This document shows positions 1 to 64,000 of a DNA stretch of 64,000 bases, one piece after another (position 1 is the first letter of the stretch; the number at the start of each line of letters is the position of its first letter). The notes under the pieces were generated by a model that saw only the letters and a list, made by a program, of their open reading frames with translations, was not told the DNA's origin and ran no database searches. Source of the stretch: Escherichia coli (GTDB taxonomy: Bacteria > Pseudomonadota > Gammaproteobacteria > Enterobacterales > Enterobacteriaceae). Location of the stretch: NCBI RefSeq assembly GCF_003334815.1, contig NZ_QOWO01000017.1; one strand, given 5' to 3'. Position numbers and translations under genes: made by a program.

Positions 1-436
1 GTTTATCCAGGGGTTTGCGGTGGCCTGCTTCTTTATGCCGCTGACCACCATTACGCTGTCTGGTTTGCCACCGGAACGACTGGCGGCGGCATCGAGCCTC
101 TCTAACTTTACGCGAACGCTGGCGGGGTCTATCGGCACGTCGATAACCACGACCATGTGGACCAACCGCGAGTCGATGCACCATGCGCAGTTGACTGAGT
201 CGGTAAACCCGTTCAACCCGAATGCCCAGGCGATGTACAGTCAACTGGAAGGGCTTGGGATGACGCAACAGCAGGCATCAGGCTGGATTGCCCAGCAGAT
301 CACCAATCAGGGGCTGATTATTTCCGCCAATGAGATCTTCTGGATGTCAGCCGGGATATTCCTCGTCCTGCTGGGGCTGGTGTGGTTTGCTAAACCGCCA
401 TTTGGCGCAGGTGGCGGCGGAGGCGGTGCGCACTAA
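1..436 (+). CDS. emrB: Multidrug efflux MFS transporter EmrB, C-terminal part (gene begins upstream of the window)
   Basis: ORF 20..436 translation ends ...GAGGGGGGAH, recognised as EmrB C-terminus; frame is open to the window edge. Confidence 0.85.
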   Translation, partial: FIQGFAVACFFMPLTTITLSGLPPERLAAASSLSNFTRTLAGSIGTSITTTMWTNRESMHHAQLTESVNPFNPNAQAMYSQLEGLGMTQQQASGWIAQQITNQGLIISANEIFWMSAGIFLVLLGLVWFAKPPFGAGGGGGGAH

Positions 437-445
437 GTACAACTA

Positions 446-472
446 AGCCAGTTCATTTGAACTGGCTTTTTT
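446..472 (+). terminator. Rho-independent terminator after emrB
   Basis: Hairpin agccagttca/tgaactggct followed by TTTTTT. Confidence 0.6.
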
Positions 473-499
473 CAATTAATTGTGAAGATAGTTTACTGA

Positions 500-1015
500 C
501 TAGATGTGCAGTTCCTGCAACTTCTCTTTCGGCAGTGCCAGTTCTTCGTTGCTGTTGATGCGTACGTCACGTTCCAGAATGCTACGCGCAATATCCTGCG
601 CTTCCTGCAACGAGTGCATCTGGTAAGTGCCACACTGGTAGACGTTCAGTTCCGGGATCTGATTCTGATCCTGCACTTTCAGCACGTCTTCCATTGCCGC
701 TTTCCAGGCATCAGCAACACGCTGCTCATCTGGCGTACCAATCAGACTCATATAAAAACCGGTGCGGCAGCCCATTGGCGAGATATCGATAATCTCTACA
801 CCATTACCGTTAAGATGGTTACGCATAAAACCAGCAAACAGGTGCTCCAGGGTATGGATCCCTCTTTCTGGCATCACTTCTTTGTTCGGCACGCAGAAGC
901 GCAGATCGAACACGGTGATTGCGTCGCCATGCGGGGTGTTCATTGTTTTCGCCACCCGAACTGCAGGCGCTTCCATCCGGGTATGATCGACTGTGAAGCT
1001 ATCTAACAACGGCAT
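500..1015 (-). CDS. luxS: S-ribosylhomocysteine lyase (autoinducer-2 synthase)
   Basis: 171 aa translation recognised as LuxS, including the HTLEH metal-binding motif. Confidence 0.95.
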
Positions 1016-1083
1016 TTAGCCACCTCCGGTAATTTTTTTAAAAATTTTCTGAACTCTTTCTTCCCAGGCGAGTCTGAGTATAT

Positions 1084-1157
1084 GAAAGACGCGCATTTGT
1101 TATCATCATCCCTGAATTCAGAGATGAAATTTTGGCCACTCACGAGTGGCCTTTTTC
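1084..1157 (+). ncRNA. micA: MicA (SraD) small regulatory RNA
   Basis: Sequence GAAAGACGCGCATTTGTTATCATCATCCCTGAATTCAGAGATGAAATTTTGGCCACTCACGAGTGGCCTTTTT matches MicA as I recall it; ends in a terminator hairpin plus U-tract; lies between luxS and gshA. Confidence 0.85.
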
Positions 1158-1164
1158 TTTTCTG

Positions 1165-2748
<1,584 letters not shown>

Positions 2749-2793
2749 TTAATTAGCATAACTGTAATGGTGACCATATGTGCAGGCCTACAA

Positions 2794-3222
2794 TTAGTGC
2801 CACCACATCATGCCCTGAACGGTCGCTGCTGCAACTGCAACATAGCGTAACGCTTTACCAAGGCACAAAAAAAAGATTACCGGTCCCCACGAGATGCGCA
2901 TCCATCCCGCTAACAGACACAGTAAATCGCCAACCACGGGCATCCAGCTTAATAATAGCGTGACTGCACCATAGCGTTTCAGCCAGCCGGTAGCTTTCTC
3001 TTGCCAGCGCGATGTTTTACGCAATGGAAAGAAACGCCCAAGGATAACGTTAGTTAACCCTCCAAGGCTATTACCCATTGTTGCTGTTAAAACTAAAACC
3101 CAGGGATGACTGATCCCGGAAAGCAACATTGCCACCAGCACGACTTCGGAGTTGCCGGGTAATAGTGTAGCGCTGAGAAAACTACTGGCAAACAACGAGA
3201 AAAGCGATAACGCTTCACTCAC
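2794..3222 (-). CDS. yqaA: DedA/SNARE-associated family inner membrane protein YqaA
   Basis: 142 aa hydrophobic protein; position and sequence match YqaA. Confidence 0.85.
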   Translation of the reverse strand: MSEALSLFSLFASSFLSATLLPGNSEVVLVAMLLSGISHPWVLVLTATMGNSLGGLTNVILGRFFPLRKTSRWQEKATGWLKRYGAVTLLLSWMPVVGDLLCLLAGWMRISWGPVIFFLCLGKALRYVAVAAATVQGMMWWH

Positions 3223-3785
3223 AGCAAGCGAACATCCACGGCGTCCATGCCTGCTGCACGGGCCGCCTGAATACCGAAATCGGCATCTTCAAAGACCACA
3301 CACTGCGTCGGTTGCACGCCCATACGCTGCGCGCACAACAAAAATGTGTCTGGCGCGGGTTTATGGTGTTTGACGTGATCGGCAGCGACGACGGCGTCAA
3401 AATAATGGCGTAATCCCAGGTGCGCCAGCAATGCCTCAGCGATGGCGCTTTCACTCCCCGTTCCTACAGCCATTGGGCGACGACCATGCCAACTTTTCAC
3501 CACATCAACAAGAGGAAGCGGTTCGACGCTATCCAGCAGCATACTTCTTACTGCTTCTGTTTTTTCACGCGCTAACGCATGCGGGTCGAGATCGGCCTGA
3601 TTCAGCTCAATAATTGCCTGAGCAATACGCCAGGTGGGCGATCCATTAAGCGCAATCATCGCCTGAATATCGTACTGAAGACCGTAGTGCCCTAATACTT
3701 CGCGCCACGCTTTACGGTGCGTAGGCTCCGTATCCAGGATTGTGCCATCCATATCAAAAATTAAACCTGCATAACGCTCGTACAT
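3219..3785 (-). CDS. yqaB: HAD-superfamily sugar phosphatase YqaB
   Basis: 188 aa; HAD motif I FDMDGT near the N-terminus; overlaps yqaA stop by 4 nt. Confidence 0.9.
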   Translation of the reverse strand: MYERYAGLIFDMDGTILDTEPTHRKAWREVLGHYGLQYDIQAMIALNGSPTWRIAQAIIELNQADLDPHALAREKTEAVRSMLLDSVEPLPLVDVVKSWHGRRPMAVGTGSESAIAEALLAHLGLRHYFDAVVAADHVKHHKPAPDTFLLCAQRMGVQPTQCVVFEDADFGIQAARAAGMDAVDVRLL

Positions 3786-3932
3786 GGTCTTCTCGCAAGT
3801 CGAAAAATATGACGCTACTTTAGCGTAATTGCTTGATTTTGTCGCTGATGGCGAAGGAGAAGAAAATTCAGGAAATGGATAAAGGAGTTATTTAGAAATG
3901 AGATATTTTTGAAGGAAATTTTTTGGAGAAGA

Positions 3933-3950
3933 TGGTGCATCCGGGAGGAT
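3933..3950 (-). repeat. tRNA-Arg 3'-end fragment (about 17 nt) inside the inter-tRNA repeat unit
   Basis: tggtgcatccgggagga is identical to the 3' end of the full tRNA-Arg copies, then diverges. Confidence 0.7.
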
Positions 3951-4065
3951 GACTCACTGACGTTCGCCCTTCGGGCCGTTGCTGGCGCAACGTTATCCTT
4001 CCTGGTGCCTGCGGTTAATACCGCTATCTCTTCGATACCTTCATTGCTGAAGGTTACGGAGAATA

Positions 4066-4142
4066 TGGTGCATCCGGGAGGATTCGAACCTCCGACCGCT
4101 CGGTTCGTAGCCGAGTACTCTATCCAGCTGAGCTACGGATGC
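4066..4142 (-). tRNA. argV: tRNA-Arg (anticodon ACG)
   Basis: Reverse complement reads GCATCCGTAGCTCAGCTGGATAGAGTACTCGGCTACGAACCGAGCGGTCGGAGGTTCGAATCCTCCCGGATGCACCA. Confidence 0.95.
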
Positions 4143-4205
4143 ATCGGGAAAACTTATTCTACTGCTGATATTGATACCGCTACTAAAGCCATATCAATTA
4201 AGAGA

Positions 4206-4223
4206 TGGTGCATCCGGGAGGAT
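4206..4223 (-). repeat. Second tRNA-Arg 3'-end fragment inside the inter-tRNA repeat unit
   Basis: tggtgcatccgggaggat matches the tRNA-Arg 3' end; the ~275 bp unit is repeated. Confidence 0.7.
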
Positions 4224-4340
4224 TACTCGCCTTGCGGCTCGCCCTTCGGGCCGTTGCTAAAGCAACGTTATCATCCCTAGTGCCTGCGGTTAATACCGCT
4301 ATCTCTTCGATACCTTCATTGCTGAAGGTTACGGAGAATA

Positions 4341-4417
4341 TGGTGCATCCGGGAGGATTCGAACCTCCGACCGCTCGGTTCGTAGCCGAGTACTCTATCC
4401 AGCTGAGCTACGGATGC
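4341..4417 (-). tRNA. argV: tRNA-Arg (anticodon ACG), second copy
   Basis: Identical 77 nt sequence to the copy at 4066..4142. Confidence 0.95.
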
Positions 4418-4420
4418 AAA

Positions 4421-4513
4421 TGGCGGTGAGGCGGGGATTCGAACCCCGGATGCAGCTTTTGACCGCATACTCCCTTAGCAGGGGAGCGCCTTCAGCCTCT
4501 CGGCCACCTCACC
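4421..4513 (-). tRNA. serV: tRNA-Ser (anticodon GCU)
   Basis: Reverse complement reads GGTGAGGTGGCCGAGAGGCTGAAGGCGCTCCCCTGCTAAGGGAGTATGCGGTCAAAAGCTGCATCCGGGGTTCGAATCCCCGCCTCACCGCCA, a long-variable-arm Ser tRNA. Confidence 0.95.
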
Positions 4514-4575
4514 ACACGCCTCTTACGAGTGCTTCGAAGAACTTGTTTATCGCTCATCGTCGCTGCGTGGCGCAC

Positions 4576-4603
4576 ATATTACTTTCTGAGACTTATAAGT
4601 CAA
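4576..4603 (-). promoter_or_regulatory. Putative sigma-70 promoter of the serV-arg tRNA operon (stringent type)
   Basis: Minus strand reads TTGACT, 16 nt, TAATAT, then GC-rich discriminator GTGCGCC, about 55 nt upstream of the tRNA-Ser 5' end. Confidence 0.5.
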
Positions 4604-4828
4604 ACAATTTTTCCTACACTTTTATCGTTTGCACACTTCACGTTCAATTAGTCTGTAAAAACGTCAAAAAGAGTGTTTTATCAACAGAAGAATGGAGGTC
4701 TGACAGATAGTAGTAATGCAAAAAAATGGAGACTTAAGTTGAATGAACGGGAGTAAAGCGAAAAGACTATAGAGTGAAGGAGAAATTTTGAGGGTGCGTC
4801 TCACCGATAAAGATGAGACGCGGAAAGA

Positions 4829-5014
4829 TTAGTAACTGGACTGCTGGGATTTTTCAGCCTGGATACGCTGGTAGATCTCTTCACGGTGAACAGAAACTTC
4901 CTTCGGGGCATTTACGCCAATACGTACCTGGTTGCCCTTTACCCCTAAAACTGTCACGGTGACCTCATCCCCAATCATGAGGGTCTCACCAACTCGACGA
5001 GTCAGAATCAGCAT
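4829..5014 (-). CDS. csrA: Carbon storage regulator CsrA
   Basis: 61 aa translation [48 protein letters not shown]... recognised as CsrA. Confidence 0.97.
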
Positions 5015-5248
5015 TCTTTGCTCCTTGAAAGATTAAAAGAGTCGGGTCTCTCTGTATCCCGGCATTATCCATCATATAACGCCAAAAAGTAAGCAATGAC
5101 AAACACATTACATCTAAGCAGTCATGGCATTACATTCTGTTAAACCTAAGTTTAGCCGATATACACAACTTCAACCTGACTTTATCGTTGTCGATAGCGT
5201 TAATGCGAATGCCGTGAAGCGAGTCCACGGCATTGCCTGACGCTTATA

Positions 5249-7879
5249 TTATTGCAATTTCGCGCTGACCCAGCCTTTCACACTGGCTAACGCTGCAGGT
5301 AAGGCCGCAGCATCCGTACCACCGGCTTGCGCCATGTCAGGACGTCCACCACCCTTGCCGCCCACCTGCTGAGCGACCATACCAATCAGTTCCCCTGCTT
5401 TCACACGATCTGTGACGTCCTTAGATACGCCTGCAATCAGAGAAACCTTACCTTCGACTACCGTTGCCAGCACGATAATTGTCGACCCCAGCTGATTTTT
5501 TAAATCGTCAACCATGGTACGCAACATTTTCGGCTCAACACCGCTAAGCTCGCTAACCAACAGCTTAACACCATTAACATCAATTGCCTTACTGGAAAGA
5601 TTTGCGCTCTCCTGTGCGGCAGCTTGTTCTTTAAGCTGTTGTAACTCTTTTTCCAGCTGACGCGTACGTTCCAGTACTGAGCGCACTTTATCAGCCAGAT
5701 TATTGCTATCGCCTTTCAGCAGATGCGCGACTTCGCTTAAGCGATCGCTGTCTGCATGAACGGTGGCGATAGCACCTTCTCCGGTTACCGCTTCGATACG
5801 ACGAACGCCTGCAGCAGTACCCGATTCAGAGATGATGCGGAACAGACCAATATCACCAGTGCGGCTGGCGTGAGTACCGCCACACAACTCGGTAGAGAAA
5901 TCGCCCATGCTCAGCACGCGTACGCGCTCATCATACTTCTCGCCGAACAGCGCCATCGCACCTTTCGCTTTCGCCGCTTCGAGATCCATGATGTTGGTTT
6001 CGATCGGCAAATTGCGACGAATCTGTGTGTTCACCAGGTCTTCGACCGCACGAATCTCTTCTGGTTTCATCGCTTCGTTGTGTGAGAAGTCGAAGCGCAG
6101 CACCTTGTCGTTAACCAGTGAACCTTTCTGCGATACATGAGTACCCAGAACCTGGCGCAGCGCAGCGTGCATCAGGTGCGTTGCGGAGTGATTCAGACGA
6201 ATACGGGCGCGACGAGCCTCATCAACATCAGCCTGCACCGCGTCGCCCACTTTCAGAGAACCCGCAGCAAGTTTACCGATGTGACCAATCGCCTGGCCGT
6301 ATTTCTGCGTATCTTCCACCGCAAAGGAGAAGTTAGCGCCTTTCAGTTCGCCTTTATCGCCAACCTGACCGCCGGATTCCGCATAGAATGGCGTTTGATC
6401 CAGCACGACCACAGCTTCCTGGCCTGCATTGATGGCATCAACCGCTTTACCATCAACAAACAGCGCAGTCACTTTGCCGTTCAGTTCCAGATGGTCATAG
6501 CCTTTAAATTCAGATGCACTGTCAACACGGATCATTGCGTTGTAATCGGCACCAAAGCCGCTGGCTTCGCGCGCGCGACGACGCTGCTCTTCCATTGCAG
6601 CTTCAAAACCAGCTTCGTCAACTTTGATGTTGCGCTCACGACAAACATCAGCCGTCAGGTCAACCGGGAAGCCATAGGTGTCGTACAGACGGAAAGCAGT
6701 TTCACCATCCAGCGTATCACCAGAAAGTTTTGCCAGCTCTTCATCCAGCAACGCCAGACCGCGCTCCAGAGTACGAGCAAACTGCTCTTCTTCAGTCTTC
6801 AGCACCTGCTCAACCTGCGCCTGCTGGCGTTTCAGGTCTTCACCCGCAGAGCCCATAACGTCGATCAGCGGACCAACCAGTTTGTAGAAGAAGGTTTCTT
6901 TCGCGCCGAGCATATTACCGTGACGCACTGCGCGACGAATGATACGACGCAGTACATAACCACGGTTTTCATTGGACGGCATTACGCCATCCGCGATCAG
7001 GAACGCACAAGAACGAATGTGGTCAGCGATTACGCGCAGCGATTTATTGCTCAGATCGGTTGCGCCAGTGACTTTCGCTACCGCCTGGATCAGCGTGCGG
7101 AACAGGTCGATGTCATAGTTAGAGTTAACGTGTTGCAGCACCGCAGCAATACGCTCCAGACCCATACCGGTATCTACAGACGGCTTCGGCAGCGGTTCCA
7201 TCGTGCCATCGGCCTGGCGGTTGAACTGCATGAAGACGATGTTCCAGATCTCAATGTAGCGGTCGCCGTCTTCTTCCGGGCTTCCCGGAGGGCCCCCCCA
7301 AATGTGGTCGCCGTGATCGTAGAAGATTTCGGTGCACGGGCCGCACGGACCAGTGTCACCCATCTGCCAGAAGTTGTCAGATGCGTATGGCGCACCTTTG
7401 TTATCGCCGATGCGAATAATACGTTCGCGCGGGATCCCTACTTCTTTTTCCCAGATTTCGTAGGCTTCGTCGTCGCTTTCATAGACGGTAACCCACAGAC
7501 GCTCTTTCGGCAGGGCAAACCATTTTTCGCTGGTCAGCAGTTCCCATGCAAACTGAATGGCATCGTGTTTGAAATAGTCGCCGAAGCTGAAGTTGCCCAG
7601 CATTTCGAAGAAGGTATGGTGACGCGCGGTGTAACCGACGTTTTCCAGGTCGTTGTGTTTACCACCCGCACGCACGCAGCGTTGGGAAGTGGTAGCGCGG
7701 GAATAATTACGCTTGTCGAGCCCAAGGAACACATCCTTGAACTGGTTCATCCCGGCGTTGGTAAACAACAAAGTTGGGTCGTTATGGGGTACCAGGGAGC
7801 TGCTGGCAACTACCTGATGTCCCTTACTATGGAAAAAGTCGAGAAACGCCTGACGGATCTCAGCGGTGCTCTTGCTCAT
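5249..7879 (-). CDS. alaS: Alanine--tRNA ligase
   Basis: 876 aa translation recognised as AlaRS (class II motifs, C-terminal editing domain). Confidence 0.97.
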
Positions 7880-8006
7880 AATTATCCTGAAATCAAGCTA
7901 ACGAAATATCGCCACCAGCTCCAGCGTGTCTTAACCGCCGGGCTGGTAACTGAAAAGTGGGAATAAGATAAGTTTTCTTGACTGGGAAGTAAAATACCGT
8001 ATGCGT

Positions 8007-8507
8007 TCAGTCGGCAAAATTTCGCCAAATCTCCTGGATATCTTCCATCAGATAGCCACGATAGAGCAGAAAACGCTGGATCTTAACTTTTTCTGAAAAG
8101 ACAGTTGGCAAAGGTTCGCCATATTTTCGCGTCGCCTGATCGCGCGCCAGTGCGCACCAGTCGATGTCACATTCACGCATCGCTTTTTCTGTCGCTTCGC
8201 GGGAAATACCTTTCTGATTCAGTTCCTGGCGAATACGCGCAGGTCCATAACCTTTGCGGCTACGGCTGGCGATAAAGCGCGCAACAAATCGGCTGTCATC
8301 GAGATAGCCATGTTCATGGCACCAGGCAATAACGCGCTCGTAATCTTCTGCCGTAGCATCAATCTCTTCTGGGCCATTTTTGCCCATAATCGGTGCCGCG
8401 AGTTTACGTCGCAGTTCTTGCTCACTGTGATCGCGCACCGCCAGAATGCGTACCGCACGATCCAACAGGCGAGCATATGCCGGGCGACGGGATGTTGATT
8501 CTGTCAT
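8007..8507 (-). CDS. recX: RecA regulator RecX
   Basis: 166 aa translation recognised as RecX; immediately downstream of recA. Confidence 0.93.
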
Positions 8508-8575
8508 GGCATATCCTTACAACTTAAAAAAGCAAAAGGGCCGCAGATGCGACCCTTGTGTATCAAACAAGACGA

Positions 8576-9716
<1,141 letters not shown>

Positions 9717-10217
9717 TCAAGTGTTTTGTAGAAATTGTTGCCACAAGGTCTGCAATGCATACGCAGTAGCCTGACGACGCACCGCATCACGGTCGCCGCT
9801 GAAGCATTCCCGCCGGGTAATGCCTTCACCGCGGGCAGTGGCAAAAGCAAACCAGACGGTGCCGACAGGCTTCTCTTCACTGCCGCCATCCGGCCCGGCG
9901 ATACCACTAATAGACACGGCATAATCAGCACGAGCCGCTTTCAGTGCGCCTATCGCCATTTCCACCACGACGGGTTCACTCACCGCGCCATGCTGCGCCA
10001 GCGTCTCTTCGCGTACGCCGATCATCTGCGCTTTGGCTTCGTTACTGTAGGTGACAAATCCGCGTTCAAACCAGGCGGAGCTACCGGCAATATCGGTAAT
10101 CACTTTCGCTACCCAACCACCGGTACAAGACTCGGCAGTTGTTACGGTTGCGCCACGGGCTTTCAGCGCCTGCCCAACCTGTTCACTTAACTGCATCAGT
10201 TCACTGTCAGTCATCAC
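9717..10217 (-). CDS. pncC: NMN amidohydrolase PncC (CinA-like, formerly YgaD)
   Basis: 166 aa translation recognised as the CinA C-terminal domain protein YgaD/PncC. Confidence 0.9.
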   Translation of the reverse strand: MMTDSELMQLSEQVGQALKARGATVTTAESCTGGWVAKVITDIAGSSAWFERGFVTYSNEAKAQMIGVREETLAQHGAVSEPVVVEMAIGALKAARADYAVSISGIAGPDGGSEEKPVGTVWFAFATARGEGITRRECFSGDRDAVRRQATAYALQTLWQQFLQNT

Positions 10218-10358
10218 AACCTCTGTCAGTCAAAAATTTATGCCGGACAAGATAGCACTTTCGTCAGGAAGATGGTGTTGGCGTTGCAATTTTACGAGGA
10301 GGATTCAGAAAAAAGCTGATTAGCCAGAGGGAAGCTCACGCCCCCCTCTTGTAAATAG

Positions 10359-11444
10359 CTACTGTACTCGCGCCAGCGCCACGGCTTGTCCTAACTGCCA
10401 GACCGCCATTGCGTAATGGGTGCTGTGGTTGTAACGGGTGATGGTGTAGAAGTTCGGCAGACCGTACCAGTACTGGTAGCCGGTGCCAACATCCAGACGC
10501 AGCAGGCTGGCTTGTTGATGGTTGCCCAGCGGCTGCTGTGGCGTTAAACCTGCGGCGGCAAGCTGCGAAATGCTGTACTTAGTTTTGAAGCCATTTGGCA
10601 AGCCTGGAGCCTGACCGTTTGCCATTACCGCGACCTGATCGCCTTTCACCCAGCCGTGCGCTTTGAAATAGTTCGCCACGCTACCGATCGCATCAACCGG
10701 ATCCCACAGGTTGATATGCCCGTCGCCGCTGAAATCTACCGCATATTGTTTGTAAGACGACGGCATAAACTGTCCGTAGCCCATCGCCCCGGCAAAGGAA
10801 CCTTTCAGATTGAGCGGATCGTCCTGCTCGTCGCGCGCCATCAACAGGAAGGTTTCCAGCTCGCCAGAGAAATACTCCGCGCGGCGTGGGTAGTTAAATG
10901 ACAGCGTTGCCAGCGCATCGAGGATGCGAGTTTTCCCCATCACGCGCCCCCAGCGGGTTTCAACGCCGATAATCCCGACGATAATTTCCGGCGGTACTCC
11001 ATACACCTGCCACGCGCGATTCAACGCATCTTCATACTGATTCCAGAAAACCACACCGTTCTGCACGTTGTCCGGCGTAATAAATTTTTTGCGATAACGG
11101 AGCCATGCGCCGTTCGGACCTGATGGCGGTTTCACCGATGTGGTTGGTGCCTGGTTATCCATCAGCCGCAGTACCGAATCCAGACGCTTCGCCTGGGAGA
11201 GAATTTCCTGCAACTGCTGACGATCGAAACCGTGTTTGTTCACCATTTTGTCGATGAACTGCTGGGCATTCGGGTTATTAGCGAAATCGCCGCCCATCTG
11301 CATCACATTGTGCTGCGGCTCAAGCAGGAAGCCGCCAGACGGCGTTCCGGTGGTCGTATCAGTCTCAGTAGGTTTTGGCTTGCTGCTACAGGCGGCAAGC
11401 AACACAAAAAGGGGAAGCAATGTTACATAACGACGCTTGAACAT
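10359..11444 (-). CDS. mltB: Membrane-bound lytic murein transglycosylase B
   Basis: Translation recognised as MltB; start set at MFKRRYVTLLPLFVLLAACSS (lipoprotein signal and lipobox); ORF track extends 35 codons upstream. Confidence 0.92.
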   Translation of the reverse strand: MFKRRYVTLLPLFVLLAACSSKPKPTETDTTTGTPSGGFLLEPQHNVMQMGGDFANNPNAQQFIDKMVNKHGFDRQQLQEILSQAKRLDSVLRLMDNQAPTTSVKPPSGPNGAWLRYRKKFITPDNVQNGVVFWNQYEDALNRAWQVYGVPPEIIVGIIGVETRWGRVMGKTRILDALATLSFNYPRRAEYFSGELETFLLMARDEQDDPLNLKGSFAGAMGYGQFMPSSYKQYAVDFSGDGHINLWDPVDAIGSVANYFKAHGWVKGDQVAVMANGQAPGLPNGFKTKYSISQLAAAGLTPQQPLGNHQQASLLRLDVGTGYQYWYGLPNFYTITRYNHSTHYAMAVWQLGQAVALARVQ

Positions 11445-11681
11445 GAGGGGTCCATTTAACAGATTCAACCAGGGGCAAGTATGGTAAAGCATCACGCCCC
11501 GCACAAGGAAGCGGTAGTCACTGCCCGATACGGACTTTACATAACTCAACTCATTCCCCTCGCTATCCTTTTATTCAAACTTTCAAATTAAAATATTTAT
11601 CTTTCATTTTGCGATCAAAATAACACTTTTAAATCTTTCAATCTGATTAGATTAGGTTGCCGTTTGGTAATAAAACAATAA

Positions 11682-13219
<1,538 letters not shown>

Positions 13220-13229
13220 AGGCTGAAAC

Positions 13230-14384
<1,155 letters not shown>

Positions 14385-14428
14385 TCAACAGCGGAGATCC
14401 ATTAAGGATCTCCGTGAGACTATAGAAT

Positions 14429-14453
14429 GCCTGATGCGCTACGCTCATCAGGC
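14429..14453. repeat. REP-like palindromic element between srlD and gutM
   Basis: gcctgatgcgctacgctcatcaggc has inverted arms GCCTGATG/CATCAGGC, typical of REP units. Confidence 0.5.
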
Positions 14454-14488
14454 ATACAGGACTTCCGCCACTACATTAAGGAAAAGTT

Positions 14489-14848
14489 ATGGTATCCGCA
14501 CTCATCACCGTCGCCGTTATCGCCTGGTGTGCGCAACTGGCCTTAGGCGGCTGGCAAATTTCTCGTTTTAACCGTGCCTTCGACACACTATGCCAGCAAG
14601 GGCGGGTTGGCGTGGGCCGTTCCAGCGGGCGCTTTAAACCGCGGGTCGTGGTCGCCATCGCGCTGGACGATCAGCAGCGCATCGTCGACACCTTGTTTAT
14701 GAAAGGACTGACCGTCTTCGCCCGACCGCAAAAAATTCCCGCAATTACCGGTATGCATGCGGGTGATTTACAGCCCGATGTGATCTTTCCCCATGATCCA
14801 CTATCACAGAATGCTCTATCATTGGCGCTTAAACTGAAACGTGGATAA
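14489..14848 (+). CDS. gutM: Glucitol operon activator GutM
   Basis: 119 aa translation recognised as GutM; position between srlD and srlR. Confidence 0.9.
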   Translation: MVSALITVAVIAWCAQLALGGWQISRFNRAFDTLCQQGRVGVGRSSGRFKPRVVVAIALDDQQRIVDTLFMKGLTVFARPQKIPAITGMHAGDLQPDVIFPHDPLSQNALSLALKLKRG

Positions 14849-14914
14849 TTTCGTTGTGAATGTTACTTGCTTGCGAAGTTATCATTTTGAAACCTAAATC
14901 AGGTAATCACGCCC

Positions 14915-15688
14915 ATGAAACCTCGTCAGCGTCAGGCCGCCATTCTGGAGTATCTGCAAAAGCAGGGTAAATGCTCGGTTGAAGAATTGGCGCAATACTT
15001 TGACACCACAGGCACAACCATTCGCAAAGATCTGGTCATTCTGGAACATGCCGGAACCGTCATTCGTACTTATGGCGGAGTGGTGTTGAATAAAGAGGAA
15101 TCCGATCCGCCTATCGATCATAAAACACTCATCAACACCCACAAGAAAGAGCTGATTGCAGAAGCTGCCGTTAGTTTTATCCATGATGGCGATTCGATCA
15201 TTCTTGATGCTGGCAGTACCGTTTTGCAGATGGTTCCCCTGCTCTCGCGCTTTAATAACATCACGGTGATGACCAACAGCCTGCATATCGTCAATGCGCT
15301 ATCCGAACTGGATAACGAACAAACTATCCTGATGCCAGGCGGAACGTTTCGCAAAAAATCGGCCTCATTTCACGGGCAACTGGCAGAGAATGCCTTCGAG
15401 CATTTCACCTTCGATAAATTGTTTATGGGCACCGACGGCATCGATCTCAATGCGGGCGTAACCACCTTTAACGAGGTTTATACCGTCAGTAAGGCAATGT
15501 GCAATGCCGCGCGCGAAGTGATTTTGATGGCGGACTCATCAAAGTTTGGCCGTAAAAGCCCCAACGTAGTTTGCAGTCTTGAAAGCGTCGATAAGCTGAT
15601 TACCGACGCAGGTATCGATCCGGCGTTTCGTCAGGCGCTGGAAGAGAAAGGGATCGATGTGATCATAACCGGAGAGAGCAATGAGTGA
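14915..15688 (+). CDS. srlR: DeoR-family glucitol operon repressor
   Basis: 257 aa; N-terminal HTH plus DeoR sugar-binding domain; recognised as SrlR/GutR. Confidence 0.93.
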
Positions 15689-16646
15689 AGCACTACTGAA
15701 CGCGGGACGTCAGACGTTAATGCTGGAGTTGCAGGAAGCAAGCCGTTTACCGGAACGTCTGGGCGATGATTTTGTTCGCGCCGCCAATATCATCCTGCAC
15801 TGTGAAGGCAAAGTGGTGGTTTCGGGAATTGGCAAATCGGGCCACATTGGTAAGAAAATCGCCGCAACGCTTGCCAGTACCGGCACTCCGGCTTTTTTTG
15901 TCCATCCGGCAGAAGCGCTGCACGGCGATCTGGGGATGATCGAAAGCCGCGATGTGATGCTGTTTATCTCTTACTCCGGTGGCGCGAAGGAACTGGATCT
16001 GATTATTCCGCGTCTGGAAGATAAATCTATCGCGCTGCTGGCGATGACCGGCAAACCGACGTCACCGCTGGGCCTGGCGGCAAAAGCGGTGCTGGATATC
16101 TCCGTAGAACGCGAAGCCTGCCCGATGCACCTTGCGCCGACCTCCAGCACCGTCAATACCCTGATGATGGGTGACGCGCTGGCGATGGCGGTCATGCAGG
16201 CGCGCGGATTTAATGAAGAAGATTTTGCCCGCTCCCACCCAGCCGGGGCACTGGGCGCTCGCTTGCTGAATAAAGTGCATCATCTGATGCGCCGTGACGA
16301 TGCCATCCCACAGGTGGCGTTAACCGCCAGCGTGATGGATGCGATGCTGGAACTCAGCCGCACCGGTCTGGGGCTGGTGGCGGTATGTGACGCTCAACAA
16401 CAGGTACAAGGCGTCTTTACCGACGGCGATTTACGTCGCTGGCTGGTTGGCGGCGGCGCACTCACCACGCCAGTCAATGAAGCGATGACGGTCGGCGGCA
16501 CCACGTTGCAATCGCAAAGTCGCGCCATCGACGCCAAAGAGATCCTGATGAAGCGCAAAATCACTGCCGCACCGGTGGTGGATGAAAACGGCAAACTCAC
16601 CGGCGCAATAAACCTGCAGGATTTCTATCAGGCCGGGATTATTTAA
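15681..16646 (+). CDS. gutQ: D-arabinose 5-phosphate isomerase GutQ (SIS plus CBS domains)
   Basis: 321 aa translation recognised as GutQ (KdsD paralogue). Confidence 0.93.
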
Positions 16647-18157
16647 TCCTTCAATCCCAGACGTTTCGCCAGCCGATGCAGGTTGGCGACGTCGGTTTCC
16701 AGCATCCGCGCGCAGGCAGCCCAGTTGTGATGATTTTGTGCCAGTGCCTGACGAATAGTTTCACGCTGGAACGCTTCTGTCGCTTCACGCAGGTTTTGCT
16801 TAACAACGGGCACCGCCGCCACTTCTGGCGTCGGCAACGTCACCTCAGGAAAAGCAAAATGTTGCGCCTCAAGAATCACTTCATCGCCGCTGCGGGTGGC
16901 TCTCGCCAGAACTACCGCCCGATGAATAGCATGTTCCAGTTCGCGCACGTTTCCCGGAAAACTGTAGTGTTGCAGTAAATTTCGCGCTCCGGCACTTAAT
17001 ACCACGCGGGAGAGCCCCTGCCGCAAACGACACTGCTCGCAGAAATACCCCGCCAGCAGAATGACATCATCGCCCCGCTCACGCAGCGGCGGCACCGAAA
17101 GTGGAAACACGCTCAGGCGATGAAACAAATCGGCGCGGAATCGCCCTGCCAGCACCTCTTCGCGTAAATCGCGGTTAGTCGCCGCCAGCACGCGCACATC
17201 GACCCGCAAACAACGGTCATCGCCAACGCGCTGAATATCGCCATACTGCAACACCCTCAGCAGCTTGGCCTGCAATGCCAACGACAACTCGCCGATCTCA
17301 TCCAGAAACAGCGTGCCGTTATCCGCCATTTCAAACTTCCCGCTGCGATTACTGATAGCGCCAGTAAACGCTCCTTTCACATGCCCGAACAACTCACTTT
17401 CCGCCACACTTTCCGGCAGTGCAGCACAGTTGAGATAGACCAGCGGATTCACCGCCCGTGGCGAGGCTTCATGAATCGCTTTCGCCACCAGCTCCTTACC
17501 GGTTCCAGTCTCACCGCTGATCAGGACGTTGAGATCGGACGCCGCCACAATCTCAATCTCTTTTTTCAGTTGCGTCATGCCAGGGGACAAGCCAATCATC
17601 TGCGTCTGTTTCACCGCTTCAAACGGCGTGGCATCGCCTGGCAGCATATTCTGGCTTTCCAGTTGTTCAATCAGCAACGCATTGCTTAACGCTCCCGCCG
17701 CCAGCGCAGCAATCAGCCGTAGCTCTTCGTCGCTGAAAACATCGAACTGATCGGGCTGCATCCCGTCGAGCGTCAGTGCGCCGATCAGGTTTTGCCCGGC
17801 AAACAATGGCAGACCAACGCAGGCGTGAACCTTCAGACTCTCCTGCCCAGGAATCAAACCGTCATAGGGATCGGGCAATTCGCTGTCTGCGGGAAAGCGC
17901 ACCACATCCCCGGCGCGGGCAATCGCTTCCAGCCGTGGATGCCCTTCCAGCGCAAAGCGTCTACCGAGTACATCCTTTGCCAGACCGTCGATGGCAAGCG
18001 GAATAAACTGCCGCGAATCGTAACGTAGCAACGCAGACGCATCGCACTCCAGCACCTGACGTAGCGTGGTGATCAGGCGCTGAAAACGATCCTGGTGACC
18101 AATCCCACGCTGCAATTCGATGGCGATATTCGCCAGCACATCAACGGAAAAACTCAT
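16643..18157 (-). CDS. norR: Sigma-54-dependent anaerobic nitric oxide reductase regulator NorR
   Basis: GAF domain, AAA+ sigma-54 activator domain ([14 protein letters not shown]) and C-terminal HTH; start set at [12 protein letters not shown] (ORF track extends 25 codons upstream). Confidence 0.93.
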
Positions 18158-18169
18158 CTTTGCCTCACT

Positions 18170-18225
18170 GTCAATTTGACTATAGATATTGTCATATCGA
18201 CCATTTGATTGATAGTCATTTTGAC
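18170..18225. promoter_or_regulatory. Three NorR binding sites (GT-N7-AC) forming the norV upstream activating sequence
   Basis: gtcaatttgac (18170..18180), gtcatatcgac (18191..18201), gtcattttgac (18215..18225). Confidence 0.8.
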
Positions 18226-18280
18226 TACTCATTAATGGGCATAATTTTATTTATAGAGTAAAAACAATCAGATAAAAAAC

Positions 18281-18296
18281 TGGCACGCAATCTGCA
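18281..18296 (+). promoter_or_regulatory. Sigma-54 (-24/-12) promoter of norVW
   Basis: CTGGCACGCAATCTGCA has GG-N10-GC spacing, about 50 bp upstream of the norV ATG. Confidence 0.85.
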
Positions 18297-18343
18297 ATTA
18301 GCAAGACATCTTTTTAGAACACGCTGAATAAATTGAGGTTGCT

Positions 18344-19783
18344 ATGTCTATTGTGGTGAAAAATAACATTCATTGGGTTGGTCAACGTGACTGGGAAGTG
18401 CGTGATTTTCACGGCACGGAATATAAAACGCTGCGCGGCAGCAGCTACAATAGCTACCTCATCCGCGAAGAAAAAAACGTGCTGATCGACACCGTCGACC
18501 ATAAATTCAGCCGCGAATTTGTGCAGAACCTGCGTAATGAAATCGATCTGGCGGATATCGATTACATCGTGATTAACCATGCAGAAGAGGACCACGCTGG
18601 GGCGCTGACCGAACTGATGGCACAAATTCCCGATACGCCGATCTACTGTACTGCCAACGCTATCGACTCGATAAATGGTCATCACCATCATCCGGAGTGG
18701 AATTTTAATGTGGTGAAAACTGGCGACACGCTGGATATCGGCAACGGCAAACAGCTCATTTTTGTCGAAACACCAATGCTGCACTGGCCGGACAGCATGA
18801 TGACTTACCTGACAGGCGACGCGGTGCTGTTCAGTAACGATGCTTTCGGTCAGCACTACTGTGACGAGCATCTGTTCAACGATGAAGTGGATCAGACGGA
18901 GCTTTTCGAGCAGTGCCAGCGTTACTACGCCAATATCCTGACGCCGTTCAGCCGCCTGGTAACGCCGAAAATTACCGAGATCCTGGGCTTTAACTTACCA
19001 GTCGATATGATAGCGACCTCCCACGGCGTGGTCTGGCGCGATAACCCGACGCAAATTGTCGAGCTGTACCTGAAATGGGCGGCTGATTATCAGGAAGACA
19101 GAATCACCATTTTCTACGACACCATGTCGAATAACACCCGCATGATGGCTGACGCTATCGCCCAGGGGATTGCGGAAACCGACCCACGCGTGGCGGTGAA
19201 AATTTTCAACGTCGCCCGAAGCGATAAAAACGAAATCCTGACCAATGTCTTCCGCTCAAAAGGCGTGCTGGTCGGCACTTCGACGATGAATAACGTGATG
19301 ATGCCGAAAATCGCCGGGCTGGTGGAGGAGATGACTGGTTTACGCTTCCGTAACAAACGCGCCAGTGCTTTCGGCTCTCACGGCTGGAGCGGCGGTGCGG
19401 TGGATCGTCTTTCCACGCGCCTGCAGGATGCGGGTTTCGAAATGTCGCTCAGCCTGAAAGCCAAATGGCGACCAGACCAGGACGCTCTGGAGTTATGCCG
19501 TGAACACGGTCGCGAAATCGCCCGTCAGTGGGCGCTCGCGCCGCTGCCGCAGAGCACGGTGAATACGGTAGTTAAAGAAGAAACCTCTGCCGCCACGACG
19601 GCTGACCTCGGCCCACGGATGCAGTGCAGCGTCTGCCGGTGGATTTACGATCCGGCAAAAGGCGAGCCAATGCAGGACGTTGCACCAGGAACGCCGTGGA
19701 GTGAAGTCACGGATAACTTCCTGTGCCCGGAATGCTCCCTCGGCAAAGACGTCTTTGACGAACTGGCATCGGAGGCAAAATGA
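18344..19783 (+). CDS. norV: Anaerobic nitric oxide reductase flavorubredoxin
   Basis: 479 aa; metallo-beta-lactamase-like di-iron domain, flavodoxin domain and C-terminal rubredoxin CxxC pairs. Confidence 0.95.
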
Positions 19784-20913
19784 GCAACGGCATTGTGATC
19801 ATTGGTTCGGGCTTCGCCGCCCGACAACTGGTGAAAAATATTCGCAAACAGGACGCCACTATTCCATTAACCTTGATTGCCGCCGACAGCATAGATGAGT
19901 ACAACAAACCTGACCTCAGCCATGTTATCAGTCAGGGGCAACGTGCCGACGACCTTACCCGCCAGACGGCGGGTGAATTTGCCGAGCAGTTTAATCTGCG
20001 CCTGTTTCCGCACACCTGGGTGACGGATATCGATGCCGAAGCCCATGTGGTGAAAAGCCAGAATAATCAGTGGCAATACGACAAGTTAGTGCTGGCAACC
20101 GGTGCCAGCGCCTTTGTCCCGCCTGTGCCTGGGCGTGAGTTAATGCTGACGTTAAATAGTCAGCAAGAGTATCGCGCCTGTGAAACGCAACTGCGGGATG
20201 CCCGACGCGTGTTGATTGTTGGCGGTGGTTTGATTGGTAGCGAACTGGCGATGGATTTTTGTCGTGCAGGCAAAGCGGTCACGCTAATCGACAACGCTGC
20301 CAGTATTCTGGCGTCGTTAATGCCACCGGAAGTAAGCAGCCGCTTGCAGCATCGGTTGACGGAGATGGGTGTTCATCTGCTGTTGAAATCTCAGTTGCAG
20401 GGGCTGGAAAAAACGGATTCTGGCATTCTGGCAACGCTGGACCGCCAGCGTAGCATCGAAGTGGATGCGGTAATTGCCGCCACCGGACTGCGCCCGGAAA
20501 CCGCCCTGGCACGACGCGCCGGGCTGACGATTAATCGCGGCGTTTGCGTCGATAGTTATCTGCAAACCAGTAATACCGATATTTACGCGCTGGGCGATTG
20601 CGCGGAAATTAACGGTCAGGTATTGCCGTTCCTCCAGCCGATTCAACTTAGCGCGATGGTGCTGGCAAAAAATCTTCTCGGCAATAACACGCCGCTGAAA
20701 CTCCCGGCGATGCTGGTGAAAATCAAAACGCCGGAATTACCGCTGCATCTGGCAGGCGAAACCCAGCGTCAGGATTTACGCTGGCAAATTAATACCGAAC
20801 GCCAGGGAATGGTGGCGCGCGGCGTTGACGATGCTGACCAGCTTCGCGCCTTTGTGGTCAGTGAGGATCGGATGAAAGAGGCATTTGGATTGTTGAAAAC
20901 ATTGCCGATGTAG
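19780..20913 (+). CDS. norW: NADH:flavorubredoxin reductase
   Basis: 377 aa; FAD/NAD binding motif GSGFAARQ; ATGA overlap with norV. Confidence 0.95.
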
Positions 20914-20934
20914 GTGGGCTACTGTGCCTAAAAT

Positions 20935-21017
<83 letters not shown>

Positions 21018-21040
21018 ATGGTGTCCAAATGCAACACGTT

Positions 21041-23293
21041 TTATCCGTTCTGGACTTCACCCGCTAACCAACGCGCCGCAGCAATAACCCCCTGCCCCAG
21101 AGACAAACCGCCATCACCCGCCGGTAAACTCTGTGGAAAGAGCAATGTGAAATCAGCGAGATAATGCGCCAGACGTGCACGCAGCAAACGGTTATGAATA
21201 ACCCCGCCGCTAAATACCAGCGTAGTGATACCACGCATCGTGGCCTGCTCACGCATCAACGCGGCAAAACCCTGCGCCAGCGCATCATGAAACGCCCACG
21301 CGCGTTGATTAACCGGTGCCTGCCAGTTCAGCCACTGCTGCCAGAAAGTGGCGAGATCCAGTTGATTGTCCACCCGCGGCATTGTCACCGGATGCGTCAC
21401 TCCGTGGCATGAGGCTGCGAGCGCCTCCAGAGCACAAGCCGCTTCACCTTCATAACTTAACGTGGCTGGCGCACAGCCCAGTGCCGCCGCCACTGCATCG
21501 AAAAAACGCCCACACGATGACGCCAGCGGCGCGTTAATTCCACGCTCAATGGCCCGCGCCAGCACGCTCCAGTTTTGCTGTTGCACACTTGCTGTTTCAG
21601 AGTAATTCTGCCACTCCGGCACAAAGCGCAGGCACTGCGCCAGCAGGTTTCGCCACGGCTGCTTCGCTGCCAAATCGCCACCCGGAAGCGCCACTGCAGG
21701 CAAGCCGCCCAGGTGCTCACATTCGCGATAGTTCACCCGCAGGCACTCGCCGCCCCACAAAGCGCCGTTCTCCCCCATACCGATACCGTCGAGCGTCAAA
21801 GCAATGACATCACCGCCATCCAGCGGCCACTGATGCTCTGCCAGACACGCCGCTGCATGGGCATGATGATGCAGTACCGTTTGCGTCGGCAGATTCATTT
21901 CACGCGCCCACTGGCTGGAGACATAGCCCGGATGCGCGTCATGCACAACGTATTGCGGGGTAAAATCGTAGATGTTTTGCATCAGGCGTAACGCTTCGCG
22001 CCACTGCATCTGGATGCCATCGTCACTTAAATCGCCCAGATGCTGACTCAACACCGCTTGTTCACCGCGCACCAGGCAGAAGGTATTTTTCAGATCCGCG
22101 CCGAGACACAGCACAGGCGGAACATTTTTAAAGCCCGGAGGCAAAGCCAGCGCATCCGGCACATACCCCCGCGAACGGCGCAGCATTTCGCCGCTTTCGC
22201 GCACCACCGAATCATCCATCCGCTGCACGATGTCGCGGTTATGTATCAAGAATCCGTCGGCAATGCCCTGCAAATCCGCCAGCGCCTGTTCGTTGCTGAT
22301 AGCTGGTGGTTTACCGCTCAGGTTGCCGGAGGTCATCACCAGCGGGCATTGCAGTTCCTGTAACAGCAAATGCTGGAGCGGGTTCGCAGGCAACATTACC
22401 CCGACTTCGTTAAGGTCAGGGGCGATATCATCACAAAGCTCAGGAACGTATTTTTTATCCACCAGCACAATCGGCGCGGCGGGCGTGGTAAGCAACTGGC
22501 GCGCAGCGTCTGGTAAACCGTCAGCCACTGGCAACATGACCGCCAGCGGTTTCGCCGGGCGATGTTTGCGCGCCCGAAGTGTCGCCACCGCGTTACTGTT
22601 ACGTGCATCGCAGGCAAGATGAAATCCGCCAATCCCTTTGATGGCGACAATTTTGCCCATTTTTAACTGTGCGATAGCTGCCTGTAATGCCGCCTCTTGT
22701 TCCGCATGTTCACCATGACTTACCCATTCAAGATGCGGGCCACACTCCGGGCAGGCCACCGGCTGGGCGTGGAAGCGACGATCGAGCGGGTCACGGTACT
22801 CTTTGTCACAGGCCGGACATAGCGGAAACGCCGCCATCACGGTAAACGGGCGGTCGTAAGGCATGGCGCGAATAATGGTGAAACGCGGGCCGCAGTGGGT
22901 ACAGTTGATAAACGGATAACGATAACGCCGTTCGCCTGGGGTATTCATTTCGGCAAGGCAAGCAGGGCAAGTAGCGGCATCGGGAACAATTTGCGTATTC
23001 ATGGTGCCGCCTGTGCTCTGGCGTATAGTGAACTCGGTGGGCAGTTGTGACCAGATAAACGGCTCACGCTCGACGCTATCAATACGCGCCAGCGGCGGGC
23101 AGTGCTGATACAATTGAACAAGAAACGTTTCCGGGTCTTCCCGCAGCCGGACTTCTACGCCATCGCCGTCATTACAGACATCGCCGTGAAGATTTAATTG
23201 CTGTGCCAGCTGCCAGACAAACGGACGAAAACCGACGCCCTGCACTTTGCCACGAATACGCAGTTGGACACCGCAAGATGTGTTTTTTGCCAT
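21041..23293 (-). CDS. hypF: [NiFe]-hydrogenase maturation carbamoyltransferase HypF
   Basis: Acylphosphatase domain, two CxxC zinc-finger pairs, YrdC-like and Kae1-like domains; start set at [10 protein letters not shown] (ORF track extends 24 codons upstream). Confidence 0.93.
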
Positions 23294-23445
23294 TGAGTTA
23301 TTCCCGCCATCATGAATTGCGTAACCCGCCCTGCCGGACACGACAGCGTCGCATCCGGCAGTCACAGGTCGGCGATACCGCCCGCTCCGTATTCTACGAA
23401 TATTTCCGGGAATTCCTTTGATGCCAGAACAGTTCTGTAAGATTT

Positions 23446-23973
23446 TTAGAACATCAGCGCCGTACGGCGGCGTTTTTCTGCGCTCAGTTGTTCAAGTTTA
23501 TTACGATCGACACAAATCAGCGCATGAGTCGGGCAAGCCGCCATACACGCCGGGCCGTCTTCACGATGGTTGCACAGGTCGCATTTATTGGCTTCGGCTT
23601 TGTCAGCCCGTACATTCAGACCCGCGCCGCTGTTGCGGATCACCGGACGTACCACCACTTCCATCGCACCATACGGGCAAGCCACAACGCAGGTTTTGCA
23701 ACCAATGCAACGTTCCTGCATCACATGAACAAACCCTTTATCACGGCTGATAGCACCATTCGGGCAGACGTTAGCGCACGGTGCATCTTCACACTGACGG
23801 CAAACTGTCGCCGTGGAAATGTTCACACCTTTAATGACATGGATACGCGGTAAAAAAGTTTCCGGGGTCAGCGATGCACAGTCCTGATTTTCCTGATGAG
23901 AAACCACGCACGCTACTTCACAGGTACGGCAACCAATACATTTACTCGCGTCAGCAATGATGAAACGGTTCAT
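23446..23973 (-). CDS. hydN: 4Fe-4S ferredoxin-type electron transport protein HydN
   Basis: Multiple CxxCxxCxxxCP clusters; start set at MNRFIIADA. Confidence 0.92.
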
Positions 23974-24121
23974 CAAATTCTCCAGCAATGACAGTTAATG
24001 CGCCGATACATTCACAAATCATGCCAGTTTTTAATTTACTGTTATTTAAGGAAATTAATTTCTGTAATGCAGGAAAAACGATGTCATCGACACTAGTGAC
24101 GATGACATGTGATGACAATGT

Positions 24122-25135
24122 TTATCGCGAAGGAGCAATGAGTGAGTCGCGGCGGATCAGTTTTCCGCTGAAGGTTTTCGGCGGTGAGAAATCCCCGCCA
24201 TCGAGCATAAAAATCAGCCGTCCAATAATTTCCTGAATCATCTCAGTCACCGGAATTTTTACGCTGGAGAGCGCCGGAACGGTGTAGGGGGCAATAGCGA
24301 TATCATCGAATCCGATAACTGACACCTGCTCTGGCACCGCTACGCCGCGCTCGTGTAACGCTTTCATCGCACCTATCGCCATATCGTCGTTACTGGCAAC
24401 TAACGCGCTAAATTTAGCCCCACGTTCGAGCAACATTTCTACCCCTTCGGCCCCGCTGGCAGGCGTCCATTTACCGTTAGCGATAAGTTTTTCATTGAGC
24501 GCAATACCATGCTGCGCCAGCGCGTCTTTATACCCGGCAAGACGTTCAATGCTGGTGGGGGAATCCATCGAGCCGGTAAGGAAAGCAATCTCCTGATGCC
24601 CGGCGTTTATCAACTCTGCCACGGCGTTAAAACTGGTCTGTTTATGATCGCACCAGACGCTATGGCTGCTGTTTTTGCGCAGGCGGCGATTAAGCACCAT
24701 TATCGGCTGACTGTGCGCGTCAATGATGTCATCGATCTCATCCACGCTTAAAAAACGCGGGTAAATCATGATCGCGTCGCAGCGCAGATCCAGCAGATAC
24801 TGAATCGCCTGGCGCTCTTCTTCTGCGCTGTGTTTACCATCTGCCAATAGCAACTGCCGCCCTTTCTCTTCCGCCATTCGCGCGGCATGAAAGAGTAATT
24901 CACTAAAATAAATGCCGTGGTAAAGCGTGTTGGTCACTACCAGCCCCAGCGTCTGAGTACTCTTCGCCGACAGATTGCGCGCCAGCAAGTTTGGACGGTA
25001 ACCGCTCTCTTCTACCGCCTGAAACACGCGATCTTTAGTCTCCTGGCTGACGTAGCCATTACCTGAAAGCACGCGGGAAACGGTCGCTTTTGAAACCCCG
25101 GCGCGCTTCGCCACTTCCAGCATCGTCGTCATCAT
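24122..25135 (-). CDS. ascG: LacI/GalR-family repressor of the asc operon
   Basis: N-terminal HTH MTTMLEVAKRAGVSKATVSRVL and periplasmic-binding-like domain; start set at the internal Met. Confidence 0.9.
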   Translation of the reverse strand: MMTTMLEVAKRAGVSKATVSRVLSGNGYVSQETKDRVFQAVEESGYRPNLLARNLSAKSTQTLGLVVTNTLYHGIYFSELLFHAARMAEEKGRQLLLADGKHSAEEERQAIQYLLDLRCDAIMIYPRFLSVDEIDDIIDAHSQPIMVLNRRLRKNSSHSVWCDHKQTSFNAVAELINAGHQEIAFLTGSMDSPTSIERLAGYKDALAQHGIALNEKLIANGKWTPASGAEGVEMLLERGAKFSALVASNDDMAIGAMKALHERGVAVPEQVSVIGFDDIAIAPYTVPALSSVKIPVTEMIQEIIGRLIFMLDGGDFSPPKTFSGKLIRRDSLIAPSR

Positions 25136-25391
25136 TTTCATCCCTTTACACGCAATCAACGCAGTGTACTGCACCGTTTGCCGATTGTCCTTGCACAATC
25201 GGCGGGAAAAATATTCAGGTGACCGGTTTCACAAATATAAAAAATGAACAATTCACTCTCTTGCTTATTTAGTGACAACTATTCATGATTTTGTGAAACC
25301 GGTTTCTTAATTCCGTTTCAGCATCGGCATTTTTCCGTCACGTCGACTGATAACAACTACATCTACCCTACTGATAACAGGATAAAATCCG

Positions 25392-28282
<2,891 letters not shown>

Positions 28283-28290
28283 GTAACAGT

Positions 28291-28370
28291 GCCGGATGCG
28301 GCGTGAACGCCTTATCCGGCCTACATGTCGCACGAACCATGAAGGCCCGATAAGCGCAGCGCATCGGGCA
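28291..28370. repeat. REP elements between ascB and hycI
   Basis: gccggatgcggcgtgaacgccttatccggcctaca plus a second imperfect REP. Confidence 0.8.
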
Positions 28371-28440
28371 ATTTAGCATTTGGCATCAGAGCTGGTTCAC
28401 CCCATCAAGAACATCCCTGTCCTGATTCCTTAATGAAAAA

Positions 28441-28911
28441 CTACTCTTCTTCCACCGCTAACTGCGCGAAGCCGCCATTTCCTTCCCAGCCTTCCAGTCG
28501 TTGATAAACGGTTTCTACCGCATCTTTAATCGGCTGGGTCATCGGGTAGTAAAAGCCGACGATATCCGGCTGAATGCCGAGGAAAATCACTTCGCCAATA
28601 TCTTCTTTCAACTGGTCGATAAGGTAATTCAACGGCATGTTATGGGTAGTCATCATAAACATCTCGGCGATATCATCCGGGTCGATGATGCGGATCTCGC
28701 CGGGGTTTAGCCCCATATCCGTGGCGTCGACAATCAGCAGTCGTGTCGGGCGCAGTTCACGGATAGCGACGATGTCGTTTTCCGGTGCGCTACCGCCGTC
28801 AATCACCACCCAGTTACCTTTCGGCGCGGCGGCGCACTTTTCCGCCAGCAGCGGACCTGCGCCATCATCGCCCATCATGCTATTGCCAACACAGAGTAAA
28901 ACGTCAGTCAC
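28441..28911 (-). CDS. hycI: Hydrogenase 3 maturation endopeptidase
   Basis: 156 aa translation recognised as HycI. Confidence 0.93.
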   Translation of the reverse strand: MTDVLLCVGNSMMGDDGAGPLLAEKCAAAPKGNWVVIDGGSAPENDIVAIRELRPTRLLIVDATDMGLNPGEIRIIDPDDIAEMFMMTTHNMPLNYLIDQLKEDIGEVIFLGIQPDIVGFYYPMTQPIKDAVETVYQRLEGWEGNGGFAQLAVEEE

Positions 28912-29314
28912 GCAGTCTCCTCACCATCAAATAGATGGCGTTTTCCTGATGAATATCATGCAGCATACTTAACAGCATTGTACTCCATTCCTGCTGCTGC
29001 GAAGTTTGCGCTGCCCGGGCTTTATCGAATGCGTTGGCCAGCATCGGCACATGGTTAATGTCGATGACGATCTCACCATATTTCGGCACGCCTTCCATTT
29101 TGCGGCGGGCTTCACTGCCTGCCTCCAGAGTGGCAATCCATGCCAGATATTCATCCCACGGGCAGGTGAGCGCCGCTTCCAGGCAATCGATAACCCCAAG
29201 GTGGTGACCAATCGCCAGGCTGTAATAGACCACCTGCTGCGCCTCGGCGGGCGTGGCATCGTTCTCATCAATAAATTTACGGCTCAGTTGACTGAACACC
29301 ACCTTTTCACTCAT
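28904..29314 (-). CDS. hycH: Formate hydrogenlyase maturation protein HycH
   Basis: 136 aa translation recognised as HycH. Confidence 0.9.
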
Positions 29315-30078
29315 CGGATACGCGCCTCTTCAACAACATGATTCAGATGGCTGACAATCTCGTTCAGACGCGGATCGTTTTCCGCTTCCAGCCAGCGTGC
29401 AACCTGTTCTTCGCCCTGCCCTAACTGTGTAAGGTAATCATCGGCAATCTGACGACCGTAACGATAACCCGCCAGGCGACGTGCTTCGCGATCCACTTTC
29501 ACGCGCAGCGGCTGCACCATATCACCATGCAGGATCTCCGCCGGTTGTTCATCCAGTTCACCCGGCCCACGGGCGTGAATTTTCTGCTCCAGCAGGCCGA
29601 GCGCCATTGCAAAGCCGTACAGCGTGGCGGCAGGCGTTGGCGGGCAGCCAGGGATATAAACATCCACAGGGACAATTTTATCCGTACCGCCCCACACGCA
29701 GTAGAGATCGTGGAAGATCCCGCCACTGTTACCGCAGGCACCGTAGGAGATACAAATTTTCGGGTCCGGCGCGGACTGCCACGCACGCAGCGCAGGGGAT
29801 CGCATTGCACGGGTGACCGCGCCGGTAAACAGTAAAATATCCGCATGACGCGGTGAAGGAACGACTTTAATGCCGAAGCGTTCTGCATCAAACAGCGGCG
29901 AAAGCGTGGCGAAAATTTCGATTTCGCAACCGTTGCAGCCGCCGCAGTCCACGCGGTAAACATAGGCAGAACGTTTGATTTTTTTCAGTAACGACGCCTT
30001 CATGCTGGCGATGGATTCATCCACCGTCATGGGGACCGGAATGCCGTTGGCGTCACGGGGGCCTAATAAATTGCTCAT
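29311..30078 (-). CDS. hycG: Hydrogenase 3 small subunit (NuoB-like)
   Basis: 255 aa; NuoB-type Fe-S cysteine motifs. Confidence 0.93.
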
Positions 30079-30620
30079 CAGATGGCCTCTTTCATATGGC
30101 GAGTCAGTTCAATACGGTCGGACGGCACCAGGCATTTCTGGCGCTTACATTCCGGGCAAGTCTCAAAGCTTTCGCGGTGGTTTTCCGCGCGGCTGTCGCC
30201 GTTGTGCTTAAGCAGCGCAATGGCGTAGTCGATCTCTTTCTGGACGGCGAAAGGACGATTGCAGACGCGGCAGTTGCACAGCGCGAAGCGGGACTGTTGC
30301 AGGAAGTCTTCTTTCTTCCACACCGCCAGTTCGTACTCTTGCGACAGTTTGATCGCCGCCGTCGGGCAGACTTCTTCGCAGCGTCCACAGAAGATGCAGT
30401 GCCCAAGATTAAACTCCCAGGCAAGCTCTCCTGTGGCGAGGTCAGTTTCAACCGTTAAGGCGTTTGACGGGCAGGCATTGACGCAGGCCGCGCAGCCGAT
30501 GCACTGCTGCGGGTTCTGCTCTGGCTTACCACGGAAGTTTTTATCAACCGCAATCGGCTCCAGCGGATAAGACGAGGTCGCCGTGCCGGTTTTGATGACT
30601 TTTTTGATAAAGGTAAACAT
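30078..30620 (-). CDS. hycF: Formate hydrogenlyase 2x[4Fe-4S] subunit (NuoI-like)
   Basis: 180 aa; two CxxCxxCxxxCP motifs. Confidence 0.93.
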
Positions 30621-30629
30621 GGCGATTCC

Positions 30630-32339
30630 TTATTTCAGCGGCGAGTTTTTACGCTCAATGCTGTAACGCTCGAGTTCTTTGTACGGCACCACTTTGCTCT
30701 TCTTCTTACGCACATCGACCACGGTCATGCGGTCGGTACAGGAGTAGCAAGGGTCGAGGCTACCGATAATCAGCGGCGCATCGGAAACGGTGTTGCCGCG
30801 CAGCATGTAGCGCAGGGTCGGCCAGTTCGCGTAGGTCGCGGCACGGCAGCGCCAGCGGTACAGCTTCTGGTTGTCGCCGGTCATGCTCCAGTGGATATCA
30901 TCGCCGCGCGGCGCTTCGGCAAAGCCCAGCGCAAAGCGGTGCGGAATGTAGGTAAAGCCTTCCACCATCAGTGGGCCACCCGGCAGGTTATCCAGACCGT
31001 AGTCGATCATGTTCAGCGCGGTATAGACTTCGTTGATACGCACTTTCAGACGGGAAATAACGTCGCAGCCCTGCTCGCTGTGGACTTCCATTGGCAGCAG
31101 GCCATAGCCGACAAACGGGTGATCGGCGCGGGTATCACGGGCGTGACCGCTGGCACGGACCATCGGGCCGACGTTACTGAAGTCGCGAGCGATTTCCGGG
31201 TCCAGACGACCAATGCCGACAGTGCGCTGTTCCATGTTCGGAGTGCTCAGCAGCACATCCACCAGCTCCTGCACTTCACGACGCATCTGTTGTGCCAGCT
31301 GGCGGGTCTGGATCATGTCGTCTTTCAGCAGATCGCGACGAATCCCGCCGATCAAGTTCAGGCCGTAGGTTTTACGCGCACCGGTAAGGATCTCTGCCAT
31401 TTTCATGGAGGTTTCACGCACGCGGAAGAACTGCATAAAGCCGGAGTCGAAGCCGGTAAAGTGACAGGCCAGGCCAAGGTTGAGCAGATGCGAGTGCAAG
31501 CGTTCTACCTCCAGCAGAATGGCGCGGATCATCTGCGCACGTTCTGGCACCTGAATACCCATCGCGTTTTCCACCGACGTGGTGTAGGCGGTGCTGTGGG
31601 CAAAGCCGCAGATCCCGCACACACGGTCAGAGAGGAAGGTCACTTCGTTATAACCCATACGGGTTTCCGCCAGTTTTTCCATGCCGCGATGGACGTAGAA
31701 CAGACGGTAGTCGGCGTCGATAATGTTTTCGCCATCGACGAACAGACGGAAGTGGCCCGGTTCATCAGAAGTGACGTGCAGCGGACCAATCGGCACGACG
31801 TTGTTTTTCTTGTCGCCCAGTTCGTTGATGAACTCGTAGGTTTCAGCATCGGTGGTCGGTGCCGGACGCTGACGATAATCCATGCTGTCTTTACGCAGCG
31901 GATAAAGTTCATCCGGCCAGTCATCCGGCAGCACCAGACGACGTTCATCCGGCAGACCAACCGGAATCAAACCGTACATATCGCGCACTTCACGCTCGCC
32001 CCACACCGCCGCCGGAACGCGCGGCGTCACGGACGGATATTCCGGTTTGTTGGCGTCAACTTCGACGCGAACCGTAATCCAACACTTAGTGCCCTTCTCC
32101 ATCGACAGCACGTAGTAAACGGCGTAATGACCATTCAGTTTGCGTTCGTCGTTACCAAACAGCACCGACAGCCAGCCACCCTGTTTGTAGTAAAGAAACT
32201 CCACCACTTCCGGCAGGTAGTTCACCTTTACGGTGACAGTCAGCTGATCTTTGGTCTGCCAGGCGTGGTCCAGCACGACGCCCGGAAATGCCTCATTCAG
32301 CGCGGCGAGATAATGTTGACCTAATTTTTCTTCAGACAT
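30630..32339 (-). CDS. hycE: Hydrogenase 3 [NiFe] large subunit
   Basis: NuoC-NuoD-like fusion; C-terminal DPCxSCxDR nickel-binding motif; start set at MSEEKLGQHY. Confidence 0.95.
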   Translation of the reverse strand: MSEEKLGQHYLAALNEAFPGVVLDHAWQTKDQLTVTVKVNYLPEVVEFLYYKQGGWLSVLFGNDERKLNGHYAVYYVLSMEKGTKCWITVRVEVDANKPEYPSVTPRVPAAVWGEREVRDMYGLIPVGLPDERRLVLPDDWPDELYPLRKDSMDYRQRPAPTTDAETYEFINELGDKKNNVVPIGPLHVTSDEPGHFRLFVDGENIIDADYRLFYVHRGMEKLAETRMGYNEVTFLSDRVCGICGFAHSTAYTTSVENAMGIQVPERAQMIRAILLEVERLHSHLLNLGLACHFTGFDSGFMQFFRVRETSMKMAEILTGARKTYGLNLIGGIRRDLLKDDMIQTRQLAQQMRREVQELVDVLLSTPNMEQRTVGIGRLDPEIARDFSNVGPMVRASGHARDTRADHPFVGYGLLPMEVHSEQGCDVISRLKVRINEVYTALNMIDYGLDNLPGGPLMVEGFTYIPHRFALGFAEAPRGDDIHWSMTGDNQKLYRWRCRAATYANWPTLRYMLRGNTVSDAPLIIGSLDPCYSCTDRMTVVDVRKKKSKVVPYKELERYSIERKNSPLK

Positions 32340-32356
32340 GCTCAAACTCTCTTTAA

Positions 32357-33280
32357 TCACGCCGCCAGCAAGGAGACGAACGCTAAAAATGCAAAGCCAA
32401 ACCCAGCCCAGGTAATGCGCGGAGTAATATCAAGACGCAGACGGGCCATGCTGTTTTCGAACAGCGCGATAACCAGGACGCCGACCACCAGTTTTACGAT
32501 GGCAATCACCAGCGCCAGCAGCAGTCCACCGGCGGTGAAGGTTTCCATTTGTCCCCACGGAATAAACACCCCGACGAACATCTGCAACACCACCAGCTGT
32601 TTCAGGCTGATACCCCATTTCATGACGCCAAAGCCGCTGCCGCTGTATTCAGAGAGCGGGCCTTCCTGCAGCTCCTGCTCGGCTTCCGCCAGGTCGAACG
32701 GCAGTTTGCCCATTTCGATAAAGGTGGCGAACGCACAGGCACAAAGCGCCAGTACCAGCGGGATGCTCTGGCTCAGCGGCCAGTGATAAACGGTGTCGGT
32801 GATGTTGCTGATGTTGGTGGAACCGGCAACCTGTGCGGCAACCCACAGACCAAGCAGCAGCATCGGTTCGACCAGCACGCCAAGCATCGCTTCACGGCTC
32901 GCGCCGATAGCGGTAAACGGGCTACCGGTATCCAGACCAGAAATGGCAAAGAAGAAACGCGCGATGGCAAAGAGATACAGTAAGGTGATCAAATCACCCA
33001 GTTGCGGCAGCGGAGAACCGACGGTCACCACCGGCAGCGCAGTAGCGATAGTCAGCATGACGCCCACCATCACATACGGCGTCAGGCGGAACACCCAGCC
33101 GGAGGCATCCGGGCCGACGCTCTGACGCCCCAGCAGTTTGATAATGTCGCGATACTCCTGCAACACGCCCGGCCCGCGACGGTTATGCAAGCGGGCGCGC
33201 GCCACGCGGGTTATACCGGAGAGCAGCGGCGCAACGGCAAATAACACCAGCGCCTGAATTAACGGATATAAAACACTCAT
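32357..33280 (-). CDS. hycD: Formate hydrogenlyase membrane subunit (NuoH-like)
   Basis: 307 aa polytopic membrane protein recognised as HycD. Confidence 0.93.
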   Translation of the reverse strand: MSVLYPLIQALVLFAVAPLLSGITRVARARLHNRRGPGVLQEYRDIIKLLGRQSVGPDASGWVFRLTPYVMVGVMLTIATALPVVTVGSPLPQLGDLITLLYLFAIARFFFAISGLDTGSPFTAIGASREAMLGVLVEPMLLLGLWVAAQVAGSTNISNITDTVYHWPLSQSIPLVLALCACAFATFIEMGKLPFDLAEAEQELQEGPLSEYSGSGFGVMKWGISLKQLVVLQMFVGVFIPWGQMETFTAGGLLLALVIAIVKLVVGVLVIALFENSMARLRLDITPRITWAGFGFAFLAFVSLLAA

Positions 33281-33282
33281 TC

Positions 33283-35109
33283 TCAGGCTCCTCGTGAAAC
33301 AATAATCACCACCAGTACCGCCAGTTCAACCAGCGCCATCCGGCGGAACAGCAACGCACTCCCCTCGCACTGCCAGCCCGGCACCAGAGACACCGGATTC
33401 AGCCATTTGCGTAGTTTCAGCACCGGCGCAAACGCCTGTTTCACCGGCATGGCAAAACCGTGAGCGGTAATCACCATTGATTTTTCGTGGTCGTAACCGC
33501 ACACCCAGGCCGCACCGCGGGAACGCGATGGCAAACGATCGCCTTTGCAAATCGCCATAATGATGAATGGCAGCAGCGGGCAGGCAATCAGCAGCAACGT
33601 GATCATCGGTTGAGAAACGGTGGTGTTAGCAGGCTCCAGCGGCAGAGGTACAGCAGCAGAGAGCATCGGCAGTAGCCACGGCGCAGCAACACCGCCAATT
33701 ACGCAGCAAATCGCCAGTGCCACTACGCTTACGCTCATCAGGAGCGGCGCACAGGTGGCGTTTTCGGCTTCTTTGGTGCGCGGCGCGCCGAGGAACGTGA
33801 CGCCATAGACTTTCGCCATACACATCACCGCCAGCGCACCGGTAATTGCCAGCCCCACAGCGAGCAGCGGCCCCAGCAGACGGGCAACAAACGCGCCACT
33901 ATTGCTCAGTTTGAAAAATGATTGATAGATAACCCATTCCCCGGCAAAACCATTCAGCGGCGGCAGCGCAGCCATTGCCATCAGCCCGACTAACATGGCG
34001 ATGGAGATAACCGGCATTTTCTTGCCAATACCACCGAGTTTTTCGATATCGCGATGACCGGTACGGAACCAGACGCTCCCCGCCCCGAGGAACAGTACGC
34101 TTTTGAACAGGCTATGGTTAAGCAGATGGTACAGACCACCGACCAGGCCAAGAGCAATCAGCGCCGGTTGTTCGAGCGCGATACCCGTTACGCCAGCGCC
34201 CAGCCCCAGCAGGATGATGCCGATATTTTCCAGGGTGTGGTAAGCCAGCAGGCGCTGGATGTTGTGCTCCACCAGCGCATACAGACCACCGACAAACGCG
34301 GTGATCATGCCGAGCACCAGCAGCGCGATCCCCCACCACAGCGGTGCATTACCGCCCAGCAGTGACAGGGTTAAAATGCCCAGCAGGCCAATTTTCATGA
34401 CTACCGTAGAAAACAACGCGGCAGCTGGCGCAGAGGCGTTCGCATGTGCCTGCGGCACCCAGCCGTGCAGCGGAATAATCCCGGCCAGCAGGCCAAAGCC
34501 AATCACTCCGAGCAGCCAGATATCGGAACCGAGCGGCAGCTGTTGCATACGCATATCCAGCAGGCGCAGATCCAGCGTGCCGTAACGCTGCCACAGCAGC
34601 CAGCAAGCAATCGCCAGCAGCAGAGTGCCAAGACGCCCCAGCGCAAACCACAGTTTGCCCTCTTTGCTGTTGCTGGTGAGGAACACCGCGCACAGGGCCA
34701 TGATTTCGGCCATTACCACGAACATGCCGAGGTTGCTGGCAATGACGGCGCAGACGGCGGCAGCCATCAACATATTGATCTGCAAGCCGTTGCACTTCAC
34801 CTGCGCGTGGCGATGCCAGTCAATGTTGTAGAGGCTGACAAACAGACCGCACAGACCGAGCGTAATCAGCCAAATCGCGTTAAGCGGAGAGATTTGCACA
34901 TCGTAGCTTACCAGCGACAGCGCACCGCTCACGCCAACCGCGCCAGTCAGTACAGTGAAGCCCGCGGCTGCCGTATACAGACTACCAACCGCGCCGCCAA
35001 TTCCAGCTATCCAGCCACTTAACGCTTTTTGAAAAGAAAAGAGAAATGCCAGAACAGCGGCGGCGACAAACCACGCCACGCCGCTATTGATCAGGGAAAT
35101 TGCGCTCAT
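33283..35109 (-). CDS. hycC: Formate hydrogenlyase membrane subunit (NuoL/antiporter-like)
   Basis: 608 aa polytopic membrane protein recognised as HycC. Confidence 0.93.
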   Translation of the reverse strand: MSAISLINSGVAWFVAAAVLAFLFSFQKALSGWIAGIGGAVGSLYTAAAGFTVLTGAVGVSGALSLVSYDVQISPLNAIWLITLGLCGLFVSLYNIDWHRHAQVKCNGLQINMLMAAAVCAVIASNLGMFVVMAEIMALCAVFLTSNSKEGKLWFALGRLGTLLLAIACWLLWQRYGTLDLRLLDMRMQQLPLGSDIWLLGVIGFGLLAGIIPLHGWVPQAHANASAPAAALFSTVVMKIGLLGILTLSLLGGNAPLWWGIALLVLGMITAFVGGLYALVEHNIQRLLAYHTLENIGIILLGLGAGVTGIALEQPALIALGLVGGLYHLLNHSLFKSVLFLGAGSVWFRTGHRDIEKLGGIGKKMPVISIAMLVGLMAMAALPPLNGFAGEWVIYQSFFKLSNSGAFVARLLGPLLAVGLAITGALAVMCMAKVYGVTFLGAPRTKEAENATCAPLLMSVSVVALAICCVIGGVAAPWLLPMLSAAVPLPLEPANTTVSQPMITLLLIACPLLPFIIMAICKGDRLPSRSRGAAWVCGYDHEKSMVITAHGFAMPVKQAFAPVLKLRKWLNPVSLVPGWQCEGSALLFRRMALVELAVLVVIIVSRGA

Positions 35110-35717
35110 TTAGCCTCTCCACTTTGAGCCTGCTGAAACAAGGTGAGATCGCCAAAGTCCGTGTTAAAGGTCAGCTCACGCTTACGTTTGCTGACGCGGG
35201 CGATATCGGTGTTATCCACCAGATGCAGGGCTTTAGTCGGGCACATCCGCACGCAGGCCGGACCTTGTTCATCAAAGCTACAAAGGTCACATTTGACGGC
35301 GATCGCGCGAATACCTGGCACCCAGTCAAGCAATGTGCTGACACGCGCCGGAGCAGGCGGTGCCGGTGGCGCTTTCGGGGTATTGGCGTTTGCCGGAATA
35401 TCCAGCGGACGGCTGCCGGAAAATTCAATTGCGCCAAACGGGCAGGCGATGCCGCACAGCTTGCAGCTTACGCACAGGCTTTCATTCAACTGCACGGCCC
35501 CATCGACGCGGGTGATGGCGTTAACCGGGCAGACCACCGCGCAGGGTGCATCTTCACAGTGGTGACAGAGCTGCGGCGCAGATTCTTTTTCATTCAGCAT
35601 CACTCTCAGGCGCGGCATTGATTGCAGGCCGTGCTGGCGATGCGTCTCTGAACAGGCGGCCTCACAAGTGTGGCAGCCGATACAGAGCGTGGAGTCAGCA
35701 ATTACAAAACGATTCAC
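35106..35717 (-). CDS. hycB: Formate hydrogenlyase Fe-S subunit
   Basis: 203 aa; four ferredoxin-type Cys clusters. Confidence 0.93.
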   Translation of the reverse strand: MNRFVIADSTLCIGCHTCEAACSETHRQHGLQSMPRLRVMLNEKESAPQLCHHCEDAPCAVVCPVNAITRVDGAVQLNESLCVSCKLCGIACPFGAIEFSGSRPLDIPANANTPKAPPAPPAPARVSTLLDWVPGIRAIAVKCDLCSFDEQGPACVRMCPTKALHLVDNTDIARVSKRKRELTFNTDFGDLTLFQQAQSGEAK

Positions 35718-35841
35718 CAGGCATTCCTCAGGTGATTGTCATTTTTGACGAAAACATGCCGATGAAATGTCATTTTCGACACTCATCGACACGCCCATCC
35801 CCAAACAGGCGTAACGCCTGCAAAACGGGCAAAGCCTCAGC

Positions 35842-36303
35842 TCATGCTGCCGGGCTTTGTCCCTTTACCAGTTGGCTTAAATTCACCGGCACATTGTTTT
35901 CAATAGCGGTGTATAAGCTGTCGTAAACGCCAGCGATTTTTTCGAGATAGTGTTCCAGAACCTGTTCGCGATCGCGGATGTTGACCTTGCCATCAATCAT
36001 GCCGTCAATGCTCAGTTGCGCCTGCGCAATCCGCTGTTTGTCTTCGCCATCTTTTGTTTCGACGTAATACTCGATGGTGTGGCTGTTAAAGCCATCCGCC
36101 AGGGTGACGTAAATGCGAAAATGTTCAAAAAGGACGAAACAGAGTTCTTTGTCCGGCGCGCAGCTCATGGCGTGATGCAGGCGCGCTTTCGATAACGTGA
36201 TCCCCTGAACCAGCGAATTGCAGTAGATGTGCCACTGGTCCTGTAGGCGACGATGCCGCTGTGCGATGTAATCGGCTTTCTCGCTTATTTCCCAAATAGT
36301 CAT
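35842..36303 (-). CDS. hycA: Formate hydrogenlyase regulatory protein HycA
   Basis: 153 aa translation recognised as HycA. Confidence 0.92.
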   Translation of the reverse strand: MTIWEISEKADYIAQRHRRLQDQWHIYCNSLVQGITLSKARLHHAMSCAPDKELCFVLFEHFRIYVTLADGFNSHTIEYYVETKDGEDKQRIAQAQLSIDGMIDGKVNIRDREQVLEHYLEKIAGVYDSLYTAIENNVPVNLSQLVKGQSPAA

Positions 36304-36338
36304 TGTCAGGTTACCCGTTTAACAGAGATGCCAGCTTT

Positions 36339-36358
36339 AAGCATTTTTTGTGCCAACT
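36339..36358 (-). promoter_or_regulatory. Sigma-54 promoter of the hyc operon
   Basis: Minus strand reads TTGGCACAAAAAATGCTT with GG-N10-GC spacing. Confidence 0.75.
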
Positions 36359-36394
36359 TTTAATTTATTGTTATTAAAGAGATTTTTAAGCTAA

Positions 36395-36445
36395 AGATGA
36401 ATTTCGTCGCCGTGTCGACGTGTCATTTCGACATCATCGACATTA
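36395..36445. promoter_or_regulatory. Probable FhlA upstream activating region shared by hyc and hyp
   Basis: Clustered GTCGAC/CATCGACA repeats (tgtcgacgtgtcatttcgacatcatcgaca) midway between the divergent sigma-54 promoters. Confidence 0.55.
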
Positions 36446-36466
36446 TTCACCGCAGGGATAATCAAC

Positions 36467-36483
36467 ACTGGCACAATTATTGC
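36467..36483 (+). promoter_or_regulatory. Sigma-54 promoter of the hyp operon
   Basis: CTGGCACAATTATTGCT with GG-N10-GC spacing, about 35 bp upstream of hypA. Confidence 0.75.
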
Positions 36484-36514
36484 TTGTAGCTGGCAATAGT
36501 TAATGGGAGGCGAT

Positions 36515-36865
36515 ATGCACGAAATAACCCTCTGCCAACGGGCACTGGAATTGATCGAACAGCAGGCCGCAAAACACGGCGCAAAACGCGTAACTGGGGT
36601 CTGGCTCAAAATTGGCGCATTTTCTTGTGTCGAAACCAGCTCTCTTGCCTTTTGTTTTGATCTGGTTTGCCGCGGCAGCGTGGCGGAAGGTTGTAAACTG
36701 CACCTCGAAGAACAAGAGGCCGAATGCTGGTGTGAAACATGCCAACAGTATGTGACGCTACTGACCCAGCGCGTCCGCCGCTGTCCACAGTGTCATGGTG
36801 ACATGCTGCAGATTGTGGCAGACGACGGTTTACAGATTCGGCGGATAGAAATAGACCAGGAGTGA
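36515..36865 (+). CDS. hypA: Hydrogenase nickel-insertion protein HypA
   Basis: Start set at MHEITLCQRALE; two zinc-binding CxxC pairs. Confidence 0.93.
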   Translation: MHEITLCQRALELIEQQAAKHGAKRVTGVWLKIGAFSCVETSSLAFCFDLVCRGSVAEGCKLHLEEQEAECWCETCQQYVTLLTQRVRRCPQCHGDMLQIVADDGLQIRRIEIDQE

Positions 36866-36868
36866 GCG

Positions 36869-37741
36869 ATGTGTACAACATGCGGTTGCGGTGAAGGCAA
36901 CCTGTATATCGAGGGTGATGAACATAACCCTCATTCCGCGTTTCGTAGCGCGCCATTTGCCCCGGCGGCACGCCCGAAGATGAAAATCACCGGCATTAAA
37001 GCGCCTGAATTTACCCCCAGCCAGACTGAAGAAGGCGACCTGCATTACGGTCATGGCGAAGCGGGCACTCACGCACCGGGCATGAGCCAGCGTCGGATGC
37101 TGGAAGTCGAAATTGACGTGCTGGACAAAAATAACCGTCTGGCTGAACGCAACCGCGCGCGCTTTGCTGCCCGCAAGCAACTGGTGCTCAACCTGGTTTC
37201 CAGCCCTGGTTCCGGTAAAACCACCCTGCTGACGGAAACCCTAATGCGCCTGAAAGACAGCGTTCCGTGCGCAGTTATTGAAGGCGACCAGCAAACCGTG
37301 AACGATGCCGCACGCATTCGCGCTACCGGCACACCAGCGATTCAGGTGAACACCGGTAAAGGCTGCCATCTTGACGCACAGATGATTGCCGACGCCGCAC
37401 CGCGTCTGCCACTGGACGATAACGGTATTCTGTTTATCGAAAACGTTGGCAACCTCGTATGCCCGGCCAGCTTCGATCTCGGTGAAAAACACAAAGTGGC
37501 GGTGCTTTCCGTTACCGAAGGTGAAGACAAACCGCTGAAATATCCGCATATGTTTGCCGCCGCCTCGCTGATGCTGCTCAACAAAGTTGACCTGTTGCCG
37601 TATCTCAACTTTGACGTTGAAAAGTGCATCGCCTGCGCCCGCGAAGTCAATCCAGAAATTGAAATCATCCTTATTTCCGCCACCAGCGGCGAAGGGATGG
37701 ACCAGTGGCTGAACTGGCTGGAGACACAGCGATGTGCATAG
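36869..37741 (+). CDS. hypB: Hydrogenase nickel-incorporation GTPase HypB
   Basis: N-terminal CTTCGC metal site and GTPase P-loop GSPGSGKT. Confidence 0.95.
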
Positions 37742-38004
37742 GCGTTCCCGGCCAGATCCGCACCATTGACGGCAACCAGGCGAAAGTCGACGTCTGCGGC
37801 ATTCAGCGCGATGTCGATTTAACGTTAGTCGGCAGCTGCGATGAAAACGGTCAGCCGCGCGTGGGCCAGTGGGTACTGGTACACGTTGGCTTTGCCATGA
37901 GCGTAATTAATGAAGCCGAAGCACGCGACACTCTCGACGCCTTACAAAACATGTTTGACGTTGAGCCGGATGTCGGCGCGCTGTTGTATGGCGAGGAAAA
38001 ATAA
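37732..38004 (+). CDS. hypC: Hydrogenase maturation chaperone HypC
   Basis: Start set at MCIGVPGQI (conserved N-terminal Cys); 90 aa. Confidence 0.92.
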
Positions 38005-39125
38005 TGCGTTTTGTTGATGAATATCGCGCGCCGGAACAGGTGATGCAGTTAATTGAGCATCTGCGCGAACGTGCTTCACATCTCTCTTACACCGCCGAAC
38101 GCCCTCTGCGGATTATGGAAGTGTGTGGCGGTCATACCCACGCTATCTTTAAATTCGGCCTCGACCAGTTACTGCCGGAAAACGTTGAGTTTATCCACGG
38201 TCCGGGGTGCCCGGTGTGCGTACTGCCGATGGGTAGAATCGACACCTGCGTGGAGATTGCCAGCCATCCGGAAGTCATCTTCTGTACCTTTGGCGACGCC
38301 ATGCGCGTGCCGGGGAAACAGGGATCGCTGTTGCAGGCAAAAGCACGCGGTGCCGATGTGCGCATCGTTTACTCGCCGATGGATGCGTTGAAACTGGCGC
38401 AGGAGAATCCAACCCGCAAAGTGGTGTTCTTCGGCTTAGGTTTTGAAACCACTATGCCGACCACCGCTATCACTCTGCAACAGGCGAAAGCGCGTGATGT
38501 GCAGAATTTTTACTTCTTCTGCCAGCACATTACGCTTATCCCGACGTTGCGCAGTTTGCTGGAACAGCCGGATAACGGTATCGATGCGTTCCTCGCGCCG
38601 GGTCACGTCAGTATGGTTATCGGCACCGACGCCTATAATTTTATCGCCAGCGATTTTCATCGTCCGCTGGTGGTTGCTGGATTCGAACCCCTTGATCTAC
38701 TACAAGGCGTGGTCATGCTGGTGCAGCAGAAAATAGCGGCCCACAGCAAGGTAGAGAATCAGTATCGTCGAGTGGTACCGGATGCCGGTAACCTGCTGGC
38801 GCAACAGGCGATTGCCGATGTGTTCTGTGTCAACGGCGACAGCGAATGGCGCGGCTTAGGCGTGATTGAATCTTCTGGCGTGCACCTGACGCCGGATTAT
38901 CAACGATTCGATGCCGAAGCACATTTCCGCCCGGCACCGCAGCAGGTCTGCGATGACCCGCGCGCGCGTTGTGGTGAGGTATTAACGGGCAAATGTAAGC
39001 CGCATCAATGCCCGCTGTTTGGTAACACCTGTAATCCTCAAACCGCGTTTGGTGCGCTGATGGTTTCCTCCGAAGGAGCGTGCGCCGCGTGGTATCAGTA
39101 TCGTCAGCAGGAGAGTGAAGCGTGA
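38004..39125 (+). CDS. hypD: Hydrogenase maturation factor HypD
   Basis: 373 aa; CGxH and GPGCPVC motifs. Confidence 0.95.
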   Translation: MRFVDEYRAPEQVMQLIEHLRERASHLSYTAERPLRIMEVCGGHTHAIFKFGLDQLLPENVEFIHGPGCPVCVLPMGRIDTCVEIASHPEVIFCTFGDAMRVPGKQGSLLQAKARGADVRIVYSPMDALKLAQENPTRKVVFFGLGFETTMPTTAITLQQAKARDVQNFYFFCQHITLIPTLRSLLEQPDNGIDAFLAPGHVSMVIGTDAYNFIASDFHRPLVVAGFEPLDLLQGVVMLVQQKIAAHSKVENQYRRVVPDAGNLLAQQAIADVFCVNGDSEWRGLGVIESSGVHLTPDYQRFDAEAHFRPAPQQVCDDPRARCGEVLTGKCKPHQCPLFGNTCNPQTAFGALMVSSEGACAAWYQYRQQESEA

Positions 39126-40132
39126 ATAATATCCAACTCGCCCACGGTAGCGGCGGCCAGGCGATGCAGCAATTAATCAACAGCCTGTTTATGGAAGCCT
39201 TTGCCAACCCGTGGCTGGCAGAGCAGGAAGATCAGGCACGTCTTGATCTGGCGCAGCTGGTAGCGGAAGGCGACCGTCTGGCGTTCTCCACCGACAGTTA
39301 CGTTATTGACCCGCTGTTCTTCCCTGGCGGTAATATCGGCAAGCTGGCGATTTGCGGCACAGCCAATGACGTTGCGGTCAGTGGCGCTATTCCGCGCTAT
39401 CTCTCCTGTGGCTTTATCCTCGAAGAAGGATTGCCGATGGAGACACTGAAAGCCGTAGTGACCAGCATGGCAGAAACCGCCCGCGCGGCAGGCATTGCCA
39501 TCGTTACTGGCGATACTAAAGTGGTGCAGCGCGGCGCGGTAGATAAACTGTTTATCAACACCGCTGGCATGGGCGCAATTCCGGCGAATATTCACTGGGG
39601 CGCACAGACGCTAACCGCAGGCGATGTATTGCTGGTGAGCGGTACACTCGGCGACCACGGGGCGACTATCCTTAACCTGCGTGAGCAGCTGGGGCTGGAT
39701 GGCGAACTGGTCAGCGACTGCGCGGTGCTGACGCCGCTTATTCAGACGCTGCGTGACATTCCCGGCGTGAAAGCGCTGCGTGATGCCACCCGTGGTGGTG
39801 TAAACGCGGTGGTTCATGAGTTCGCGGCAGCCTGCGGTTGTGGTATTGAACTTTCAGAAGCGGCACTGCCTGTTAAACCTGCCGTGCGTGGCGTTTGCGA
39901 ATTGCTGGGACTGGACGCCCTGAACTTTGCCAACGAAGGCAAACTAGTAATAGCTGTTGAACGCAACGCGGCAGAGCAAGTGCTGGCAGCGTTACATTCC
40001 CATCCACTGGGGAAAGACGCGGCGCTGATTGGTGAAGTGGTGGAACGTAAAGGTGTTCGTCTTGCCGGTCTGTATGGCGTGAAACGAACCCTCGATTTAC
40101 CACACGCCGAACCGCTTCCGCGTATATGCTAA
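39122..40132 (+). CDS. hypE: Hydrogenase maturation carbamoyl dehydratase HypE
   Basis: 336 aa; AIR-synthase-like fold; ends ...PRIC with the C-terminal Cys. Confidence 0.95.
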   Translation: MNNIQLAHGSGGQAMQQLINSLFMEAFANPWLAEQEDQARLDLAQLVAEGDRLAFSTDSYVIDPLFFPGGNIGKLAICGTANDVAVSGAIPRYLSCGFILEEGLPMETLKAVVTSMAETARAAGIAIVTGDTKVVQRGAVDKLFINTAGMGAIPANIHWGAQTLTAGDVLLVSGTLGDHGATILNLREQLGLDGELVSDCAVLTPLIQTLRDIPGVKALRDATRGGVNAVVHEFAAACGCGIELSEAALPVKPAVRGVCELLGLDALNFANEGKLVIAVERNAAEQVLAALHSHPLGKDAALIGEVVERKGVRLAGLYGVKRTLDLPHAEPLPRIC

Positions 40133-40205
40133 TAAAATTCTAAATCTCCTATAGTTAGTCAATGACCTTTTGCACCGCTTTGCGGTGCTTTCCTGGAAGA
40201 ACAAA

Positions 40206-50969: not shown

Positions 50970-52334
50970 ATGTCCACAATTACATTGTTATGCATTGCGT
51001 TAACTGGCGTAATCATGCTGTTGCTGCTGGTCATCAAGGCAAAGGTACAACCATTCGTTGCTCTGCTCCTCGTCAGCCTGTTAGTCGCACTTGCGGCGGG
51101 TATACCGGCGGGCGAAGTGGGTAAAGTGATGATCGCCGGGATGGGCGGTGTGCTTGGTTCCGTCACTATTATTATTGGTCTGGGCGCTATGCTGGGGCGT
51201 ATGATCGAACACTCTGGTGGTGCAGAGTCACTGGCTAATTATTTCAGTCGCAAGTTAGGTGACAAACGAACTATCGCTGCGCTGACTCTGGCAGCGTTCT
51301 TCCTCGGTATTCCCGTCTTCTTTGATGTCGGCTTTATTATTCTTGCGCCAATCATTTACGGTTTTGCCAAGGTTGCCAAAATATCGCCACTCAAATTTGG
51401 CCTGCCTGTCGCTGGGATCATGCTCACTGTTCACGTGGCGGTACCGCCGCATCCAGGCCCTGTCGCCGCAGCGGGGTTACTCCACGCAGACATCGGCTGG
51501 CTAACCATCATCGGTATTGCGATTTCTATTCCCGTAGGGGTTGTTGGCTACTTTGCAGCGAAAATAATCAATAAGCGCCAATATGCGATGTCAGTAGAAG
51601 TACTGGAACAGATGCAACTGGCTCCGGCCAGTGAGGAAGGCGCGACAAAATTAAGCGATAAAATAAATCCACCGGGCGTCGCGCTGGTCACCTCGCTAAT
51701 TGTTATTCCTATCGCGATTATCATGGCGGGTACGGTTTCCGCAACACTGATGCCGCCTTCGCATCCCCTGCTTGGTACGCTACAGCTGATCGGCTCACCA
51801 ATGGTAGCTCTAATGATTGCGCTGGTGCTGGCATTCTGGTTATTGGCTTTACGTCGCGGCTGGAGCTTACAACACACCAGCGACATTATGGGCTCAGCGC
51901 TTCCTACTGCGGCGGTAGTGATTTTGGTTACTGGTGCTGGAGGGGTATTTGGCAAAGTGCTGGTGGAATCGGGCGTCGGCAAAGCCCTTGCCAACATGCT
52001 ACAAATGATTGACCTGCCTCTGTTACCAGCCGCATTTATTATTTCACTGGCGCTGCGTGCATCGCAGGGGTCAGCAACCGTAGCAATACTGACAACCGGC
52101 GGGTTACTCTCAGAAGCGGTGATGGGATTGAATCCGATTCAGTGCGTATTGGTGACGCTGGCAGCCTGCTTTGGTGGGCTTGGTGCGTCACATATTAATG
52201 ACTCAGGGTTCTGGATTGTGACCAAATATCTGGGGTTATCGGTAGCAGACGGTCTGAAAACCTGGACAGTGTTAACGACCATTCTCGGTTTTACCGGATT
52301 CTTAATTACCTGGTGCGTATGGGCGGTAATTTGA
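50970..52334 (+). CDS. ygbN: GntP-family acid sugar permease YgbN
   Basis: 454 aa polytopic membrane protein recognised as YgbN. Confidence 0.9.
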   Translation: MSTITLLCIALTGVIMLLLLVIKAKVQPFVALLLVSLLVALAAGIPAGEVGKVMIAGMGGVLGSVTIIIGLGAMLGRMIEHSGGAESLANYFSRKLGDKRTIAALTLAAFFLGIPVFFDVGFIILAPIIYGFAKVAKISPLKFGLPVAGIMLTVHVAVPPHPGPVAAAGLLHADIGWLTIIGIAISIPVGVVGYFAAKIINKRQYAMSVEVLEQMQLAPASEEGATKLSDKINPPGVALVTSLIVIPIAIIMAGTVSATLMPPSHPLLGTLQLIGSPMVALMIALVLAFWLLALRRGWSLQHTSDIMGSALPTAAVVILVTGAGGVFGKVLVESGVGKALANMLQMIDLPLLPAAFIISLALRASQGSATVAILTTGGLLSEAVMGLNPIQCVLVTLAACFGGLGASHINDSGFWIVTKYLGLSVADGLKTWTVLTTILGFTGFLITWCVWAVI

Positions 52335-52341
52335 CCTTAAT

Positions 52342-52371
52342 AAAAAGGTCCGATGGGCATCGGACCTTTTA
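52342..52371. terminator. Bidirectional terminator hairpin between ygbN and rpoS
   Basis: Stem ggtccgatg/catcggacc flanked by an A-tract and a T-tract. Confidence 0.65.
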
Positions 52372-52381
52372 TTGTGCACAG

Positions 52382-52412
52382 AAAAGGCCAGCCTCGCTTG
52401 AGACTGGCCTTT
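52382..52412 (-). terminator. rpoS rho-independent terminator
   Basis: Minus strand reads GGCCAG-loop-CTGGCC followed by TTTTC, 16 nt after the rpoS stop. Confidence 0.65.
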
Positions 52413-52427
52413 CTGACAGATGCTTAC

Positions 52428-53420
52428 TTACTCGCGGAACAGCGCTTCGATATTCAGCCCCTGCGTTTGCAGGATTTCACGCAAACGGCGCAGGCCTTCA
52501 ACCTGAATCTGGCGAACACGTTCACGGGTGAGGCCAATTTCACGACCTACATCTTCCAGTGTTGCCGCTTCGTACCCCAGCAAACCGAATCGACGTGCCA
52601 GCACTTCACGCTGTTTGGCGTTCAGCTCGAACAGCCATTTGACGATGCTCTGCTTCATATCGTCATCTTGCGTGGTATCTTCCGGACCGTTCTATTTTTC
52701 ATCGGCCAGGATGTCCAGCAACGCTTTTTCGGAATCACCACCCAGCGGGGTGTCTACCGAGGTAATGCGCTCGTTAAGACGAAGCATACGGCTGACGTCA
52801 TCAACTGGCTTATCCAGTTGCTCTGCGATCTCTTCCGCACTTGGTTCATGGTCCAGCTTATGGGACAACTCACGTGCGGTTCGCAGGTAAACGTTCAGCT
52901 CCTTTACGATGTGAATCGGCAAACGAATAGTACGGGTTTGGTTCATAATCGCCCGTTCAATCGTCTGGCGAATCCACCAGGTTGCGTATGTTGAGAAGCG
53001 GAAACCACGTTCCGGGTCAAACTTCTCTACCGCGCGGATCAGCCCCAGGTTGCCCTCTTCGATAAGGTCCAGCAACGCCAGACCACGATTGCCATAACGG
53101 CGGGCAATTTTTACCACCAGACGCAAGTTACTCTCGATCATCCGGCGGCGAGAGGCGACATCTCCACGCAGTGCGCGACGCGCAAAATAAACTTCTTCTT
53201 CGGCCGTTAACAGTGGTGAATAACCAATCTCACCAAGGTAAAGCTGAGTCGCGTCCAACACACGCTGTGTGGCTCCCTGCGATAACAGTTCCTCTTCGGC
53301 CAAATCGTTATCACTGGGTTCCTCTTCTACTAAGGCCTTTTCGTCAAAAACCTCAACTCCGTTCTCATCAAATTCCGCATCTTCATTTAAATCATGAACT
53401 TTCAGCGTATTCTGACTCAT
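52428..53420 (-). pseudogene. rpoS: RNA polymerase sigma factor RpoS interrupted by an in-frame amber codon at Glu243 (TAG at 52692..52694); predicted product is residues 1-242
   Basis: N-terminal ORF (start [11 protein letters not shown] at 53420) ends ...LDILADEK-stop; the same frame continues [19 protein letters not shown]... to the normal C-terminus ...NIEALFRE. Confidence 0.9.
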
Positions 53421-53482
53421 AAGGTGGCTCCTACCCGTGATCCCTTGACGGAACATTCAAGCAAAAGCCTGGTTCCGCCGAT

Positions 53483-54622
53483 TTATCGCTGCGGCAAATA
53501 ACGCAGCGGGTTTACGGATTTCCCCTTGTAACGAATTTCAAAATGCAAGCGTGTTGAACTGGTTCCGGTGCTACCCATGGTTGCTATTTTTTGCCCCGCC
53601 TTCACTTCTTGTTGTTCCCGGACCAGCATTGTGTCGTTATGGGCGTAGGCACTCAGGTAATCATCATTATGTTTGATGATAATCAGATTACCGTAGCCGC
53701 GCAGCGCGTTACCAGCATAAACAACGCGGCCATCTGCGGTCGCGATAATTGCCTGTCCTTTGCTGCCTGCGATATCAATCCCCTTGTTGCCCCCCTCAGA
53801 AGCGCCAAAGGTTTCGATCACTTTGCCCTCAGTCGGCCAGCGCCAGGTGGAGATAGGCGTACTGGTTGATGTACTGCTGACAGTTGGCTCGGTTGTGCTT
53901 GCTGTTGGTACCGTTACAGGCGCTGTGACCGTGGTCGCAGCTGGCTTGTTGTTCGGCAACATTTTGTTAGCACTCTGTTCACCCGAAGATTCAGAATACG
54001 TAATTGTCGGTTGCGACGCAACAGCAACGGTGGAATTTTGTGCAGGCTTGATCACAACTCCTTGCTCTGCTGCGTCGGCCTGGGTAATGGCATTTCCGCC
54101 AGTGATTGGCGTACCGGAAGCATTACCCACCTGCAAGGTCTGACCAACGTTCAGCGCGTATGGTGCCTGAATATTGTTGCGCTGAGCAAGGTCACGGAAA
54201 TCGTTGCCAGTAATCCAGGCGATATAGAAAAGTGTGTCGCCTTTTTTCACGGTATAGGTACTGCCGCTATAACTGCCTTTCGGAATGTTCCCATACTGAC
54301 GGTTATAGACGATGCGTCCGTTTTCCATCTGTACCGGCTGCTGAGCTACTGGCTGCACTGGCTGGATTTGCGGTTGTTGAGTAGCCTGAATTTGTGGCTG
54401 CTGTACCGGCTGAATTTGCGGTTGCTGCGCTGTAGACGTCGTCCCCATTTTCGGCGGCGGCGTAATCAACATACCAGAATTAGTATTTGCAGGCGCATTG
54501 CCATTAACGGAGCTGACCGGTGCCGGTGGATTTGAAGTGTCAGAACAGCCTGCCAGCCATAGCGAAACCAGTGACAAAGCCGCAATGCGGCGAACGGTGA
54601 ATTTTGGGCTTCCCGCGCTCAT
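53483..54622 (-). CDS. nlpD: Murein hydrolase activator lipoprotein NlpD (LysM plus degenerate M23 peptidase domain)
   Basis: 379 aa; lipobox LAGCS; Pro/Gln-rich repeat region; LysM and M23 domains. Confidence 0.95.
54340..54432. repeat. Imperfect tandem repeats inside nlpD encoding the (Q)QPQIQ(P/A)V(Q) repeat
   Basis: Repeated ctgaatttg(c/t)gg(c/t)tg(c/t)tg units on the plus strand. Confidence 0.6.
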
Positions 54623-54761
54623 TTATCCCCCAGGAAAAATTGGTTAATAACCAGTGACATAATTACCGTGCAAGGCACCCTACTGAACACTGGAAAAGAT
54701 GTTCACGATACGCTGACCTGCGGCAAAATAACCAGGAAAAATCCAGGTATTTCCTCACGTT

Positions 54762-56123
<1,362 letters not shown>

Positions 56124-56143
<20 letters not shown>

Positions 56144-57173
56144 AATCACCTGTTGTGTTGATAAGTTCCCTGACAACGCTGGTTGCAAAACTACCCGCCG
56201 GAAGCCAGAAACGGATCTCTACGGTGACGTCATCCCACCAATTCCAGCTTAATTGTTGCGGATACAGCAGCATCGCTCTGCGCGCGGCTTCAACTTTTTC
56301 GCGCACCAGTAAAGCTTGTAATTCAGTTTCTGCGGCGACAGCTGCTTGTTCGAATGCCAGCGCTTCACGCTGAGTTCCCCATTCGCCACTGCCCGGCAAT
56401 GCGGCGGTTATCATCAGCTCTTTATCGTTAACGCGACGCTGTAATTCCGCCAGTTCTTCGGTGGTTGCGACAAACCAGCTACCACGTCCGGCTAATTGTA
56501 GCGCATCGCCGTCAACAACTTGATTAACGTCTGCTTTTTTGAGGCGCTCAGCAACAATCTGATTAAACAACGCACTGCGGGCTGCCGACAACCAAAAACT
56601 CCGTTTATTGCGATCGCGCACCGGAGTATTGGTTTGCGCCCAGCGCTGCGCCCCCTGCAAGTTGCTACCGCCAATCCCAAAACGTTGGGCACCGAAGTAG
56701 TTCGGTACACCTTTTACGCAAATATCGTTCAGACGTTGTTCAACGTCATCGCGATTGCTCACTTCGCGCAGAACCAGGGTAAAGGCGTTTCCTTTCAGCG
56801 CCCCTAAACGCAGCTTGCGCTTGTGCCGCGCATACTCCAGCACCTGGCAGCCTTCCAGTTGAAAGGCGCTCAGATCGGGCATTTCCTTGCCCGGCACGCG
56901 AGCGCATAACCACTGTTCCGTAACAGCATGTTTGTCTTTTTGCCCAGCGAAGCTGACTTCACGGGCATGAATTTTCAGGAATTTCGCCAGTGCATCCGCC
57001 ACAAAACGGGTATTGCAGCCGTTTTTGAGGATTCTAACCAGAATATGCTCACCTTCACCATCAGGCTCAAAGCCCAAATCTTCCACCACCACAAAGTCTT
57101 CCGGATTGGCTTTCAGCAGCCCGGTGCCTTGCGGTTTACCGTGGAGGTAAGTGAGATTATCAAACTCAATCAT
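56124..57173 (-). CDS. truD: tRNA pseudouridine(13) synthase TruD
   Basis: 349 aa translation recognised as TruD. Confidence 0.93.
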
Positions 57174-57649
57174 TTTGTTGCCTTAATGAGTAGCGCCACC
57201 GCTTCACAGGCAATCCCTTCCCCACGTCCGGTAAATCCCAGTTTTTCCGTAGTAGTGGCTTTCACGTTAACATCATCCATATGGCAGCCGAGATCTTCGG
57301 CAATAAACACGCGCATTTGTGGAATGTGCGGCAACATCTTCGGTGCCTGAGCGATGATAGTGACATCGACGTTGCCAAGGGTATAACCCTTCGCCTGAAT
57401 ACGACGCCAGGCTTCGCGTAGCAGCTCGCGGCTATCGGCACCTTTAAATGCCGGATCGGTATCCGGGAACAGCTTGCCGATATCCCCCAGCGCCGCCGCG
57501 CCAAGCAATGCATCGGTCAACGCATGGAGCGCCACGTCGCCATCAGAATGCGCCAGCAATCCTTTTTCGTAAGGAATGCGTACGCCACCAATGATAATTG
57601 GGCCTTCACCGCCAAAGGCATGTACGTCAAAACCGTGTCCAATTCGCAT
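57170..57649 (-). CDS. ispF: 2-C-methyl-D-erythritol 2,4-cyclodiphosphate synthase
   Basis: 159 aa; [12 protein letters not shown] motif. Confidence 0.96.
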
Positions 57650-58359
57650 TATGTATTCTCCTGATGGATGGTTCGGGTGAGGTAAAACTCGGCCAGTGCC
57701 AAATCTTCCGGGCGCGTGACTTTAATGTTATCCGCACGGCCTTCGACCAACTGAGGATGGAATCCGCAATATTCCAGCGCCGAGGCTTCGTCGGTAATAG
57801 TCGCGCCTTCATTTAGAGCGCGCGTCAGACAGTCATGTAACAGCTCACGAGGGAAAAATTGCGGCGTCAGCGCGTGCCATAAGCCGTTGCGATCAACGGT
57901 ATGAGCAATGGCATTTTTGCCCGGTTCGGCACGTTTCATAGTATCGCGCACTGGTGCGGCGAGGATCCCCCCCGTGCGGCTGGTTTCGCTCAACGCCAAC
58001 AATCGCGCGAGGTCATCCTGATGCAAACAAGGACGAGCGGCGTCATGCACCAATACCCACTGCGCGTCGCCAGCGGCTTTCAGACCTGCCAGCACGGAAT
58101 CGGCACGCTCATCACCGCCATCTACAACGGTGATTTGCGGATGATTCGCCAGAGGAAGTTGTGCAAAACGGCTATCGCCAGGACTTATGGCAATGACGAC
58201 TCGTTTCACCCGGGGATGCGCCAGCAGCGCATGCACCGAGTGTTCAAGAATGGTTTGATTACCGATTGAGAGATATTGCTTAGGACATTCCGTTTGCATT
58301 CGACGGCCAAATCCGGCCGCCGGAACCACGGCGCAAACATCCAAATGAGTGGTTGCCAT
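57649..58359 (-). CDS. ispD: 2-C-methyl-D-erythritol 4-phosphate cytidylyltransferase
   Basis: 236 aa; [11 protein letters not shown] motif. Confidence 0.96.
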
Positions 58360-58377
58360 GTTAATTCCCGGGCTGAT

Positions 58378-58689
58378 TTATCGATTGTTTTGCCCCGCAG
58401 ACTGTGCGCGCTTCGACGCGTCAGGCACCAGACGATAAAAAGTTTCGCCCGGCCTGGTCATGCTGAGTTCATTACGCGCACGCTCTTCGAGCGCCTCCTG
58501 GCCGCCATTGAGATCGTCAATTTCGGCAAAAAGTTGATCGTTTCGCGCTTTAAGTTTCGCGTTTGTAGCTTGCTGTGCCGCCACATCATCATTGACGCGG
58601 GTATAGTCATGTATACCGTTCTTACCGAACCACAGCGAATACTGTAGCCAGACCAGAATAGCCAGCAACAGCAGCGTTAGTTTACCCAT
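58378..58689 (-). CDS. ftsB: Cell division protein FtsB
   Basis: 103 aa; N-terminal transmembrane segment plus coiled coil; recognised as FtsB. Confidence 0.93.
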
Positions 58690-58882
58690 CCTGCCCCCTG
58701 AAAAACGGCATCATCATCCCATGCATCCGAAGACGACTCTACATCCTCTGTTGGGGATACCGCGACAACGCGGGCAAATGTACCACATTTGTCCATTGTT
58801 ACGTATACCCAGGGCGTGCAGAACATAATCTCATTATTAGTTACGGTTTGAATTATGAACAGAGGAGACGGGAAAGTACAAA

Positions 58883-59206
58883 TTAGCCCAGTAGCCACAT
58901 AAACAGTGCGCCAAACATAATGCCTACTGTCACCAGGGTGAAAACAATACTGTAGCGTAGCTTTCCGTCCATCAATGAATGCAGCGCAATCCCCACCACT
59001 ACCGCGACGGGCATCAGCGCAAGAAAGAAAGGCCAGGTGTAGATAAAGAAGAACAGCGTGTTAGAGCCATAAATCAACATCGGCATCGCCAGCGCAAATA
59101 ACCAGGAGATAAAACCGACCACGGCACCAGGCAGTGACCATGTGGTTTCTTCATCCTCAGTAAGGCTGTCGTTATTTGTTAGTGTAATGTTATGGCTATT
59201 ACGCAT
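58883..59206 (-). CDS. ygbE: Inner membrane protein YgbE (DUF3561)
   Basis: 107 aa with predicted transmembrane segments; position upstream of cysC. Confidence 0.85.
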   Translation of the reverse strand: MRNSHNITLTNNDSLTEDEETTWSLPGAVVGFISWLFALAMPMLIYGSNTLFFFIYTWPFFLALMPVAVVVGIALHSLMDGKLRYSIVFTLVTVGIMFGALFMWLLG

Positions 59207-59255
59207 ATTTGATCCTGTTACTTTGACGAACCGGGCATGGAAACCCGGTGGTGTC

Positions 59256-59861
59256 TCAGGATCTGATAATATCGTTCTGTCTCAACAGATCTAATAATTG
59301 CTGTACCAAATTTGTTACTAATTGTTCACCATTGAGATGAATTTCTGCCGATTCAGGCGCTTCGTAAACGGAATCTATTCCCGTAAAGTAGCGCAGTTCA
59401 CCGGCACGCGCTTTCTTATATAAGCCTTTTGGATCGCGGGCTTCGCAAATCGCCAGCGGCGTATCGACAAACACTTCGATAAAGCGCCCTTCTCCTACGC
59501 GTTCACGAACCATCTGGCGTTCGGCGCGGTGTGGCGAGATAAATGCGGTCAGCACCACCAGTCCGGCTTCAACCATCAAATTCGCCACTTCACCGACGCG
59601 ACGGATATTCTCTTTACGATCGGCATCGCTAAAACCGAGATCGCTGCATAATCCGTGGCGAACATTATCGCCATCCAGCAGATACGTACTGACGCCGAGT
59701 TTATGTAACGCCTCCTCCAGCGCCCCGGCGACCGTTGATTTACCGGACCCGGAGAGGCCGGTAAACCACAGCACTACACCACGATGACCGTGGTGTAGCT
59801 CGCGTTGTTGCACAGTGACCGGATGGCTATGCCAGACGACGTTTTCGTCATGCAGCGCCAT
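59256..59861 (-). CDS. cysC: Adenylyl-sulfate kinase
   Basis: 201 aa; P-loop GLSGSGKST. Confidence 0.96.
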
Positions 59862-61288
59862 TATTTATCCCCCAGCAAATCGCGCGCGCCCCAGTGTGGA
59901 AAGTGGCGGCGAACCAGGGCATTCAATTCCAGTTCGAATGCACTAAATTCAGATGGCGCAGCAGTTGCCTGGCTAACTGGCTCATGCACCATACCGGCAC
60001 CTACGGTCACATTGCTCAGGCGATCGATAAAAATCAGCCCACCGGTAACCGGGTTTTGCTGATAACGATCTAACACCAGTGGCTCGTCAAAAGTGAGATC
60101 CACCAGGCCGATGCCGTTCAGCGGCAGGTTTTCAACTTCGCGTTGGGTAAGGTTATTAATATCAACCTGATAACGAATGCCATCAACACGAGCACGCGTC
60201 TTCTTACCGGCAATTTTGATGTCATAACTCTGGCCCGGGGAAAGCGGCTGTTCCGCCATCCATACCACATCCACCGACGCGCTCTGCACAGCTGGTAACG
60301 CTTCGTCTGCCGCCAGCAGCAGATCGCCACGGCTGATGTCGATCTCATCCGTCAGCACCAGGGTGATCGCTTCTCCGGCAAAGGCTTCTTCGCGATCGCC
60401 ATCAAAAGTCACGATCCGGGCGACGTTTGATTCCACACCAGAGGGCAGCACTTTGACTCGTTGCCCGACTTCTACGCGACCGGATGCCAGCGTTCCGGCG
60501 TAACCACGAAAATCGAGATTCGGGCGATTAACGTACTGCACCGGGAAGCGCATTGGCTGAGCATCCACCACTCGCTGGATCTCCACGGTTTCCAGCACTT
60601 CGAGCAGTGTTGGACCGCTGTACCACGCCATACTTTCACTTTGCGAAGCCACGTTGTCGCCTTCCAGTGCAGAGAGCGGCACAAAGCGGATATCCAGATT
60701 ACCCGGCAGCTGCCCGGCAAAGGTCAGATAATCTTCACGAATACGGGTGAACGTCTTTTCACTGTAATCCACCAGATCCATTTTGTTGATCGCCACGACC
60801 AGATGTTTGATCCCCAACAGTGTGGAGATAAAACTGTGACGACGGGTTTGATCGAGCACGCCTTTACGGGCATCGATCAGTAAGATCGCCAGTTCACATG
60901 TCGATGCGCCAGTCGCCATATTGCGGGTGTACTGCTCGTGCCCTGGGGTGTCGGCGATAATAAATTTACGCTTCTCGGTAGAGAAATAGCGGTAAGCCAC
61001 GTCAATGGTGATGCCCTGTTCGCGCTCAGCTTGCAGGCCGTCCACCAGCAGTGCCAGATCCAGCTTTTCGCCCTGGGTGCCGTGACGTTTACTGTCGTTA
61101 TGCAGCGATGAGAGCTGATCTTCGTAGATTTGGCGGGTATCGTGCAGCAGGCGACCAATCAGGGTACTTTTGCCGTCATCGACGCTACCACAGGTCAGAA
61201 AACGCAGCAGGCTTTTATGTTGTTGCGCAATCATCCAGGCTTCGACGCCGCCTTCATTGGCGATTTGTTGTGCAAGTGCGGTGTTCAT
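59861..61288 (-). CDS. cysN: Sulfate adenylyltransferase subunit 1 (GTPase)
   Basis: 475 aa; GTPase motifs GSVDDGKST and DTPGH. Confidence 0.96.
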
Positions 61289-61289
61289 C

Positions 61290-62198
61290 TTAAAAATACC
61301 CCTGACGTTTTTTCAGCTCCATAGACCCCGCCTGGTCGCGGTCAATCACGCGGCCCTGACGTTCACTGGTGGTAGAAACCAGCATCTCTTCGATGATCTC
61401 CGGTAGTGTTTGTGCATTTGACTCCACCGCACCGGTCAGCGGCCAGCAGCCCAGCGTACGGAAACGCACCATCCGTTTTTTAATCACTTCGCCCGGTTGC
61501 AGGTCGATACGGTTGTCATCAATCATCATCAACATACCGTCGCGTTCCAGAACCGGACGTTCCGCAGCGAGATACAGCGGCACAATGTCGATATTTTCCA
61601 GCCAGATGTATTGCCAGATATCCTGCTCGGTCCAGTTAGAGAGCGGGAAGACGCGGATGCTTTCGCCTTTGTTAATTTGCCCGTTGTAGTTGTGCCACAG
61701 CTCTGGGCGCTGATTTTTCGGATCCCAGCGATGGAAGCGGTCACGGAAAGAGTAGATTCGCTCTTTAGCGCGGGATTTCTCTTCGTCACGGCGCGCACCA
61801 CCGAAGGCGGCATCAAAACCGTATTTGTTCAGCGCCTGTTTCAGGCCTTCAGTTTTCATAATATCGGTATGTTTCGCGCTGCCGTGCACGAATGGATTAA
61901 TCCCCATCGCCACGCCTTCCGGGTTTTTATGCACCAGCAGCTCGCAGCCGTAGGCTTTCGCCGTACGATCGCGGAACTCATACATCTCGCGGAATTTCCA
62001 GCCGGTATCGACATGCAGCAACGGGAAAGGCAGCGTACCTGGATAAAACGCCTTGCGCGCCAGATGCAGCATGACGCTGGAATCTTTACCGATAGAGTAG
62101 AGCATCACCGGATTTGAGAATTCTGCCGCCACCTCGCGAATAATGTGGATGCTTTCCGCCTCCAGTTGCCGCAGGTGAGTAAGTCGTATTTGATCCAT
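61290..62198 (-). CDS. cysD: Sulfate adenylyltransferase subunit 2
   Basis: 302 aa; PAPS-reductase-like fold; recognised as CysD. Confidence 0.96.
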
Positions 62199-62449
62199 AA
62201 CCGTTCCTTTGCAATACCGCTATTTTCTTGCCATCAGATGTTTCGACTATAGGGAGCGTAAGAGAACGAATGAAATTACCAATTAGAATGAGTAGTTCCT
62301 TAACGGAATAACGATTTGGCAAAGCTAATATCAAAAAGTGCTTAAGGCACCGGATTTCGGGCGTTTAGGAAGATTTGAAATTGTTTTAGCGCAGCGGCAG
62401 TTTCATACTATGGCGGTAAAAAAATTTGCATGGTATTTAAGGACTCACT

Positions 62450-63487
62450 ATGTTTTCCGCATTGCGCCACCGTACCGCTGCCCTAGCGCTCGGCGTATGC
62501 TTTATTCTCCCCGTACACGCCTCGTCACCTAAACCTGGCGATTTTGCTAATACCCAGGCACGACATATTGCTACTTTCTTTCCGGGACGCATGACCGGAA
62601 CTCCAGCAGAAATGTTATCTGCCGATTATATTCGCCAACAGTTTCAGCAAATGGGTTATCGCAGTGATATTCGGACATTTAATAGTCGGTATATTTATAC
62701 CGCCCGCGATAATCGCAAGAACTGGCATAACGTGACAGGAAGTACGGTGATTGCCGCTCATGAAGGCAAAGCGCCGCAGCAGATCATCATTATGGCGCAT
62801 CTGGATACTTACGCCCCGCTGAGCGATGCTGACGCCGATGCCAATCTCGGCGGGCTGACGTTACAAGGAATGGATGATAACGCCGCAGGTTTAGGTGTCA
62901 TGCTGGAATTGGCAGAACGCCTGAAAAATACGCCTACCGAGTATGGTATTCGATTTGTGGCGACCAGCGGCGAAGAGGAAGGGAAATTAGGCGCTGAGAA
63001 TTTACTCAAGCGGATGAGTGACACCGAAAAGAAAAATACGCTGCTGGTGATTAATCTCGATAACTTAATTGTTGGCGATAAATTGTATTTCAACAGCGGT
63101 GTAAAAACCCCTGAAGCAGTAAGGAAATTAACGCGCGACAGGGCGCTGGCAATTGCGCGCAGTCACGGAATAGCCGCAACGACCAATCCGGGTTTGAATA
63201 AAAATTATCCGAAAGGCACTGGGTGTTGTAATGACGCAGAAATATTCGACAAAGCGGGCATTGCTGTACTTTCGGTGGAAGCGACTAACTGGAATCTTGG
63301 GAATAAGGATGGTTATCAGCAACGCGCAAAAACAGCCGCATTCCCTGCGGGAAATAGCTGGCATGACGTAAGACTGGATAATCAACAGCATATTGATAAG
63401 GCACTTCCTGGAAGAATAGAACGTCGCTGCCGTGACGTTATGCGGATAATGCTACCGTTGGTGAAGGAGCTGGCGAAGGCGTCTTGA
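62450..63487 (+). CDS. iap: Alkaline phosphatase isozyme conversion aminopeptidase (M28 family)
   Basis: 345 aa with signal peptide and M28 peptidase domain; recognised as Iap. Confidence 0.93.
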   Translation: MFSALRHRTAALALGVCFILPVHASSPKPGDFANTQARHIATFFPGRMTGTPAEMLSADYIRQQFQQMGYRSDIRTFNSRYIYTARDNRKNWHNVTGSTVIAAHEGKAPQQIIIMAHLDTYAPLSDADADANLGGLTLQGMDDNAAGLGVMLELAERLKNTPTEYGIRFVATSGEEEGKLGAENLLKRMSDTEKKNTLLVINLDNLIVGDKLYFNSGVKTPEAVRKLTRDRALAIARSHGIAATTNPGLNKNYPKGTGCCNDAEIFDKAGIAVLSVEATNWNLGNKDGYQQRAKTAAFPAGNSWHDVRLDNQQHIDKALPGRIERRCRDVMRIMLPLVKELAKAS

Positions 63488-63508
63488 TGGGTTTGAAAAT
63501 GGGAGCTG

Positions 63509-64000: not shown

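Follow-up and report, generated by a model that had tools for sequence, protein, structure and literature searches.

What reduced the tandem tRNA-Arg(ACG) genes of this Escherichia coli strain to two, and what are the pieces of tRNA 3' end that lie between and behind them? Both questions were addressed in a stretch of 64,000 nucleotides, hereafter the window. The original prediction interpreted the array as a contracted form of the K-12 locus and the pieces as relics of the duplication mechanism or pseudo-tRNA stubs which run into unrelated sequence. The analysis presented here led to a different view of the pieces. We consider it probable that the two-copy allele was formed by one unequal crossover and that the spacers carry RtT-family elements imitating the acceptor/T-arm half of tRNA-Arg.

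Three tRNA genes were called by ARAGORN in the whole 64-kb window, two tRNA-Arg(ACG) and one tRNA-Ser(GCU), all located on the minus strand (Table 1). The two tRNA-Arg genes were identical over 77 nt and their starts were 275 bp apart, as determined both by ARAGORN and by sequence match, in agreement with the prediction. The 3-nt gap between tRNA-Ser and the adjacent tRNA-Arg (TTT in the transcript direction) was confirmed as well; the assumed direction was not, the genes being on the minus strand, so serV precedes the Arg genes in the transcript. The transcript order is as follows: promoter-like site, serV, TTT, tRNA-Arg, 135-nt element, 63-nt leader, tRNA-Arg, 133-nt element, 147-nt trailer and yqaB. 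Of the 275-bp repeat, 77 nt belong to the tRNA, 135 nt to an RtT-family element and 63 nt to the leader, and the elements start at the base directly after the CCA of each tRNA-Arg on the same strand. The flanks of the second tRNA-Arg copy correspond to the argQ context of K-12 and of strain 52F4. The promoter-like TTGACT/TAATAT site is followed by the GC-rich GTGCGCCACGC, and the trailer carries a weak terminator-like hairpin at 3812-3826. Two plus-strand ORFs, 3909-4280 and 4205-4429, run antisense to the tRNA genes.

Table 1. Features of the tRNA-Arg(ACG) array and its surroundings, in window coordinates.
Feature	Position	Strand	Basis and remarks
Promoter-like site upstream of serV	4576..4603	-	TTGACT, 16-nt spacer, TAATAT; consensus match only
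tRNA-Ser(GCU)	4421..4513	-	serV position, first gene of the operon; ARAGORN; Rfam tRNA 56.8 bits; K-12 synteny
tRNA-Arg(ACG) copy 1	4341..4417	-	argV position; ARAGORN; Rfam tRNA 67.1 bits
Internal short-form RtT-family element, 135 nt	4206..4340	-	Rfam RF00391, RNAfold, core identity
Internal element, two small 5' hairpins	4284-4340	-	RNAfold prediction
Internal element, 78-nt acceptor/T-stem-like stem with three hairpins inside	4206-4283	-	RNAfold prediction
Internal element, tail	4206-4224	-	Last 19 nt of tRNA-Arg, CCA included
Leader before the second tRNA-Arg, 63 nt	4143..4205	-	Class of 62-64 nt tRNA-to-tRNA spacers (K-12, CFT073, O157)
tRNA-Arg(ACG) copy 2	4066..4142	-	argQ position; ARAGORN; Rfam tRNA 67.1 bits
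Terminal short-form RtT-family element, 133 nt	3933..4065	-	Rfam RF00391, RNAfold
Terminal element, stem region	3933-4008	-	RNAfold prediction
Terminal element, tail	3933-3950	-	Last 18 nt of tRNA-Arg
Trailer, 147 nt, last element to yqaB start codon	3786..3932	-	Sequence reading

The synteny of the window, yqaA-yqaB, Arg array, serV and csrA-alaS, is that of K-12, and the flanks are 100% identical to those of many E. coli genomes, K-12 included. By these sequence comparisons the locus is assigned to the serV-argV... tRNA operon of a phylogroup-A-like E. coli. As stated in the original prediction, the K-12 locus (yqaB / arg array / serV / csrA) has four Arg tRNA genes before serV; they were found with start-to-start distances of 275, 139 and 275 bp, spacers of 198, 62 and 198 nt, and an additional element after the last Arg gene. 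The K-12 serV-argV-argY-argZ-argQ operon has the same flanks (yqaB, csrA), tRNAs, leader, elements and trailer as the window, but four Arg genes instead of two, the window being short of one 414-bp unit. The terminal element was identical in sequence to the K-12 element after argQ. Identity of the internal spacer with the K-12 argZ-argQ spacer was rejected, as the base-by-base comparison revealed 4 differences, all of them substitutions within the element; the exact match, with 0 substitutions, was that of 52F4.

Across E. coli the array is built from three modules: the tRNA (77 nt), a leader (62-64 nt) and an optional element of 133-136 nt, which sits between the CCA of a tRNA and the leader. 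A given leader or trailer can stand behind a tRNA or behind the tail of an element. At least eleven architectures were distinguished by reading one representative per span class, and these vary in the number of tRNAs (2 to 5) and in the spacers that hold an element. With a flank-only query the locus spanned 2,619 to 3,169 bp in a 58-genome sample, in which every span class keeps at least one Arg-type element, as judged from one representative per class. The flank-to-flank span alone was discarded as a measure of copy number since D8, at 2,626 bp, combines three tRNAs with short spacers. The arrays of CFT073, ST131-type strains and D8 carry the terminal element only and no internal ones. In 101EVA the terminal element is precisely absent, and the CCA of the last tRNA borders directly on the trailer.

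To place the two copies of the window within the species, the 77-nt tRNA-Arg(ACG) gene was matched against 5,426 complete E. coli genomes. Every one of them (5,426/5,426) contained a match with 99% identity or more, and the 21,504 matches corresponded to a mean of 3.96 and a median of 4 copies, with a minimum of 1 and a maximum of 9. Among 60 evenly spaced genomes, four copies were counted in 52, three in 3, five in 2 and two in 1; XL10-Gold of the same sample had six (two pieces joined) and the K-12 strain DH1Ec169 had 4. Two-copy genomes, such as O104:H4 2011C-3493, S17-1 and MC1061, amounted to at least 39 of the 5,426, or about 1%. The window, with two tandem tRNA-Arg(ACG) genes and not the operon's usual four, is a rare two-copy allele of a normally four-copy array. 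The predicted reduction in copy number was in this way corroborated by the comparison across genomes.

The tRNA-spacer-tRNA block of the window (352 nt) was 100% identical to the argZ-argQ segment of 52F4, a four-copy genome with the 275/139/275 arrangement. The in silico removal of 414 bp from 52F4, from the argV start to the argZ start, resulted in 1 mismatch over 2,404 nt in comparison with the window, and this mismatch was located outside the array. Since the deletion recreates the window, one crossover within the identical tRNA genes suffices, which agrees with the unequal recombination proposed originally. The allele would descend from a four-copy parent, a type that exists in 52F4, in which argV and argZ, identical over 77 nt, underwent an unequal homologous crossover with the removal of one 414-bp unit (275 + 139 bp). 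Other two-copy alleles had different structures. MC1061 equals K-12 minus argV..argZ, TUM9812 is consistent with the loss of argY..argQ, and G1/2 is a mosaic of two element copies. The differing crossovers behind these alleles indicate that the array contracts repeatedly, and recombination among the tRNA, leader and element repeats probably alters both the copy number and the element occupancy.

The same outcome is expected from an assembly artefact, that is, if the strain truly had four copies and the assembler had collapsed one 414-bp repeat unit: the window is the four-copy allele less exactly one repeat unit. An identical two-copy allele was absent from the complete genomes, the best match being MC1061 with 99.7% identity, and the nearest relatives examined, as determined by the 24-kb flank (LAU-OXA, A14, NCTC9041 and LR-64-2), had four copies each, although BR1220 and G1/2 with identical flanks are not four-copy. 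However, at least 39 finished genomes reached two copies through at least three different crossovers, which indicates that the two-copy state is natural and recurrent. The repeat copies also differ at several positions, which in our judgement would lead more often to a contig break than to a clean in-register join, and the array lies inside a contiguous 64-kb sequence. A collapse is considered rather unlikely, and a natural two-copy allele remains the preferred reading.

The second question concerns the tRNA 3'-end copies. The 17-mer TGGTGCATCCGGGAGGA was found four times in the window, starting at 3933, 4066, 4206 and 4341; the shuffle expectation was 0.03 occurrences and 4 copies were reached in 0 of 100 shuffles. 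The presence of 3'-end copies at 3933 and 4206 was thereby confirmed, and their predicted length of 17-18 nt was corrected to 18 and 19 nt, respectively. The spacers that contain them were scored with the Rfam model RF00391 (RtT RNA), the gathering threshold of which is 45 bits. In local truncated mode the internal element scored 34.3 bits (E=1.8e-5) and the terminal element 28.7 bits (E=4.7e-4), both at model positions 46-130; in a 3-kb search the scores were 27.1 and 22.8 bits. Both elements are below the gathering threshold. The 5' half of the model (positions 1-45, the GGAUGAGAACC...GGUUCGA hairpin region) has no counterpart in the Arg elements, and in the Arg and short Lys forms GGA is joined directly to UAACGUUGC.

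The 3' core hairpins and junction motifs of RtT were present in both elements in the model consensus alignment. Like RtT, the elements lie immediately behind a tRNA gene of the same orientation within a tRNA operon, and end in 19 and 18 nt, CCA included, of the 3' end of the upstream tRNA. The core of the internal element was identical to the K-12 tRNA-Lys RtT elements at 40-46 of 52 positions (77-88%), whereas the two helix strands of the Arg elements were only 33-44% identical to them. From the sequence, the Arg elements are regarded as short-form RtT relatives without the 5' half of the model, and the '3'-end fragment' as the 3' tail of an RtT-family element. The adjoining sequence, described originally as unrelated, was found instead to be a conserved RtT-family core. 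In the RefSeq annotation nothing is listed in the Arg spacers of K-12 and representative loci, because the scores are under the Rfam threshold.

The known RtT elements of K-12 were used for comparison. In the tyrT operon tRNA-Tyr is followed by units of 175-178 nt, which all terminate with the final 19 nt of tRNA-Tyr and score 133-137 bits with RF00391. These 178-bp repeats (K-12 gene rttR) resemble the Arg elements in starting right after a tRNA of the same orientation and in their ability to be tandem. The core, AACGUUGC...GCAACG, CCCGAAGGGCGA, a variable hairpin and GAGUMAUCC, is common to both, as is the pairing of the tail with an internal complement. In contrast, the Arg element is shorter (133-135 nt) and scores 23-34 bits, and its tail and complement are those of tRNA-Arg and not of tRNA-Tyr. 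On reading the Arg elements by eye no tpr-like ORF was evident, and the only ATG-started ORF noted was MKVSKR*. In the lysT-valT-lysW-valZ-lysY-lysZ-lysQ operon of K-12, an RtT element that scores 46.7-60 bits and has a tRNA-Lys 3' tail stands behind each tRNA-Lys. The short Lys form shares with the Arg form the architecture, the junction GGAUAACGUUGC and a CCA-ended tail copied from the host tRNA. In the Lys elements both strands of the closing helix are tRNA-Lys sequence, and the helix is about 9 bp in comparison with 13 positions in Arg. That the Lys elements exceed the Rfam threshold is partly due to alignment of the model's 5' half with the tRNA itself. A likeness to the hammerhead ribozyme (GAUGAG...CGA) was also considered and rejected, as the invariant C3, U4 and A14 were absent on inspection; Rfam gave no ribozyme match in the scanned E. 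coli short-form elements, which are without the GAUGAG...CGA motif.

The folding energies determined by RNAfold were -51.7 kcal/mol (z=-4.09) for the internal and -49.9 kcal/mol (z=-4.77) for the terminal element. The same fold was predicted for both, with two small hairpins on the 5' side and then a long closing helix, where the tail (tRNA positions 60-72) is paired with GCAC(C/U)AGG(G/A)A(G/U)GA. Inside the closing helix lie three hairpins, namely AACGUUGC...GCAACG, CCCGAAGGG and a third of variable sequence, and ACCA remains single-stranded at the predicted 3' end. The outermost pairs, G-C, C-G and A-U, are exactly those of tRNA-Arg. According to these structural predictions the element imitates the acceptor/T-arm half of tRNA-Arg. 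Like the tRNA acceptor/T-arm minihelix, it would have a coaxial acceptor-plus-T-stem-like helix with a single-stranded NCCA end; the differences are that about 50 nt in three hairpins replace the T-loop and that the helix contains two mismatches. tRNA-like 3' ends are known elsewhere, e.g. in the tRNA-like domain of tmRNA.

The closing helix was further studied by alignment. In 19 short-form elements (Arg, Lys and one Pro-type), 85.7% of the cells paired, as compared with 30-45% when the partners were slid, and the covariation score was 0.143 versus 0.069 +/- 0.008 in shuffles, none of 500 of which reached the observed value. When the Arg, Lys and Pro types are compared, both partners differ in five pairs of the closing helix; helices 2 and 3 were 98% paired and helix 4 displayed compensatory changes. 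With 42 distinct long forms in a fixed register, the summed score with their own tails was 177 compared with 129.9 +/- 6.5 (0 of 20,000 shuffles reached it), and at six variable positions the mean pairing was 4.31 with the own and 2.91 with a foreign tail. No signal was obtained when the whole 13-nt tail was scanned over all upstream positions (own 9.25, foreign 8.76). The covariation of the helix could in part be inherited from the complementary strands of the tRNA itself and not be selected.

The distribution of the family was determined by searching species-representative genomes with the core pattern CCCGAAGGGYGA...GARTMATCC. At least 120 stretches were obtained, and the named matches, nearly all from Gammaproteobacteria, range from Enterobacterales to Salinisphaera, Thioalkalivibrio, Chromatiaceae, Rheinheimera and Marinobacter. 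In 63 first-unit elements from many genera a tRNA gene was located directly upstream and the tail matched the 3' end of that tRNA, usually over 18-19 nt and in a few cases over 11-14 nt. The host tRNAs were Tyr, Lys, Arg (ACG, CCG, UCU, UCG), Ser (GCU, GGA, CGA), Gln, Pro, Glu and Asp. The same core thus stands behind at least eight kinds of tRNA, and the tail fits the host tRNA in nearly all elements checked. Tandem arrays of the elements reach at least 13 units. Arg(ACG)-type elements were also detected in Enterobacter cloacae, Kosakonia cowanii and Brenneria roseae, which indicates that they are old and not a by-product of a recent duplication in E. coli.

These results bear directly on the view that the fragments are inert relics of duplication or truncated pseudo-tRNA stubs beside unrelated spacer. 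It is in keeping with that view that the tail reproduces the tRNA 3' end exactly, that Photorhabdus units fuse a nearly complete 5' part of tRNA-Lys to the core, and that the internal complement resembles the acceptor 5' strand of tRNA joined to the T-stem 5' strand, a likeness which makes an ancient tRNA-derived origin plausible. However, the fragments do not stem from duplication of the tRNA gene, as fragment-free tRNA-to-tRNA junctions of 62-64 nt occur within the same array (K-12 argY-argZ, and all spacers of CFT073 and ST131-type). The fragment is gained or lost only with the whole 133-136 nt element, as in 101EVA, and tails of this kind stand behind numerous tRNAs, Tyr and Lys among them. 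Next to the fragment lies a conserved core common to the Lys and Tyr elements, the Arg type is conserved in Enterobacter, Kosakonia and Brenneria, and the tail forms one strand of a covarying helix whose pairing is kept across tRNA types. The term pseudo-tRNA stub applies loosely, in that the element carries tRNA-derived sequence; no tRNA was called at 3933-4065 or 4206-4340 by ARAGORN or the Rfam tRNA model. Taken together, inert relics are a very improbable explanation. The element is better described as an integral, conserved and structured module which is gained and lost precisely together with its tail.

Precise presence and absence would also be expected if the tRNA 3' end and the tail were attL/attR-type repeats around a tiny non-autonomous element or island remnant, inserted by a recombinase crossing over in the T-loop. 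The duplicated block spans from the T-loop (position 58/59) to CCA, and the identity blocks of tRNA-integrating elements likewise run from the T-loop to CCA. The sequence after the tail equals that after an element-free tRNA, and one core is found behind many different tRNAs. Only 116-160 nt lie between the repeats (116-119 nt in the window), however, and there is no integrase among the annotated neighbours yqaA, yqaB, csrA and alaS. Tandem arrays and an internal complement of the tail are foreign to att sites, and recombination between repeats of 17-19 nt explains the precise loss equally well. An att-type remnant is considered a very improbable account of these spacers. As to how the RtT-type module arose, insertion into the T-loop of a spare tRNA copy, att-type duplication and tandem duplication of the T-arm are the candidates.

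The operon would be transcribed on the minus strand from the promoter-like site near 4576-4603. Inside the spacers the consensus scan detected no promoter-like or terminator-like site on the transcribed strand, and for this reason the elements are probably co-transcribed with the tRNAs. Each element starts after one CCA, ends in another and has an acceptor-like helix, so tRNA maturation enzymes should release it as a discrete RNA. In such processing the spacer may be cut into CCA-ended RNA by nucleases that trim 3' ends, with RNase P possibly acting at G4283 and G4008, by analogy with the tyrT operon. Small RNAs derived from the spacers and trailers of tRNA operons are known, e.g. 3'ETS-leuZ. 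As with 3'ETS-leuZ, the Arg element would be a processing by-product of a tRNA operon that could persist as RNA; the two are without sequence relation. The rtT RNA from tyrT is reported to be released as a discrete RNA during tRNA processing. Release of RtT-family RNAs has been described for several tRNA operons, tyrT among them, and Northern blots revealed such RNAs in Actinobacillus (PMC4986893). The internal elements are dispensable in CFT073, ST131-type and D8 arrays and 101EVA is without the terminal one; judged from these arrays, a required cis role of the elements in the maturation of tRNA-Arg is unlikely.

A wider reading of the RtT-type elements is put forward tentatively, as possible and not as probable: they may represent one widespread gammaproteobacterial class of tRNA half-mimics, either decoys or sensors excised by the tRNA machinery or insertions that target the T-loop. 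Such a half-mimic would combine an acceptor/T-stem-like helix and a free NCCA end with a conserved core of three to five hairpins in place of the T-loop. Both strands of the helix would have been re-matched to the host tRNA (Arg, Lys, Tyr, Ser, Gln, Pro, Glu, Asp). As tRNA-specific decoys or sensors, the elements might be directed, for instance, at factors which recognise uncharged acceptor ends; in the other case they may have spread in the form of small insertions with the T-loop as target.

Neither the operon with its copy redundancy nor the RtT family is new. The RtT relatives in the Arg spacers and their short forms were not found in the annotation examined or in the searchable literature, nor was a statement found there of the rule that the strands of the closing helix track the host tRNA over at least eight amino-acid types. 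After A34-to-I editing, tRNA-Arg(ACG) decodes the commonest arginine codons. It constitutes the tRNA-Arg2 family with the four genes argVYZQ, and when three of them (argYZQ) were removed, the tRNA-Arg2 level fell 16-fold and cells grew more slowly in rich medium (PMC13170351), which substantiates the earlier suggestion that the dosage of this tRNA matters. Given this dosage effect, the natural two-copy allele could carry a fitness cost or reflect relaxed selection.

The two-copy allele provides a simple marker for the recombination rate of the array, and the recognition of short-form RtT elements links three tRNA operons of E. coli, tyr, lys and arg. The allele and the sub-threshold members of the family are of modest interest by themselves; the family-wide host-tRNA rule is the part most worth following up. 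With the 'tRNA fragment' regarded as a structural part of the element, a testable handle is gained on a family that has lacked a clear function since 1991.

The K-12 gene order was retained around the tRNA-Arg(ACG) array of the window from gshA to alaS (positions 1165-7879), with all the genes located on the minus strand. Going by the gene order of K-12, the two minus-strand ORFs beyond alaS, up to position 9652, are probably recX and recA.

Genes flanking the tRNA-Arg array in the window
Feature	Position (nt)	Strand	Remark
gshA	1165-2721	-	K-12 gene order
yqaA	2794-3222	-	K-12 gene order
yqaB	3219-3785	-	K-12 gene order; followed by the array
csrA	4829-5014	-	K-12 gene order; on the other side of the array from yqaB
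alaS	5249-7879	-	K-12 gene order
ORF	8007-8507	-	next ORF beyond alaS
ORF	8576-9652	-	second ORF beyond alaS

In the laboratory strain MC1061, the second, promoter-distal tRNA-Arg copy carried a C-to-T substitution near the 5' end (GTAGTTCAGC in place of GTAGCTCAGC), and due to this the strain may have just one wild-type tRNA-Arg copy. The cloning strains Stbl4, TOP10 and XL10-Gold (H193, H194, H201) gave 6 tRNA-Arg gene matches, including split ones adjoining features annotated as 'hypothetical protein', which suggests extra or rearranged tRNA-Arg copies in these laboratory lineages. The yqaB-csrA interval of strain WG5 (NZ_CP024090.1, H91) was 4,533 bp long due to an IS3-like ISSen4 element within or adjoining the array.

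Truncated RtT elements were present in some E. coli lineages, e.g. O157 (locus L007) and WCHEC040047 (locus L008). The 102-nt spacer of both retained only the 5' hairpin part of the element, and the terminal element of WCHEC040047 had a deletion between two GCACCA motifs; therefore, short internal repeats drive partial deletions as well.

A long-form RtT element was located downstream of lysQ in K-12 (L140, 2354-2560). An identical terminator-like hairpin (AAAAAAGCGCCCTAAAGGCGCTTTTTTGC) was found on both sides of this element, thus the duplicated block reaches past the CCA. In non-enteric genomes, many long-form elements open with a terminator-like hairpin directly 3' of the tRNA.

The RtT core pattern was also detected many times per genome with neither a nearby tRNA nor a CCA-ended tail, in a Rhodanobacteraceae MAG (L071-L077), a gammaproteobacterial MAG (L091-L098) and Tahibacter soli (L118-L121). 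These copies may be a different dispersed repeat which has the CCCGAAGGG hairpin region in common with the RtT core.

Tandem arrays of at least 13 units, each of about 175 nt, were found in Photorhabdus caribbeanensis (L020, 5554-7852) and at three other loci (L033, L122, L123). Each unit contains, in this order, most of the 5' portion of tRNA-Lys in nearly intact form (positions 1-57), the RtT core and the tRNA-Lys 3' end beginning at position 58/59. Such a unit reads like a tRNA gene carrying an insert of about 65 nt in the T-loop, and these units may be relevant to how the RtT family arose.

Follow-up and report, generated by a model that had tools for sequence, protein, structure and literature searches.

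A predicted sigma-70 promoter of stringent stable-RNA design precedes the serV-arg tRNA operon of Escherichia coli

The rrnB P1 promoter is the prototype of the stringent, growth-rate-regulated promoter, and tyrT is a classic stringent, Fis-activated tRNA promoter whose regulation has been established by experiment. Work on rrnB P1 showed that a 16-bp spacer, the absence of an extended -10 element, a GC-rich discriminator and a non-G base at the second position after the -10 hexamer give rise to short-lived open complexes, and in the promoters characterised to date such short-lived complexes account for sensitivity to ppGpp/DksA and to the levels of the initiating NTP. In the sequences of these two promoters, which we took from E. 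coli K-12 MG1655, rrnB P1 consists of TTGTCA, a 16-bp spacer, TATAAT and a discriminator that reads GCGCCACC up to what we take to be the start nucleotide, A, and tyrT consists of TTTACA, a 16-bp spacer, TATGAT and the discriminator GCGCCCC, followed by what we likewise take to be the start nucleotide, G. Further upstream rrnB P1 possesses a full AT-rich UP element extending from -59 to -38, and the published Fis sites are, we assume, those centred at -71, -102 and -143 in rrnB P1 and at -71, -91 and -122 in tyrT.

Here we compare these systems with a promoter found in a 64,000-nucleotide stretch of E. coli DNA (the window), in which all features given below lie on the minus strand unless stated otherwise. 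The locus is that of csrA, serV, the arg tRNA genes and yqaB, and the promoter falls within the csrA-serV intergenic region. From csrA to serV the window is 100% identical to K-12 MG1655, and window positions are converted to MG1655 coordinates by adding 2,814,132. The 187-nt promoter region occurs as a single copy in each of 5,426 complete E. coli genomes (at least 95% identity), where no annotated features lie within it. The first gene of the operon is serV, encoding tRNA-Ser(GCU) (4421-4513, with its 5' end at 4513), which is followed by tRNA-Arg(ACG) copy 1 (4341-4417) and copy 2 (4066-4142), all three being recognised by both ARAGORN and Rfam. Two publications name serV-argVYZQ as one operon (PMC13170351, PMC10100675). 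The array of this strain holds two tRNA-Arg(ACG) genes, as does that of MC1061, versus four in K-12 MG1655, and other E. coli genomes carry the array with either two or four; this variation in copy number presumably results from unequal recombination between the 275-nt repeats of which the array is built. The array is also the point at which many draft assemblies break.

Two side observations concern the same part of the chromosome. The T arm of serV (window 4433-4447) has the sequence GGGG-TTCGAAT-CCCC, presumably the type of GC-rich palindromic target that is favoured by IS186. Insertion of IS186 in serV was described in 7 of 8 evolved populations (PMC12107188). On the plus strand, a strong Rfam match (83.9 bits) identifies the MicA sRNA at 1084-1155, as expected in this part of an E. 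coli chromosome.

The core of the serV promoter comprises a -35 hexamer TTGACT at 4598-4603 (5/6 positions versus TTGACA, by direct reading and pattern search) and, all by direct reading, a 16-bp spacer TATAAGTCTCAGAAAG at 4582-4597, a -10 hexamer TAATAT at 4576-4581 (4/6 versus TATAAT, with A2 and T6 present) and a discriminator GTGCGCC at 4569-4575, in which 6 of the 7 positions are G or C. Together the hexamers share 9 of 12 positions with the consensus at a separation within the 16-18 bp expected of sigma-70 promoters. The extended -10 motif TGn is absent, AAG standing in front of the -10 hexamer, and the second base after that hexamer is T and not the optimal G. From the end of the -10 hexamer it is 62 nt to the 5' end of tRNA-Ser(GCU) on the same strand, and the sequence ahead of the promoter (4700-4604) is 66% A+T, versus 46.8% for the window as a whole. 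In a promoter scan of the minus strand from csrA to serV, TTGACT/TAATAT was the one sigma-70-like site returned. The sequence-only reading, which had described these four elements on the minus strand, placed them 5' of tRNA-Ser behind AT-rich sequence and proposed promoter prediction as a check, is therefore upheld: each element stands at the position claimed, the tRNA end is confirmed by ARAGORN and Rfam, and the scan offers no competing site. A second, tandem promoter was sought and rejected, the scan giving none on this strand; a TTGACG at 4667-4662 lacks a -10 hexamer at 16-18 bp when inspected by eye.

Each feature associated with short-lived open complexes at rrnB P1 is also present at serV, namely the GC-rich discriminator, the 16-bp spacer, the absence of an extended -10 element and a second base other than G. 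Both promoters drive stable RNA, in both the second position after the -10 hexamer is a base other than G, and both contain GCGCCAC within the discriminator region (serV GTGCGCCAC, rrnB P1 GCGCCACC). They differ in that serV has the better -35 hexamer (TTGACT versus TTGTCA) and the worse -10 hexamer (TAATAT versus TATAAT), and in that the tandem P2 promoter and boxA antitermination leader of the rRNA operon are absent at serV as far as the promoter scan covers. The hexamers of tyrT (TTTACA/TATGAT) also differ from those of serV, whereas the layout is much alike: a 16-bp spacer, a 7-nt GC-rich discriminator followed by a purine (GCGCCCC-G in tyrT, GTGCGCC-A at the predicted serV start), a leader of a few tens of nucleotides, and an operon containing RtT or RtT-like repeats that end in the 3' end of the tRNA. 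The combination of a 16-bp spacer and a GC-rich discriminator, common to rrnB P1 and tyrT, thus bears out the description of the serV architecture as typical of stringent stable-RNA promoters.

Upstream of the core, the conserved sequence GGAAAAATTGT adjoins the -35 hexamer (4604-4614; 95-100% conserved) and includes an A5 tract at approximately -44 to -40 that is likely to be a proximal UP-element subsite. In contrast to the full UP element of rrnB P1, serV has only this conserved A-tract beside the -35 hexamer. The adjoining segment (4615-4624) is AT-rich in E. coli but only 37% conserved, and no full 22-bp UP consensus is present; given that this distal segment is not conserved, a full UP element is not supported. 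When the region was scanned with the Fis consensus GNNYRWWWWWYRNNC, which has 11 specified positions, three candidate 15-mers were obtained, with centres given relative to A4568: GAACGTGAAGTGTGC at about -70 (4631-4645), GACGTTTTTACAGAC at about -90 (4651-4665; 9/11 specified positions) and GTTGATAAAACACTC at about -110 (4671-4685; 10/11), the last with a conserved block, TGTTGATAAAACACTCTTTTTG, visible in the alignment. At the -70 candidate the positions specified by the consensus are kept in 39-40 of 41 sequences and the N positions are free to vary. The consensus is a loose one, and by shuffling the probability of three matches of at least 9/11 is ~0.02 and that of a single match of at least 10/11 is ~0.18. 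The same scan, at a threshold of at least 8/11, yields 5 matches at rrnB P1, including -71/-102/-143, and 4 at tyrT, including -71/-91/-122. As in rrnB P1, where it corresponds to site I, a Fis-consensus centre lies 35 bp 5' of the first base of the -35 hexamer and further sites follow upstream; the upper sites differ in position (-102/-143 in rrnB P1 versus -90/-110 at serV). In tyrT the lower two correspond to those of serV (-71/-91 versus -70/-90), and the third differs (-122 versus -110). ArgR or CRP was considered for the conserved block at 4647-4627 and set aside, as dyad symmetry is absent by eye and the Fis consensus gives the better fit. Of the suggestion that the AT-rich upstream sequence could be an UP element or Fis sites, what stands is a proximal A-tract and three candidate Fis-consensus sites, and a full UP element is not supported.

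Spacing relative to the -10 hexamer indicates that transcription should start at A4568 or C4567 (MG1655 2,818,700 or 2,818,699), A4568 being the 8th nucleotide after the hexamer, as in tyrT, and C4567 the 9th, as in rrnB P1. The sequence ACGCAG that follows the discriminator is invariant, which is consistent with the predicted start, as is the very short leader of Shewanella. The supplements of Kim 2012, SMRT-Cappable-seq and Cho 2014 have no entry for serV, and a full-text search for the promoter sequence, for 'serVp' and for the expected coordinates retrieved no mapped serV start. From the predicted start the precursor would carry a 5' leader of ~55 nt (4514-4566), for which folding and alignment point to two structural features. 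Its first bases pair with those just before the tRNA in a conserved CGC/GCG closing stem, and a small YUC-GNRA-GAR hairpin stands directly before the tRNA, with one pair that covaries between CG and UA in 7 of 26 sequences. Both structures may have a part in 5' processing. Shewanella has a leader of only ~7 nt.

To place these elements in an evolutionary setting we used a comparative set of 80 loci around CsrA homologues, with one genome per species. The gene order csrA (or rsmA), tRNA-Ser(GCU) and one or more tRNA-Arg(ACG) genes is found in Enterobacterales, Shewanella, Pseudomonas/Stutzerimonas and several marine Gammaproteobacteria. The arrays of Shewanella have up to ~10 tRNA-Arg genes, plus repeated tRNA-Ser genes. 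The promoter is present in 41 of 41 Enterobacterales sequences, three of which have a single-base variant of the -10 hexamer (TAACAT, TAGTAT), and across these 41 sequences conservation reaches 100% for the -35 hexamer, 99% for the -10 hexamer and 98.6% for the discriminator, versus 41% for the upstream flank and 66% for the leader. The spacer has a mean identity of 82%, both of its ends being kept and the middle 5-6 nt being variable, and its length is 16 in all 41 Enterobacterales sequences and in those of Shewanella. No other non-coding block between csrA and serV is as well conserved as the core promoter. The whole arrangement TTGACT-16-TAATAT-GTGCGCC recurs in Shewanella only 14-15 nt before the 5' end of tRNA-Ser, a proximity which indicates that there it serves the tRNA alone. 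In Pseudomonas/Stutzerimonas the corresponding sequence is TTGCAA-16-TATCAT-GCGCCCC, located between the rsmA stop codon and tRNA-Ser, and in Pseudomonas the 65 nt that separate the two are filled by the tRNA promoter. Conservation across Enterobacterales, Shewanella and Pseudomonas argues that a promoter with a 16-bp spacer and GC-rich discriminator before tRNA-Ser is an old and selected feature of the Gammaproteobacteria. A coding cause of the conservation was considered and rejected: the overlapping open reading frames are mechanical only, the largest being a 98-aa frame antisense to the tRNA, and the indels between conserved blocks are not multiples of three.

Shuffled sequence puts the frequency of the motif in perspective. 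The exact 35-nt pattern occurs once in the window, with 0 expected in shuffles. A relaxed motif (at least 5/6 in the -35 hexamer, at least 4/6 in the -10 hexamer and at least 6/7 G+C after it) is found at 2 sites in the window versus 2.6 +/- 1.7 expected from dinucleotide shuffles, so that by itself the promoter motif is within chance expectation for 64 kb. For one strand of the 315-nt csrA-serV spacer the expectation is ~0.006 (the shuffle mean scaled as 2.63 x 315/128,000), and the location of the motif together with its near-invariance across an order of bacteria exceeds chance.

The operon resembles that of tyrT in a further respect. The 275-nt arg repeat is made up of tRNA-Arg, an element of 133-135 nt and a 62-nt spacer, and repeat comparison and Rfam, together with folding for the first copy, define two RtT-like structured elements in the window, at 4206-4340 and at 3933-4065. 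Each RtT-like element starts immediately after the CCA of the tRNA gene and its 3' end is the last 19 nt of tRNA-Arg (AATCCTCCCGGATGCACCA). Such elements follow tRNA-Arg in Enterobacter, Citrobacter, Pseudocitrobacter, Pluralibacter, Siccibacter, Erwinia and Brenneria, and also in MG1655, and their 3' domain adopts a closed three-hairpin fold of 25 pairs, 6 of which show compensatory changes across genera. The RtT RNA of tyrT likewise follows a tRNA gene and ends with the 3' end of that tRNA, including the CCA, and it shares with the arg elements a core of AACGTTGC-loop-GCAACGGCCCGAAGGGYGAG...CGAGTAATCCT; in their 5' halves the two kinds show no sequence relationship, and the 3' tail comes from tRNA-Tyr in one and from tRNA-Arg in the other. 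The Rfam RtT model (RF00391) aligns with the arg elements over its full length (1-130), with 27.1 and 22.8 bits in the window and 31 and 29.2 bits in MG1655, compared to 133-137 bits for the tyrT copies (rttR); no arg copy reaches the gathering score of 45. On these shared sequence features the arg-linked elements are identified as distant relatives of the tyrT RtT RNA. They are not called by Rfam at threshold, and our literature search found no paper describing them. The RtT RNA of tyrT has been proposed, after earlier work, to modulate the stringent response (bioRxiv 10.1101/2024.07.17.603846).

On the csrA side, the stop codon of csrA is followed directly by a stable hairpin (4796-4821; -17.4 kcal/mol, z -7.25), which is conserved, shows compensatory changes on inspection by eye and lacks a U-run after it. 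The tract that follows on the minus strand (4791-4700) is pyrimidine-rich, with 27% C and 8% G. Judged by composition and fold, the hairpin and the C-rich, G-poor tract look less like an intrinsic terminator than like 3'-end protection combined with a Rho-loading region. The csrA transcripts are likely to end at the hairpin, which would thereby delimit the serV unit on its upstream side. At the opposite end of the operon, the Salmonella serV-argV operon shows massive downstream read-through in a Rho mutant (PMC6797219), from which it follows that termination there is Rho-dependent. In the window a terminator-like hairpin, ACGCTAAAGTAGCGT followed by CATATTTTTC, is seen at 3812-3826, close ahead of yqaB and ~105 nt beyond the final RtT-like element; the tRNA operon could have a weak intrinsic end here.

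Taken together we favour, with a probability of roughly 0.85, the reading that the serV-arg tRNA operon has TTGACT/TAATAT as its sigma-70 promoter and that this promoter shares the stringent, Fis-type design of rrn P1 and tyrT, the regulation being deduced from this design. RNA polymerase would bind the two hexamers across the 16-bp spacer and start at A4568 (or C4567), so that the leader of ~55 nt would be transcribed first, and then tRNA-Ser(GCU) and the tRNA-Arg(ACG) copies with the RtT-like elements between them. By the design of the characterised promoters, short-lived open complexes would render transcription responsive to ppGpp/DksA and to the level of the initiating NTP, and in fast growth a boost in activity would come from the A-tract beside the -35 hexamer together with the three Fis-consensus sites (about -70, -90 and -110). 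It is from the promoter architecture that we infer the start site, ppGpp/DksA sensitivity, Fis binding and alpha-CTD binding. Published data touch on the operon at two points: the serV-argVYZQ precursor RNA is among the transcripts down-regulated by NaF, along with rRNA and other tRNA operons, and the regulator table of the same study has no Fis or ppGpp entry for serV-argVYZQ and does have entries for several other tRNA operons (PMC10100675). Regulation of this operon therefore appears to be undocumented in that table, and in the accessible literature we found no direct evidence for control of the serV promoter by ppGpp/DksA or Fis.

How this reading fares depends on what the alternatives make of the same evidence. 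That the hexamers are a functionless chance match to the promoter consensus can practically be dismissed: the relaxed motif is indeed as frequent in shuffles as in the window, but the comparative data refute this explanation, since the promoter is conserved from Escherichia to Arsenophonus and in Shewanella with fixed spacing, and always stands 5' of tRNA-Ser while the neighbouring sequence diverges. A functional promoter could instead contribute little, the serV-arg tRNAs being made mainly by read-through from the csrA promoters. The hairpin after csrA, having no U-run, is not a canonical intrinsic terminator, so that some read-through into serV may occur, and csrA and the tRNA genes are adjacent on the same strand in most of the Gammaproteobacteria sampled. 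Even so, we consider read-through an improbable main source. The promoter is the most conserved non-coding sequence of the intergenic region and its spacer length is invariant; in Shewanella it lies several hundred nucleotides from csrA, directly before the tRNA; and demand for these tRNAs would be expected to lie far above what the mRNA promoters of a regulator could supply. The conserved 3' hairpin and the Rho-loading-like composition of the tract behind it also suggest that csrA transcripts probably end before the tRNA promoter is reached.

The alternative that bears most directly on the regulatory part of our reading is a functional sigma-70 promoter that is constitutive, without ppGpp/DksA, growth-rate or Fis control. 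The near-consensus -35 hexamer, which stabilises RNA polymerase binding, and the missing regulators in the table of PMC10100675 would fit such a promoter, which we nonetheless regard as unlikely. The sub-optimal 16-bp spacer is invariant and is shared, with the discriminator, by rrnB P1 and tyrT; the Fis-consensus sites are arranged in an rrnB P1-like geometry and their pattern of conservation follows the consensus; and the precursor RNA is NaF-down-regulated in the company of the rRNA operons (PMC10100675). The discriminator is dispensable for recognition by the polymerase and is yet 98.6% conserved and GC-rich in three orders of bacteria, which argues that the kinetic property it confers is what selection keeps. 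In place of a constitutive promoter we thus retain the stringent, Fis-type promoter as the best explanation. Near-invariance across the Enterobacterales goes beyond the needs of sigma-70 recognition, taking in the spacer ends, the A-tract, the discriminator and positions +1 to +6. Although speculative, and in our view a long shot, an extra factor might bind the core promoter and the RtT-like RNAs, co-transcribed with the tRNAs, might at the same time feed back on stable-RNA synthesis in the manner proposed for the tyrT RtT RNA, in which case the tRNA operon would be a regulatory node and not a passive target of the stringent response.

The serV-arg promoter is itself ordinary and already known in kind, a textbook promoter type in a stretch identical to that of MG1655, and the sequence-only reading was right to offer it as supporting annotation and not as a novelty; it is a matter of correct annotation rather than discovery. 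Its prediction fixes where the serV-arg tRNA transcription unit of this strain would start, and accounts for the way in which tRNA-Ser(GCU) and the major tRNA-Arg(ACG) would be supplied in step with growth rate. Of modest comparative value is the finding that the core promoter persists from Escherichia to Shewanella and Pseudomonas, along with a sub-optimal spacer of 16 bp and a discriminator rich in G and C; this illustrates that selection acts on the kinetic design of stable-RNA promoters as such.

Follow-up and report, generated by a model that had tools for sequence, protein, structure and literature searches.

Between the divergently transcribed genes norR and norV of Escherichia coli lies a short spacer in which a first-pass annotation, made from the letters of a 64,000-nucleotide stretch of DNA (hereafter the window), had recognised three GT-N7-AC enhancer sites followed by a sigma-54 promoter. 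The locus raises the questions (i) whether this spacer is the NorR-dependent control region that its motifs suggest; (ii) whether these motifs stand out from what chance would produce; and (iii) whether the enhancer array, which lies against the start codon of norR and upstream of the promoter of norV, belongs to the one gene or to the other.

The window is E. coli chromosome. A 701-bp query covering the spacer had matches of at least 95% identity in every one of the 5426 complete E. coli genomes, and the RefSeq annotation of the locus in these genomes is norR / norV throughout. The gene order is gutM-srlR-gutQ-norR <-> norV-norW-hypF, and the three nor genes, all annotated by RefSeq, score above the cut-offs of their NCBIfam equivalog models: NorR (16643-18157, minus strand, 504 aa) with 822 bits against a cut-off of 476 (NF003451), matching over its full length; the flavorubredoxin NO reductase NorV (18344-19783, plus strand, 479 aa, intact) with 1043 bits against 711 (NF003954); and the NADH:flavorubredoxin reductase NorW (19780-20913, plus strand, 377 aa) with 685 bits against 392 (NF003437). 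By the equivalog matches of norV and norW, the target operon norVW encodes an NO-detoxifying enzyme, while the norR product is a GAF / AAA+ / helix-turn-helix sigma-54 enhancer-binding protein and NO sensor.

The two divergent genes are separated by 186 bp (18158-18343), with the norV ATG at 18344 on the plus strand and the norR ATG beginning at 18157 on the minus strand (CAT at 18155-18157 on the plus strand), a position that is conserved in 75 related loci. The longest norR open reading frame (16643-18232, minus strand, 529 aa) has 25 more codons and would start with an ATG at 18232, so that all three NorR sites would be read as coding sequence; we rejected this start, as the annotated and conserved one is at 18157 (504 aa). 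A GAGG on the minus strand at 18163-18166 (CCTC on the plus strand), part of a GCCTCA conserved in the alignment of relatives described below, probably serves as the norR ribosome-binding site. This Shine-Dalgarno sequence falls within the 12 bp, AGTGAGGCAAAG on the norR strand, that separate the norR ATG from the nearest NorR site.

Direct reading and a script both place the three GT-N7-AC 11-mers where the first-pass annotation had put them, at 18170, 18191 and 18215. They read GTCAATTTGAC (18170-18180), GTCATATCGAC (18191-18201) and GTCATTTTGAC (18215-18225), are given here without a strand, and share the extended form GTCA-N4-GAC. The site adjoining norR begins, as had been claimed, 13 positions away from the A in the start codon of norR, and 12 bp intervene. 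That site had been called the first; the published numbering runs in the opposite direction, from the promoter, so that the promoter-distal 18170-18180 is site 3, 18191-18201 is site 2, and the promoter-proximal 18215-18225 is site 1. We use the published numbering throughout. Centre to centre, site 3 lies 21 bp from site 2, and site 2 lies 24 bp from site 1; a further 62 bp separate the centre of site 1 and the -24 GG of the promoter.

As a motif, the bare GT-N7-AC core has no significance, because its 197 occurrences in the 64-kb window compare with about 195 expected, and because three cores within 56 bp were seen in 84% of simulated 64-kb sequences; the window itself contains two further triple clusters, at 6629 and 7629. 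The extended form GTC-N5-GAC occurs only 16 times in the 64 kb, and its single triple cluster is the NorR array. Such a triple was found in none of 300 simulated windows and in none of 20,000 simulated spacers having the A+T-rich composition of the spacer itself. The longer form GTCA-N4-GAC has 18 matches in the window, compared with 6.5 expected.

Agreement with published reagents is complete. Tucker et al. 2010 (PMC2831303) used a 66-bp oligonucleotide, 'NorR123', that covers the NorR-binding region and corresponds to window positions 18165-18230 with 0 mismatches; the published 21-bp site 1 oligonucleotide is identical to 18211-18231, and all four PCR primers of that study (PMC2831303) map exactly to the window. 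As the published footprint limits fit as well, the comparison with known NorR sites that had been proposed as a check disclosed no mismatch. Together with the equivalog matches of NorR, NorV and NorW and with the RefSeq annotation, the identity of these oligonucleotides upholds the identification of the region as the norR-norV control region, and the opinion that it confirms annotation and is not novel was also correct, this architecture having already been published for E. coli. In the published work, changing GT-N7-AC to GG-N7-CC at any single site abolishes norV-lacZ induction (PMC2831303), and in a genome-wide SELEX screen with NorR the norR/norV spacer was the only binding target (PMC8249747). 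To judge from sequence identity, then, NorR binding at these sites, and the need for each of them in activation, are published for the very DNA found in the window.

For the comparison with relatives, we used 80 loci collected with NorV as anchor (NorV identity 88-100%) from Enterobacterales contigs, one genome per species. The alignment comprised 70 distinct spacers from Enterobacteriaceae, and the set used for distances to the norV promoter comprised 80 sequences (79 loci and the window). Where norR is divergent (75 loci), three GT-N7-AC sites are present in the spacer, with the exceptions of a Xenorhabdus locus (L077), in which the norR-proximal site is GTCATTTTGAT, and a Yersinia locus (L074), which has degenerate half-sites at two sites. 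The half-sites are nearly invariant in the alignment: at site 1, GTC and GAC are both present in 70/70 spacers; at site 2, GTC is present in 70/70, as are the A and C of GAC, and its G in 69/70; at site 3, GTC and the GA of GAC are present in 70/70 and the final C in 69/70. Averaged over columns, conservation amounts to 0.93-0.96 within the sites, to 0.65-0.73 in the intervening spacers, and to 0.59 over 18226-18262. The 21/24-bp centre-to-centre spacing is kept in 67 of 69 spacers, and two E. coli strains in which the 66-mer varies carry their changes only in spacer DNA, between the sites or following them.

Some of these loci are unusual in other respects. In E. coli strain 107, from cattle (L083), the control region is intact except for changes in spacer DNA outside the three 11-mers, and norV is annotated with 1236 nt, compared with 1440 nt in the window; the short gene agrees with an in-frame deletion of norV that has been described in some O157 strains. 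Two loci labelled Xenorhabdus japonica (L077) and Chryseobacterium sp. (L070) have Enterobacter/Citrobacter-like norR-norV loci. Their NorV proteins are 88-90% identical to that of E. coli. Such loci would not be expected in the organisms named and point to contamination or mislabelling.

The sigma-54 promoter of norVW, TGGCACGCAATCTGCA, lies on the plus strand at 18281-18296, with GG at 18282-18283 and GC at 18294-18295 (GG-N10-GC), the first G being 62 nt from the norV ATG. The GG-N10-GC element and its coordinates, which fit a 16-mer (TGGCAC...TGCA), were correctly given by the first-pass annotation; the 17-mer quoted with them, CTGGCACGCAATCTGCA, carries an extra leading C at 18280 and spans 18280-18296. 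Considered as a motif alone, the element is not significant, since the sigma-54 pattern with at most one mismatch has 3 matches in the window and 2.3 are expected; what supports it is where it lies, how well it is conserved and what has been published. In all 80 loci, a TGGCAY precedes the norV ATG by 54-67 nt, and genome-wide SELEX with the RpoN holoenzyme gave a peak in the norR/norV spacer (PMC8743547).

Over the -12 region, equivalent to E. coli 18292-18296, the relatives are of two types. In 36 of the 80 loci (Escherichia, Salmonella, Citrobacter and Kluyvera) the element is of the CTGCA type, while in the other 44 it is TTGAT, TTGTA or similar, the canonical -12 C being replaced by A or T; the latter type was found in Klebsiella, Enterobacter, Raoultella, Kosakonia, Atlantibacter and others (e.g., L007, L014, L017, L047). 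The two types seem to follow genus lines in these sequences, the canonical C being absent from the element in about half of the genera. A strict GG-N10-GC regular expression failed in about half of the relatives; promoter loss was rejected as an explanation, inspection having revealed a real -12 variant.

A likely transcription start for norV follows from the published footprint. NorR-protected guanines were reported to span -137 to -84 in methylation protection experiments (PMC2831303), and the guanines at the outer edges of the array that lie 53 bp apart are 18170/18223 (top strand) or 18172/18225 (bottom strand). Fitting the published limits to these outer guanines, we infer that norV transcription starts on the plus strand at 18307 (top-strand guanines) or 18309 (bottom-strand guanines). 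A start at 18307 sets the GG and GC exactly at -25/-24 and -13/-12.

Binding of IHF has been placed in the interval from the enhancers to the transcription start (PMC2831303), and the region 18226-18279, given without a strand, is indeed A+T-rich (80% A+T). No match to the IHF consensus WATCAANNNNTTR with at most one mismatch was found at 18226-18280, between site 1 and the promoter of E. coli, and the position of IHF in this species therefore rests on the literature; over the whole window, the scan gave 55 matches compared with 46 expected and is uninformative for E. coli. Conservation in the 70-spacer alignment reaches 0.84 in an IHF-like block at 18263-18279, as against 0.59 for 18226-18262, and rises again over the promoter itself. 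A perfect WATCAANNNNTTR is present in this block, just upstream of -24, in 24 of the 70 relatives, E. coli not being among them.

An Rfam scan of the whole window found no RNA family in or near the norR-norV spacer. Elsewhere in the window, the MicA sRNA lies at 1084-1155, and 4066-4513 (minus strand) holds just two tRNA-Arg(ACG) genes and a tRNA-Ser(GCT) gene. As K-12 has four tandem tRNA-Arg copies at the corresponding locus, this strain may carry a contracted tRNA array.

Whether the array is anchored to norV or to norR can be read from distances in the relatives. From the centre of site 1 to the first G of the -24 GG, the distance is 60-63 bp in all 80 sequences, and array and norV occur together in all 80 loci. 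Site 3 lies at a far less constant distance from the norR ATG. In 61 of 69 spacers this distance is 13 nt; a few have 15-17 nt, Buttiauxella, Cedecea and some Enterobacter have 43-46 nt, and Yersinia massiliensis has 198 nt. In four loci, three of them Atlantibacter-type (L019, L073, L075) and one from Franconibacter (L069), no NorR homologue was detected within the 1.8-2.5 kb of upstream flank; there, the upstream gene is co-directional and ends just before the array, and the three sites at 21/24 spacing, together with the sigma-54 element, are kept upstream of norV. Because the distance to the promoter is fixed and the array is kept without an adjacent norR, comparison of these sequences indicates that the array belongs to the norV promoter and that its abutment on norR reflects a compact divergent spacer. 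By these data, adjacency to norR is not needed for maintenance of the array.

These distances also bear on the suggestion, made when the sites were first noticed, that NorR autoregulates its own divergent promoter. The suggestion is plausible, also in the form of negative autoregulation, and is partly supported, but the geometry does not show it; the array is set relative to the norV promoter. Site 3 being separated from the ATG by just 12 bp, a norR promoter would have to lie within or beyond the array, and the hexamer that activates norV, bound within 12 bp of the start codon, would sit across or downstream of such a promoter and could lower norR transcription by occlusion or as a roadblock. 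A standard sigma-70 scan of the minus strand of the spacer found no norR promoter. A relaxed scan gave two candidates, CTGATT-16-TAAAAT (18271 to 18244) and ATCAAA-19-TATAGT (18209 to 18179), both on the minus strand, and we claim neither, as each is weak, matching at 8/12 positions; the single plus-strand match, TTGTCA-16-GATAGT at 18189-18216, is at chance level. About threefold negative autoregulation of norR in E. coli is reportedly to be found in norR-lacZ work by Hutchings and co-workers from 2002. Our search of the literature on E. coli norR autoregulation returned secondary statements only, such as that NorR regulates both norR and norVW (PMC8249747). In Vibrio cholerae, repression by NorR of the norR promoter, with or without NO, has been shown, norR expression being higher in a regulator-null background (PMC3345576).

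Three further readings of the array were weighed against its role in norV activation. According to one, the sites are mainly an autorepression operator of norR, placed against its start codon, and activation of norV is secondary. The 13-nt offset of site 3 in 61 of 69 related spacers and the self-repression by V. cholerae NorR agree with this reading; it is nevertheless very improbable, since it is the distance to the norV -24 element that is fixed (60-63 bp in 80/80 sequences), while that to norR varies (13-17, 43-46 or 198 nt), since Atlantibacter and Franconibacter keep the full 21/24 array with no norR within 1.8-2.5 kb, and since every site is essential for norV activation. We consider it possible, though on balance doubtful, that a wider proposal holds as a whole, namely that selection acts in its own right on the nearly constant 13-nt distance of site 3 from the norR start codon, that a pre-assembled, NO-independent hexamer occludes or roadblocks norR transcription and so sets the NorR copy number, and that the two -12 types tune the stability of the norV closed complex.

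That the three matches are functionless products of chance in an A+T-rich spacer would be a reasonable view of the bare core, which occurs at chance frequency and of which triples are common in random sequence. The same view has a negligible probability once the extended form is considered, as simulation never produced a GTC-N5-GAC triple (0/300 and 0/20,000); it is refuted by conservation, GTC and GAC being near-invariant across 70 relatives while the spacers vary, and by published mutagenesis, the sequence being identical to DNA that has been footprinted and mutated. We give just as little credence to recognition of the sites by another regulator in place of NorR, such as the paralogous GAF-type FhlA, which is also encoded in the window. 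An 11-mer of the same core, GTCATTTCGAC, does lie in the hycA-hypA spacer at 36422-36432, beside sigma-54 promoters; against this stand the footprints obtained on the sites with purified NorR, the selection of the norR/norV spacer only in NorR genomic SELEX, and the joint presence of array and norV in all 80 loci.

Related motifs elsewhere in the window can be described briefly. The 11-mer GTCATTTCGAC fits both GT-N7-AC and GTCA-N4-GAC and probably lies within the FhlA upstream activating region. In the same spacer, TGGCACAAAAAATGCT at 36341-36356 (minus strand) points toward hycA and TGGCACAATTATTGCT at 36469-36484 (plus strand) points toward hypA; we take these two to be the FhlA-dependent sigma-54 promoters of the formate hydrogenlyase genes. 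A further sigma-54-like sequence, TGGCACATCTACTGCA (one mismatch; 36219-36234, minus strand), is located inside the hycA coding sequence, facing hycB, and could be a chance match or an intragenic sigma-54 site. Genomic SELEX gave an RpoN peak in the hycA-hypA spacer (PMC8743547), and no NorR peak is reported there (PMC8249747).

Close to the array, a fourth perfect palindrome of the form GTCA-N3-TGAC, GTCAACGTGAC, is present inside norV at 18381-18391, 38 nt past the ATG. In relatives, its commonest form is GCCAACGTGAC; as the T occupies the wobble position of a Gly codon, just 18 of 70 retain the GT..AC core. We rejected this palindrome as an additional NorR site, as its GT depends on that wobble base and is so rarely kept, and it is probably a chance occurrence. 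The published 266-bp fragment cuts it off, and it lies inside the 362-bp footprinting fragment, for which no protection of it is reported.

Taken together, the evidence leaves us almost certain that this region controls the E. coli norVW operon in response to NO and works by the published mechanism. By that mechanism, three NorR dimers use their C-terminal helix-turn-helix domains to bind the three inverted repeats within 18170-18225, and DNA binding drives the assembly of a single NorR hexamer, an AAA+ ring that is poised on the DNA even without NO and is reported to be stable and heparin-resistant in its absence. Bending of the A+T-rich segment 18226-18279 by IHF would let the hexamer meet sigma-54 RNA polymerase, which is bound as a closed complex at TGGCAC-N5-CTGCA (18281-18296). 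Binding of NO to the non-haem iron of the GAF domain then lifts the repression of the AAA+ domain, and ATP hydrolysis remodels the closed complex to an open one, so that norVW would be transcribed from about 18307.

For this exact sequence, three-site binding, the requirement for all three sites, enhancer-dependent ATPase activity and ring formation have all been published, and the published open-complex assays were run with IHF. Our analysis adds the identity of the window with the published reagents, the statistical distinctness of the triple, and the strong conservation across relatives of sites, spacing and promoter distance. We found nothing that speaks against the main mechanism. The molecular details of the feature are already fully known, and our comparative results refine a well-characterised system and leave its understanding unchanged; their value is one of quality control, in that a textbook sigma-54 enhancer and promoter region was recognised from sequence and the annotation of the window holds.

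Of the systems with which this region can be compared, the norVW promoter of E. coli K-12 (Tucker et al. 2004, 2010; Justino et al. 2005) is the same in everything tested: the 66-bp fragment, the 21-mer, the primers, the sigma-54 element and the norR <-> norVW order are shared, and no difference was found. Tandem GT-N7-AC inverted repeats upstream of a sigma-54 promoter are likewise described for norA/norB in Ralstonia eutropha, for hmpA and nnrS in Vibrio cholerae, and for hmp in Pseudomonas, and these promoters usually adjoin norR, as in E. coli; their targets differ, being a haem-type NO reductase, a flavohaemoglobin and NnrS. By an analogy made by the authors of the NorR work, TyrR boxes too offer three consecutive dimer sites that scaffold a hexamer, although the TyrR hexamer represses sigma-70 promoters, whereas NorR activates a sigma-54 promoter via ATP hydrolysis. 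At glnAp2, NtrC resembles NorR in that upstream enhancers tether an AAA+ activator that reaches the sigma-54 polymerase by DNA looping. For NtrC, however, two sites suffice and assembly is under the control of phosphorylation, while NorR strictly requires all three sites, is pre-assembled on them, and is controlled at the surface that contacts sigma-54.

Follow-up and report, generated by a model that had tools for sequence, protein, structure and literature searches.

A conserved palindrome upstream of hydN-hypF in Escherichia coli as a proposed FhlA enhancer of a weak sigma-54 promoter

HypF is required for the maturation of all [NiFe] hydrogenases and HydN is a partner of formate dehydrogenase H. 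The spacer between ascG and hydN carries a long palindrome, and the question raised by this locus is whether the palindrome is the site from which the hydN-hypF operon is activated and, if so, by which protein. We analysed a window of 64,000 nucleotides (64 kb) of E. coli DNA around the locus, for which an earlier note, made from the sequence alone, had put forward the palindrome as a candidate FhlA activator site for hydN-hypF. The proposal is supported by conservation that is tied to hydN, by a dyad common to the fdhF and hycA-hycB control regions, by a spacing in roughly whole helical turns from the -24 element and by the published dependence of the operon on FhlA and sigma-54. We therefore regard the palindrome as very probably the upstream activating sequence (UAS, or enhancer) of the sigma-54 promoter of hydN-hypF, with FhlA as its proposed ligand. 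Regulation of the operon by FhlA and sigma-54 is already known, reviews assigning hydN-hypF to the FhlA/formate regulon with reference to Maier 1996, and in this respect the finding is correct but ordinary; text searches of the open-access literature found no description of an FhlA site at hydN. What such an enhancer would provide is a link between the synthesis of HypF and HydN and the sensing of formate.

The palindrome and its conservation with hydN

The window derives from the E. coli chromosome, its bases 23400-24700 being 100% identical to many complete genomes in which hydN and ascG are annotated; hydN corresponds to 2837578-2838105 in MG1655, which gives a window offset of +2814132. 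The ascG-hydN spacer of 148 bp (23974-24121) is exactly the range that the earlier note had singled out. The features discussed below are collected in Table 1.

Table 1. Features of the hydN-hypF control region and of the related hyc and hyp control regions (window positions)
Feature	Position	Strand	Basis or remark
hypF	21041-23365	minus	
hydN	23446-23973	minus	ATG at 23973
Predicted transcription start of hydN	24000	minus	12 nt downstream of the -12 position
Sigma-54 -24/-12 element CTGGCATGATTTGTGAA (TGGCAT-N5-GTGAA)	24011-24027	minus	ChIP-seq OS26, matrices, conserved position; -24 GG at 24025-24024, -12 GA at 24013-24012
IHF-like element TAACAGTAAATTA, directly upstream of -24	24032-24044	minus	same position as AATCARNNNNTTA in other genera
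Run of five T, 2 nt past the palindrome	24074-24078	minus	makes the stretch downstream of ascG resemble a terminator
28-bp palindrome, proposed UAS (FhlA enhancer) of hydN-hypF	24081-24108	both	palindrome search, conservation
Half-site ATGTCATCG	24081-24089		
Half-site CGATGACAT	24100-24108		
Core dyad TCGWCA-N4-TGWCGA	24087-24102	both	common to fdhF, hyfA and hycA-hycB control regions
Additional half-site (TGTCA) lying 4 nt upstream of the palindrome	24113-24117	minus	moderately conserved columns (60-90%)
ascG		minus	stop codon TAA at 24124-24122
hycA-hycB spacer motif cluster	35734-35793	both	contains TGTCGAAAATGACA and TCGTCAAAAATGAC; densest YGWCA window in 64 kb
Sigma-54 promoter flanking the hycA-hypA cluster	36340-36356	minus	
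hycA-hypA cluster of YGWCA/TGTCGATGA motifs	36397-36445	both	between divergent hyc and hyp sigma-54 promoters
Sigma-54 promoter flanking the hycA-hypA cluster	36468-36484	plus	

The palindrome (ATGTCATCGACACT/AGTGACGATGACAT) is formed by two arms of 14 nt each, which are 93% complementary with one mismatched pair and a gap of 0, and it reads ATGTCATCGTCA-CTAG-TGTCGATGACAT on the hydN strand. The earlier note had described it as two half-sites around nine nucleotides; the palindrome itself stands, but the half-sites lie 10 nt apart. No match to it was obtained in 100 shuffles of the window, even when up to 3 mismatches were allowed. Its core is a dyad that recurs with one mismatch in the control regions of fdhF and hyfA and in the hycA-hycB spacer of E. 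coli, and the short form CGWCA-N4-TGWCG has one exact copy in the 64-kb window, namely the hydN palindrome; this motif was defined after the sequences had been seen. At the position of the extra half-site on the ascG side, most other genera carry TCGTCA or TCGACA.

The half-site motifs are not confined to this spacer. The 9-mer TCATCGACA has six copies in the window, where 0.57 would be expected, and three of them fall in control regions, at 24084 (hydN), 35783 (hycA-hycB spacer) and 36434 (hycA-hypA spacer), which bears out the earlier observation that motifs of this kind are common to the hydN upstream region and the hycA-hypA intergenic region. When the 64 kb were ranked by density of YGWCA in windows of 60 nt, the top three places were taken by the hycA-hycB spacer, the hydN palindrome and the hycA-hypA spacer.

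A scan with HydN, using one genome per species, gave 80 enterobacterial loci, of which the 190 nt upstream of hydN were aligned. Across the 81 sequences from about 20 genera, every column of the 11-nt arms TGTCATCGTCA and TG(A/T)CGATGACA shows at least 90% identity, the flanks being only 30-50% identical, and the 4-nt centre varies, with 19 different tetranucleotides among the orthologues. The palindrome was found in 79 of the 80 orthologous loci. In 505,810 bp of hydN loci the short form of the dyad has 80 copies, where about 2 would be expected by chance, and all but one of these lie 100-140 bp before the hydN ATG.

Species differ in the gene that directly precedes hydN. It is ascG in most genera, E. 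coli included, and hycI in Salmonella and Cedecea, among others; in E. albertii, E. whittamii and a third Escherichia the place is taken by an ORF without annotation, about 250 aa long (N-terminus MCAFLL...), for which an NCBIfam search gave no match. Whichever of these genes lies upstream (ascG, hycI or, in E. albertii and E. whittamii, the unrelated ORF), the palindrome is kept with hydN. Within E. coli it is single copy, and the 51-bp region containing it is retained in all 5426 complete genomes, whereas the hydN-ascG query (23400-24700) is covered to at least 80% in only 4692 of them, from which it follows that about 730 genomes differ in the ascG part.

The sigma-54 promoter and the spacing of its proposed enhancer

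An enhancer requires a promoter to act on, and here the earlier note had considered the architecture unresolved, having found no convincing sigma-54 element and having set aside TGGCAT-N5-GTGAA for want of the -12 GC. It was correct that GC is missing, GA being present instead, but the rejected element turns out to be the motif of a ChIP-seq peak for sigma-54, OS26, which carries exactly this 17-mer, is assigned to hydN and is marked 'C' in the EcoCyc column of the ChIP-seq table (PMC4591121). In gSELEX, reconstituted sigma-54 holoenzyme selects a fragment within the hydN-ascG spacer. The equivalent site of Salmonella (TGGCACGATTCGTGTATA) has a ChIP-chip signal, and expression of Salmonella hydN-hypF is 13-fold sigma-54 dependent, with FhlA named as the activator. 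A scan of the spacer for sigma-70 promoters returned nothing.

By matrix score the element is weak. When a leave-one-out matrix was derived from the intergenic sigma-54 sites of the ChIP-seq study (PMC4591121), 41 in number without this one, the element reached 10.3 bits; its rank was 16 within the window and 40 among the 42 ChIP sites, none of the others having GA at -12. The 186-site Barrios matrix (from PMC7658346) gives 11.2 bits and again rank 16 in the window. In view of this low rank, the earlier caution about the promoter was fair from sequence alone. A sigma-54 site without the -12 GC can evidently be genuine, and scans that rely only on the consensus will therefore miss such sites. 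From the position of the element, the 5' UTR of hydN would be about 27 nt, and a distance of 27 is listed for hydN in the ChIP-seq table (PMC4591121); the centre of the palindrome lies about 94-95 bp upstream of the predicted start.

On comparison of the orthologues, a -24/-12 element was found at the same place in the 80 loci, with the GG 49-54 bp before the ATG and the canonical -12 GC in 29 of them. The deviations from consensus are distributed in a particular manner: 51 loci have a canonical -24 (TGGCAY) together with TGA or TGT at -12, and the 29 loci with the canonical -12 (TGC) have a deviant -24 (TGGCGC, TGGCGT, TGGCTC or TGGAAC). That none of the 80 species has a hydN promoter canonical in both elements is a mildly new point; likewise, none is deviant in both. 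Scores over the 80 species range from 9.0 to 13.8 bits, as compared to a range of 14.7-18.6 bits at the promoters of hyc and hyp. Such a trade-off between -24 and -12 suggests selection for a weak hydN promoter, in species that are related and not independent of each other, and the promoter seems to have been kept sub-optimal throughout the family.

Between the palindrome and the -24 box lies an AT-rich, IHF-like element. The IHF consensus WATCARNNNNTTR is matched strictly at this fixed offset in 18 of the 80 orthologues and in relaxed form in 16 more; the E. coli version TAACAGTAAATTA deviates from it and is a near-copy of the AT-rich block at the hyc promoter. Hopper and colleagues reportedly demonstrated in 1994 that IHF binds at hyc.

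The dyad centre lies at one of a few discrete distances from the -24 GG. At hydN the distance is 59-62 bp in 30 loci and 69-72 bp in 50, never 63-68 bp, and E. coli belongs to the second class with 70 bp; at fdhF it is 80-82 bp in 82 sequences and 71-72 bp in 6. The classes of about 60, 70 and 80 bp are thus roughly one helical turn apart, the fit being approximate (the step in Klebsiella/Raoultella is 13 bp), and spacing by whole turns is expected because the activator must face the polymerase. Both hydN classes occur inside single genera (Kosakonia and Superficieibacter) as well as in the Klebsiella/Raoultella group.

Promoters served by enhancer-binding proteins, such as glnAp2 with NtrC and nifH with NifA, combine an upstream activating sequence, an IHF bend and a -24/-12 element with sigma-54 in a closed complex. 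The hydN region resembles them in having its activator site roughly 70-100 bp upstream, with an IHF-like site in between, and differs from them in its activator recognition sequence and in a -12 element without the conserved C. The architecture of the hydN promoter can be regarded as resolved: a weak -24/-12 element, in which GA takes the place of the -12 GC, is preceded by an IHF-like site and, near -95, by an FhlA-type enhancer. In such an arrangement, formate-activated FhlA oligomers would bind the dyad-symmetric (T/C)G(T/A)CA pentamer repeats about 95 bp upstream of the start, the AT-rich element just 5' of the -24 box would bend the DNA, and FhlA would then contact the closed complex of RNA polymerase and sigma-54 on TGGCAT-N5-GTGAA and open it through ATP hydrolysis. 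That FhlA and IHF physically occupy precisely these bases we only infer; binding of the hydN element by sigma-54 in vivo has been reported (PMC4591121).

Relation to the FhlA-type sites at fdhF, hyf, hyc and hyp

Among the closest known relatives of the hydN site is the one upstream of fdhF, the classic FhlA target. A metagenome scan with the 5' coding sequence of fdhF yielded 96 distinct upstream regions, 88 of which contain the exact dyad CGWCA-N4-TGWCG with the same T/A wobble (80 with TGACG and 8 with TGTCG). The two sites agree in the core dyad (A/T)CGTCA-N4-TG(A/T)CGA, in the (C/T)G(A/T)CA unit that adjoins it on the 5' side, in the wobble and in the orientation relative to the -24/-12 promoter, and their distances from dyad to GG, 80 bp at fdhF and 70 bp at hydN, differ by one helical turn. 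The hydN site, unlike that of fdhF, is a longer, near-perfect palindrome of 26-28 bp with outer TGTCAT/ATGACA arms, whereas fdhF has an extra downstream TTTTCGTCAG unit and the canonical -12 GC. A minority of the metagenomic fdhF-like loci (L111, L177, L186, L192 and L204) has no N4 dyad. Here a canonical promoter, TGGCAC-N5-TGCAT, is preceded instead by a longer type of palindrome, TTCGTCATGACATTTATGACGAA, in which more distant Enterobacterales may have a variant of the enhancer.

The sites of the hyc and hyp promoters are also related. In common with hydN they have clustered YGWCA pentamers and the motif TGTCGATGA (plus strand: TCATCGACA), and the hycA-hycB spacer has in addition a CGTCA-N4-TGAC dyad. 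At the hyc promoter a near-identical AT-rich, IHF-like block stands beside -24, with the centre of the motif cluster about 68-70 bp from the GG. The hycA-hypA spacer, on the other hand, has no N4-spaced dyad, and it follows that FhlA sites are heterogeneous. In an alignment of seven loci from other genera with E. coli, the hycA-hypA cluster was partly conserved in the 8 genera, and the hycA-hycB spacer (window 35718-35841) was found to contain two blocks, TTTCGTCAAAAATGAC and TGTCGAnnnGTGTCGAAAATGACA, that are invariant in all 8. The cluster in the hycA-hycB spacer is, we presume, the known remote FhlA site serving hyp. The string that the earlier note had quoted from the hycA-hypA spacer lies at 36413-36442, within the range it gave, and the two clear sigma-54 promoters that it had placed on either side are indeed there, both among the three best matrix matches of the window and identical to ChIP-seq sites OS27 and OS28 (PMC4591121). 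With 14.7-18.6 bits the hyc and hyp promoters are strong and canonical sites, in contrast to the 10.6 bits of E. coli hydN.

Further sigma-54-like sequences are present in the same region on the minus strand: GTGGCACATCTACTGCA within hycA (36219-36235; 16.2 bits), which is separated from the hyc promoter by about 120 bp, CTGGCACAACAGATGCG inside the hyc genes (31282-31298; 14.4 bits) and GTGGCGCGTTTGTTGCC (33883-33899), which is the published intragenic sigma-54 site IS31 in hycC. In the main text of the ChIP-seq paper, the coordinates of the first two were not found.

The published FhlA matrix (14 nt, TGWC-RAWRAT-GWCA, from 13 sites; PMC7658346) responds poorly to the palindrome. Its best placement there, CGTCACTAGTGTCG, scores 6.9 bits, compared to 16-17.5 bits for hyc-type sites, and nothing upstream of hydN exceeds 7.0 bits, the score of a match outside the palindrome that ranks only about 200th in the window, where the hycA-hycB spacer comes first and the hycA-hypA spacer second. 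At fdhF the best match, CGTCAAAACTGACG, is in the same register as in the palindrome and reaches only 8.1 bits; since the conserved dyad of fdhF also scores low, the matrix was set aside as a decisive test. According to an attempted reconstruction of the 13 underlying sites, the palindrome does not appear to be among them. The FhlA consensus quoted in a review, CATTTCGTACGAAATG, is absent from the hydN site. We conclude that CGWCA-N4-TGWCG at whole-turn spacing describes the enhancers of fdhF and hydN better than the published 14-nt matrix. As in an upstream activating sequence, FhlA-type motifs are present at hydN in the interval of about 60-120 bp upstream of the promoter, with the qualification that the dyad was defined post hoc and scores low with the published matrix.

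The poor matrix score is also a reason to consider that the palindrome is bound by a different regulator, which could be AscG (the LacI-family neighbour), HyfR or an unidentified protein. The conserved 11-nt arms are unusually long next to hyc-type sites, and HyfR, a paralogue of FhlA, acts at hyf, where the same type of dyad is found. Nevertheless, the dyad is common to fdhF, and its position and phase on the helix with respect to a sigma-54 promoter demand an enhancer-binding protein, FhlA being the one to which the operon is assigned. For AscG in particular, the palindrome is kept in loci that lack ascG upstream of hydN, and the AscG-type operators between ascG and ascF bear no sequence relation to it. 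That the ligand is a regulator different from FhlA is on these grounds improbable, although HyfR may be an additional binder.

Two palindromes of the AscG operator type are present in the ascG-ascF spacer, at about 25218-25233 (GGTGACCGGTTTCACA) and 25293-25308 (TGTGAAACCGGTTTCT); the identity of the hydN palindrome as an AscG operator was rejected, as it has no similarity to the AscG-type operators TGAAACCGGTTTCA. The consensus sequences of CRP, FNR, NarL, NorR and PhoP, compared by eye only, do not fit either.

Hairpin, terminator and chance

Given its location just downstream of ascG, the palindrome might serve that gene primarily as an intrinsic terminator or as a hairpin that stabilises the 3' end. 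It starts 13 nt after the ascG stop codon, is followed by CGTTTTTCC on the transcribed strand, folds as RNA at about -13.7 kcal/mol (centroid structure) and is the sole terminator-like structure between ascG and hydN. Even so, a terminator scan of the spacer makes no call at the palindrome, the z-score of the fold is only -1.85, and the 3'-end mapping supplements of PMC7815308 contain no 3' end of ascG or hydN. The T-run is missing in most genera: only 12 of the 79 orthologues have at least five T among the 9 nt that follow, in columns that are 30-50% conserved, and the U-tract is found mainly in Escherichia and Salmonella. Moreover, the palindrome is retained where ascG is not the upstream gene, so that a hairpin and U-tract conserved together with the upstream gene, by which a Rho-independent terminator would be recognised, are not seen.

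The manner in which the arms vary bears on the same question. Ten of the 11 arm pairs are invariant or nearly so in base identity, without swaps of pair type; the eleventh does vary, with a mismatch in 11 of the 32 distinct sequences. Conservation thus constrains the sequence of the arms and not their pairing, which points to recognition by a protein rather than to a hairpin. As the primary function of the palindrome, termination of ascG is very improbable; a secondary role as a terminator, limited to Escherichia, is possible but rather unlikely.

That the palindrome is a chance feature or a functionless remnant of a repeat element, for which nothing speaks beyond its small size, is hardly credible: it is refuted by its conservation across about 20 genera, besides the absence of matches in the shuffled windows, the lack of an Rfam match and the single copy present in every complete E. 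coli genome, the last of which led us to reject the idea of a repeat element.

With the palindrome taken as the enhancer of hydN-hypF, a more specific reading can be considered, in which enhancer and promoter together form a deliberately tuned variant of the FhlA system, a long dyad being combined with a promoter that the -24/-12 trade-off keeps sub-consensus in all 80 species, and in which the palindrome of Escherichia perhaps also serves as the ascG terminator. We hold this reading to be rather unlikely; if it is true, the long dyad, unlike hyc-type sites, could mean a different stoichiometry of FhlA or a use that is shared with HyfR.

Follow-up and report, generated by a model that had tools for sequence, protein, structure and literature searches.

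The closest described system, which is the present locus itself, is the pair of divergent sigma-54 (NtrA-dependent) promoters belonging to the operons hyc and hyp in Escherichia coli, listed in EcoCyc as hycAp and hypAp. These formate-regulon promoters are the subject of Lutz et al. 1990, Schlensog et al. 1994, Hopper et al. 1994 and Leonhartsberger et al. 2000; in its work of 1994, Böck's group reportedly described a site between hycA and hycB as an FhlA target and assigned it to hyp, and Hopper et al. 1994 reportedly found an IHF site in the hyc promoter region. In the classical sigma-54 systems, such as NifA-nifH and NtrC-glnHp2, the elements are arranged in the order enhancer, IHF bend site and -24/-12 promoter.

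The DNA analyzed here is a 64-kb stretch of the E. coli K-12 type (hereafter, the window), in which an initial annotation had flagged the interval 36304-36514. The annotated starts of hycA (36303, minus strand) and hypA (ATG at 36515) abut this interval, which thus coincides with the hycA-hypA spacer. According to the RefSeq annotation, hycA (35842..36303, minus strand), the first gene of the hyc operon, encodes the formate hydrogenlyase regulator, and hypA (36515..36865, plus strand) is the first gene of the hyp operon; the hyc operon hycABCDEFGHI runs leftwards, and hypABCDE, followed by the activator gene fhlA, lies to the right. The fhlA gene (about 40206-42284), which encodes the formate hydrogenlyase activator, stands last in the hyp operon. 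In RefSeq record NZ_CP032667.1 (locus L084, 17407-19485), the activator gene bears the symbol 'flhA', the name of a flagellar gene, together with the correct product name.

The 1.2 kb around the hycA-hypA spacer are 100% identical to the sequence of E. coli K-12 MG1655 and are found in 5,426 of 5,426 complete E. coli genomes. The locus is the published hyc/hyp control region base for base, with the same genes, the same promoter 17-mers (published as sites OS27 and OS28) and no difference in sequence; it is already known, contains nothing new in sequence, and was correctly presented in the initial annotation as a confirmation of known biology. For comparison, the locus was taken from 80 species of Enterobacteriaceae, including members of Escherichia, Salmonella, Citrobacter, Enterobacter, Klebsiella, Raoultella, Kluyvera, Kosakonia and Lelliottia. 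The divergent hycA-hypA order is present in all 80 species, with a spacer of 188-223 bp. We conclude that the interval is, with high probability, a formate-regulon control region with divergent sigma-54 promoters, an FhlA-type enhancer (denoted UAS-A) and an IHF-like site on the hyc side, and that a second FhlA-type enhancer (UAS-B) lies outside it.

The hyc promoter (TTGGCACAAAAAATGCT, 36340..36356, minus strand, with an extra T at 36339) contains GG at 36354/36353 and GC at 36342/36341, and its predicted start at about 36329 is 26 nt before the hycA ATG. The hyp promoter (CTGGCACAATTATTGCT, 36468..36484, plus strand) contains GG at 36470/36471 and GC at 36482/36483; its start, predicted at about 36495, precedes the hypA ATG by 20 nt. 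Both assignments draw on the sequence itself, a position matrix, ChIP-seq and conservation. The promoters are positioned back to back, with 116 bp separating their -24 GG pairs. The initial annotation had recognized both elements, namely a minus-strand GG-N10-GC element for hyc, given as 36339..36358 and thus overlong by 2 nt at the high-coordinate end, and a plus-strand element for hyp, given as 36467..36483, which is off by 1 nt. The hyp promoter is the sole exact match to TGGCAC-N5-TTGCW in the window, and the hyc promoter matches with one mismatch (ATGC for TTGC).

A loose search of the window for this consensus (TGGCACN5TTGCW, at most one mismatch) shows no enrichment, with 4 matches found vs 3.9 expected, and is not significant alone; therefore, a position matrix was built instead from 38 other published E. 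coli sigma-54 sites (Table 1 of Bonocora et al., 2015, PMC4591121), leaving out hyc, hyp and two other known sites of the window. When both strands of the 64 kb (about 128,000 positions) were scanned, hyp ranked first with 21.1 bits and hyc ranked third with 17.2 bits, behind the known norV promoter. The maxima in 20 shuffled windows were 12.4-16.4 bits, below the scores of both promoters, so that sigma-54 promoter scoring, which had been suggested as a check together with the initial annotation, came out in its favor.

Published binding data point in the same direction. Both exact 17-mers are in vivo sigma-54 ChIP-seq sites, OS27 (hycA; FAT 91) and OS28 (hypA; FAT 201, with the top PSSM score of the table, 14.09), and both are flagged 'C', that is, experimentally confirmed in EcoCyc (PMC4591121). 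A gSELEX peak of the RpoN holoenzyme is located within the hycA-hypA spacer (PMC8743547), and in Salmonella the homologous hyc and hyp sites were both bound in ChIP-chip experiments, with RpoN-dependent expression of 26-fold for hyc and 5.6-fold for hyp (PMC3844500). Both motifs are retained in all 80 species, scoring 11.4-18.3 bits for hyc and 16.9-21.1 bits for hyp; in every species the hyc motif ends at 34-37 nt from the ATG of hycA, and in 79 of 80 the hyp motif ends at 28-34 nt from that of hypA. In the alignment, the core bases of the -24 and -12 elements are invariant, including AGCA and TGCCA of the hyc promoter, and most of the remaining spacer has diverged. The identification of the hyc and hyp elements as sigma-54 promoters of the FhlA/formate regulon is thus supported, and the corresponding reading in the initial annotation, control by FhlA and formate, is borne out by the gene context, by sites OS27 and OS28, and by binding and RpoN dependence in Salmonella, as well as by repeats that match the FhlA matrix and consensus of the literature.

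Several further observations concern the immediate surroundings of the promoters. The two promoters form a 27-nt inverted repeat (36329-36355 and 36469-36495; 81% complementary) that reaches beyond the -12 element, and AGCTGGCA follows both of them at about the predicted start; in other genera, the downstream part shows only loose conservation. In 35600-37000, neither sigma-70-type promoters nor terminators were detected above chance, and the lone 'terminator-like' match there is the GTCGAC palindrome region of UAS-A. An FNR-consensus search of the hycA-hypA spacer yielded nothing convincing, and Rfam gave no family match in or near the hyc-hyp control region. Across the whole window, there are 51 matches to the FNR-type motif TTGATNNNNATCAA with at most two mismatches, vs 28.9 ± 4.9 in shuffled sequences, and none of 100 shuffles reaches 51. 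The Rfam matches elsewhere in the window, MicA sRNA (1084-1155, plus strand) and three tRNA genes (4069-4513, minus strand), are unrelated to hyc/hyp.

Other sigma-54 motifs of the window include two published sites and two additional matches. The known norV promoter (CTGGCACGCAATCTGCA, 18280-18296, plus strand; 18.0 bits, rank 2) is identical to the published site OS25, and the hydN-hypF promoter (CTGGCATGATTTGTGAA, 24011-24027, minus strand) is the published site OS26. The latter is accompanied by TGTCATC / GTCGATGACATCG repeats at about 24080-24125, about 80-120 bp upstream of its predicted start, so that the promoter and repeats make up a third FhlA-regulon control region in the same window. 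A sigma-54-like motif inside hycA (GTGGCACATCTACTGCA, 36219-36235, minus strand, codons about 23-29; 16.05 bits, rank 4) is located 121 bp downstream of the hyc promoter in the same orientation and recurs at the same hycA codon position in all sampled species, with scores of 7-19 bits. Its -12 GC is lost in several species through a synonymous change of TGC to TGT, so the motif is probably a by-product of the W-H..Y-C codons, and we rejected it as a promoter on the view that it largely reflects conserved codons. In the text of Bonocora et al., hycA is named once, for OS27, and no intragenic hycA site is given (PMC4591121). Another sigma-54-like match (CTGGCACAACAGATGCG, 31282-31298, minus strand; 14.0 bits) lies inside hycE in the sense orientation and scores within the shuffled range.

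Between the two promoters lies UAS-A (36400..36446, plus strand), a predicted FhlA-type enhancer identified by four direct TCGWC pentamers, a matrix match and conservation. The pentamers, all on the plus strand, start at 36404, 36415, 36428 and 36437 and span 36404-36441, with spacings of 11, 13 and 9 bp, or about one helical turn, and GTCGAC is found at 36414-36419. This GTCGAC and the four pentamers correspond to the GTCGAC-type repeats that had been noted between the promoters in the initial annotation. UAS-A is the only place in the 64 kb with at least four same-strand TCGWC pentamers within 45 bp, a density reached by 13 of 300 shuffled windows. It extends from -71 to -117 relative to the predicted hyc start, in line with the distance expected for an enhancer (roughly 80-140 bp upstream of a sigma-54 promoter), and from -49 to -95 relative to the predicted hyp start. 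The 11/13/9-bp spacing would put the FhlA sites on one face of the helix, in agreement with a second-hand statement in the literature that FhlA binds to one side of the DNA; binding of FhlA upstream of hyc is likewise stated second-hand.

A study of Proteus provides a 14-column FhlA matrix derived from 13 characterised sites. With the published FhlA matrix, UAS-A scores 16.1 bits (36429-36442), the second best match in the 64-kb window, although the matrix was probably built in part from hyc/hyp sites, and high scores are therefore not independent evidence. The FhlA consensus CATTTCGTACGAAATG is credited to Leonhartsberger et al. (2000) in a review. As a scanner, the idealized 16-mer FhlA consensus performed poorly and was set aside, given that real sites match it at 9-11 of 16 positions and unrelated positions of the window score equally. 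Three lines of support for UAS-A are independent of the matrix, namely a phylogenetic footprint, strand bias and the presence of arrays at other FhlA-dependent promoters. The footprint GAC(R)TGTCATTTCGWCA..TCGWCAT is conserved across 81 sequences, and the conserved core is GTGTCATTTCGACATCATCGACAT (36420-36443). The TCGWC pentamers number 2.99 per species on the plus strand vs 0.90 on the minus strand. Repeats resembling UAS-A (TTTCGTC, TGTCGAA and TGTCATCGTCA) are found upstream of fdhF, hyfA and hydN, and the arrays of fdhF and hydN are centered about 100 bp upstream of the predicted starts.

A second predicted FhlA-type enhancer, UAS-B (35737..35792, plus strand), is located outside the flagged interval, within the 124-bp hycA-hycB spacer; it lies downstream of the hyc start, by about 0.56 kb, and upstream of the hyp start, by about 0.73 kb. 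It was identified as a matrix match, a near-copy of UAS-A and a conserved element, and consists of two parts, TGTCATTTTTGACGAAA (35737-35753) and TGTCATTTTCGACACTCATCGACAC (35768-35792). UAS-B contains the best match to the FhlA matrix in the 64-kb window (17.1 bits at 35768-35781), to which the same reservation about independence applies, along with a match of 11.7 bits at 35737-35750. When 35768-35791 (TGTCATTTTCGACACTCATCGACA) is aligned with 36421-36442 of UAS-A (TGTCATTTCGACATCATCGACA), 22 of 22 aligned bases are identical, with two 1-nt gaps; the alignment score is 36, vs a maximum of 23 in 2000 shuffles, and this is the best non-self match to UAS-A in the 64 kb. The MAFFT alignment of the two arrays was one repeat out of register, and a local pairwise alignment was used instead. 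Within UAS-B, GTCATTTTTGACGAAA and TTCGACAC-N3-TCGACAC show little or no variation across 81 sequences (those of 80 other species included), and the remainder of the hycA-hycB spacer ranges from 67 to 146 bp across the 80 other species. UAS-B is as conserved across the 80 species as UAS-A, which makes this a system of two FhlA-type enhancers rather than of one shared cluster. The matrix scan of the window revealed no sigma-54 motif beside UAS-B, which therefore is most readily seen as an enhancer that works from afar. In most genera, the portion of the hycA-hycB spacer that adjoins the hycA stop codon (35803-35841) is missing; Escherichia, Salmonella and Citrobacter have 40-75 extra nucleotides there, with short inverted repeats such as AGGCGTAACGCCT in E. 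coli and CGTGACG..CGTCACG in Citrobacter.

An IHF-like site (36361..36373, minus strand) is situated between UAS-A and the hyc promoter; its plus strand reads TAATTTATTGTTA and corresponds, with one mismatch, to the reverse complement of the IHF consensus WATCAANNNNTTR. At the aligned position, the site is perfect in 27 of 81 sequences and has one mismatch in 29 more (56 of 81 with at most one), compared with 0.4% expected at this threshold for random 13-mers of the same composition. On the hyp side of UAS-A, no recognizable bend site was found. The inventory of elements in the initial annotation, promoters and repeats, holds as far as it goes but left out both the conserved IHF-like site and UAS-B. 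Its single central cluster does contain FhlA-type repeats, but is not the only such enhancer, and the description of this cluster as shared exceeds the evidence because the hycA-hycB spacer holds a second conserved enhancer.

The distances between the elements were measured for each species from an alignment of the hycA-hypA spacers (loci L004-L083 against window positions 36354-36470), and fall into discrete length classes: 45, 56-59 and 67-68 bp from the hyc -24 element to the enhancer core; 19-20 and 32 bp within the core; 26-29 and 40-41 bp from the core to the hyp -24 element; and 94, 104-105 and 114-118 bp between the two -24 elements. No lengths between these classes occur, and the changes on both sides of the core amount to whole helical turns of about 11 bp, although the independent indel events behind the classes are few, the species are related and, UAS-A being periodic, part of the pattern may reflect sliding of the alignment by one repeat. 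The hyp leader varies continuously, with lengths of 28, 29, 30, 31, 32, 33, 34 and 42 nt. Individual TCGWC pentamers, when their positions are taken with respect to each promoter, show only a moderate periodicity (R about 0.3-0.4 at periods 11-12), and the alignment-based spacing classes were therefore relied on instead. The whole-turn classes fit a rotational constraint of UAS-A with respect to both promoters and so fit, without proving, the bidirectional use of this enhancer.

The distribution of the two enhancers between the two promoters can be read in several ways. In an arrangement that we consider plausible, if somewhat short of probable, the enhancers would divide the labor, with UAS-A and IHF serving only hyc, and UAS-B, 0.73 kb upstream, serving only hyp by looping across hycA. 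This arrangement provides two separate conserved enhancers for two promoters, places UAS-A at the canonical position of about -94 from hyc with the IHF-like site in between, and agrees with what Schlensog et al. 1994 and Hopper et al. 1994 reportedly found; a full-text literature search on the enhancer-to-promoter assignment found nothing specific. However, it does not explain why the distance from UAS-A to hyp changes only by 0-3 or about 11-12 bp, and the hyc promoter, at about 0.56 kb, is likewise reachable from UAS-B. These same spacing data would be accommodated if, as the initial annotation has it when read literally, UAS-A alone were a bidirectional enhancer, from which one FhlA assembly activates both promoters, with UAS-B being auxiliary or having another role. 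The location of UAS-A between the promoters and the whole-turn indels on both sides of its core, which suggest rotational constraints, in contrast to the hyp leader that shows no such quantization, make this a possibility, albeit a doubtful one. Exclusive sharing of UAS-A leaves unexplained a second array that is at least as conserved and includes the best FhlA-matrix match; furthermore, only about 72 bp separate the center of UAS-A from the hyp start (vs about 100 bp for fdhF, hydN and hyc), a bend site is absent on the hyp side, the apparent quantization may partly be alignment slip by one repeat unit, and the 1994 work reportedly gives hyp to the hycA-hycB site.

A combined scheme, which we consider rather unlikely, holds that UAS-A acts bidirectionally in a fixed rotational register with both closed complexes, and that the array between hycA and hycB cooperates with it through a loop of roughly 0.65 kb across hycA, building the active FhlA oligomer. 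Such a fixed register would explain the occurrence of indels only in whole helical turns across the 80 species, and, if the scheme is true, the locus would be a two-enhancer, two-promoter unit rather than follow the one-enhancer-per-promoter scheme of the literature of the 1990s. That UAS-B is an RNA or translation signal for hycB in the hyc transcript, rather than a DNA enhancer, is suggested by its strong conservation in a transcribed spacer, where it precedes the hycB start codon by 20-75 nt, but is very improbable given that UAS-B nearly copies UAS-A, a DNA repeat array located between the predicted hyc and hyp starts and hence outside both transcripts, that it contains the best FhlA-matrix match, and that Rfam shows no match to it. 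The notion that the motifs are chance matches devoid of function can appeal to the absence of an excess of loose consensus matches (4 vs 3.9 expected), and is next to negligible in view of matrix scores above those of all shuffles, the published sigma-54 binding in vivo (PMC4591121) and the invariance of the motifs across 80 species within an otherwise diverged spacer.

The preferred reading, a formate-regulon control region with two FhlA enhancers and an IHF-type site on the hyc side, suggests the following mode of action. Sigma-54 holoenzyme would occupy each promoter as a closed complex that is unable to start transcription alone, with the occupancy taken from the literature and the motifs from the present analysis. 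Formate, according to the literature, would activate FhlA, which would then bind the TCGWC arrays; here, the sites are predicted from the matrix, conservation and paralogy, and binding as such is drawn from the literature. The activator would be expected to oligomerize, loop the DNA to the polymerase and spend ATP to open the promoter, and an IHF-type bend between UAS-A and the hyc promoter might help the loop on the hyc side. The hyc promoter would be driven mainly from UAS-A, and the hyp promoter from UAS-B, as the in vitro work of 1994 reportedly indicated, from UAS-A, or from both. The exact start sites, the IHF role and the pairing of enhancers with promoters are predictions that we infer, with the assignment of enhancers to promoters following earlier reports and geometry. 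A point against this explanation is the distance of only about 72 bp between the center of UAS-A and the hyp start, a short one for looping if no bend intervenes. Since the promoters would drive both fhlA (via hyp) and hycA, annotated as a regulator/antagonist of FhlA, the control region would be at the center of two feedback loops, one positive and one negative.

The locus is a textbook example of sigma-54/enhancer control that is recognizable from the raw sequence and offers little matter for discovery; what is mildly new is confined to the spacing classes in whole turns and to how deeply both enhancers are conserved across 80 species. In the annotation or engineering of hyc/hyp, for instance for hydrogen production, the hycA-hycB spacer should be counted as part of the control region, and a hycA deletion that removes this spacer might alter the expression of hyp and fhlA. 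The whole-turn spacing across species amounts to a cheap, testable prediction of which promoter each enhancer serves.

Comparison with other sigma-54 systems places the hyc/hyp region among close relatives. At the fdhF, hydN-hypF and hyfA promoters, a sigma-54 -24/-12 element is likewise preceded by an array of TCGWC / TGTCA-type repeats; in fdhF, hydN and hyc alike, the center of the array lies about 100 bp upstream of the predicted start. However, fdhF, hydN-hypF and hyfA are single promoters, each with its own array, whereas in hyc/hyp two promoters face away from one array and, unlike in these three, a second array is present inside the hyc operon. The hyc side resembles NifA-nifH and NtrC-glnHp2 in the order of enhancer, putative IHF-type site and promoter; in contrast, the hyp side has no recognizable bend site and a much shorter distance to the central array. 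Back-to-back sigma-54 promoters that depend on one enhancer-binding protein are also found at zraP / zraSR in E. coli (OS38 and OS39; PMC4591121), and divergent sigma-54 promoters with one activator are reported for the orp operons of Desulfovibrio vulgaris; in both of these cases, the activators and the site sequences differ from those of hyc/hyp.

Follow-up and report, generated by a model that had tools for sequence, protein, structure and literature searches.

The closest described counterpart of the rpoS allele considered here was found when rpoS was sequenced in ten VTEC isolates (Dong et al. 2009, PMC2700278). One non-synonymous change was encountered, a G-to-T substitution in codon 243 that creates a stop, and it was carried by the O121:NM isolate N99-4390. 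This was the only isolate with low catalase, it showed uniformly good growth on succinate, and it was classed as RpoS-negative by the authors (PMC2700278). The number of residues lost in the N99-4390 allele was stated there as 86, whereas a recount gives 88. The loss of rpoS function during culture has also been documented. In stabs, rpoS-null variants were reported to become dominant within a week (PMC3240573), and the RpoS-null strains of a carefully handled natural collection were found to have arisen in the laboratory (PMC3484664).

The same change in codon 243 was found in the 64-kb stretch of Escherichia coli DNA that was analysed here, referred to below as the window. On the minus strand, the rpoS reading frame that starts with the ATG at 53420 passes through ...CTG GCC GAT GAA AAA TAG AAC GGT CCG..., and the protein before the amber codon ends in ...LADEK. 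A preliminary description of this DNA had proposed that codon 243 is TAG through a single GAG-to-TAG change at 52694 and that the frame downstream of it is intact. Both points are borne out by the codon count and the reading frame, which past the amber codon is unbroken down to the normal TAA at 52430..52428. The codon count also agrees with the earlier reading of codon 33 as GAG (Glu). The features of the locus are as follows.

52428..53420, minus strand: rpoS, 993 nt counting its normal stop, with an amber codon inside the frame (a single mismatch from annotated rpoS; NF004207; nlpD-rpoS arrangement)
52692..52694, minus strand: TAG in place of GAG (Glu) at codon 243, a premature amber stop; the plus strand has A at 52694, where relatives have C
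52695..53420, minus strand: predicted RpoS(1-242), with regions 1.2, 2 and most of 3 (Pfam; 27.7 kDa)
52428..52691, minus strand: remainder of the rpoS frame, codons 244-330 and stop, predicted to be untranslated; end of the linker and sigma region 4 (Pfam r4; PDB 6fi7, 6ido)
52428..52658, minus strand: residual 76-aa ORF from Met255, called by gene callers as a separate Sigma70_r4 protein; leftover of the rpoS frame
53483..54622, minus strand: nlpD, located upstream in the nlpD-rpoS unit; no change compared with the closest relatives

The gene lies downstream of nlpD in the pcm-surE-truD neighbourhood, on which the open reading frames and the annotation of relatives agree. Its identity to annotated rpoS in the best-matching complete genomes listed is 99.9% (a single mismatch), and when all 993 nt were compared with the wild-type allele of the genomes 52F4 and G1/2, the sole difference was T versus G at nt 727. 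With codon 243 restored, the protein reached 604.6 bits against the NCBIfam equivalog NF004207 (cut-off 394) and 480.7 bits against TIGR02394 (cut-off 378.7). The truncated protein alone scored 452.2 bits against NF004207, matching profile positions 1-242 of 329. On the read-through frame, Pfam places r1.2 at 56-88, r2 at 94-163, r3 at 174-248 and r4 at 262-315; the domain order of the sigma-70 family (1.2, 2, 3, 4) is present in this frame, and the encoded product is without r4.

By alignment offset, we take residue 243 of RpoS to correspond to about residue 528 of sigma-70, in the linker between regions 3.2 and 4. Two constructs of sigma-S domain 4 are available from the PDB, one spanning residues 245-330 (6fi7) and the other joining residues 244-330 to the beta flap-tip helix (6ido). 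The amber stop removes, within one or two residues, this structural domain 4 (244/245-330). The loss of region 4, as put forward in the preliminary description, is confirmed by the position of Pfam r4, by the NCBIfam coverage of the truncated protein and by the PDB constructs. The sizes given there for a protein ending at residue 242 of 330 (about 28 instead of about 38 kDa) also hold, as the computed masses are 27.7 kDa for the 242-aa product and 38.0 kDa for the full protein of 330 aa.

Since rpoS is the last gene before the convergent ygbN, a polar effect of the stop is not expected. Immediately past the rpoS stop, the sequence shows a GC-rich hairpin and then TTTTCT; a scan for consensus terminators did not flag the rpoS terminator. 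The region between rpoS and mutS (42961-52334) is of the short K-12-like type, in which rpoS adjoins ygbN, and mutS does not differ from the mutS of relatives.

The in-frame premature stop at codon 243 takes out the domain-4 piece, and the allele is in this sense a nonsense allele. It is very probable that E243amber is a loss-of-function allele, brought about by a single G-to-T transversion, and that the phenotype of this strain would be RpoS-null. The strain is presumed to have no amber suppressor. Ribosomes terminating with RF1 would stop at the UAG after Lys242. The resulting product would keep regions 1.2, 2 and most of 3, and would lose the end of the 3.2-4 linker together with the whole of domain 4, the part that binds the flap-tip helix of beta and the -35 element. 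Lacking these two contacts, RpoS(1-242) would not be able to form a normal sigma-S holoenzyme, and the general stress regulon (katE, the glycogen genes and others) would be off or strongly reduced. Core polymerase would at the same time be freed for sigma-70, which would improve growth on poor carbon sources. The earlier suggestion that the strain is RpoS-attenuated is supported, by analogy, by N99-4390, in which the identical mutation goes together with low catalase and good growth on succinate. Gowrishankar and colleagues reportedly observed in 2003 that sigma-S without region 4 initiates in vitro on supercoiled templates; if so, the allele might be strongly attenuated rather than strictly null.

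An RpoS-deficient isolate would be expected to be stress-sensitive, catalase-poor and glycogen-poor, with altered biofilm and virulence-related traits, and to grow better on poor carbon sources. For this reason, phenotypes measured on the strain should not be generalised to its lineage.

The age of the mutation can be judged from close relatives. Both 52F4 (three base differences from the window in 36.5 kb) and G1/2 (seven base differences in 36.7 kb) have C at 52694. A still closer assembly was reached through two rare markers. One is NorV P456T (19709; norV 18344-19783, plus strand), which lies near the end of the rubredoxin domain and whose exact protein occurs on only 10 public contigs. 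The other is M24V (SNP 42816) in a 44-aa hypothetical ORF (42754-42885, minus strand) between ygbA and mutS, whose exact protein occurs on only 9. V24 of this ORF and T456 of NorV mark the same rare lineage, and they led to contigs of the draft GCA_021722305.1 with an intact rpoS. This draft, the closest public relative, matches the window at every base of 8344-29783 and 32751-52885 apart from 52694 (41,575 bases compared), and the rpoS called in it encodes 330 residues, region 4 included. Codon 243 is GAG in this sister assembly as it is in 52F4 and G1/2, and none of the 5,426 complete RefSeq E. coli genomes contained the mutant 55-mer centred on 52694. Because the stop is missing from the close relatives and from the complete genomes, these sequence comparisons indicate that it is derived, very recent and private to this isolate.

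In rpoS, 100 of the 330 codons are one step away from a stop, with 116 nonsense routes in total, so a nonsense mutation at codon 243 is not special in itself. What has to be explained is that the only difference from the sister genome should be a mutation of this kind. Under a uniform substitution model with these 116 routes, a single random substitution in the 41,575 bases would be an rpoS nonsense mutation with a probability of about 9e-4, which argues for selection or artefact rather than neutral drift. We infer a selective origin, most likely as a variant in which the loss of rpoS was favoured by nutrient limitation, long stationary phase or laboratory storage. The locus would then be a clean small example of selection, in which about 42 kb shared with the sister genome differ by nothing but the rpoS stop.

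The same mutation was found repeatedly elsewhere. The exact 242-aa product is present in 169 blocks of the public gene index and on 124 contigs. When 20 loci (about ten contigs) were fetched, codon 243 was TAG in every one; among them, E243am was seen on at least seven synonymous rpoS haplotypes and across at least four rpoS-mutS gene arrangements. The flanks of the other carriers diverge from the window by 0.25-3%. The distinct haplotypes and the diverged flanks show that the carriers represent independent mutations, and a shared clonal allele was rejected for the same reasons. The other carriers have at least three rpoS-mutS architectures different from that of the window, with MarR/UbiD-type or flavodoxin/lactamase_B insertions. 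In nlpD, the length of the Gln/Pro-rich repeat region varies, and the gene is 48 nt shorter in one E243am carrier (L005).

Other truncations that arise by a single nonsense step were counted in the same manner. On the upstream side, E197* was found on 126 contigs, E200* on 49, E217* on 120, E231* on 103 and E241* on 143; E243* (124) is followed by E247* on 53, Q251* on 99, E265* on 152 and Q270* on 158. With nine other nonsense truncations on 49-158 contigs compared with 124, the idea that codon 243 is a hotspot was rejected. Across the ten truncations counted, those that keep regions 1-3 are no commoner than those that cut into region 3.

The coincidence that points to selection could also be produced by an artefact. 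The A at 52694 might stem from an error of base calling or consensus, from a mixed culture in which it was a minority variant, or from editing of the base, with rpoS being wild-type in reality. Such an artefact would fit the fact that the window and the sister assembly differ nowhere else in 41,575 nt, and that none of the 5,426 complete genomes contains the mutant 55-mer. However, 124 independent public contigs have the same substitution, as does a published isolate sequenced by the Sanger method, which makes it biologically ordinary, and the probability that a random error would hit any of the 116 nonsense routes of rpoS is only about 9e-4. As selection for rpoS loss explains the nonsense coincidence better than error does, an error in the base is considered unlikely. 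A genuine stop might still be read through, either by a supE- or supF-like suppressor tRNA or by near-cognate decoding, and enough full-length RpoS might be made for an essentially normal stress response. The amber codon is followed by A, and the TAG A context favours suppression; supE44 is found in some laboratory strains that have an rpoS amber allele. Yet no tRNA with a CUA anticodon, and hence no candidate suppressor, was found within the 64-kb window, where the tRNAs are two Arg(ACG) and one Ser(GCT), and the lineage resembles a wild or surveillance lineage rather than a K-12 laboratory strain. Moreover, catalase and glycogen were still reduced in a supE44 strain with the codon-33 rpoS amber, and N99-4390 has low catalase with the very allele considered here. 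Read-through to this extent is extremely improbable.

The truncated protein might instead retain some function. RpoS(1-242) could be a partly active sigma factor with altered specificity for extended -10 or supercoiled promoters, acting alone or with a re-initiated 76-aa region-4 fragment, so that the regulon would be tuned and not abolished. Sigma-S deleted for region 4 is reported to retain activity in vitro, and 36 nt beyond the amber stop the frame contains an ATG (Met255). The 76-aa ORF that starts there is called as a separate Sigma70_r4 gene in public contigs. However, the computed anti-Shine-Dalgarno pairing is -0.7 kcal/mol before Met255, which is essentially none, compared with -6.5 kcal/mol at the native rpoS start, and it is weaker than that of about 72% of all plus-strand ATGs. 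Judged from the sequence before this ATG, the 76-aa ORF is probably not expressed, and a split sigma factor formed by re-initiation at Met255 was rejected for lack of Shine-Dalgarno pairing. Nor do the contig counts favour a retained function: E197* and E217*, which also remove region 3, are as common as E243* (126 and 120 versus 124 contigs), and there is no sign of special favour for keeping regions 1-3. N99-4390 with this allele behaved as RpoS-negative, and a partly active sigma factor, with or without the fragment, appears very improbable. A related and still quite improbable proposal is that RpoS(1-242) without region 4 continues to transcribe a subset of promoters that do not need the -35 contact, and that recurrent stops before domain 4 re-tune the stress regulon. 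For the TAG at codon 243, eight of the nine single-base changes restore a sense codon, located in the linker, and if the activity were partial in this way, the allele would be easily reversed. Loss of sigma-S function by a real and recently selected stop is the reading that is retained.

Several other features were observed in the window. A tRNA cluster (4066-4513, minus strand, and 4273-4334) contains only two tRNA-Arg(ACG) genes and one tRNA-Ser(GCT) gene. Over the first 28 kb, nine of the ten differences between the window and G1/2 cluster in the spacer between tRNA genes, a pattern that looks like gene conversion between repeated spacers. The gene for the MicA sRNA (1084-1155, plus strand) is located between luxS and gshA (Rfam RF00078, 83.9 bits). 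Towards the other end, a type I-E CRISPR array of six repeats with a 61-nt period lies downstream of iap (63565-63903), and directly after it follows the end of an IS421 (IS4-like) element (63914-64000). The array of G1/2 has one unit fewer, and its divergence from the window begins at 63721.

When compared with the known inactivating or attenuating alleles of rpoS, the allele of the window takes an ordinary place. The K-12 rpoS(Am) allele at codon 33 resembles it in being an amber nonsense mutation that arose in culture and left the downstream frame intact. In rpoS(Am33), however, re-initiation gives an N-terminally truncated and partly active protein, whereas the predicted loss in the window is C-terminal and without a usable restart; the codon-33 TAG of K-12 is absent from the window, which has GAG there. 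A 3' duplication of the rpoS819 type, which replaces C-terminal residues, is not present either, as the gene in the window is free of indels and differs in one base. The allele is also unlike the frameshifts found in MC4100 stabs (PMC3240573). The null and attenuated alleles that are generally obtained from stabs, chemostats and long stationary phase, and that are discussed in terms of GASP and the SPANC trade-off, are a closer match: as in the window, they are private, recent and inactivating point mutations in an otherwise unchanged locus, and nothing material is different.

The greatest likeness is to N99-4390, with which the window shares the identical G-to-T change of codon 243 to TAG, a C-terminally truncated RpoS and GAG at codon 33. 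The genetic background is not the same: in N99-4390, codons 119, 154 and 191 carry synonymous differences, whereas the window has a K-12-like locus of the phylogroup-A type with rpoS next to ygbN. These sequence differences indicate that the E243am mutations of N99-4390 and of the window are independent events. The analysis adds nothing new to the knowledge of rpoS polymorphism, and its use is that of a warning label on the strain: E243amber is an already published allele, and one of many rpoS nonsense alleles that are about equally common.

Follow-up and report, generated by a model that had tools for sequence, protein, structure and literature searches.

The window analysed here, a 64-kb stretch of Escherichia coli DNA, contains the gene order pcm (54762-55388), nlpD and rpoS, which is identical in K-12 and in all matches. 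On the minus strand, nlpD (53483..54622) encodes the 379-residue murein hydrolase activator lipoprotein NlpD, an assignment based on its open reading frame, on Pfam and on the annotation of every E. coli match. The exact protein is common in the species and occurs on no fewer than 1000 contigs. Over 25 kb, strain 52F4 has the most similar complete genome, with about 3 mismatches as estimated from the bit score. Along the nlpD-rpoS stretch the window differs from K-12 at 10 nucleotides, 6 of which lie in nlpD.

The translation begins with a lipoprotein signal peptide, recognizable by the lipobox LWLAGC with Cys26; neither A24 nor C26 varies across 39 species. Two Pfam domains follow, a LysM domain at residues 123-165 (54128..54256, minus strand; PF01476, E = 4e-12) and then a C-terminal M23/LytM domain (Peptidase_M23) at residues 279-372 (53507..53788, minus strand; PF01551, E = 5e-33). 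By eye, TRLHFE appears to stand where active M23 enzymes have HxH, and NlpD has been described as a dLytM factor with a degenerate LytM domain (PMC5533458). The layout reported for the K-12 protein is an N-terminal disordered linker, LysM, a second linker and the degenerate LytM domain, with both linkers predicted to be disordered (Tsang et al. 2017, PMC5533458). Linker disorder is thus a prediction that rests on the literature and on amino acid composition; an AlphaFold2 model built from a 39-sequence alignment had a mean pLDDT of 37, with even the M23 domain below 50, and was too poor to bear on the matter.

Anatomy of the nlpD repeat

Between Cys26 and the LysM domain, nlpD carries three in-frame 24-nt units (54427..54356, minus strand), each encoding QQPQIQxx, followed by a degenerate 27-nt tail (54355..54329) that encodes QPVAQQPVQ. 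Together they form an array of 99 nt that corresponds to NlpD residues 66-98, of which 69% are Gln or Pro. The first unit, R1 (QQPQIQPV, 54404..54427), is identical to R3 (QQPQIQPV, 54356..54379) at 20 of 24 positions and to R2 (QQPQIQAT, 54380..54403) at 17 of 24, while R2 and R3 share 15 of 24. In DNA, identity between units therefore ranges from 62 to 83%. The peptide encoded by R1 and R3 is the same, and four synonymous changes separate the two units; throughout the QQPQIQ cores, all differences between units are synonymous. The initial annotation had placed a tandem repeat at 54340..54432 and assigned it to the linker between the lipid anchor and LysM. The repeat is real and its quoted peptide exact (residues 66-90), with coordinates 5-11 nt off, and the assignment agrees with Cys26 lying upstream and the Pfam LysM domain at 123-165 lying downstream.

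Several perfect homologies persist within the array. The longest is a 12-nt direct repeat, CAGCCGGTACAG, whose copies at 54412-54401 and 54340-54329 bound the span 54329..54412 on the minus strand at a spacing of 72 nt. Others are 11 nt (CAACCGCAAAT, spacing 48 nt), 9 nt (CAAATTCAG, spacing 24 nt) and 8 nt (CAGCCAGT, spacing 9 nt) long. The last of these belongs to a 9-nt micro-repeat at the end of R3 and in the tail (54364-54347, minus strand), where two copies of CAGCCAGT(G/A) encode QPVQPV. The array differs from that of K-12 at a single site, 54404, which is GTA in the window and GTG in K-12, a synonymous change. Because R1 of the window ends in GTA, it forms the perfect 12-nt direct repeat with the tail, whereas K-12 does not have it. 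The length of the array can be read as the distance between the anchors GACGACGTCTACAGC and ATGGAAAACGGACGCATCGT.

The repeat is far clearer in protein than in DNA. A direct-repeat search returned 3 copies at a spacing of 24. When the summed pairwise matches of three consecutive 24-nt units were scored over all 72-nt frames of the 64-kb window, the array reached the maximum, 52 of 72, about 8 standard deviations above the background (mean 19.6, sd 4.05); only 10 frames attained this score, all of them over the nlpD array. A repeat that holds the maximum of the whole window is not a chance one. Tandem Repeats Finder called no array at this place, even at a minimum score of 30, since the matches between neighbouring units amount to no more than 17/24 and 15/24.

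Length variation within E. coli and between species

Repeat length was surveyed in 5,426 complete E. coli genomes from RefSeq, a clonally biased set, with a 181-nt probe across the array that matched 5,420 of them. The canonical length was found in 5,406 of the 5,420 genomes (99.74%), leaving 14 length variants (0.26%): seven of -9 nt, four of +9 nt, and one each of -48, -72 and +48 nt. The number of 24-nt units was thus changed in three genomes, and these were also the only matched genomes aligning over less than 80% of the probe. Strain Z142-6 has lost 72 bp, with the two 12-nt direct repeats as the exact end points; in strain PEC411 the loss of 48 bp has produced an R1/R3 hybrid; and strain PapRG-04-4 carries a 48-bp duplication that raises the number of units to 5. 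Whole-unit changes step by 48 or 72 nt and never by 24, which is consistent with R1 and R3 being the most similar pair. Synthetic 2-unit and 4-unit probes found no genome that matched them better than the canonical array does (89.0% and 90.1%, as expected from a 24-nt gap).

The smaller variants came to light through a 376-residue member of the protein cluster with a QPV deletion, which led to probes for the -9 and +9 alleles. Inspection of the sequences showed that these alleles carry one and three copies of CAGCCAGT(A/G), respectively, and the -9 protein is also present in a large protein collection. The seven -9 genomes are mostly from bovine isolates and may go back to a single event. In the one three-copy strain sequenced, every copy ends in A, giving a perfect 27-nt run. 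Every variant, large or small, is in frame (9, 48 and 72 nt are multiples of 3) and is located at the internal microhomologies. Since all are in frame, no polar effect on rpoS is expected from them.

These counts are bounded as follows. The 90-95% identity band of the 181-nt probe holds 14 records, 11 of which are consistent with the -9 and +9 alleles (expected identities 94.5% and 93.7%), so that at most 3 further records could carry other indels of 9-21 nt. A further 157 genomes, picked at even intervals along the ranked matches and not counting the last row of each list, all gave a matched span equal to the query length; indels of 3-6 nt are bounded by this sample (0 of 157). The 99-nt array of the window occurs identically in 1,721 genomes and is the commonest allele. 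When this array served as the blastn probe, 61 records fell below 80% coverage and were not counted as variants; we judge most of them to reflect end-trimming of a short query at SNPs, as longer probes leave only 1-3.

This census bears directly on the initial annotation, which had described the repeat as prone to slippage and variable in length between strains. Length variants do exist, and to that extent the description holds. Frequent variation is not what the genomes contain: 3 of the 5,420 differ in the number of 24-nt units and 11 differ by 9 nt in either direction. With 99.74% of genomes canonical, the outcome is close to the invariance across strains that the initial annotation had itself set against its proposal.

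A side observation concerns gene models. In all five length-variant genomes examined for this, RefSeq starts nlpD 45 nt after the ATG from which the K-12 protein and the 379-residue proteins are read, and the annotated coding sequences (1023, 1047, 1143, 1104 and 1086 nt) are each 45 nt short. The TTG start at codon 16 in these annotations would remove the positively charged start of the signal peptide. The shortened genes are probably an annotation inconsistency that affects rare alleles.

Variation on a larger scale was followed in 80 loci of other enterobacterial species, giving an alignment of 81 proteins. Three units are present in E. coli, the cryptic clades, E. whittamii and two unnamed Escherichia species, and four in E. 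albertii. Citrobacter, Salmonella, Enterobacter and others have about 1-2 units, namely one clear PQIQPVQ and then a second copy that is degenerate. Lineage-specific expansions also occur, such as QPVQPVQPVQPV in Kosakonia cowanii and a threefold QTAPV in a Citrobacter. PQIQPVQ was found in 52 of the 81 species, and the corresponding residues 68-74 are 89-98% conserved across all 81. The columns of R3 (residues 83-89) are occupied in 6-28% of the species and are almost empty outside Escherichia, which marks this unit as an Escherichia-specific insertion relative to other genera. The length of the NlpD linker thus changes at the scale of genera and is fixed within E. coli.

The rpoS promoter within nlpD and the truncation of rpoS

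The start of the rpoS promoter transcript has been placed 567 nt upstream of the rpoS start codon, within nlpD (PMC10948607; bioRxiv 10.1101/2023.11.09.566509), and weak promoters upstream of nlpD give rise to a bicistronic nlpD-rpoS transcript (PMC10948607; PMC2676305; bioRxiv 10.1101/2023.11.09.566509). The passages of PMC10948607 that cite Lange et al. 1995 and Landini et al. 2014 present rpoSp as the major intragenic promoter of rpoS. Counting 567 nt from the ATG at 53420 puts the start at about 53987 in the window, at nlpD codon 212. The hexamers could be read from the sequence, TTGCGT at 54021-54016 as the -35 and TATTCT at 53998-53993 as the -10 element, giving a core promoter at 53987..54021 on the minus strand. 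The rpoS 5' untranslated leader (53421..53987, minus strand), delimited from the literature and from synonymous constraint, overlaps the 3' 505 nt of nlpD. On this map the array (54329-54427) occupies positions -342 to -440 relative to the rpoSp start. It is upstream of the core promoter and outside the leader, and lies within the weak bicistronic transcript.

Synonymous-codon entropy along nlpD, calculated from 77 non-Escherichia species and expressed as relative values, sets these regions apart. Over codons 25-185 it is 0.60-0.85, mostly at least 0.72, and the repeat itself is at 0.80-0.85. It falls to 0.24-0.47 over the promoter (54070-53954) and to 0.09-0.33 over the distal leader (53686-53483). 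In the same species, nucleotide identity is 90% or more all the way from -35 to -10, wobble positions included; in the same base-by-base comparison the wobble positions of the repeat vary freely. Constraint on the DNA beyond protein coding is present at the promoter and leader and absent over the repeat. The collapse of entropy over rpoSp and the distal leader provides a clean comparative footprint of regulatory DNA within a coding sequence. Together with PMC10948607, the conservation of synonymous sites and hexamers upholds the statement of the initial annotation that the main rpoS promoter lies inside nlpD. Its further suggestion, that variation in the repeat is relevant to rpoS, finds no such backing: the array ends 342 nt upstream of the start, shows no synonymous constraint and is present here as the commonest allele. 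From these positions and this constraint profile we infer that the array has no effect on rpoS.

Automated searches of the region were silent. A sigma-70 consensus scan of 53300-54800 called no promoter; TTGCGT agrees with the consensus at 3 of 6 positions and falls below the threshold, so that the result is not evidence against rpoSp. An Rfam scan of 52300-54800 returned one sub-threshold chance match, to cyano_het_sRNA (20.6 bits against a gathering score of 35.7), and no curated Rfam family in that interval matches the rpoS leader.

The 5' end of nlpD (54578-54622, the first ~23 codons) also has low synonymous entropy, 0.31-0.45, suggesting that the mRNA is constrained here by translation initiation or by the signal peptide. 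In the second NlpD linker, the most conserved stretch is residues 201-226, mostly 95-100% identical with few variable positions, and it coincides with the promoter. The conservation of this protein segment may be a by-product of constraint on the DNA.

The known rpoSp is matched here in position, and conservation covers its leader and both hexamers (-10 and -35), with the nlpD repeat outside the promoter, 342-440 nt upstream. Differences from K-12 are an A for G at -3 of rpoSp (53990) and changes at four leader positions. The A at 53990, the four leader changes and the state at 53324 (rpoS codon 33, GAG for Glu, where K-12 has CAG for Gln) are those of many natural isolates, as can be told from the many genomes in which a single base out of 2,401 nt is unlike the window.

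The rpoS gene of this strain is truncated, as had been noted initially. Its open reading frame (52692..53420, minus strand) comprises 242 codons and a TAG at 52694-52692, while the ancestral frame, by comparison with K-12, extends to 52428. Codon 243 is GAG in K-12 and TAG here, a single G-to-T change on the coding strand, and the amber stop removes Sigma70_r4 (residues 262-315), that is, region 4, and also the last part of region 3. No perfect match to a 71-nt probe with the stop at its centre was found in 5,408 complete E. coli genomes, all being at most 98.6% identical, and the amber allele is private to this strain. A link between the amber mutation and the repeat allele was considered and rejected, the repeat allele being the commonest and the amber codon unique. 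Loss-of-function alleles of rpoS are known to be selected under nutrient limitation or storage (PMC2700278; PMC3484664; PMC3240573). The leftover 3' frame contains a 76-residue open reading frame from the ATG at 52658 (MKQSIVKWL...), and a separate region-4 fragment may be made from it by reinitiation.

Origin and significance of the array

As E. coli biology, nlpD, the linker it encodes and the rpoS promoter within it are already known. What the comparison of units and species adds is that the repeat is old: it is conserved as protein and has decayed as DNA. We consider it very probable that the array represents an octapeptide (QQPQIQxx) triplicated in frame, degenerate and followed by a QPV micro-repeat, in the Gln/Pro-rich N-terminal tether, that it is fixed at three units and that it has no role for rpoS. 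The tether would connect the outer-membrane lipid anchor to the peptidoglycan-binding LysM domain, with the array as a flexible spacer. Its source would be the older motif PQIQPVQ, conserved across enterobacteria, which was presumably duplicated locally in the Escherichia lineage. The copies would then have drifted at synonymous sites with their amino acids kept, so that perfect homologies of 8-12 nt remain. Misalignment at these microhomologies, by replication slippage or recombination, could generate the rare in-frame alleles in which the units number 1 or 5 or QPV has been lost or gained, three units being effectively fixed in E. coli. Expression of rpoS would proceed without a contribution from the array, as promoter and 567-nt leader begin 342 nt further downstream, and the amber codon would be an independent, private mutation.

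Other readings of the same data can be weighed against this one. That the 24-nt periodicity is a chance by-product of Gln/Pro low complexity would fit the composition of the region (69% Gln+Pro) and the silence of Tandem Repeats Finder, but such a by-product would hardly score 8 standard deviations above the window mean in a register unique in 64 kb. Nor would it be expected to keep three QQPQIQ cores identical in protein, or to be extended by whole units in the same register, as happened in E. albertii and in PapRG-04-4; we regard this explanation as extremely improbable. The reading of the initial annotation, a slippage-prone array of the VNTR type whose length changes matter for rpoS through the promoter in nlpD, is correct about several facts. 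Length variants exist and fall at the repeat's own homologies, the rpoS promoter is indeed within nlpD, and unit number differs among Escherichia species. Still, a census in which 99.74% of 5,420 genomes are canonical largely refutes it, and its units are only 62-83% identical and left uncalled by Tandem Repeats Finder. The position at -342 to -440, outside the zone of synonymous constraint, the in-frame nature of all variants and the presence of the commonest allele in this strain likewise speak against it. We think it very unlikely to be right.

Somewhat better placed, although still improbable in our judgement, is the proposal that PQIQPVQ is a functional short linear motif, for a division-site partner or for the regulation of NlpD, and that the three copies in E. 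coli are held by selection. Across 81 species, conservation of residues 68-74 is 89-98% despite the predicted disorder, the amino acids of the units are kept while their synonymous sites diverge, and copy number is near-fixed within the species. A fusion with the N-terminal linker of NlpD alone is reported to be weakly enriched at midcell (Tsang et al. 2017, PMC5533458). The existence of 1-unit and 5-unit alleles in natural isolates argues the other way, as do the 1-2 degenerate units of other genera, and conservation of a Q/P tract could reflect a need for composition or length alone. We also know of no partner for the PQIQPVQ motif. If the proposal were true, the motif might explain the weak midcell affinity of the linker or contact a regulator of NlpD, and the three copies in Escherichia would be kept by selection and not by a mere lack of slippage.

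For practical purposes, the preferred reading, a degenerate triplication fixed at three units, means that the nlpD repeat is unsuited to strain typing. Nor should rpoS phenotypes be put down to it, the rpoS defect of this strain being its private amber codon. As a by-product for specialists, the census records which microhomologies recombine in nature.

In relation to known systems, NlpD of E. coli K-12 (b2742), an outer-membrane lipoprotein and activator of the amidase AmiC, is matched here in gene, 379-residue length and domain order, with no substantive difference. The premature stop in rpoS belongs to the same class of mutation as the published rpoS polymorphism (Dong et al. 2009; Snyder et al. 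2012; Spira et al. 2011), but the amber-243 allele, seen in none of 5,408 genomes, is without connection to the nlpD repeat. With coding VNTRs and contingency loci, the array shares head-to-tail units and rare copy changes at internal homologies. Unlike theirs, its units have diverged (15-20 of 24 positions identical), its longest perfect homology is 12 nt and its polymorphism is about 0.26%. In contrast to contingency loci, its length changes come in multiples of 3 and involve no on/off switching, so that each allele keeps the reading frame of nlpD.
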